Shown: positions 1 through 32,000, counted from the first letter of the stretch. The stretch is DNA of 32,000 nt from Sinorhizobium meliloti (GCF_017876815.1 NZ_JAGIOS010000002.1:780001-812000), one strand, 5' to 3'. The notes: generated from the letters alone by a model not told the origin. A program made the numbers and translations.

Positions 1-753
<753 letters not shown>

Positions 754-758
754 GCTCC

Positions 759-1886
759 TCAATAGGGGTCGATTGCGTCGCGCAGGCCGTCGCCCAGCGC
801 ATTGAAGGCGAAAACGGTGACGAGCACGAAGGCGACGGGCGAGAGAATCCAGGGATAGGAACCAATCGCGGAATAATTCGCCGTGTCCTGCAGCATCAGC
901 CCCCAGGAGATCAGCGGCGGCTTGACCGCAAAGCCGAGGAAACTGAGGAAAGACTCGAGCAGCACCACATGCGGGATGGCGAGCGTCACCGCGACGATGA
1001 CGTGGCTCATCACATTCGGGAAGATGTGCTGGAATATGATGCGCCGGTCCGTCGCGCCGATGGCGATCGCCGCCCGCACATATTCGATCCGCGCAAGCGC
1101 CAGGGTCTTGCCGCGCACCTCGCGCGACATCTGCGCCCAGCCGAGCGCCGACATCACGATGATGACGAAGGCGAGGAAGACATTGGTCGGCGCGGTGACC
1201 GGGATCAGCGAGGCGAGCGCCAGATAGAGCGGCAATTGCGGGAAGGCGAGCACAAGTTCGACGAAACGCTGCACCCAGGCATCGAAGCGCCCGCCGAAAT
1301 AGCCGGACACCATGCCGACGGTGGTCCCGACCACGGTGACGATGAAGACGACGGTGAGCGCGATCATCAGCGAGATGCGCGAGCCGTAGAGGATGCGGGA
1401 CAGCACGTCGCGGCCGAACTTGTCGGTGCCGAGCAGATGCACCGGCGTACCGTCGACGGCACCGAACAGATGCCGCTCGGCCGGGATCAGCCCGAAGAGC
1501 CTGTAGGGTGCGCCCTTGACGAAGAAGCCGAGGACCTGCGGGTTGTCGTAATCCGGTCCGATGATCGGCTGGAAGGTAACGGGATCGAGCTCCTCCGTCT
1601 CCCGCACCGGATAGCTCCTCGGCGGAAAGACGAAATTACCCTCCTTGTCCCGGAAGCTGATCGTCTGCGGCTGAGCGAAGGCTACGTCCGTCGCCTTCGG
1701 ATCGACGGGCGACAGGAACTCGGCGAAGACCGCCATCAGGATCAGGAGGCAGACGAGGACAAGGCCGAGCAGGCCGGTCCAGGAACGCTTCAACCGGCGC
1801 CAGACGAGAGCGGAGTAGCTCTCGTGGTGGTGCTTTTCCTCGGGCTCGATCGCCACCGGAAGAGTGCTTTCGGCTTCGATGGTCAT
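759..1886 (-). CDS. agpC: Peptide/opine-type ABC transporter permease (DppC/OppC-like), 375 aa
   Basis: I trimmed track ORF 759..2555 to the internal ATG at 1886 (MTIEAESTLPV...). This ATG forms an ATGA overlap with the stop of the upstream permease at 1883-1885. The protein has hydrophobic TM segments and a BPD-transporter-type core. The 598-aa version would overlap the whole 3' end of agpB. Confidence 0.85.
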   Translation of the reverse strand: MTIEAESTLPVAIEPEEKHHHESYSALVWRRLKRSWTGLLGLVLVCLLILMAVFAEFLSPVDPKATDVAFAQPQTISFRDKEGNFVFPPRSYPVRETEELDPVTFQPIIGPDYDNPQVLGFFVKGAPYRLFGLIPAERHLFGAVDGTPVHLLGTDKFGRDVLSRILYGSRISLMIALTVVFIVTVVGTTVGMVSGYFGGRFDAWVQRFVELVLAFPQLPLYLALASLIPVTAPTNVFLAFVIIVMSALGWAQMSREVRGKTLALARIEYVRAAIAIGATDRRIIFQHIFPNVMSHVIVAVTLAIPHVVLLESFLSFLGFAVKPPLISWGLMLQDTANYSAIGSYPWILSPVAFVLVTVFAFNALGDGLRDAIDPY

Positions 1887-2896
1887 GCGTATACCCCCCC
1901 TCCCATGCGCACGCGCGGATCGAGCGCGGCGAGCATCATGTCGGCGATGATGTTGCCGACGATCAGCGTTGCGGAGAGGACCAGCATGAAGGTCGCCGTC
2001 ACATAGACGTCGCCCACCCACATGGAGCCGACGATCGCCGGCCCGACGGTCGGCAGCGCGAAGATGATCGCCGTCTCGATCTCGCCGGTCAGCATGTAGG
2101 GAAGCACGACGCCCTGATACATGATCAGCGGGTGCAAAGCGTTCGGCACCGCATGGCGCATGACGACCGCGCCCTCGCTCAGGCCCTTGGCGCGTGCCGT
2201 TTCGACATATTGCGCGTTCAGCGTATCGAGGAGGTTGCCGCGCATCACCCGCATATTGTAGGCGAGCCCGCCGAAGGTGGCGATCGCCACGACCGGCCAG
2301 ACATGCTTGATGAGGTCGACGAACTTGTCCCAGGACCAGGGCGCCCCGCCGTAGCGGGCGGAATGGAAGCTGTTGATCTCGCTCACATTGAAATGGAAGA
2401 CGAGGATATAGACGATGATCAGCGCCATGAGGAAGCGCGGCACCGTCATACCGAGAAAGGATACCGTCGAAAGCAGGCTGTCGATCCAGGAATATTGCCG
2501 CGTCGCCGCGATGATCCCGAAAGCGATGCCGATCACCGACGCCAGAATGTGGCATACGAGCGCCAACGCCAGCGTTCGCGGCAGGCGCTCGCCGACCACG
2601 TCGGCTACCGGCTTGTTGTAGTAGAGGCTGTGGCCGAAATCGCCGCGCGTCACGATGCCCGTTATCCAGTTGACGTACTGGATCGGCAGCGGCTTATCGA
2701 GGCCATGCTCCTTGCGATAGGCCTGCGCCTGGGCATCCGCCTCCTCGAAAGAGGCGCCGCCCTGATTGATGAGCTGCGAGCGGATGTAGTCGCTGTAATC
2801 TCCCGGCGGTGCCTGGATGATGCCGAAGGTCACCACGCTCAGGACGAGCAGCACCGGAATGGCAGAGGCTATTCGGACAAGCAGAAATCTGAACAT
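1883..2896 (-). CDS. agpB: Peptide/opine-type ABC transporter permease (DppB/OppB-like), 337 aa
   Basis: I trimmed track ORF 1883..3094 to the ATG at 2896 (MFRFLLVRIASAIPVLLVLSVVTFGIIQAPPGDY, a typical DppB N-terminus). A GAAGGAAA Shine-Dalgarno precedes it. Confidence 0.85.
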   Translation of the reverse strand: MFRFLLVRIASAIPVLLVLSVVTFGIIQAPPGDYSDYIRSQLINQGGASFEEADAQAQAYRKEHGLDKPLPIQYVNWITGIVTRGDFGHSLYYNKPVADVVGERLPRTLALALVCHILASVIGIAFGIIAATRQYSWIDSLLSTVSFLGMTVPRFLMALIIVYILVFHFNVSEINSFHSARYGGAPWSWDKFVDLIKHVWPVVAIATFGGLAYNMRVMRGNLLDTLNAQYVETARAKGLSEGAVVMRHAVPNALHPLIMYQGVVLPYMLTGEIETAIIFALPTVGPAIVGSMWVGDVYVTATFMLVLSATLIVGNIIADMMLAALDPRVRMGGGVYA

Positions 2897-3011
2897 GCCG
2901 TTTCCTTCTGTCTCGAGTTCCGCGAGAGCCATGCCTGCATCGGCTCGCGGCGGCGTGAAGGGCTTGCACCCTCGCCGGCTCCTTTCCGGAGCCGGCGGAG
3001 GCGGTTCAGCT

Positions 3012-5093
3012 TCAGTTGATCGGGCCGCTTTCACCGGGCTTGCCGGGAAGCTGCTCGGGATAGAGTTCGTAGTCGCCCTGCTTGTCGGCGGCAACGAAGA
3101 CCCGTTCGCGGATGATCGTGTCTTCCGCCCAGTTGAACATGAAGATCGGCGCGCCCGGAGGAATGTTCGAGAAGCGCTTGTTGATGATCAGCGCGCCCGG
3201 ATACTCCGTCAGGCCGACGGTATCGACATTGGTGGTGGCCACCTTCTGGTACTGCTTCATCAGCTCCGTTCGCTCGTCATTGTCGTTGCTGGCGATAAAC
3301 TTGTTGACGATGTCGACGAGCTCCTGTTCGTGGGGCATGACATCGACTTCGCCGCCTTCCGGAGCGCGGTGATGCCAGCTGGTGCGGGGGCCGGTCGGGG
3401 CGAGCTGAGGCGTGTTCTGCACCACGGATGCAAATTCCGCCGTGTTGCGATGAATCATCCAGTCGAAGCGGCCGGCATAATTGGCGGCGTCCCGCTGCTT
3501 GCCGTCGAGCGCATTGAGGACGACCCGGAGCCCGAGCTTCTCCATCTGCCCGACCATGCCTTCGGCAAGATTGCGGTCGGTGCTGTAGTCGGAATTGACG
3601 AGCAGCACGATTTCGACGTCGCGGCCGCCAAGCTTGCCGGCCGGGAAATTGACGAAGCCGTTGCCGTCCGTGTCCTTGAGCCCCACCTTTTCGAGAAGCA
3701 CCTTGGCGCCTTCGAGATCGTGGGGGTAGTAGATGGTGGAGTTCCGGTCGTAGAAGCTCGTGCCGGAAGAAAGCCCGCCCGGATAGATCGCCGTGAAGGG
3801 ACCCTTCACCAGGGCTTCGCCAAGCTTCTTGCGGTCGACCGCCATCGTGACGGCCTTGCGGAAGTCCAGATTGCGGTTGAGCTCCCGCACCGCCTTCGCG
3901 CGTTCGTCCGGGTCTCCCCAGCCATTGCCGGAGAAGTTCATGTGCATGTTGTAGCCGATGACGCGCGGGCCGAAGGCAAGTCGCGCCGGGGCGCTCTCAT
4001 TGGCGGCGCGCTTCAGCGACTCCACGAAGTTTTCCGGCTGTTCGAGGTTCGAGATATCGCCCGAACCCGCGATCGCCTGCACGTCGCGGTCGGCCCAGGT
4101 CGAGAGCTTGTAGTGGAGCTCGTTGAGGTAGGGCAACTGATTGCCGGCCTCGTCGACCTTCCAGTAATAAGGATTGCGGCGCAGCACGATAATGTCGTCA
4201 GGACGATAGGCGACCGGCACCCATGCACCCATCACCGGAAGGTTCATATATTCGGCGGGGAAGCCGTTCTTGTATTCGTTATAGGTCGTGCCGGCATATT
4301 TCGGATGCTTGGTCTTGAGGATATGCGACGGGCCGGGGCAGAAGGTACCGTAGGCCATTGCGAAAAGATGCTGGCGCGGGAAGGCCTCCTTGAAGGTCCA
4401 TTCGACCGTATACTGGTCGATCTTCTTGAGCGTCGTGCCCTCGCCGAAGGTTTCGGGCGTCGCGCCGTTCAACGGCGAAACGCTCGAGTCGAGGACATTG
4501 TCCTCCCAGTAGAACATGACGTCATCGGCGTCGAAGGGATCGCCGTCCGACCATTTCGCGCCCTCGATCAGATGCATGGTCAGCTTGCGGCCGTCCTCCG
4601 ACCAGTCCCAGCTTTTCGCCAGATTCGGCAGCGGCTCCATATCGTCCGCCTCGACCTGGAAGAGCGGCGCGGTGCGCGTCAGGCACTCGAACATGCCGAT
4701 GTCGATGCCGCCCCATCCTTGAGTCTGGCCGGCGCTGTAGTTCCAGCCTTCCGGCCGGCCGCCAATGACGTGGCGCATGACATCGCCATAGACGCCCATG
4801 CCGTCCGGCATGTTGCCGGCCTTGAAAACCATCGGCTCCTTCGGAAGCCGCTCGGCCATCGGCGGCAGCTTGCCGGCCTTGACGAATTTCTCCGTGACCC
4901 ATTCGGGCTCCCTGTATTCGGGCAGCGCCTTGAACTCGAGAATGGAATCGCGCGACACATAGGTGATCTTGCCCTGTGCCGGAAAGGGCGGCTGCTCGGG
5001 CACCACGGTCGGCTCGGATGCGAAGGCCTGCACGGCAAAGGCGGATATGCCGATCAGCAGGCTCGCGGTCATATTCAGTCGATGCGTTTTCAT
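3012..5093 (-). CDS. agpA: Family-5 periplasmic solute-binding protein, unusually long (693 aa). Likely the alpha-galactoside-binding protein.
   Basis: I trimmed track ORF 3012..5267 to the ATG at 5093 (MKTHRLNMTASLLIGISAFAVQAFA, a signal peptide). A GGAGGGAGAA Shine-Dalgarno precedes it. Context is downstream of a GH4 alpha-galactosidase and upstream of DppBCD-type components, as in the S. meliloti melA-agpABCD operon (from memory). Confidence 0.8.
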   Translation of the reverse strand: MKTHRLNMTASLLIGISAFAVQAFASEPTVVPEQPPFPAQGKITYVSRDSILEFKALPEYREPEWVTEKFVKAGKLPPMAERLPKEPMVFKAGNMPDGMGVYGDVMRHVIGGRPEGWNYSAGQTQGWGGIDIGMFECLTRTAPLFQVEADDMEPLPNLAKSWDWSEDGRKLTMHLIEGAKWSDGDPFDADDVMFYWEDNVLDSSVSPLNGATPETFGEGTTLKKIDQYTVEWTFKEAFPRQHLFAMAYGTFCPGPSHILKTKHPKYAGTTYNEYKNGFPAEYMNLPVMGAWVPVAYRPDDIIVLRRNPYYWKVDEAGNQLPYLNELHYKLSTWADRDVQAIAGSGDISNLEQPENFVESLKRAANESAPARLAFGPRVIGYNMHMNFSGNGWGDPDERAKAVRELNRNLDFRKAVTMAVDRKKLGEALVKGPFTAIYPGGLSSGTSFYDRNSTIYYPHDLEGAKVLLEKVGLKDTDGNGFVNFPAGKLGGRDVEIVLLVNSDYSTDRNLAEGMVGQMEKLGLRVVLNALDGKQRDAANYAGRFDWMIHRNTAEFASVVQNTPQLAPTGPRTSWHHRAPEGGEVDVMPHEQELVDIVNKFIASNDNDERTELMKQYQKVATTNVDTVGLTEYPGALIINKRFSNIPPGAPIFMFNWAEDTIIRERVFVAADKQGDYELYPEQLPGKPGESGPIN

Positions 5094-5232
5094 TGTCCCA
5101 GGTTCTCCCTCCTGTCTTCGCCAAGCCGGGGCGGCCGGCGCTCCTCTTCCTTCGTGGCACCCGCGTCTCCTCACGCAGGTGACCTCGCGCGTCATCTCAA
5201 TTTGCGGGCGATTTGCCCTGCTATCCGCCCCG

Positions 5233-5367
5233 ACCGGGGATTGCCCCTCATCCGGCCTGCCGGCCACCTTCTCCCCGCCAGCGGGGAGAAGGAGACTCGC
5301 AGCGCCCGCCTAAGTCCCCCTCTCCCCGCCTGCGGGGAGAGGGTTAGGGTGAGGGGCAATTCCGGGC
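5233..5367. repeat. Nested palindromic intergenic mosaic repeat (RIME/REP-like)
   Basis: There are two perfect 12-bp stems: 5267-5278/5281-5292 (CCTTCTCCCCGC/GCGGGGAGAAGG) and 5318-5329/5332-5343 (CCCTCTCCCCGC/GCGGGGAGAGGG). They are bracketed by outer inverted arms ATTGCCCCTCA (5240-5250) and TGAGGGGCAAT (5350-5360). Confidence 0.8.
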
Positions 5368-5383
5368 AGAGGTAGCCACTCTT

Positions 5384-6856
5384 CTACCCCGCAGCGCGCA
5401 GCTTCGCCGCTTCCTTCTCCGCGCGGATCTCCTCGATCGAGCGCACCTCGCGACGCGCGGCGCCCTTCCACTCCCGGGTGGCGACCGTGGCGCGGGCGAG
5501 CCTTTCCTTGGCCGCGTCGATTGCATGGGCATATTGCGGCAGCCATTTGGCCTGCGCGACCACCATTTCGTCGACCATCTGCCAGACTTCCTCCGGCGTG
5601 CAGATGGCGCCGACCAGCGGGTCGTGCAGCACGGCGAGCTTCAGGAGATCGATGTCGCCGGTGATCGCCGCATGAACGGACATGCGCTGGACGTTGACCG
5701 ACGAGATGCAGGTGGCCGCACAGGCCTCCGGCAACGTGATGCCTGCCACCATGTTGATGCCGAACCGATCGACGAAGCCGGGGGATTCGATGATCGCATC
5801 TGCCGGCAGGTTGGTGATCACGCCGTTGTTCTTAACGTTGAAGTGGCCGCGATAGACCCGACCCGTCTCGAGCGCTTCGAGGATGCGGCTCGCATGTTCG
5901 TTCGAGCGCCTGATCGTTTCCAGCGGCCGGCCCGCCTCTTCGAGGAAGCGCGGATATTCGGTCTCGAACCAGTTGCGGGTCTCGGTCGAATAGCGGAGAT
6001 ACCCGCCGGTCTCCCCGTGGATCCAGTCCGACATGTCGATCCACCTGGAGATCTCGTCCGGACGCTTGCGGTACCAGGGCAGGTATTCGGACAGATGTCC
6101 GTTGCTTTCGGTCGAATAGACGCCGAAGCGCTTCAATACGTCGATCCGGAGCTTCTCCTGCTTGGAAAAGACGGGATGTGCCTCGAAGGCGGCGACGAGT
6201 TCGTCCTTGCCGACCTTGCGGCCGTTGAGACGGACATCGACGAACCATGTCTGGTGGTTGATGCCGGAGCAGATGTAGTCGAGCTCCCCGTCCCTGGCGC
6301 CGAGAATCTCGGCGATCTGCTCGGCCCCGTGCTGGACGCCGTGGCAGAGACCGACCGTGTCGACCTTGCCGTATTCGATCGCCGCCCAGGTGTTCATCGC
6401 CATCGGGTTGGCATAGTTGAGGAACTTGGCGCCGGGCTCAGCCACCTCGCGGATGTCCTTGCAGAAATCCAGGATCACCGGAATGTTGCGCTGGCCGTAG
6501 AGGATGCCGCCGGCGCAGATCGTGTCGCCGACGCATTGGTCGACGCCGTACTTCAATGGAATGCGAATATCGTCGGCATAGGCCTCGAGGCCGCCGACGC
6601 GCACGCAGCTGATGATGTAGCGCGCACCTTCCAGCGCCTTGCGGCGGTCGGTCGTCGCCGTCACCCGCGTGGGCAGTTCGTTCGCCTCGACGATCCGGTC
6701 GAGGATAGACTTGATCATGGCGAGGTTGTGCTCGCTCAGATCCGTCAACGCGAACTCGACGTCCCGGAGCTCCGGCACGGAAAGAATGTCGGTGAAGAGC
6801 TTCTTGGTGAAGCCGATGCTGCCGGCGCCGATGATGGCGATCTTGAAGCTGGCCAT
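5384..6856 (-). CDS. melA: Glycoside hydrolase family 4 alpha-galactosidase (NAD+/Mn2+-dependent), 490 aa
   Basis: The N-terminal Rossmann motif is MASFKIAIIGAGSIGFT and the GH4 hallmark VGLCHGV is present. AGGAGGAA Shine-Dalgarno lies upstream. An AraC regulator is divergent and an agp-type transporter follows. Confidence 0.88.
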   Translation of the reverse strand: MASFKIAIIGAGSIGFTKKLFTDILSVPELRDVEFALTDLSEHNLAMIKSILDRIVEANELPTRVTATTDRRKALEGARYIISCVRVGGLEAYADDIRIPLKYGVDQCVGDTICAGGILYGQRNIPVILDFCKDIREVAEPGAKFLNYANPMAMNTWAAIEYGKVDTVGLCHGVQHGAEQIAEILGARDGELDYICSGINHQTWFVDVRLNGRKVGKDELVAAFEAHPVFSKQEKLRIDVLKRFGVYSTESNGHLSEYLPWYRKRPDEISRWIDMSDWIHGETGGYLRYSTETRNWFETEYPRFLEEAGRPLETIRRSNEHASRILEALETGRVYRGHFNVKNNGVITNLPADAIIESPGFVDRFGINMVAGITLPEACAATCISSVNVQRMSVHAAITGDIDLLKLAVLHDPLVGAICTPEEVWQMVDEMVVAQAKWLPQYAHAIDAAKERLARATVATREWKGAARREVRSIEEIRAEKEAAKLRAAG

Positions 6857-7051
6857 GGCCGTGCTATTCCTCCTCAGACTGCGACCTACGCGCTAAAAGG
6901 GTAAAATCAGTTCATTGGCCTGACCGGGATCGGCAATGCGGCATCCTCCTCGCCAACCCCTCGTCAAACGCCGCGATAACCGTATGTCTTGCGCGATCTG
7001 GGGGCATTATGTGTATAATCGGGTGCGCGACTAGAGAGGTATTGTGCTTTC

Positions 7052-7993
7052 ATGGGTAATTCTGTGCTGCGGCAACTGATCGATCGGGGACCGGCGATGC
7101 GGACGGTCTCACTGCCGCGGGGACGCCAGAGCCTGCACACGATGCCGACAAGTACCGGCTACGAGATCAGGACCGATGCAAGCTACGATTGGGACGGCCG
7201 CAAGCGCGGTCAGACGCCCTTCACCGTCCTGCAGCACACGATCGGCGGCGCCGGCAACCTGCGATATGAAAACCGCACCCACCGCGTGCGTCCGGGCGAG
7301 ACGCTGCTCCTGCTCGTCCCCCACAATCACCGCTATTGGCTGGAGGAAGGCGGGCGCTGGGAATTCTTCTGGATCTCCATGAACGGCGAGGAAGCGCTGA
7401 GGATCCACCGCGCCATTCTCGCCGTCACCGGTCCCATCATAAGGTTGCAGCCGGATACCGTGGAACATCTTGCCGACTGCAGCCTGCGCCTCATCGCCGG
7501 CGGCGAGACACCGGGCAGCGCCTCGGCGATCGCCTATGAGGCGGCGATGGCGCTCTATGACGATGTCTTCGGATCGCATCCGGTCCTTAGTGAAGAATAC
7601 CGGAAGATGCAGCACGTGATCGATCACATCCTGGGCAATCTCGGCAAGCCACTTCCGGTCGAGGAGCTCGCGCGCATTTCGGGCCTGAGCCGCGCCCATT
7701 TCTCCCGGGCCTTCGCCGCCAGCGAAGGCATGCCGCCGGCGGAATTCGTGCTGCAGAAGCGCCTGCAGAGGGCCGTAAAGCTGCTGACCAAGACCGCGGA
7801 TCTGCCGGTCAAGGAAGTCGCCATCCTGTCCGGCTTCGAGGACCCCAACTATTTCGCCAAGGTATTCCGCCGCGTCTTCGGCGCGAGCCCGACCGAGTTC
7901 CGCACCACCGGCATGTATGCGAGCGTACCTGCCACGGGCCGCAATGCGAGGACCAACGAATCCGTGACCACGTTGGCTGCGGCTTGCGATTGA
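7052..7993 (+). CDS. agpT: AraC/XylS-family transcriptional activator (cupin-like N-terminal domain plus C-terminal double HTH)
   Basis: The C-terminus contains LSRAHFSRAFAASEGMPPAEFVLQKRLQRAVKLL...GFEDPNYFAKVFRRVFGASPTEF, a canonical AraC HTH. It is divergent from melA. The start is uncertain: in-frame Met codons at 7097 and 7142 are alternatives. Confidence 0.8.
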   Translation: MGNSVLRQLIDRGPAMRTVSLPRGRQSLHTMPTSTGYEIRTDASYDWDGRKRGQTPFTVLQHTIGGAGNLRYENRTHRVRPGETLLLLVPHNHRYWLEEGGRWEFFWISMNGEEALRIHRAILAVTGPIIRLQPDTVEHLADCSLRLIAGGETPGSASAIAYEAAMALYDDVFGSHPVLSEEYRKMQHVIDHILGNLGKPLPVEELARISGLSRAHFSRAFAASEGMPPAEFVLQKRLQRAVKLLTKTADLPVKEVAILSGFEDPNYFAKVFRRVFGASPTEFRTTGMYASVPATGRNARTNESVTTLAAACD

Positions 7994-8002
7994 AAAAGCC
8001 GC
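7979..8002 (+). terminator. Possible weak stem-loop spanning the agpT stop codon
   Basis: GCGGCTT (7979-7985) pairs with AAGCCGC (7996-8002) around a 10-nt loop. The following sequence is A-rich and not a U-tract, so this is not a canonical intrinsic terminator. Confidence 0.2.
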
Positions 8003-8063
8003 GATAAAAATTTACTAAACGGAGTACTCCAGCGCGGCACGGCAGAAGGACGGATGGAACCGA

Positions 8064-9143
8064 ATGGTCACAATCAAGGAAATCGCGTCGGCCGTCGGCG
8101 TATCGTCGGCAACCGTCTCGCGCGTCCTCAACTACGATCCGACACTGTCTATCTCCACCAGGAAACGCCAGGCGATTATCGAAACGGCGGAAGCGCTCAA
8201 CTATGCGACGCCACGCAATCGCAGTCGTGCCGCCGCACAAGCGGTCGGCGTCGGGCTGAAGATCGCGCTCGTGCACTTCCTCGATCCCGCCCAGGAACTC
8301 GCCGATCCCTATTATGTCGGCGTCCGGCTTGGCATCGAGAGCCGCTGCCAGGCGCTGAAGAGCGAAGTCGTCAAGGTCTTTCTCACCGGCAACCCTCCGG
8401 AAGCGACGATCCTGGAGGGCGCCTCGGGCGTGGTGGCCGTCGGCCACTATTACGGCGATGAGCTCGAATGGCTGCGCCGCCACAGCCGCCACCTCGTCTT
8501 TGCCGATTACGCACCCGCCGGAGACATGGAAGACACCGTGCTCAGCGACGTCTCGCTGGCGATGACCCGGCTCCTGGAGGCGGTGCATGCCATGGGCTAC
8601 CGGCGCATCGGCTTCATCGGCTGGATCGACGCTTTCTACGGGCCCGACAACATCCATTCGGAGCGCCGTTGCCGCACCTATATCGACTGGATGACCAGGG
8701 CCGGGCTTTATGATCCGGAATTGTGCATGGTCGAGCCGATGACGCCGGACAGCGGCTACAAGCTTGCCAAGGCGATGCTGTCGAAGCCCAATCCGCCGAA
8801 GATCCTCATCACCTGCAACGACAATATGGCGCTCGGCGCCTACAGGGCCATCCACGAGACGGGGCTCAGGATTCCCGAAGATATCGCGGTCGCCAGCTTC
8901 AACGACATCCCGGTCGCGCAGTTTCTCGGGCCGCCGCTTTCCACGGTGAAGATCCCGGCGGAACTGATCGGCGAAACCGCCGTCGACCTGCTGCTCGAGC
9001 GGCTTTCGGGCCGCGAGGTCGCCAAGAAGGTGGTTTTCGGGACGGAAATCGTCTGGCGCGGCAGCACGCCGGCGCCGGCCGAGACCGCGAACAAGGCAGA
9101 TGATATCGTATCGGCCGAGCCGGTTCTAAAAATCCCAGGGTGA
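8064..9143 (+). CDS. LacI/GalR-family transcriptional repressor, probable regulator of the adjacent lactose-type operon
   Basis: The N-terminal HTH is MVTIKEIASAVGVSSATVSRVLN, followed by a periplasmic-binding-fold sugar-sensor domain. The last 18 bp overlap the 3' end of convergent vapC. Confidence 0.85.
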   Translation: MVTIKEIASAVGVSSATVSRVLNYDPTLSISTRKRQAIIETAEALNYATPRNRSRAAAQAVGVGLKIALVHFLDPAQELADPYYVGVRLGIESRCQALKSEVVKVFLTGNPPEATILEGASGVVAVGHYYGDELEWLRRHSRHLVFADYAPAGDMEDTVLSDVSLAMTRLLEAVHAMGYRRIGFIGWIDAFYGPDNIHSERRCRTYIDWMTRAGLYDPELCMVEPMTPDSGYKLAKAMLSKPNPPKILITCNDNMALGAYRAIHETGLRIPEDIAVASFNDIPVAQFLGPPLSTVKIPAELIGETAVDLLLERLSGREVAKKVVFGTEIVWRGSTPAPAETANKADDIVSAEPVLKIPG

Positions 9144-9539
9144 AATCAATTCGAGCCCTGCCGTGGCGAAATCCGCCAGGTTGCGCGTGGCCAATCGCCC
9201 GCCGTTCACTCTGGCTATAGCGGCAATCATCCCATCCGGCGCCGACATGACGTGGCCGTGCCTCGATGCCGTACCCATGATTTCACCGTATTCCATCGCC
9301 GCTTCTTCCGTCAGACCGTATATCCGGTCGGCGAAGCGCTGCCGCCAACCATCGAGGCCAAGCTGCAGACGGCCGGCGCGCTGATCCGGCACAATTTTCT
9401 GGATGCCATAGGCGATTTCGGCGATCGTAACCGTCGGGAGTGCAAGCTCTGCATCATAGCGCACGAGCCAAGCGATGACGGCTTCGGAAGGTGTCTTGCG
9501 CAGCGTTTCCGAAATGACGTTGGTGTCTACGAAAATCAA
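9126..9539 (-). CDS. vapC: Type II toxin VapC (PIN-domain ribonuclease), 137 aa
   Basis: The sequence starts MIFVDTNVISE (first PIN acidic residue) and contains ...TRNLADF. The size is typical. Its start and the upstream antitoxin stop share a 4-bp overlap at 9536-9539. Confidence 0.85.
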   Translation of the reverse strand: MIFVDTNVISETLRKTPSEAVIAWLVRYDAELALPTVTIAEIAYGIQKIVPDQRAGRLQLGLDGWRQRFADRIYGLTEEAAMEYGEIMGTASRHGHVMSAPDGMIAAIARVNGGRLATRNLADFATAGLELISPWDF

Positions 9540-9784
9540 AGGTCAGGACCCGGATGAGCCTTGCGGCTCTCTCTGATCACACCCTCGAGGTCGATGTCCG
9601 TGCCGCAACTCTCGAACAAGCGCGCATAGAAAGCACTCGCAGGCTCTCGGCCAGCTTCTCTGGTTTCATATAACTCAAGAGCACGCTCGACGATGTCAGC
9701 GATGGAGCGGTTCTCTCGCCGTGCAAGTCGGCGCGCCAGATCACGCGCTTTTGCACTTCGGACCGAAAGCTGTGGGGCACCCAT
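9536..9784 (-). CDS. vapB: Type II antitoxin VapB (Rv0623/PSK-type transcription-factor-like), 82 aa
   Basis: It is a small protein directly upstream of the PIN toxin and translationally coupled to it. The N-terminal segment SVRSAKARDLARRLARRENRSIADIVERALELYE resembles the antitoxin DNA-binding fold. AAGGAG Shine-Dalgarno lies 9 nt upstream. Confidence 0.75.
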   Translation of the reverse strand: MGAPQLSVRSAKARDLARRLARRENRSIADIVERALELYETREAGREPASAFYARLFESCGTDIDLEGVIRESRKAHPGPDL

Positions 9785-9806
9785 GCCTCAATACTCCTTT
9801 CCCCCA

Positions 9807-9835
9807 ATATAGGAGACGCATGCGATGCTAGCAAG
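9807..9835 (-). promoter_or_regulatory. Near-consensus housekeeping promoter for vapBC
   Basis: The minus strand reads CTTGCT-N17-CTATAT (-35 at 9835-9830, -10 at 9812-9807). The rhizobial sigma-70 consensus, from memory, is CTTGAC-N17-CTATAT. The -10 ends 22 nt upstream of the vapB ATG. Confidence 0.6.
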
Positions 9836-9991
9836 ATGGCTTGTGCAGGCTAGACGGCCGAAAGCGCCGTCGCCGCTCATAAAAACGAGGTAAAAATTTA
9901 CTGAAAATAATTGCGTCTACCCGAGTTTTGAGAAATACTCCCGCCGGGACAGAGAGGACTGTCTCGGGGAACACGATTTCGGGAGGGAACA

Positions 9992-11266
9992 ATGGACATT
10001 CAGACGCGTGCCTATCTGCCGCGTATCGCCGGGCTGGCTCTCGCGGGCGCAAGCTTCCTGGGGGTGACCGCGGCGCAGGCCAAGGAAATCACCATCTGGT
10101 GCTGGGACCCGAATTTCAACGTCGCGATCATGAAGGAGGCGGGCGCCCGCTATACGAAAACGCATCCGGACGTCACCTTCAACATCGTCGATTTCGCCAA
10201 GCTCGACGTCGAGCAGAAGCTGCAGACCGGGCTTTCGTCAGGCACCGCCGACGCGCTCCCCGACATCGTGCTCATCGAGGATTACGGCGCTCAGAAATAT
10301 CTTCAATCCTTCCCGGGCGCCTTCGCGCCTCTGTCCGGCACCGTCGATTATTCGGGTTTCGCCCCCTACAAGGTCGAACTCATGACCCTCGACGGGCAGG
10401 TCTACGGAATGCCTTTCGATTCCGGCGTCACGGGTCTTTATTACCGCAAGGATTATCTGGAAGCCGCAGGCTTCAAGCCGGAAGACATGCAGGATCTCAC
10501 CTGGGACCGCTTCATCGAGATCGGAAAGCAGGTCGAAGAGAAGACCGGCAAGAAGATGATGGGCCTCGACCCGAATGACGCCGGTCTCGTGCGCATCATC
10601 ATGCAATCGGCCGGGCAATGGTATTTCGACAAGGAAGGCAAGCCGAACATAGCCGGCAATGCGGCGTTGAAGGCGGCGCTCGAAACCATCGGCAAGATCA
10701 TGCAGGCGAATATCTACAAGCCCGCCAACGGCTGGTCCGACTGGGTGGGCACCTTTACCTCCGGCGACGTCGCGACCGTCGTCACGGGCGTCTGGATCAC
10801 CGGCACCGTCAAGGCGCAGCCGGACCAGTCCGGCAACTGGGGAGTAGCACCCATCCCGGCGCTCTCGATCGAAGGCGCAACCCATGCCTCCAATCTCGGC
10901 GGCTCGAGCTGGTACGTGCTCGAAAGCTCCGAAGAAAAGGCGGAAGCCATCGACTTCCTGAACGAGATCTACGCCAAGGACATCGATTTCTATCAGAAGA
11001 TCCTGCAGGACCGGGGTGCAGTCGGCTCGCTGCTCGCCGCCCGCGGCGGCGCAGCCTATGAGGCGGCCGACCCCTTCTTCGGCGGCGAGAAGGTCTGGCA
11101 GAACTTCTCCGACTGGCTGGCGAAAGTCCCCTCGGTCAATTACGGCATCTTCACCAACGAGGCGGATCTCGCCGTCACTGCGCAACTCCCGGCCGTGACG
11201 CAGGGAACGCCGGTCGACGAGGTGCTGCAGGCGATCGAGGCCGAGGTCAGCGCACAGATCCAGTGA
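9992..11266 (+). CDS. lacE: Family-1 extracellular sugar-binding protein of a CUT1 ABC transporter (lactose-type), 424 aa
   Basis: The signal peptide is MDIQTRAYLPRIAGLALAGASFLGVTAAQA and GGGAGGG Shine-Dalgarno precedes the start. Two MalFG-type permeases, a GH2 enzyme and a MalK-type ATPase follow, matching the lacEFGZK order known from Agrobacterium/Sinorhizobium. Confidence 0.85.
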   Translation: MDIQTRAYLPRIAGLALAGASFLGVTAAQAKEITIWCWDPNFNVAIMKEAGARYTKTHPDVTFNIVDFAKLDVEQKLQTGLSSGTADALPDIVLIEDYGAQKYLQSFPGAFAPLSGTVDYSGFAPYKVELMTLDGQVYGMPFDSGVTGLYYRKDYLEAAGFKPEDMQDLTWDRFIEIGKQVEEKTGKKMMGLDPNDAGLVRIIMQSAGQWYFDKEGKPNIAGNAALKAALETIGKIMQANIYKPANGWSDWVGTFTSGDVATVVTGVWITGTVKAQPDQSGNWGVAPIPALSIEGATHASNLGGSSWYVLESSEEKAEAIDFLNEIYAKDIDFYQKILQDRGAVGSLLAARGGAAYEAADPFFGGEKVWQNFSDWLAKVPSVNYGIFTNEADLAVTAQLPAVTQGTPVDEVLQAIEAEVSAQIQ

Positions 11267-11278
11267 TGCGGTGGATGG

Positions 11279-11325
11279 CGGCGGGCATGCGCCCGCCGTT
11301 TCCGGCCGCGGCTCTTGCCGCGGCC
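11279..11325 (+). promoter_or_regulatory. Two tandem GC-rich stem-loops in the lacE-lacF intercistronic gap
   Basis: Stem 1 is CGGCGGGC (11279-11286) paired with GCCCGCCG (11291-11298), loop ATGC. Stem 2 is GGCCGCGGC (11304-11312) paired with GCCGCGGCC (11317-11325), loop TCTT. Only short T-runs follow. Confidence 0.55.
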
Positions 11326-11359
11326 AATTTCCGGCTGTCCGGCCTTCCAGGAGGGGAAC

Positions 11360-12256
11360 ATGGTTCGAGCGCGCCGCGGTATCGGCCGATATTACGACGT
11401 CAATGGCTGGCTGTTCGTCGCCCCGGCGCTGGGGCTGATCACCCTTTTCATGGTCTATCCCATCGCGTGGTCGCTCTGGATGTCGTTCCAGTCCGGCCGC
11501 GGCATGACGCTGAAGTTCGCGGGCTTCGCAAACATCGTTCGGCTCTGGAATGATCCGGTCTTCATCAAGGCGCTCACCAACACGATGACCTATTTCGTCG
11601 TGCAGGTGCCGATCATGATCCTGCTCGCGCTGATCCTGGCGTCGCTCCTCAACAATCCCCGGCTCGTCGGCCGAGGGGTTTTCCGCACGGCGATCTTCCT
11701 GCCCTGCGTCAGTTCGCTGGTCGCCTATTCGGTGCTCTTCAAGGGCATGTTCGCAACCGACGGGATCGTCAATTCGACGCTCCAGGCGATCGGTCTCGCC
11801 GCCTCGCCCATTCCGTGGCTGACGCATCCCTTCTGGGCGAAGGTTCTCGTCATTCTTGCCATCACCTGGCGCTGGACCGGCTACAACATGATCTTCTATC
11901 TTGCGGCACTTCAGAACATCGACAAGTCAATCTACGAGGTGGCGCGCATCGACGGCGTTCCGGCCTGGGCGCGCTTCACCCACCTCACCATCCCTCTGCT
12001 GAAGCCGGTCATCCTCTTCACGACAGTCATTTCGACGATCGGCACGCTGCAGCTTTTCGACGAGGTCTATAACCTGACCGAGGGCAAGGGCGGCCCGTCC
12101 AATGCCACGCTCACCCTGTCGCTCTACATCTACAACCTGACCTTCCGCTTCATGCCGAACCTGGGTTATGCGGCGACGGTCTCCTATGTCATCGTCGTCC
12201 TCGTCGCGCTCCTCGCCTTCGTGCAGTTCTTCGCAGCAAGGGAGCGTGACCGATGA
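11360..12256 (+). CDS. lacF: Sugar ABC transporter permease (MalF/LacF-type), 298 aa
   Basis: I trimmed track ORF 11315..12256 to the ATG at 11360 (MVRARRGIGRYYDVNGWLFVAPALG), which is preceded by AGGAGGGG. The protein shows a multi-TM pattern and an EAA-loop region (YLAALQNIDKSIYEVARIDG). Confidence 0.85.
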   Translation: MVRARRGIGRYYDVNGWLFVAPALGLITLFMVYPIAWSLWMSFQSGRGMTLKFAGFANIVRLWNDPVFIKALTNTMTYFVVQVPIMILLALILASLLNNPRLVGRGVFRTAIFLPCVSSLVAYSVLFKGMFATDGIVNSTLQAIGLAASPIPWLTHPFWAKVLVILAITWRWTGYNMIFYLAALQNIDKSIYEVARIDGVPAWARFTHLTIPLLKPVILFTTVISTIGTLQLFDEVYNLTEGKGGPSNATLTLSLYIYNLTFRFMPNLGYAATVSYVIVVLVALLAFVQFFAARERDR

Positions 12257-13071
12257 ACGGATTTGGACGTTTCGCGGCGATGGCAGCCACCTATGGCTTC
12301 CTCGGCCTGATGGCCTTCCTCTCCGTCTTTCCGTTCATCTGGATGGTGCTCGGCGCAACCAATTCGTCGATCGACATCATCAAGGGCAAGCTCCTGCCGG
12401 GCGCAGCCTTTGCAACCAATGTCGCCAACTTCTTCACGCTGGTGAACGTGCCGCTCGTCTTCTGGAACTCGGCCAAGATCGCGATCGTTGCGACCGTGCT
12501 CACGCTCGCCGTCTCCTCGCTCGCCGGTTACGGTTTCGAGATGTTCCGCTCGCGAAGACGCGAGCGCGTCTACCGGGCGATGCTGCTGACCCTGATGATC
12601 CCCTTCGCCGCGCTGATGATCCCGCTCTTCGTCATGATGGGGAAGGCAGGTCTCATCAACACGCATCTCGCCGTCGTCCTGCCCTCGATCGGCTCCGCCT
12701 TCGTGATCTTCTATTTCCGGCAGAGCACCAAGGCCTTCCCGTCCGAGCTGCGCGACGCGGCCAAGGTCGACGGGCTCAAGGAATGGCAGATATTCCTATT
12801 CATCTACGTGCCGGTCGTGCGTTCGACCTATGCGGCCGCCTTCGTCATCGTCTTCATGACCGCATGGAACAACTATCTCTGGCCGCTGATCGTGCTCCAG
12901 ACCAATGAGACCAAGACGATCACGCTGGTCATCTCGTCGCTCGCCTCCGCCTACTACCCCGATTACGGCGTGGTCATGGTCGGGACGATTCTCGCGACAC
13001 TGCCGACGCTTGCCGTTTTCTTCTTCATGCAACGCCAGTTCGTCCAGGGCATGCTGGGCTCAGTCAAATAG
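12253..13071 (+). CDS. lacG: Sugar ABC transporter permease (MalG/LacG-type), 272 aa
   Basis: An ATGA overlap links it to the lacF stop. The EAA-type loop is FRQSTKAFPSELRDAAKVDG. The protein is hydrophobic throughout. Confidence 0.88.
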   Translation: MNGFGRFAAMAATYGFLGLMAFLSVFPFIWMVLGATNSSIDIIKGKLLPGAAFATNVANFFTLVNVPLVFWNSAKIAIVATVLTLAVSSLAGYGFEMFRSRRRERVYRAMLLTLMIPFAALMIPLFVMMGKAGLINTHLAVVLPSIGSAFVIFYFRQSTKAFPSELRDAAKVDGLKEWQIFLFIYVPVVRSTYAAAFVIVFMTAWNNYLWPLIVLQTNETKTITLVISSLASAYYPDYGVVMVGTILATLPTLAVFFFMQRQFVQGMLGSVK

Positions 13072-13076
13072 GAACG

Positions 13077-15344
13077 ATGATGCGCTCTGTTACTTCCTTC
13101 AATGATTCATGGGTCTTCTCCGAAGGCTTCGACGCCGCCGACGCCGGAACGCTCCGGGCGGGTCAGCCGATCAGCCTGCCGCACAATGCCGTCGAACTGC
13201 CGTTCAACTATTTCGACGAGAGATGCTACCAGCGCGCCTTCACCTACCAGAGGGTTCTTGCCTGGCACCCGGACTTCTCCGGGCGCGAGGTCTCGCTCGT
13301 CTTCGACGCGGCAATGGCCGATACGGTCGTGTATCTCAACGGCGAAGAGATCGTGGCGCATAGGGACGGCTACACGCCTTTCGAGGCGCGCCTGACGGAC
13401 AGGCTCCTGGAAGGCGACAATCTCATCACGGTGAAGATCGACGGCAGCGAAAATCCGGAGATCCCGCCTTTCGGCGGCCGGATCGACTATCTGACCTATG
13501 CCGGTATCTATCGCGACGTCTGGCTGAAGGTCACCGATCCGGTTTCGATCGCCAATATCAAGATCGAAACCCGCGACGTGCTCTCCGACACCAAGGCCGT
13601 CTCCCTCCGGTGTGACCTTTCCAATCCGCAAGGGCTATCCTTCTCCGGCACGATCTCGGCGCTCCTCAAGAATGCGGCCGGCGAAGTGCTGGCCGAGGTC
13701 GCCGGCGAGACGACCGGCCAGAGCCTCGCCTTTGAAATGGACGGCCTCAGGGGCCTTTCCCTTTGGGATATCGATGATCCGGTGCTCTACGTGATCGAAG
13801 TCGAGCTCAGGACCGGTCACGGCTCCGACCGCTTCGCCGCGCATTTCGGCTTCCGCACGGCGGAGTTCACGACCGAAGGCTTCCGGCTCAATGGCCGCCC
13901 GCTGAAGATCCGCGGGCTGAACCGTCACCAATCCTTCCCCTATGTCGGCTACGCCATGGGGCGCACCGCCCAGGAGCGCGACGCTGACATCATGAAGCAC
14001 AGGCTTCACTGCAATCTCGTGCGCACCTCGCATTACCCGCAGTCGAAATGGTTCCTCGACCATTGCGACCGCATCGGGCTCCTCGTCTTCGAAGAAATCC
14101 CCGGCTGGCAGCATATCGGTGGGGAGGAATGGAAACAGGAGGCAATCCGGAACGTCCGCCGCATGATCGAGCGCGACTGGAACCACCCGTCGATCGTCAT
14201 CTGGGGCGTGCGCATCAACGAGTCGCAGGATTCGCACGACTTCTATGCCGAGACCAATCGCCTCGCCCGCGAGCTCGACCCGACACGGCAGACGGGCGGC
14301 GTGCGCTACATCACCGACAGCGAATTTTTGGAAGACGTCTACACGATGAACGACTTCATCCTCGGCAACGAGGAACTGCCGGGCTCGAACCGGCCGCGCA
14401 CGGCTCTTCGCCCGCAGCAGGAATGTACCGGGCTTCCCCGCAAGGTGCCCTATCTCATCACCGAATTCGGCGGCCACATGTATCCGACGAAGATCTATGA
14501 TCAGGAGCAGCGCCAGGCCGAGCATGTTCGCCGGCACCTGGAGGTGCTGAATGCGGCCTATGGCGATCCCGGCATCTCCGGTGCGATCGGCTGGTGCATG
14601 TTCGACTACAACACCCACAAGGATTTCGGCTCCGGCGACCGGATCTGCTATCACGGCGTCATGGACATGTTCCGCGAGCCGAAATTCGCGGCCTATGTCT
14701 ATGCCAGCCAGTGCGATCCCTCCGAGGAAATCGTGATGAAGCCGGTGACCTTCTGGGCGCGCGGTGAGCGCAACATCGGCGGCGTGCTGCCCTTGATCGT
14801 GCTGACGAATTGCGACGAGATCGAATTGAAATACGGCTCGCTTACCAAGCGCGTCGGCCCGGATCGCGAGAATTTCCCGCACCTGCCGCATCCACCGGTC
14901 GTCATCGACCACCGCCACTTCACCAAGGACGAGCTCGGAGTCTGGGGCATGAAGTGGGAGAGCGCGGAATTTACCGGCTTCATCGCCGGCAAGCCGGTCG
15001 CCGATCTCCGCATGGCCGCCGACCCCGTGCCTACGACGCTTCAGGTCGAGGCGGACAGCAAGACGCTCCGTGCCGAAGGCCGCGACAGCGTTCGCGTCAT
15101 CCTGCGCGCGCTCGACCAGGCCGGCAACGTCCTGCCTTTCCTGAACGATGCGGTCGACATCGAGATTCATGGTCCGGCGCGCCTCGTCGGACCGGCCCGC
15201 ATCGTCCTCCAGGGCGGTTCCGCCGGTTTCTGGCTGGAGTCCACGGGCGCCGCCGGCGCCATCGTCGTCTCGGTCGCGTCGTCGCGGCTCGGCGCGGCGA
15301 AGCTCGACCTCGTCGCCCTGGCGGACGGAGCGGCGAGCGCATGA
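13077..15344 (+). CDS. lacZ: Glycoside hydrolase family 2 beta-galactosidase, 755 aa
   Basis: GH2 signatures are present: [35 protein letters not shown] (acid/base Glu region) and LITEFGGH (nucleophile Glu region). The gene is embedded in the transporter operon. Confidence 0.88.
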
Positions 15345-16411
15345 GCGAACTCCAACTCAGCGATGTCCGTAAATCCTATGGCGGTCTCGAGGTCATCAAG
15401 GGCGTCGATCTCGACATAAAGTCCGGCGAGTTCGTCGTCTTCGTCGGACCGTCCGGCTGCGGCAAGTCCACGCTGCTCCGGATGATCGCCGGGCTCGAGG
15501 AGATCACCTCCGGCGACCTGACGATCGACGACGTCCGGATGAACGATGTCGACCCGTCCAAGCGCGGGATCGCCATGGTGTTCCAGTCCTATGCGCTCTA
15601 TCCGCATATGACGGTCCGCGAGAATATGGGTTTCGCGCTCCGTTTCGCGGGCGTCCCCAGGGCCGAGATCGAGAAGCGGGTGAACGAGGCCGCCCATATC
15701 TTGGAACTCGGGGCGCTGCTCGACCGCAAGCCGAAGCAGCTTTCGGGCGGCCAGCGCCAGCGCGTGGCGATCGGCCGGGCGATCGTCCGCCATCCGAAGA
15801 TCTTTCTCTTCGACGAGCCGCTTTCCAATCTCGATGCGGAGCTGCGCGTGCATATGCGCATCGAGATCGCGCGGCTGCACAAGCAGCTCGCCACCACCAT
15901 CGTCTACGTGACGCATGATCAGGTCGAGGCGATGACGCTCGCCGACAAGATCGTCGTCATGCGCGCCGGCGTGGTCGAACAGGTGGGCTCGCCCCTCGAC
16001 CTCTATGACGACCCGGCCAACCTCTTCGTCGCCGGCTTCATCGGGTCGCCGAAGATGAATTTCCTGAAGGGCGTGATTGAAATCGACAAGGACCAGGCCT
16101 ATGCGCGCCTGCCGGACTATGGAAACACGAAGATCCCCGTCACCCTGCAGGCGGCGGCGGGAACTGCGGTGACGATCGGCATCCGGCCCGAGCATTTCGA
16201 TGAAGCCGGTCCTGCAGCGCTGGACCTCACCATCGACATGCTGGAACATCTCGGCGGCGAGACGTTCGCCTATGCCCGCCACGGCAATGGCGAGCTGATC
16301 GTCGTCGAAACGAAGAACGGCCGCGGCCTTAGGGCCGGTGACCGCCTGACAGCCCGCTTCGATCCGGTTTCGGTTCTGGTGTTCGACGGAGAGGGAAAAC
16401 GGCTGCGTTAG
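15341..16411 (+). CDS. lacK: Sugar ABC transporter ATP-binding protein (MalK/UgpC-type), 356 aa
   Basis: I trimmed track ORF 14810..16411 to the ATG at 15341 ([15 protein letters not shown]...), which forms an ATGA overlap with the lacZ stop. It has Walker [10 protein letters not shown], signature LSGGQRQR and Walker [13 protein letters not shown]. Confidence 0.9.
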
Positions 16412-16424
16412 TGACGCAGTTTCC
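16403..16424 (+). terminator. Weak candidate terminator hairpin overlapping the lacK stop
   Basis: CTGCGT (16403-16408) pairs with ACGCAG (16414-16419) around loop TAGTG, followed by TTTCC. The stem is short and the T-tract is short. Confidence 0.25.
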
Positions 16425-16472
16425 GGGAATTGATCTAATGTCGCCACTCACGAATCAAGGGAGTGAACAGCG

Positions 16473-17249
16473 ATGCGTATTGGCTTCATCGGCACCGGCG
16501 CCATCACCGAAGCGATGGTGACGGGCATCGTCGGCTCCGGGCTCGACGTCGCCGGGATTCTCGTCTCCCCGCGCAACCGGGAGATTGCTGCCCGGCTTGC
16601 CGGCCGCTTCCCGCTCGTTCGGATCGTCAAGGACAATCAGCAAGCGGTGGACGCGGCCGACGTGCTGTTCCTCGCCGTGCGTCCTCAAATCGCCGAGGAC
16701 GTGATCCCCAAGCTCAAGTTCCGCAAGGGCCAGAAGGTCGTCAGCGTCATTGCCGCCACCGACCGTCCGACGCTCCTCGGCTGGATCGGCGAGGAGGTGG
16801 AGCTCACGCAGGCAATCCCCCTGCCCTTCGTCGCCGAGCGCGAGGGCGTGACGGCGATCTATCCGCCGAACCGCGCCGTTGCCGCGATCTTCGCGGCACT
16901 CGGAACAGCGGTCGAATGCGAAACCAGGGAGGAATACGATCTGCTTGCCGTCGGAAGCGCTCTGATGGCGACCTATCTCGGCATTCTCGACCGGACGACC
17001 GCCTGGTTCGCCGAGAAGGGTCTCCACCGCGACAAGGCACGCGCCTATATCGCGCCGCTCTTTGCCAGCCTCGCGCAGAGGGCGGTCAGGGACGAGGGGA
17101 CGCCGCTCGAAGAACTCGCCCGCGAATTTTCGACCAAGGGCGGATTGAACGAGCAGGTTCTGACGGATTTCGACCGCGGTGGCGGCCACCGGGCGCTGAC
17201 GGATGCGCTCGAACGCGTGCTGCTGCGGGTGCGCGGCGACGACCGGTAA
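16473..17249 (+). CDS. Pyrroline-5-carboxylate reductase-family NAD(P)-dependent oxidoreductase (ProC-like), 258 aa
   Basis: The N-terminal dinucleotide fold is MRIGFIGTGAITEAM, and the C-terminal dimerisation-domain motif is STKGGLNEQVL. AAGGGAG Shine-Dalgarno precedes the start. Confidence 0.7.
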   Translation: MRIGFIGTGAITEAMVTGIVGSGLDVAGILVSPRNREIAARLAGRFPLVRIVKDNQQAVDAADVLFLAVRPQIAEDVIPKLKFRKGQKVVSVIAATDRPTLLGWIGEEVELTQAIPLPFVAEREGVTAIYPPNRAVAAIFAALGTAVECETREEYDLLAVGSALMATYLGILDRTTAWFAEKGLHRDKARAYIAPLFASLAQRAVRDEGTPLEELAREFSTKGGLNEQVLTDFDRGGGHRALTDALERVLLRVRGDDR

Positions 17250-17255
17250 AGGTCT

Positions 17256-18161
17256 TCAAAGCTCGGTGCCGAGACCCGCATGGCGCCGAAAACGCCCGGC
17301 GGCGAAGTCCACGAAGGCGCGCACCCTTGCCGAGACCATGCGGCCTTCCGCATGCACGATGTGGATCGGCACCGGCTCGCGCTCGTAGTCGGCAAGAACG
17401 ACCTTGAGCCTGCCGGCACTCACATCGGGTGCCACCTGGTAGGACTGAAACCGGGACAATCCCCAGCCCGCCACAGCCGCGGCAAGGACCGCGTCATTGG
17501 TGTTGCAGATGAGACGAGGGCTGATCGGAACGCGGATATTGTTGTCGCGTCCGAAGAGCCATTCGGAGTGGCCGAAGAGGCCCTCGCGCCCGATGATCCG
17601 ATGACGGGCAAGCTCCTGCGGGCTGCCGGGATCGCCGAAGCGGGCGAAATAATCCGGCGAGCCGCAAAGCACCTGCCGGACCGAGCCGATCCGGCGCGCA
17701 ACGAGCCCGGAGGCCGGGAGCGAGGCAATGCGGATCGCCACATCCAGCCCTTCGTCGACCAGGTTGGTCACGCGGTCGACGAAGATGGTCTTTACCTGCA
17801 TAGCCGGATAGTGATCGAGGAAATCGAGGATGACGGGGAGCACGTGGATGCGCCCGAAGAGCGCGGGCGCCGTTACCGTGAGCAACCCCGCCGGAGCGGT
17901 GAAACTGCCAGCCGCATTGGCTTCCGCCTCGGCGATTTCCCCGAGGATACGCCGGCAATCGGCCACATAACCTTCGCCCGCCGCAGTCAGTTTCAACGAG
18001 CGCGTGGTGCGGACCAGAAGCCGTGTCCCGATCAGGTCCTCCAGCTTCGCCACCGCTCGGGTGACCGATGGCGGACTCATATGCAGCACCTTGGCGGCCG
18101 GCGCGAACCCGCCGCTTTCGACCACCTGCACGAAGACCCGCATCGCCTGCCAGCGATCCAT
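17256..18161 (-). CDS. LysR-family transcriptional regulator, 301 aa
   Basis: The N-terminal wHTH is MDRWQAMRVFVQVVESGGFAPAAKVLHMSPPSVTRAVAKLEDLIGTRLLVRTTR. It is divergent from a GST gene. Confidence 0.88.
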   Translation of the reverse strand: MDRWQAMRVFVQVVESGGFAPAAKVLHMSPPSVTRAVAKLEDLIGTRLLVRTTRSLKLTAAGEGYVADCRRILGEIAEAEANAAGSFTAPAGLLTVTAPALFGRIHVLPVILDFLDHYPAMQVKTIFVDRVTNLVDEGLDVAIRIASLPASGLVARRIGSVRQVLCGSPDYFARFGDPGSPQELARHRIIGREGLFGHSEWLFGRDNNIRVPISPRLICNTNDAVLAAAVAGWGLSRFQSYQVAPDVSAGRLKVVLADYEREPVPIHIVHAEGRMVSARVRAFVDFAAGRFRRHAGLGTEL

Positions 18162-18216
18162 CGATTACACCTCGATTATTGCACCAACTGAAATGGTCTA
18201 GTGTTTTCATCAGAGC

Positions 18217-18235
18217 TTATCAACTCCGCGGATAA
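18217..18235. promoter_or_regulatory. Candidate LysR box (ATC-N9-GAT type) in the LysR/GST divergent promoter region
   Basis: TTATC-N9-GATAA is a perfect 5-bp inverted repeat. It lies 42 bp upstream of the GST ATG and 56 bp upstream of the LysR ATG. Confidence 0.5.
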
Positions 18236-18276
18236 CAATCATCTTGAGGTCGTTCCATCGATTCAACGAGGCCGAC

Positions 18277-18888
18277 ATGAAGCTCTATCACCATCCCCTC
18301 TCCGGCCACGCGCACCGCGCCCGCCTGTTCCTCTCGCTGCTCGGTATCGAGCATGAGCTGGTGGTCGTCGATTTCGCCAGGAGAGAGCACAAGCAAGCGG
18401 ATTTCCTGAAGCTCAATTCCTTCGGTCAGGTTCCGGTGCTCGACGACGCCGGCACGATCATCTCGGATTCCAACGCCATTCTCGTCTATCTGGCAAAGAA
18501 GACCGGCCGCACGGACTGGCTGCCGGAAGACGCCGCCGGGGCGGCTGCCGTTCAGCGCTGGCTTTCGGTGGCTGCCGGCCAGATCGCCCATGGTCCGGCC
18601 CAGGCGCGGCTCATCAACGTGTTCAAGGCACCCTACCGACCGGAAGAGGTGATCCCCCGTTCGCATGCGATCCTGGCGCTGATCGAGCAGGAGCTGGAAG
18701 GCAGAGGCTGGATTGCCGCAGACCGGCCGACGATCGCCGATGTCGCGCTCTACAGCTACGTAGCGCGCGCCCCCGAAGGCGACGTCGATCTCCAGCCCTA
18801 TCCGGAGATCCGCGCCTGGCTCGCCCGCACCGAGGCATTGCCGGGATTCGTCGAGTTTGAAAAGACGCCGGTGGGGCTGGCGGCTTAG
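18277..18888 (+). CDS. Glutathione S-transferase, 203 aa
   Basis: I trimmed the TTG-initiated track ORF 18244..18888 to the ATG at 18277 ([24 protein letters not shown]...FGQVPVLDD...[11 protein letters not shown], a thioredoxin-like GST N-domain). Confidence 0.85.
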
Positions 18889-18901
18889 CGAGGCGTTATG
18901 A

Positions 18902-19136
18902 CGACGTCCGCTTGCGGGAAGCCATCTCGCACGGCACGTGCTTGAAGAGTATCGAAGGACTGCAACCGCCCTCCACCCTCATCCCTGTGCTTGTCACAGG
19001 GATCCAGCAGCGCCGCGTCTGCGGTGCGAGGAGTCCTTCAGGTCAAAGACTTGGCCTGGCTGGATTCCTGTGACAAGCACAGGAATGAGGGAGCTTGGGC
19101 AGGGGGCGGGTGTTCCCGCCGACGTCCGCTTGCGGG
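18902..19136. repeat. Composite intergenic repeat: a 17-bp perfect direct repeat flanking a pair of 33-nt inverted arms, each with its own hairpin
   Basis: The direct repeat is CGACGTCCGCTTGCGGG at 18902-18918 and 19120-19136. The left arm is CCCTCATCCCTGTGCTTGTCACAGGGATCCAGC (18976-19008). The right arm (19059-19091) is its reverse complement with 2 mismatches. Each arm contains a CCTGTG...CACAGG sub-palindrome. Confidence 0.8.
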
Positions 19137-19191
19137 TATGCGAACGAGCTCACAGATCCCCAACATTCACGCAACCAAGGGAACAATCGTC

Positions 19192-20109
19192 ATGGAGGCT
19201 CCCATCCTCGCACATTCGACCTGGCACGAGGGCGAAATCGCCCTCCAGAAGAAGCTGGGTGTGGAAACGCGCATGGACGAGGTCGGGCGCCGCGTCATGC
19301 GCGACCACCTGATCGACCAGCACCGGGAATTCTATCCGCTTCTGCCGATGGTCGTGCTGGGCTCGGTTGACCGCGACGGTGACGCCTGGGCGACGCTCAG
19401 GGCGGGCGAACCCGGCTTCCTCCACGCGCCGGACGAAAAAAGACTGACCGTCGAGCTCCCGCGGGAGCCGACGGACCCCGCCGAGGCGGGCATGGAGGAC
19501 GGCGCTCCCCTCGCGCTCCTCGGAATCGATCTCGGCACCCGCCGGCGCAACCGGCTGAACGGCACGCTCAAGCGGCATGCCGGCGGCTTCGATCTCGGCG
19601 TCGACCAGAGCTTCGGCAACTGTCCGAAATACATCCAGCTCCGGCAGGTCCATTTCCTGCGCGACCCGTCCGAACCGCCTGCCGTGCCGCCCATTTCGAG
19701 CTTCGGGCTCGACGCCGCCGCGCGTGCTCTGGTGACGCAGGCGGACACGTTCTTCGTCGCAACCTATGCCGATCTCGCCGGAGGCCGGCAGCTCGACGTC
19801 TCCCATCGCGGCGGTCGTGCGGGGTTCGTACATGCCGGCGAAGACGGCTGGCTGACGATACCGGATTTCGTCGGCAACCGCTTCTTCAACACGCTCGGCA
19901 ACATCGCGGTCAATCCGCGCGCCGGGCTCACTTTCCCGGACTTCTCCACGGGCGGCCTCCTTCAGATGACCGGCGAGGCCGAGCTCCTGACCGAAGCTCC
20001 GGACGGCGTGCCTCCCGACGGCGCCGAGCGCTACTGGCGATTCCGTCCGCGCCGCATCGTCTGGCGCGCCGACGCGCTACCAATCCGCTACGACCTAAAA
20101 TCATCGTGA
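19192..20109 (+). CDS. Pyridoxamine 5'-phosphate oxidase-like FMN-binding protein, 305 aa
   Basis: I trimmed track ORF 18991..20109, whose N-terminus is translated through the repeat element, to the ATG at 19192 (MEAPILAHSTWHEGE...). Motifs SHRGGRAGFV and GNRFFNTLGNIAVNPRAGL are typical of the split-barrel PNPOx-related family. An alternative start is at 19138. Confidence 0.6.
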   Translation: MEAPILAHSTWHEGEIALQKKLGVETRMDEVGRRVMRDHLIDQHREFYPLLPMVVLGSVDRDGDAWATLRAGEPGFLHAPDEKRLTVELPREPTDPAEAGMEDGAPLALLGIDLGTRRRNRLNGTLKRHAGGFDLGVDQSFGNCPKYIQLRQVHFLRDPSEPPAVPPISSFGLDAAARALVTQADTFFVATYADLAGGRQLDVSHRGGRAGFVHAGEDGWLTIPDFVGNRFFNTLGNIAVNPRAGLTFPDFSTGGLLQMTGEAELLTEAPDGVPPDGAERYWRFRPRRIVWRADALPIRYDLKSS

Positions 20110-20171
20110 TCTGGTGATCGCCCTTCGCCCCGGCGGCGGTCAGGTTGAGCCGTGTAAATTTCGCGTAGTAA

Positions 20172-20196
20172 GGAACCAACCTCCCTCGCCAAGGTT
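20172..20196 (+). promoter_or_regulatory. EcfG/RpoE2-type general stress promoter upstream of the catalase
   Basis: The motif is GGAAC (20172-20176) - N16 - GGTT (20193-20196). It lies 36 nt upstream of the catalase ATG, and the leader contains an AAGGAG Shine-Dalgarno. Confidence 0.6.
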
Positions 20197-20231
20197 TCGT
20201 GCCCATCCGCCCTCGACCAAGGAGTGCTGCC

Positions 20232-22349
<2,118 letters not shown>

Positions 22350-22374
22350 GCCGATGGCTTAGACGGAGTCGACG

Positions 22375-23442
22375 ATGGCGTCGTCCGCACATGGAAAGCC
22401 GACGAAGAAGGCCGCTCCGTCAAGCGCGGCAAAGAAGGCGGGCGGCTTTCCCCTGCCCGTCAGCACGGCGCCGATGGAGGCCCGATCCGCGACCGAGCTT
22501 CCGGGCGGCGACGCATGGCAGTATGAGCCGAAGTGGGACGGCTTTCGCTGCCTTGCGTTCAAGTCCGGCGACGAAGTCGATATAAGGGCGAAATCCGGCA
22601 AGCCGCTCGGGCGCTTCTTCCCGGAGATCGTCGCCCTCTTGCGCCGGCTGGAGCCGGACATGTTCGTCCTCGACGGCGAACTGGTGATCGAGGTCGACGG
22701 GCGCCTCTCCTTCGACGCCCTGCAGATGCGCCTGCATCCGGCGGCAAGTCGCGTGCAGAAGCTCTCGCAGGAGACGCCGGCCAAGCTCATCCTGTTCGAC
22801 ATGCTGGCCGGCACGGACGGAACGATCCTCACCGGTGAACCCCTCCAGACCCGCCGCGCCTGCCTCGAAACCTTCGCCAAGAAGAACGCCGTTGCTGAGA
22901 TGCTGGAGTCTTCGCCCTTCACGCTCGACATCGAGGAGGCCGAGCGGTGGCTCACCTCATGGGAGGCGGGTGCAACCGACGGGGTCGTCGCAAAGCGGCG
23001 CGACGGCGCATACGAATGCGGCGAAAGGGCGATGGTGAAGGTCAAACGGCTGAAGACGGCCGATTGCGTCGTCGGCGGCTTCCGCTACGAGAGCGACAGC
23101 TCTTTGGTCGGCTCGCTTCTGCTCGGCCTTTACGACACCGAGGGACTGCTGAACCATGTGGGCTTTACCGCGACGATCTCGGACAAGGAGCGGCCCGCCT
23201 TGACCAACCAGCTCGAAGCATTGCGGGAGCCGCCGGGCTTCACCGGCAAAGCGCCGGGCGGGCCCAGCCGCTGGAGCAGCGAGCGCAGCGGCGAATGGGA
23301 GCCGGTTCGCCCGGAACTGGTCGTCGAAGTCCGGTTCGACCATGTTAGCAACCGGCGCTTCCGTCACGGTACGAAACTCATGCGCTGGCGGCCGGACAAG
23401 GACCCGCGCCAATGTACCTATCAGCAGATCATGCCGTCGTGA
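22375..23442 (+). CDS. Stand-alone ATP-dependent DNA ligase (LigC / LigD-ligase-domain type), 355 aa
   Basis: Motif I is EPKWDGFR (adenylation Lys), motif III FVLDGELV, motif IV DGVVAKR, motif V MVKVKR and motif VI RFRHGTKLMRWRPDK. It starts 25 bp after the catalase stop. The N-terminus carries a Lys/Ala-rich tail. Confidence 0.88.
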   Translation: MASSAHGKPTKKAAPSSAAKKAGGFPLPVSTAPMEARSATELPGGDAWQYEPKWDGFRCLAFKSGDEVDIRAKSGKPLGRFFPEIVALLRRLEPDMFVLDGELVIEVDGRLSFDALQMRLHPAASRVQKLSQETPAKLILFDMLAGTDGTILTGEPLQTRRACLETFAKKNAVAEMLESSPFTLDIEEAERWLTSWEAGATDGVVAKRRDGAYECGERAMVKVKRLKTADCVVGGFRYESDSSLVGSLLLGLYDTEGLLNHVGFTATISDKERPALTNQLEALREPPGFTGKAPGGPSRWSSERSGEWEPVRPELVVEVRFDHVSNRRFRHGTKLMRWRPDKDPRQCTYQQIMPS

Positions 23443-24358
23443 GCTTGTTTGCGCCAATCCGGTTCTCTTCGCCGGTACCTGCTTCCAAGCTGTGGTTGAA
23501 CACGCCGAGCACCGTGTCGACGATCAAGGGACGCGGGCGGCGCCGCGCTATCGCGGCAACAGGCAAGGCGGGCAGTTGCAGACCTTGGATGGGAGCGAAG
23601 CGAACGCCCTTGAACGATATGCGCTCTGTAGAGCGTGGTAGAAGAGCGGCACCGACCCCTGCGGCAACGAGAGAAAGCATGGTCAGCGCACGCGTCGCCG
23701 GCTGCTGAATCGAAACGTCGTGCCCGGCTTCCGCGAAGGCGTTGAGAATGCAGGCGTGCAAGGAAGGGCCCTGGGCGGCGGGGAAGAGCACCAATCCCAT
23801 TCGGGCAAGCTCGGCGATGGTGACCGGACCAGTACGCCCGTCCTCCGGTATGGCGGCAATGAGCGTCTCGTCGGCGACTGGGATGATATCCAGTCGTTCC
23901 GAGCTGCCGAGCGGCGGATGGCATATGCCGAAATCGATCGTTCCCTCCGCAAGCGCGGCCACCTGCTCATTCGTCGCCATTTCAGTGAGCACGGGCCGGA
24001 TCATCGGAAACTCCTGCCGCAGCGAGACCACCAGCGACGGCAGCAGCTCGTACAACGCAGCGGAGACGAAACCGATCCGGACGTCGCCGGCGGTCCCGGT
24101 ACCCGCGCCGCGGGCAACCGCCCGTGCCGCCTCCGCATCTTGAAGCGTCCGCCGCGCCTCGGGAAGCAGCGACGCGCCCGCCCGGGTCAGTGCAAGCCGG
24201 CGGTGTGCGCGCTCGAAAAGTTTTACGCCGAGCTCCCTTTCCAGCCGGGCGATGGACTGGCTCAACGGCGGCTGCGCCATGCCGAGCCGCTGCGCGGCGC
24301 GCCCCATATGCAGGGTTTCGGCCACGGCGACGAAATGACGTAGGTGACGAAGTTCCAT
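23429..24358 (-). CDS. LysR-family transcriptional regulator, 309 aa
   Basis: The N-terminal wHTH is MELRHLRHFVAVAETLHMGRAAQRLGMAQPPLSQSIARLERELGVKLFER. It is divergent from the alpha/beta hydrolase. Its 3' end overlaps the ligase 3' end by 14 bp. Confidence 0.88.
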   Translation of the reverse strand: MELRHLRHFVAVAETLHMGRAAQRLGMAQPPLSQSIARLERELGVKLFERAHRRLALTRAGASLLPEARRTLQDAEAARAVARGAGTGTAGDVRIGFVSAALYELLPSLVVSLRQEFPMIRPVLTEMATNEQVAALAEGTIDFGICHPPLGSSERLDIIPVADETLIAAIPEDGRTGPVTIAELARMGLVLFPAAQGPSLHACILNAFAEAGHDVSIQQPATRALTMLSLVAAGVGAALLPRSTERISFKGVRFAPIQGLQLPALPVAAIARRRPRPLIVDTVLGVFNHSLEAGTGEENRIGANKLTTA

Positions 24359-24452
24359 ATGCAGATGATATCAAAGTTTCCCATATTCATCATCGATTTG
24401 AATGCGGAGGCGGGCAATATTTGGCGGCGTTCAGATTGTCGGGAGTATTGAC

Positions 24453-25520
24453 ATGACAAGACTCAACGCGATTTTCCTCGCCCTCATCTCAACTGTGTTC
24501 GCCGCGCCGGTTTTTGCAGGTGACGATCGACTGGTGCGCACCGACCGCTTCGTGACGCTTGCCGGAGGCGAAAGGCTTTTCGTGCGCGAAGTGCGACCTG
24601 CCGAACGGCAGCAAGCGGTGTCGGCCGTTCTGCTGATCCATGGCGCGCGCGTGCCATCGGTCGCCTCGTTCGATCTCGCGGTGCCGGGCGGCTCGATCGC
24701 GGCCGAGCTGGCTGCGGAGGGCCATTCGGTCTACCTCGTCGATCTCCGCGGCTATGGTGCCTCAAGCCGGCCGCACGAAATGGATGCACCGCCCGGTGGA
24801 GGCACGCCTCTTATGCGAACCGATGAAGCGGTCTCCGACGTCGCCGCCGCCGTCGAGGCGGCTGCGGAATGGAGCGGCGACGGCAAGGTCAGCATTCTCG
24901 GCTGGGCGACGGGAGGACAATGGGCCGCCGCCTTTGCCGCCCGCCATTCGGCTCGCGTGGAACGACTCATCCTCTACAACAGCCTTTACGGTGCCTCCGA
25001 CCGGCATCCGACGCTCGGGCGAGGCTCGCCGCTCGAGGCTCCCGATCGTCCGGGCAGTTTAAACATGGCTGCGCTTGGCGCCTATCGGCTCAACACAGCG
25101 GAAAGTCTGTTTGCGGCCTGGGACAAGAGCATCCCCGTTTCCGATAAATCCGAGTGGCGCGACCCCGCTGTCGCCCGCGCCTATGCCGACATGGCGCTGT
25201 CCTCCGATCCCACCTCCGCGGAGAGAACGCCGCCGAGTTTCCGCTCCCCTAGCGGCGCGATGGCCGACAGTTTTGAACTGGCGTTCGGCCGCAAGCAGTG
25301 GAGTGCGGAGGCATTGACGATGCCGGTGCTCGTCATCCGCTCGCAATACGATTTCTGGAGCCGTCCGGAGGATGCAGCGGCGATTGCGCGGGAGGCGCCG
25401 CAAGCAAGCCTCGTCGAGCTTCCACACGCTACCCACTTCGTGCATCTCGACCGCAGCGAAGCGGGCCGTTCGGCCTTCCTGTCGGCGGTCACTCAGTTCC
25501 TGGATCTGGCGGCACGATAG
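24453..25520 (+). CDS. Secreted alpha/beta-fold hydrolase-family protein, 355 aa, with an atypical nucleophile elbow
   Basis: I trimmed track ORF 24402..25520 to the ATG at 24453 (MTRLNAIFLALISTVFAAPVFA, a signal peptide), preceded by GGGAG. It has the LLIHGA oxyanion motif and DLRGYGAS. The elbow reads GWATGG rather than G-x-S-x-G. The C-terminal HATHFVHLD supplies a His. Confidence 0.7.
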   Translation: MTRLNAIFLALISTVFAAPVFAGDDRLVRTDRFVTLAGGERLFVREVRPAERQQAVSAVLLIHGARVPSVASFDLAVPGGSIAAELAAEGHSVYLVDLRGYGASSRPHEMDAPPGGGTPLMRTDEAVSDVAAAVEAAAEWSGDGKVSILGWATGGQWAAAFAARHSARVERLILYNSLYGASDRHPTLGRGSPLEAPDRPGSLNMAALGAYRLNTAESLFAAWDKSIPVSDKSEWRDPAVARAYADMALSSDPTSAERTPPSFRSPSGAMADSFELAFGRKQWSAEALTMPVLVIRSQYDFWSRPEDAAAIAREAPQASLVELPHATHFVHLDRSEAGRSAFLSAVTQFLDLAAR

Positions 25521-25570
25521 AGCGTTTCACTGTTTGATTGAGACAGCTACGCACTTGCGCACGGCCGCCC

Positions 25571-25595
25571 GGAACTTTTGGCCAGGGGGCAGGTT
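25571..25595 (+). promoter_or_regulatory. EcfG/RpoE2-type promoter candidate upstream of the ZIP transporter
   Basis: The motif is GGAAC (25571-25575) - N16 - GGTT (25592-25595), the same architecture as upstream of the catalase. It predicts a leader of about 145 nt to the ATG at 25747. Confidence 0.5.
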
Positions 25596-25746
25596 GGAGC
25601 TCTGGCAAGGAGCGCGGTCGATGCGCGGACCACATCCGCCTTTCGGGACTGCGGGTGTGTCCCCTCGTTCTCGGCGCCGCCTTCGGCATGCGATCACAAG
25701 GGGGTACTCGCGCACCTCCCCCCGCTGATGACCACCCTGGGCAGCG

Positions 25747-26526
25747 ATGAATAATGATCTCCTGATCATCCTGGGAATTGCCGCGGCGGCGGCCGTAGCA
25801 TCGCCCCTAGGCGGCCTGGTGGCGATCTCGCTCAGGCCGTCCAGCCTCGTGCTCTCGATCGCCGTCGGCTTCGCGGCCGGCGTCCTCATGGGCACCTTCG
25901 CTTTCGAGATGATGCCCACCTCCATGGAACTTGCAGGTCTTCCGCTTGCCGTTGCCGGATTTCTGCTCGGCCTGGGACTCGTCTATATTCTCGACCTCTA
26001 CGTCAACCGCTGGAAAATGGCCGGACCGGAAGCGGATCAGAAGGCCGAGGTCGATCGCCTGCATCGGCGGCGCAGGCCGCGCGGGAGCAATGTCGCGGTG
26101 CTCGCCGGCGGCACGAGTGCGGAAGAGCTGATCGAAGGCATGACGATCGGTGTCGGCGCGACCTTCGAGCCTAAGGTGGCGCTGATCGTGGGTCTCGCGA
26201 TCTGCATCGACAATTTCAGCGAAGGAATGAGCATCGGCGAATTGACGCTCGACGAGGAGCGGAAGAACGCGAAGCGCAGGACACTCGGATGGACCTCCCT
26301 CATCGGACTCTCCCTTTTCGTTTCCGCCGTGGCAGGGTGGTTCCTCCTGAAAGGCCTGGCCCAGCCGGTCACCGGTTTTCTTTTCGCGACGGGAGCGGGC
26401 GGGATGTTCTACCTGACGATTACCGACCTCGTGCCGGAAGCGGAGTCGCACCAGTTCCAGCAATCCTCCGCGATCGCCAATGCCGCCGGCTTCCTGCTCG
26501 TCATGGTGCTTGCGCAGATGAGCTGA
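25747..26526 (+). CDS. ZIP-family divalent metal transporter (ZupT-like), 259 aa
   Basis: The protein has about 8 hydrophobic segments. ZIP-like paired motifs EELIEGMTIGVGA and IDNFSEGMSIGE sit on either side of a charged central loop (RLHRRRRPRGS). The Shine-Dalgarno is weak. Confidence 0.7.
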   Translation: MNNDLLIILGIAAAAAVASPLGGLVAISLRPSSLVLSIAVGFAAGVLMGTFAFEMMPTSMELAGLPLAVAGFLLGLGLVYILDLYVNRWKMAGPEADQKAEVDRLHRRRRPRGSNVAVLAGGTSAEELIEGMTIGVGATFEPKVALIVGLAICIDNFSEGMSIGELTLDEERKNAKRRTLGWTSLIGLSLFVSAVAGWFLLKGLAQPVTGFLFATGAGGMFYLTITDLVPEAESHQFQQSSAIANAAGFLLVMVLAQMS

Positions 26527-26557
26527 CGCAATCGCGTCTTGAGGAGTGCCCGTCCGT

Positions 26558-29101
26558 TCAGACGATCGCCCGGTCCCAGCCCCCATAATGTTCTTCGCTG
26601 CGCGTGCCGCGCGGAAGGCTGAGCGCGATCAATGCCAGGCCGATCGCGAGATTGGCGAAGGTGGCGACCGTGCTGCCGCCGGCAAGCAGGAAGGGCGAAG
26701 CCGCCACCCAGGCGCCGAGCAGCACATTCAGGAAACGCACCGGACGGACGACCTCCGCCATGGCGGTGACGGCAACCAGGATCACGACGCAGCCGAGAAT
26801 GTGGTCGCTGTGATAGAGCGGCGGGACGCTGCCGAAAACCATGGGCGTCGTCATCAGGACCGCGCCGAGCAGAGCGCTCGCGACCAGCGTCCAGGGGAAG
26901 TTGACGCCGCCGACGATGAATTCCTTCAGCAGCTCGGAGGCGGGCCGGTTGAGGTCGGGGGCCGGCGTCTGGTCCTCCGAAATGGCCGGGCCGCCCATCC
27001 AGAACGTCCGCCAGAAGGGCTCGCCCGCCTTTCTTACGCGCCAGAGATACTGGATGGTCGCGAGCACCTCGTCGATCGAATAGGGGATGAGCACGACGGT
27101 GACGGCCGCCTGGATGATGCAGAGCGTGCAGAGTGCGCCGATAAGCGGCGGCTGGATGATGATGAAGGAGACGCTGACGGCGCCGAGGGGCACGATCAGT
27201 AGGCCGAAGAGGAGCACCATCCAGGGCATGGTGCGCCAGCGGCGACTGTCTCCGATCGCGCCGGCCAGAAGGTCAAGCGCATAGGCGAAGGCGCCCAGGC
27301 CGGCATCGGCGATAGGAAAGCCCTTGGAAACCCAGGACGTCACGACCGCCTCGCTGCCGTTGCGGACGGGGGCCTCGCCCGGGCCGAAGAACGGGTCCCA
27401 GAGCCCGTCGACATGGCCCATCTGATAGGCGGCGAGATAGCGCGAGACGAAGAGGCCGACGAAGGCGAGCGCGACGATCGGCATGCGCTGGGTGAAGGAG
27501 GACGGCGAATAGCTCCAGCCGAGCGGCCGGTCGTCGTCGGCCGCGAGCGCCCGCAGCCTTATGCCGGGTGTCGGCGGAATCATAACCGCAAAAGCCACGA
27601 TCAGCATGCCGGCAAGCGTATCGACGGCGTAGGCCGCAGCACTCGTCGTCCAGAAGACAAGCGGGGCGAGCATGATCCAGACGCCGAGCGCTGCCGTGAT
27701 CCATTGCGCATGGGACCAGCGCCGGTACATGCCGAAAAGCGCGAATGCCGCAACGAGCAATCCGGACAGGATCTCGCTGATCCCGAGTCGGGCATTGCGT
27801 ATGGCGGGCTCCGCGATCTCGTGGCCGAGCGCCGGCGGCAGTGGCACGCCGACGGGGTCGAAAAGGCCGAGCGTCGCCGGCGAGGAGACGAGCCACAGGC
27901 CGAGAGCGACATTTGCCAGCGGCGCCCAGAGCGTGCGCAGCCGGTGTTCTTCCACGGCAACTTCGACTTCAGCGTCGCTGCGCTCCAGCGGCTCCGCCAG
28001 GCGTTTCTCCGCCTGCTCGATTTCCGGATCCGAGGCGGCGACCACGGAGGGCTCCAGCTTGTTCTTCGCGTACCAGGTGGTCGGGTCTTGCTTGAGCCGC
28101 CGGATCATTTCCGGCAACGTCGCAGCTAGGCTGTGTCTCGGCTCCCAGCCGAGCTTTTTGCGGGCACGGGAGATGTCGATCTCGTAATGATCGTCCGAGT
28201 TCTCGATCATCCACGGCTTAATCTCCGACTCCTCGTCGAGCACCTCGGTCTGCATCCATGCCCCCGGCTTGGCAAGGCTCTTGGGCAGGGCGAGCGTGCG
28301 CCAGTCCTCGCCGTGGATCAGCCGGCCGATACGCTTCTGCAAGTCGCCATAGGAGAGCGTTTCCTCCTCGCCGATCAGGAACACGCAATCGTCGGGCAAT
28401 TCGTTGCGGTGGCCGACGGCGCGCGCGAAAGCCTCGACCAGATCGTCCTTGTGCAGATAGGGCTGGCCCGCGTCCAGATCGCCGCTGAACAGATAGGCCG
28501 TCGGGAGCCGCTCGAAGATGCGGGCGATCTGCTGGGCGATGAAAGCGGCTCGGCAGTCCTCGTCATAGACGCCGGCGAGGCGAAGAGTCGCGGTCCTGAT
28601 CGCGCCGCGATGTTTGGCGATTACCGCCTCGGTCTCGGCCTTCGACTTGGGGTAGGCCCAGGCGGGGTCCAGCGGATCATCCTCGTTGATCCGCGCACCC
28701 TTGGCCGGACTGGGTGCCTGCACCAGCAGCGTGCTTGCATAGATGAACTGTTCGGTGGGAAGGCCCTGCAGCGCCTCCAGCAGCCGGCGCGTGCCCTCGA
28801 CATTGACGGCACCGTATTTGGGGTTGTCCTTGCCGGTGGTGTCGTAATAGGCGGCAAGATGAATGACGGAAGCAAGGCGCCCGCCGCTACGCTTACCCGC
28901 CGTCTCGATCGCCTCTCTCACGCTTTCGTCGGAGGTGATGTCGAGTTTGATCGTCTCTTCGGTCTCGGACTCGCCCTTCGGAGGGGACAGGTCGAGCCCG
29001 ATGACGCGATACCGGTCCCTCAGGCGATGCGCGATCGCCTGGCCCAGGAAACCGCTCGAGCCGGTAATGAGAACGGTCGGCTGATTTGCATCTTTCGGCA
29101 T
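26558..29101 (-). CDS. Fusion protein, 847 aa. It has an N-terminal extended-SDR (NAD-dependent epimerase/dehydratase-like) domain and a C-terminal 12-13 TM region with a VKOR-like CXXC core flanked by SPW-like repeat pairs.
   Basis: I trimmed track ORF 26558..29188 to the ATG at 29101 (MPKDANQPTVLITGSSGFLGQ, a Rossmann motif). The catalytic YxxxK is Y150-PKS-K154. An acidic linker spans aa 350-390. SPW-like helices include NVALGLWLVSSPATLG, ALGVWIMLAPLVFW and NVLLGAWVAASPFLLAG. The VKOR-like block is aa 540-675 (FVSRYLAAY...SKGFPIADAGLGAFAY...GALCTLCIIQ), with the CXXC codons at 27119-27130. Confidence 0.7.
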   Translation of the reverse strand: MPKDANQPTVLITGSSGFLGQAIAHRLRDRYRVIGLDLSPPKGESETEETIKLDITSDESVREAIETAGKRSGGRLASVIHLAAYYDTTGKDNPKYGAVNVEGTRRLLEALQGLPTEQFIYASTLLVQAPSPAKGARINEDDPLDPAWAYPKSKAETEAVIAKHRGAIRTATLRLAGVYDEDCRAAFIAQQIARIFERLPTAYLFSGDLDAGQPYLHKDDLVEAFARAVGHRNELPDDCVFLIGEEETLSYGDLQKRIGRLIHGEDWRTLALPKSLAKPGAWMQTEVLDEESEIKPWMIENSDDHYEIDISRARKKLGWEPRHSLAATLPEMIRRLKQDPTTWYAKNKLEPSVVAASDPEIEQAEKRLAEPLERSDAEVEVAVEEHRLRTLWAPLANVALGLWLVSSPATLGLFDPVGVPLPPALGHEIAEPAIRNARLGISEILSGLLVAAFALFGMYRRWSHAQWITAALGVWIMLAPLVFWTTSAAAYAVDTLAGMLIVAFAVMIPPTPGIRLRALAADDDRPLGWSYSPSSFTQRMPIVALAFVGLFVSRYLAAYQMGHVDGLWDPFFGPGEAPVRNGSEAVVTSWVSKGFPIADAGLGAFAYALDLLAGAIGDSRRWRTMPWMVLLFGLLIVPLGAVSVSFIIIQPPLIGALCTLCIIQAAVTVVLIPYSIDEVLATIQYLWRVRKAGEPFWRTFWMGGPAISEDQTPAPDLNRPASELLKEFIVGGVNFPWTLVASALLGAVLMTTPMVFGSVPPLYHSDHILGCVVILVAVTAMAEVVRPVRFLNVLLGAWVAASPFLLAGGSTVATFANLAIGLALIALSLPRGTRSEEHYGGWDRAIV

Positions 29102-29110
29102 GCCGAAGCA

Positions 29111-29135
29111 AACCGCGCTCCGGCAGGAAGGTTCC
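29111..29135 (-). promoter_or_regulatory. EcfG/RpoE2-type promoter candidate immediately upstream of the SDR-VKOR-like fusion gene. It predicts a leaderless or near-leaderless mRNA.
   Basis: The minus strand reads GGAAC (29135-29131) - N16 - GGTT (29114-29111), followed by 9 nt (TGCTTCGGC) and then the ATG at 29101. No convincing Shine-Dalgarno is present. Confidence 0.5.
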
Positions 29136-29156
29136 CGACCTGGTTGAGCGAAAGAA

Positions 29157-30401
29157 CTACGCCCCCGTCCGCGCCACGACGGGCACATAGTCTTCCAGCT
29201 CCGGCGCGGGGAAATGCAGCGTCGCGCCGATCTCGGCGGAGCGGTAGAGGCCCATCAGGATTTCGACGACCGCCAGGCCGTCCTCGAAGGTTTCGAGCGG
29301 CTTTATCCCCTTGCGGAAGCATTCGACCATGTGGCGGTTTTCGTCCGTATAGCCGTAGACGCCGGCCTCGTCCTCAAGCACCGGCATCAGGCCCTGCTCG
29401 GCATTCTGTTTTTCGACGAGGTCCTCGCCCTCGGTGCCCTGCACGGCCCGCGACAGGAATATCTTCAAGCCGGTGCCGAGCGAATTGTACTCCAGCGCAT
29501 ATTCGGGCCCGAGAAGCTCGAGCTGGATGCGCAGGCCGGCGCCGACATAGGCCCAGGAGGTCGTTGCCTCGATCATCAGTTCGTTGCCCTCCTCGTCCTC
29601 CAGCGCCACGGTGGCGCGGGCGAAATCCTCCGATGGGCGCCGGCGGTAGTCGACATCCTCACCGAAGCGGCGGCGCAGCTCATCGGCATAGCCCGCCCGC
29701 GTCCATTTGAGGTTCGCCACCGTGCCGTTCACCGACTTGACCTTCAGCGAATTGCGGGGGGCACCGGGCGCCGTGAGCAGATGGCGCGCCACCTCGACGC
29801 TGTGGCACATCATATCGGAAAGCACCCCACCGCCCTGCTTGTCGCCCTGCCAGAACCAGGGCTCGTGCGGACCGGCATGTTCTTCCGCGGCGCGTGCGAG
29901 ATAGGGCCGGCCGGTGGTCGAGGCGGCGCGCCGCCAGATGATCTCCTTGCCCCGCAGCACCGGTGTGCAGAAGACCTGGTTTTCGAGATAGCCATGGTTG
30001 AGACCGGCATCCTCGGCCAGGTGCAGCATCTCGCGTGCCTCCGCCACAGTGCGCGCAAGCGGCTTCTCGCAGGCGACCGCAAAGATCTTGCCGCGTCCCG
30101 CCTTGATCTCCCGGTGGAGCGTCCGCATGACGTCGAGCCGGGTGTAGTTCGGCGACAGAATCCAGACCGCATCGACGTCGCCGGCGGACAGGAGCGATTC
30201 GAGACTCTCATGCGCGCGGCACTCGCCGAGATCGAGCGCCTCGACTTCGCTCACGAAGCGCGCGCGGTTTTCGGGATTGCGGCTGTAGACGCCGGTCACC
30301 TCGACATTGCGTACCCCGATGAGCGATTTGAGGTGGAAATGCGCGATAAAGCCGGTGCCGACGAAGCCGACGCGCAAGGTCTGTTTCGGTAATGTGGTCA
30401 T
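29157..30401 (-). CDS. Gfo/Idh/MocA-family NAD(P)-dependent oxidoreductase, 414 aa
   Basis: The N-terminal Rossmann motif is LRVGFVGTGFIAHFH, and the EKP motif is VACEKPLARTVAEA. A strong GGGGAGGAAAGA Shine-Dalgarno precedes the start. Confidence 0.85.
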   Translation of the reverse strand: MTTLPKQTLRVGFVGTGFIAHFHLKSLIGVRNVEVTGVYSRNPENRARFVSEVEALDLGECRAHESLESLLSAGDVDAVWILSPNYTRLDVMRTLHREIKAGRGKIFAVACEKPLARTVAEAREMLHLAEDAGLNHGYLENQVFCTPVLRGKEIIWRRAASTTGRPYLARAAEEHAGPHEPWFWQGDKQGGGVLSDMMCHSVEVARHLLTAPGAPRNSLKVKSVNGTVANLKWTRAGYADELRRRFGEDVDYRRRPSEDFARATVALEDEEGNELMIEATTSWAYVGAGLRIQLELLGPEYALEYNSLGTGLKIFLSRAVQGTEGEDLVEKQNAEQGLMPVLEDEAGVYGYTDENRHMVECFRKGIKPLETFEDGLAVVEILMGLYRSAEIGATLHFPAPELEDYVPVVARTGA

Positions 30402-30454
30402 TCTTTCCTCCCCGATAATGAGCGGCGACTGTCTCCTGCCGCCCGCATGCGCTT

Positions 30455-31456
30455 TCAGATAAGTGGCGGCGCCGTGCTGCCTCGGACTTTCAGAACCGTG
30501 GGCAGCACGATCGGTTCGGCCACCTCCGAGCCGCCCGCCAGAATTCCAAGGAGCACCGCCATGGCGGTGCGGCCGATCTCGGAGCGCGGCTGGCCGACCG
30601 TCGTCAGCGGCGGATAGAAGGCCTTGCTCAGATAGAGATCGTCGAAGCCGACGACCGACACGTCGCCCGGCACGTCGCGTCCGATTCGTCTCAATTCGTG
30701 GACGGCGCCATAGGCCATTTCGTCATTGGCGACGAAAAGCGCCGTCGGCGGATCTGAAAGAGAGAAGAGCGAGCGGCAGCATTCCTCGCCGCTTTCGATC
30801 AGGAAGTCGCCCCGCACCTCGTAGCCGGCTGGAATCGTCAGCCCGGCATCGCGCATCGCCAGGCGAAACCCCTCCCGCCGATAGACGCTCATCGGCTCGG
30901 GAACCGGCCCGGATATATGAGCGATCCTCCGATGGCCGAGTGAAATCAGGTGCTGGACGGCACCGCGGGCCGCGGCGACGTTGTCGACCTGCACATGCGG
31001 CAGGCCCGAGCCCTCGATCATTTCCAGCGCCACCACCACGGGCAGATGGTTCCAGTCGCCGGCGGACGGCAGCTTTCCGGTCATCAGGATCATGCCGTCG
31101 GCATGTCCGTCGCGCAGCATGTTGAAATACTCGGTCTCGCGGGCCGGGTCGTTCTCCGTATTGCCCATCAGCACGGCATAGCCGGCTTCGCGCGCCGTCG
31201 CCTCGACGCCCTTGAGGATGTCGAGGTAGAAGGGATTGCCGACATCGCGCACGACCATCAGCACCGTCATGGACCTGCGGGTGCGCAGATTTCGGGCGCT
31301 GACATTCGGACGGTAATCGAGCTCGCGCGCCAGGTCGAGCACGCGCTGGCGCGTCTCGGCGGTCACCAGCGTCGAAGCGGCAAGGGCGCGCGAGACGGTG
31401 GCCACCGACACGCCCGCCTTCTCGGCGATGTCCTTGATCTTCGGCCGGTCCCTCAT
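30455..31456 (-). CDS. LacI/GalR-family transcriptional regulator, 333 aa
   Basis: I trimmed track ORF 30455..31498 to the ATG at 31456 (MRDRPKIKDIAEKAGVSVATVSRALA, an HTH). This start lies 13 nt after the upstream permease stop. The 31498 start would overlap that gene by 29 nt and remains an alternative. Confidence 0.8.
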   Translation of the reverse strand: MRDRPKIKDIAEKAGVSVATVSRALAASTLVTAETRQRVLDLARELDYRPNVSARNLRTRRSMTVLMVVRDVGNPFYLDILKGVEATAREAGYAVLMGNTENDPARETEYFNMLRDGHADGMILMTGKLPSAGDWNHLPVVVALEMIEGSGLPHVQVDNVAAARGAVQHLISLGHRRIAHISGPVPEPMSVYRREGFRLAMRDAGLTIPAGYEVRGDFLIESGEECCRSLFSLSDPPTALFVANDEMAYGAVHELRRIGRDVPGDVSVVGFDDLYLSKAFYPPLTTVGQPRSEIGRTAMAVLLGILAGGSEVAEPIVLPTVLKVRGSTAPPLI

Positions 31457-31469
31457 CTTCGGCGGTCCC

Positions 31470-32000
31470 TCATGCGCGCATCGCCCGGCCGCGTCCATAG
31501 AACATCATGAGCAGGAGCAGCGTCGCGCCGAACACCATCTGGCGTCCGGACTCCTCGATGTTGATCGTTGTCAGAATGCTCTGCAGGATGACCAGCAGGA
31601 CCGCGCCCGCCATGGTGCCGGTGTAGCCGCCCTTGCCCCCGGCAAGCGATGTGCCGCCGAAGACGACCGCGATGATCGAGGGGAGCATGTACTGCTCGCC
31701 GACATTAGCGAAGGACGTGCCGGAATAGCCGAGCAGGCAGAGTCCGGCGGTCGCGGCGAACATGCCGGAGATCATGAAGAGCGCGATGCGGACGAGCTTG
31801 ACCGGCACGCCCGCCATGTAGGCCGCGTGCTCGTTCGAGCCGATTGCATAGATGCGGTGGCCGAAGACGGTGCGGTTGAGCATGAGCGCCAGGAGGATGC
31901 CGATCACGATCCACAGCCAGATGATGCCGGGAATGCCATAGGCGAGCGGTTGCGTGACGAAGCGCGAGAGCGCGGGCGCGGCCTGGCCGGAGGGAATTCC
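31470..32000 (-). CDS. Monosaccharide ABC transporter permease (RbsC/XylH-type). Only the C-terminal 176 aa are present; the gene runs off the right edge.
   Basis: The track ORF 31470..31907 frame remains open to base 32000 (...IPGIIWLWIVIGILLALMLNRTVFGHRIYAIGSNEHAAYMAGV...). This conserved C-terminal region is typical of the family. Confidence 0.8.
   Translation of the reverse strand, partial: GIPSGQAAPALSRFVTQPLAYGIPGIIWLWIVIGILLALMLNRTVFGHRIYAIGSNEHAAYMAGVPVKLVRIALFMISGMFAATAGLCLLGYSGTSFANVGEQYMLPSIIAVVFGGTSLAGGKGGYTGTMAGAVLLVILQSILTTINIEESGRQMVFGATLLLLMMFYGRGRAMRA

Follow-up and report, generated by a model that had tools for sequence, protein, structure and literature searches.

SMb20012 of Sinorhizobium meliloti, a putative SDR-SPW-VKOR-like-SPW membrane redox protein with a stress-type promoter

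The gene identified here, SMb20012 on pSymB of S. meliloti, encodes an 847-aa product in which an extended short-chain dehydrogenase/reductase (SDR) domain is joined to a membrane module that places a VKOR-like core between two SPW repeat domains. The reading we tentatively favor, and to which we give somewhat less than an even chance, is a joint one: SMb20012 would unite on one polypeptide the two parts of a conserved membrane redox system with a lipid- or quinone-linked mechanism and would, in Sinorhizobium, belong to the RpoE2 (EcfG) general stress regulon. The features on which this reading is built, all within the 32,000-nucleotide window (the whole stretch of DNA that was analyzed), are as follows.

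29111..29135 (-): EcfG/RpoE2-type promoter motif GGAACCT-N13-CGGTTT (GGAAC-N16-GGTT), ending 9 nt before the ATG; from sequence
26558..29101 (-): coding sequence, SMb20012 orthologue, 847 aa plus stop (SDR-SPW-VKOR-like-SPW); from the ORF list
28067..29101 (-): extended SDR domain, predicted cytoplasmic, aa 1-345 (TGSSGFLG, D37, S123/T124, Y150-xxx-K154); from Pfam, Foldseek and conservation
27929..28066 (-): acidic linker with two short helices, aa 346-391; from sequence and AF2
27584..27928 (-): SPW repeat domain 1, four TM helices, aa 392-506; from Pfam, hydropathy and AF2
27485..27541 (-): family-invariant segment preceding the VKOR core, predicted cytoplasmic, aa 521-539; from family conservation
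27074..27481 (-): VKOR-like four-helix core, aa 541-676; from Pfam and PDB fold matches
27308..27421 (-): cysteine-free core loop, predicted periplasmic, aa 561-598, motif WDPFF...TS..S..FP; from sequence and conservation
27119..27130 (-): intramembrane CXXC, C658-T-L-C661, at the predicted periplasmic end of the last core helix; from sequence and conservation
26615..26893 (-): SPW repeat domain 2, four TM helices, aa 737-829; from Pfam and AF2

The initial annotation had described an 847-aa fusion protein, and both the minus-strand ORF at 26558..29101 and the lengths of its orthologues agree with that description. The coding sequence is 100% identical to its counterpart on pSymB of S. meliloti SM11, is annotated at 2544 nt in CP140921, corresponds to 16480..19023 on pSymB of Rm1021, and is represented by array probe c15139887_at. 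A longer reading of 876 aa from an ATG at 29188, which runs into the upstream gene, was rejected: it is contradicted by the GenBank annotation and by 120 orthologues, which span 838-912 aa with nearly all at 843-850 aa. The literature yielded no experimental characterization of any family member, as the annotation had also stated.

All four domain calls made earlier were borne out when the proposed profile searches were run. The Epimerase profile matches aa 10-244 (E 2.6e-25), and the VKOR profile PF07884 matches aa 541-676 over positions 2-134 of its 134, at 77.7 bits with the full protein and 83 bits with the sub-sequence (cut-off 27.5). The SPW profile (PF03779), scanned separately, scores 45.3 bits at aa 392-506 and 47.1 bits at aa 737-829 (cut-off 31.5). 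The GSSGFLG and YPKSK motifs and the C658/C661 pair lie where they had been placed, the last at nt 27119-27130. What had to be amended is the number of helices: the SPW identity stands, but the "helix pairs" do not, each SPW domain consisting of four helices (AF2: 392-410, 432-456, 465-482 and 488-507 in the first, where they are also hydropathy peaks; 737-756, 762-779, 783-805 and 811-828 in the second), so that the membrane part comprises 12 TM helices. Hydropathy likewise gives 12 peaks. Arg and Lys number about 22 in the predicted cytoplasmic segments versus about 4 in the periplasmic ones. From hydropathy and the positive-inside rule, the protein is predicted to be N-in with its core oriented as in canonical VKORs, which puts the SDR domain in the cytoplasm and the CXXC close to the periplasmic face. 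The linker was modeled with low confidence at aa 352-356 and with helices at 358-369 and 376-389. The AF2 models are otherwise confident, with pLDDT 89.2 for the full-length protein and 85.9 for the membrane part. Because pTM falls to 0.64 for the former, from 0.82 for the latter, the interface between the SDR and the membrane module is not fixed by the model.

The AF2 model of the N-terminal domain is a two-domain extended SDR fold, aligning with GalE-like extended SDRs in Foldseek at TMt 0.75-0.80 over ~345 columns. Its functional residues are kept almost without exception: TGxxGxxG and D/E37 in 80/80 relatives, S123 in 78 of 81 relatives (fused and split forms together), and both Y150 and K154 in all 81. 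With the Ser/Thr-Tyr-Lys triad present, the active site looks catalytically intact, and since an acidic residue ends beta-2, the enzyme probably prefers NAD(H).

The core has to be read against the canonical VKORs, in which the CXXC reacts with quinone and a pair of loop cysteines draws electrons from a thioredoxin-like partner; in human VKORC1 the pair shuttling these electrons is C43/C51. The initial annotation had held that SMb20012 retains the CXXC and has lost the loop pair, and had asked for a phylogenetic survey of the fusion and of this loss. Run on 425 relatives, that survey extends both statements to the whole family, with the intramembrane CXXC in 412 (97%) and a loop cysteine in none; the loop of SMb20012 itself (aa 560-598) is likewise free of cysteine. 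The CXXC is lost in 13/425 members, including one SDR-fused cluster (P0134), so not every member requires these cysteines. Conservation in the module extends well beyond them. P526, G528, W529, P533, S534, Q538 and R539 are invariant or nearly so (411-423 of the 425), as, nearly, are W568, D569, P570, F572, S589, S592 and P596 of the core loop, and many invariant polar residues lie at both membrane faces. Human VKORC1 has a loop Ser/Thr, S57, that is conserved in the VKOR family; here S589 (kept in 423/425) and S592 sit in short loop helices, the alignment to VKORC1 covering TM2-TM4 only. In that hhalign alignment, a weak match to an approximate VKORC1 sequence, the CXXC falls on C132/C135 and Y139 of VKORC1 stands opposite a conserved Ala.

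Fold comparison points the same way. The only meaningful PDB matches of the membrane model were human VKOR (6wv3/6wv7, probability 0.82-0.85, ~155 columns) and Takifugu VKOR-like, and across 6WV3, 6WV7, 6WVI and 6WV8, its sole credible matches (probability 0.6-0.85), the similarity is modest because the Foldseek E-values are ~1; no structure among the fold matches corresponded to the SPW domains. With the bacterial VKORs that replace DsbB (the Synechococcus VKOR-Trx fusion 3KP9 and the Mycobacterium tuberculosis VKOR), SMb20012 shares a four-helix core matched end to end by PF07884, a CXXC that lies in the last of the core helices and close to the outer face, and a predicted N-in core. It differs from them in that the loop pair is missing family-wide, that no thioredoxin-like domain was found in it by Pfam, that its core lies between two four-helix SPW domains, and that its partner would be a cytoplasmic NAD(H) SDR. 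Nor is any neighboring gene, a Trx-like partner included, conserved across the 80 genome loci. SPW repeat proteins (PF03779), of which SMb20012 carries two full-length domains above the gathering threshold, have to our knowledge no known function. Their association with VKOR and epimerase domains has received only a brief mention, as one Pfam architecture, in bioRxiv 10.1101/809483. The SPW-VKOR-SPW branch is not described in the published VKOR phylogeny because sequences without the conserved residues were deliberately culled from it (PMC4555120).

The strongest comparative argument concerns the company that the membrane module keeps. The 12-TM module SPW-VKOR-SPW is widespread and often occurs by itself, in a family of thousands of sequences from many phyla. 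Fusion of an extended SDR to its N-terminus, with 43-99% identity in the membrane part, is seen in 70/70 metagenome loci where the SDR match is full-length, and also in 80 genome loci from Alpha-, Beta- and Gammaproteobacteria, Planctomycetota and Acidobacteriota. Elsewhere a classical adh_short SDR is attached instead, either at the C-terminus (P0129, P0389 and P0392) or at the N-terminus (P0390, P0391, P0393, P0394 and P0409). At two further loci, separate SDR genes, 48% (L086) and 41% (L092) identical to the SMb20012 SDR over ~345 aa, overlap the start of stand-alone modules, and at two others (L087 and L089) a classical SDR gene lies directly downstream; many stand-alone modules have no SDR neighbor. 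Because at least three independent fusion types and adjacent or overlapping orthologous SDR genes occur, this genome comparison indicates that the SDR is a real functional partner of the membrane module. The initial annotation had gone further and speculated that the SDR exchanges electrons with a quinone or the CXXC site. The functional coupling is upheld by the repeated fusions and adjacent genes; direct exchange is not, the two sites being placed on opposite membrane faces. The Gfo/Idh/MocA oxidoreductase that it mentioned next door is not conserved as a neighbor beyond the S. meliloti clade.

With the CXXC periplasmic and the SDR cytoplasmic, hydride is unlikely to pass directly to the CXXC site, and the predicted topology makes a mobile substrate, quinone or lipid, the more probable link. 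In the mechanism we tentatively propose, the SDR would use NAD(H) on the cytoplasmic side to reduce (or oxidize) a carbonyl substrate soluble in the membrane, most likely a quinone or an oxidized quinone or lipid derivative. The VKOR-like core would bind the same lipophilic molecule and, at the outer face, react with it by way of the CXXC. The cytoplasmic NAD(H) pool and periplasm-facing thiol/quinone chemistry would thus be joined by a lipid cofactor that is mobile, and not by a relay of protein cysteines. Since the SDR and the CXXC sit on opposite sides of the membrane, we purely infer the coupling step. The nearest parallel is the vitamin K cycle, where VKOR activity and NAD(P)H quinone reductases (NQO1/FSP1) share one lipid cofactor; here both activities would share one polypeptide, at opposite membrane faces, and the NAD(H) enzyme would be an SDR, whereas NQO1/FSP1 is a flavoprotein. 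Counted against the joint reading were the 13 members without CXXC, the many modules without an SDR neighbor, and an induction of only 1.6-fold. A broader proposal, which we consider unlikely though worth stating, is that SPW-VKOR-SPW with a dedicated SDR constitutes an unrecognized class of the VKOR family whose partner is the cytoplasmic NAD(H) pool, in place of a thioredoxin-like protein in the periplasm, and in which a quinone, bound or mobile, shuttles reducing equivalents through the membrane between the SDR and the outward-facing CXXC. If this were true, there would be an NADH-driven, thioredoxin-independent control of periplasmic thiol/quinone (or oxidized-lipid) chemistry under stress. 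Two quinone-linked membrane enzymes are known to form disulfide bonds, VKOR and DsbB, both through a cysteine relay to a thioredoxin-fold partner; the chemistry of the SPW-VKOR-SPW family, once solved, would extend the repertoire of the VKOR fold and give the SPW domains a first function.

Several other explanations draw on the same observations. The flow could be reductive, from NADH through the SDR to a tightly bound quinone whose quinol would reduce the CXXC disulfide (VKOR reversed), the resulting dithiol in turn reducing periplasmic targets such as mis-oxidized or copper-damaged cysteines or TlpA/Sco-type proteins. Such a system would do, independently of thioredoxin, the job of DsbD/CcdA/ScsB, which carry cytoplasmic reducing power to periplasmic thiols via thioredoxin and paired TM cysteines; SMb20012 has no sequence or fold relation to these, having instead an SDR, NADH and a VKOR-like core, but their link to copper and oxidative stress fits some module neighborhoods. 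Stand-alone modules adjoin Redoxin/AhpC-TSA, SCO1/SenC and multicopper oxidase genes (L084 and L085) and, at L086, a Cu-ATPase gene. A cytoplasmic NAD(H) enzyme as partner in place of a periplasmic Trx-like domain, the missing loop cysteines (425/425), and stress-regulon control beside katC would all suit such a pathway. Against it, disulfide reduction by ubiquinol is thermodynamically uphill on redox potentials, and rhizobia use ubiquinone; moreover, across the 80 genome loci the gene has no conserved periplasmic partner beside it, and no conserved intramembrane cofactor ligands (e.g., His pairs) were seen in the 425 relatives, which leaves the reductive route improbable. We regard as less probable again a stand-alone thiol oxidase of the DsbB/VKOR type, oxidizing a periplasmic substrate at the CXXC and passing electrons to quinone, with the SDR separate or regulatory (e.g., sensing NADH/NAD+). 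The strong VKOR profile match and the conservation of the CXXC are what it would predict, human VKOR is generally reported to be active with small-molecule dithiols after mutation of the loop cysteines, and in two related Chlamydiales genomes, the only ones with DsbA-like genes near the module, it lies ~3 kb from DsbA-like/DsbB genes. The shuttle cysteines by which canonical VKORs (and, analogously, the DsbB relay) reach protein substrates are nevertheless missing throughout the 425, the module coexists with DsbB where this is visible, and the intact SDR catalytic residues and repeated independent fusions favor a catalytic partner over a regulatory one.

Copper offers another route into the data. 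HMBD heavy-metal-binding domains are fused to the module in P0125, P0354, P0364, P0410 and others, and in Sinorhizobium the convergent gene conserved as a neighbor encodes a ZIP metal transporter and has an RpoE2-type motif of its own; together with the copper-oxidase, SCO1 and Cu-ATPase neighborhoods at L084-L086, these would fit a CXXC that, with nearby polar residues, binds or reduces a soft metal, copper or another, on the periplasmic side. Such a role is quite improbable given that HMBDs occur in just a few per cent of members, that most loci lack a metal context, and that the VKOR profile similarity spans the whole core; we also know of no SDR enzymes acting as metal reductases. The members that lie near copper-handling genes or carry heavy-metal-binding domains are not explained by a quinone-only model either. 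The least probable of the explanations, in our judgment a very unlikely one, takes the GenBank product name (NAD-dependent epimerase/dehydratase family protein) at face value and has SMb20012 act as an ordinary envelope-polysaccharide epimerase/dehydratase on sugar nucleotides or lipid-linked sugars, the 12 TM helices being an anchor or channel and the CXXC structural. The closest relatives of the SDR in sequence and fold are indeed UDP-glucose 4-epimerases and related enzymes, and NCBIfam gives a weak match to HpnA, but every NCBIfam match scores well short of its cut-off, and the SDR shares just ~20% identity with solved epimerases. The replacement of the extended SDR in sister lineages by classical adh_short SDRs, which have no nucleotide-sugar-binding domain, argues against a nucleotide-sugar substrate, at least as far as such comparison allows. 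An inert anchor is also hard to square with dozens of invariant residues in the membrane module and with the conservation of its CXXC, and no polysaccharide genes are conserved nearby.

The second half of our preferred joint reading, membership of the RpoE2 regulon, begins with the promoter. GGAAC-N16-GGTT occurs 4 times in the window versus 0.58 expected by chance, and the initial annotation was right that one copy, at 29111-29135 (-), ends 9 nt before the ATG (spacer TGCTTCGGC) with no Shine-Dalgarno-like purine run between the motif and the start codon. The motif is identical in Rm1021. It stands upstream of orthologues in ~24 of the 80 genome loci, comprising all Sinorhizobium/Ensifer/Pararhizobium and four others, and is missing in Mesorhizobium and most other genera; the leaderless geometry is limited to S. 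meliloti and S. medicae. At listed RpoE2 promoters the TSS falls on the 8th or 9th nt past the 6-nt -10 box, and the 9th at SMb20012 is the A of the ATG. Such close spacing would leave the mRNA without a leader, and a leaderless transcript is probable for S. meliloti and S. medicae. The entries listed in the TSS tables of PMC3616915 include none at positions 19022-19026.

The claim that the gene is stress-induced stands in part. Conservation of the promoter in Sinorhizobium and a rise on rpoE2 overexpression speak for it; the rise is modest, at 1.63-fold (log2FC 0.70, adj. P 0.0136; Lang et al. 2018, PMC6180224 Data Set S1), and SMb20012 is absent from the 2-fold list of Schlueter 2013 (PMC3616915). 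If the mechanism holds, it would account in rhizobia for a conserved general-stress-response gene beside katC on the chromid pSymB, and as a single gene in a genetically amenable host, with clear active-site residues for mutation, SMb20012 is tractable. The promoter of katC itself (SMb20007, in the same window) has the same GGAAC -35, 13-nt inner spacer and xGGTTT -10, and its TSS has been mapped; the A of the SMb20012 ATG lies one nt beyond the katC TSS spacing but within the range of other RpoE2 promoters. On rpoE2 overexpression katC rises ~19-fold (log2 4.2), versus 1.6-fold for SMb20012 (PMC6180224).

The gene is identified as SMb20012 from the Affymetrix probe order (SMb20011; c-SMb20012, "hypothetical protein"; c-SMb20013, "putative oxidoreductase"; c-SMb20014, a regulator), and it lies on the chromid pSymB of S. 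meliloti, in a region 100% identical to SM11 and 99.5% identical to Rm1021, where its counterpart occupies pSymB 16480..19023. A mechanical ORF call starts at the ATG at 29188 (minus strand) and yields 876 aa; this reading, with its 29 additional codons (window 29157-29188, minus strand), runs into the 3′ end of the upstream Gfo/Idh/MocA oxidoreductase gene and was ruled out by the lengths of the orthologues and by the non-conservation of the upstream portion. Since almost all of the 120 closest homologues are 843-850 aa long, with a start equivalent to the ATG at 29101, and since GenBank annotates the 2544-nt version, the gene is read as follows:

26558..29101, minus strand: SMb20012 coding sequence, 847 aa, from orthologue lengths and the GenBank annotation

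The idea that SMb20012 works together with the upstream oxidoreductase was dropped as well. In a comparison of 80 genome loci, only the S. meliloti clade had the Gfo/Idh/MocA, LacI, hydrolase and LysR neighbours, and de novo clustering found no neighbour common to more than 14 of these loci. The upstream oxidoreductase is thus irrelevant to SMb20012.

The SDR/SPW/VKOR/SPW domain order proposed in the initial annotation is borne out by Pfam: Epimerase (aa 10-244, E 2.6e-25), VKOR (aa 541-676, spanning the entire 134-position profile, 77.7 bits with the full protein and 83 bits with the sub-sequence, cut-off 27.5) and SPW twice (45.3 bits at aa 392-506 and 47.1 bits at aa 737-829, cut-off 31.5). 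That annotation had also correctly placed the Rossmann motif (TGSSGFLG), YPKSK and C658-T-L-C661 (nt 27119-27130). Hydropathy and AlphaFold models give 12 TM helices, 4 each in SPW1, the core and SPW2, with a pLDDT of 89.2 for the full-length protein and of 85.9 for the membrane part (pTM 0.82). Searches of the membrane part against the PDB, with the single sequence or a 49-sequence profile, returned no match at E<=1; its link to VKOR comes only from Pfam and from comparison of folds. In Foldseek, the membrane model reached meaningful probability (0.6-0.85) only for human VKOR (6wv3, 6wv6 and 6wv7) and a Takifugu VKOR-like protein, over ~155-170 columns at 15-22% identity; at E-values of ~1, this modeled likeness is supportive rather than strong. 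An hhalign comparison of the family profile with human VKORC1 was weak, aligning TM2-TM4 and placing CXXC on CXXC. Foldseek found no structural match for the SPW domains of the membrane model. The SDR domain has the fold of GalE-like extended SDRs (TMt 0.75-0.80, ~20% identity), but every NCBIfam equivalog model scored far below its cut-off against it. As for orientation, the predicted cytoplasmic segments hold ~22 Arg and Lys residues versus ~4 in the periplasmic ones, an excess that fits an N-in orientation; this would be the canonical orientation of a VKOR core, with the loop between core helices 1 and 2 and the CXXC at the periplasmic face.

When aa 380-847 were searched exhaustively with HMMER, 1707 cluster representatives reached E<=1e-3, 239 of them E<=1e-30. 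The full-length representatives are mostly stand-alone proteins of 410-510 aa, again in the order SPW-VKOR-SPW, from Chlamydiota, Gemmatimonadota, Chloroflexota and other groups. Residue statistics were taken from 425 sequences, each 400 aa or longer, aligned to the family HMM. The missing pair of loop cysteines, to which the initial annotation had drawn attention, holds throughout: neither SMb20012 nor any of its 425 relatives has a cysteine in this loop, which carries instead the motif QLG[HY]..WDPFF..GT..V[IL]TS..S..FP. Both CXXC cysteines are kept in 412 of the 425, and the invariant polar residues include Q538, R539, R554, Q560, D569, S589, D599, R621, Q650, D677, E678, E783, R786 and R789. 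In thirteen members, one CXXC cysteine or both are gone while the rest of the module is kept (cluster representatives P0134, P0161, P0177, P0209, P0342, P0358, P0360, P0361, P0461 and others); they include a GAWATLALAT group and one SDR-fused cluster, P0134. The published VKOR phylogeny explicitly removed sequences without the conserved residues (PMC4555120), and the relay-less branch is therefore missing from it. Our literature search found a single, passing mention of this domain order, which is given there as a Pfam architecture (bioRxiv 10.1101/809483), and it gave no characterized family member, in agreement with the earlier remark that no experimental characterization was known, and no link between VKOR and the general stress response. 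A 69%-identical orthologue, alphaproteobacterial in type, lies on a 373-kb contig titled Leptospira interrogans (JBNOAI010000004.1, L043), which is probably a contaminant in that assembly.

The main new result is that the SDR is a genuine, dedicated functional partner of this relay-less VKOR-like module. N-terminal extended-SDR fusions were found at 80 genome loci in Alpha-, Beta- and Gammaproteobacteria, Planctomycetota and Acidobacteriota. In the metagenome scan, which covered the best 80 loci and, being ranked against the query, brought up fused relatives only, so that it speaks to the depth of the fusion and not to the frequency of adjacency, all 70 loci with a full-length SDR match were fused, at membrane-part identities down to 43%. 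The fusion is both widespread and old. Classical SDRs of the adh_short type are fused to the module as well, at either end:

P0129, P0389, P0392: classical adh_short SDR fused C-terminally
P0390, P0391, P0393, P0394, P0409: classical adh_short SDR fused N-terminally

Given an N-in start and 12 TM helices, the module would have its two ends in the cytoplasm. Elsewhere the partner is encoded separately. At locus L086, a stand-alone module shares its first 11 nt with an extended-SDR gene, and at L092 its first 4 nt; these split SDRs are 48% and 41% identical, respectively, to the SMb20012 SDR domain over ~345 residues, family-specific motifs included. HLAAYYD and KPWMI..DDHYE are motifs of this dedicated SDR subfamily. 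A classical SDR gene lies 44 nt downstream of the module at L087 and two genes downstream at L089. In the 81 relatives compared, fused and split, there is hardly any variation at the cofactor and catalytic positions (TGxxGxxG and D/E37, 80/80 each; S123, 78/81; Y150 and K154, 81/81), which indicates an SDR that is catalytically active. In SDRs generally, an acidic residue ending beta-2 confers a preference for NAD(H), and by D/E37 the SMb20012 enzyme would prefer NAD(H). C183 (AGVYDEDC) was considered as a catalytic thiol and rejected: close orthologues all have it, but no more than 41 of the 81 diverse relatives carry a Cys there. Since extended and classical SDRs are interchangeable as partners, the common denominator would be NAD(P)H-dependent carbonyl or quinone chemistry; nucleotide-sugar recognition does not appear to be what these partners share.

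The SDR must be cytoplasmic, since it has no signal peptide and requires NAD(H), and the CXXC is predicted to lie at the periplasmic face. Hence, the SDR is unlikely to pass hydride directly to a quinone in the CXXC pocket. The central speculation of the initial annotation, that the fused SDR domain exchanges electrons with a quinone or the CXXC site, was therefore half right: fusions and split genes uphold the SDR as functional partner, but the predicted topology sets the two active sites on opposite faces of the membrane and makes the direct exchange unlikely. The most economical model, which we offer tentatively and at somewhat less than even odds, is one mobile quinone or lipid handled by both enzymes: the SDR and the VKOR-like core would act on a single membrane-soluble molecule, a quinone or an oxidized quinone/lipid derivative, that would shuttle between the cytoplasmic and periplasmic faces. 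The full-length AlphaFold model, at a pTM of 0.64, leaves the inter-domain arrangement uncertain.

Three rival roles for the module are still alive (repair of periplasmic thiols by reduction, metal handling and lipid chemistry), because of the members that have lost the CXXC and because of several genomic and domain contexts that are not neatly accommodated. A few per cent of members carry a heavy-metal-binding domain, HMBD (PF19335), at the cytoplasmic N-terminus just before the first TM helix (P0125, P0354, P0364, P0410, P0418, P0431, P0482, P0496 and P0497). Copper-type surroundings, with multicopper oxidase, SCO1/SenC, redoxin and Cu-ATPase genes, occur near the stand-alone modules of loci L084/L085 and L086. 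Lipid-modifying genes (among them a desaturase, CMAS, LGT and an acyltransferase) lie near several modules. On two unrelated metagenomic contigs, moreover, the last 4 nt of a stand-alone module are shared with a glucoamylase/trehalase-like (GH15/TREH_N) gene, which suggests that the two genes are translationally coupled:

L089, 5389-7203: GH15/TREH_N gene overlapping the module
L090, 6629-8434: GH15/TREH_N gene overlapping the module

The SMb20012 ATG is preceded by GGAACCT-N13-CGGTTT-GCTTCGGC-ATG, and the promoter motif is identical in Rm1021. The pattern GGAAC-N16/17-SGTT has 4 matches in the window versus 0.58 expected, and the box layout is the same as in a reference promoter nearby:

20172-20196, plus strand: katC (SMb20007) promoter, known to be RpoE2-dependent, GGAACCAACCTCCCTCGCCAAGGTT, with a published TSS

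The strongest evidence for the promoter is phylogenetic footprinting. The motif stands upstream of the orthologue at every Sinorhizobium, Ensifer and Pararhizobium locus and at four others, ~24 of the 80 loci, and is missing from Mesorhizobium and most other genera in that set. Most motif-bearing species have 28-31 nt between the end of the motif and the ATG, which gives a normal leader in which a weak AAGG is present. This distance is 9 nt in S. meliloti and S. medicae alone, where ~20 nt between the -10 box and the ATG have been lost (L003 and L058 compared with L004-L012, L051, L056, L059, L066 and L075), so that an RpoE2 promoter with a leader has become leaderless in its layout. Table S19 of PMC3616915 places the katC TSS at the 8th nt after the -10 box and those of other RpoE2 promoters at the 8th or 9th. 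In SMb20012, the A of the start codon is the 9th nt after the -10 box; a leaderless mRNA is therefore plausible on geometry, and the leaderless start is a prediction. SMb20012 is not among the 202 genes that PMC3616915 lists as at least 2-fold up on rpoE2 overexpression; the re-analysis by Lang et al. (2018) has it significantly up, 1.63-fold (log2 0.70, adj. P 0.0136), its baseline already being fairly high (PMC6180224 Data Set S1). Footprint and induction together sustain the earlier call of a stress-type promoter, and SMb20012 belongs to the RpoE2 regulon, if modestly.

A further RpoE2-type motif lies ~150 nt upstream of the convergent ZIP metal-transporter gene SMb20011 (25747-26526):

25571-25595, plus strand: RpoE2-type motif near the ZIP gene, GGAACTTTTGGCCAGGGGGCAGGTT

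Of the 6 Sinorhizobium loci that retain this neighbour, 5 have a GGAAC...GTT motif ahead of the ZIP gene, and the SMb20010-SMb20011 intergenic probe is 1.7-fold up (adj. P 1.3e-4) on rpoE2 overexpression (PMC6180224 Data Set S1). Downstream of katC, the ATP-dependent DNA ligase gene SMb20008 is RpoE2-induced too (PMC6180224 Data Set S1); with the katC promoter, this gives the window a small cluster of general-stress genes. The fourth exact match to GGAAC-N16/17-SGTT falls within long ORFs (12168-12908 and 12253-13071) and is probably a chance match:

12464-12489, plus strand: GGAAC-N16/17-SGTT match within the two ORFs
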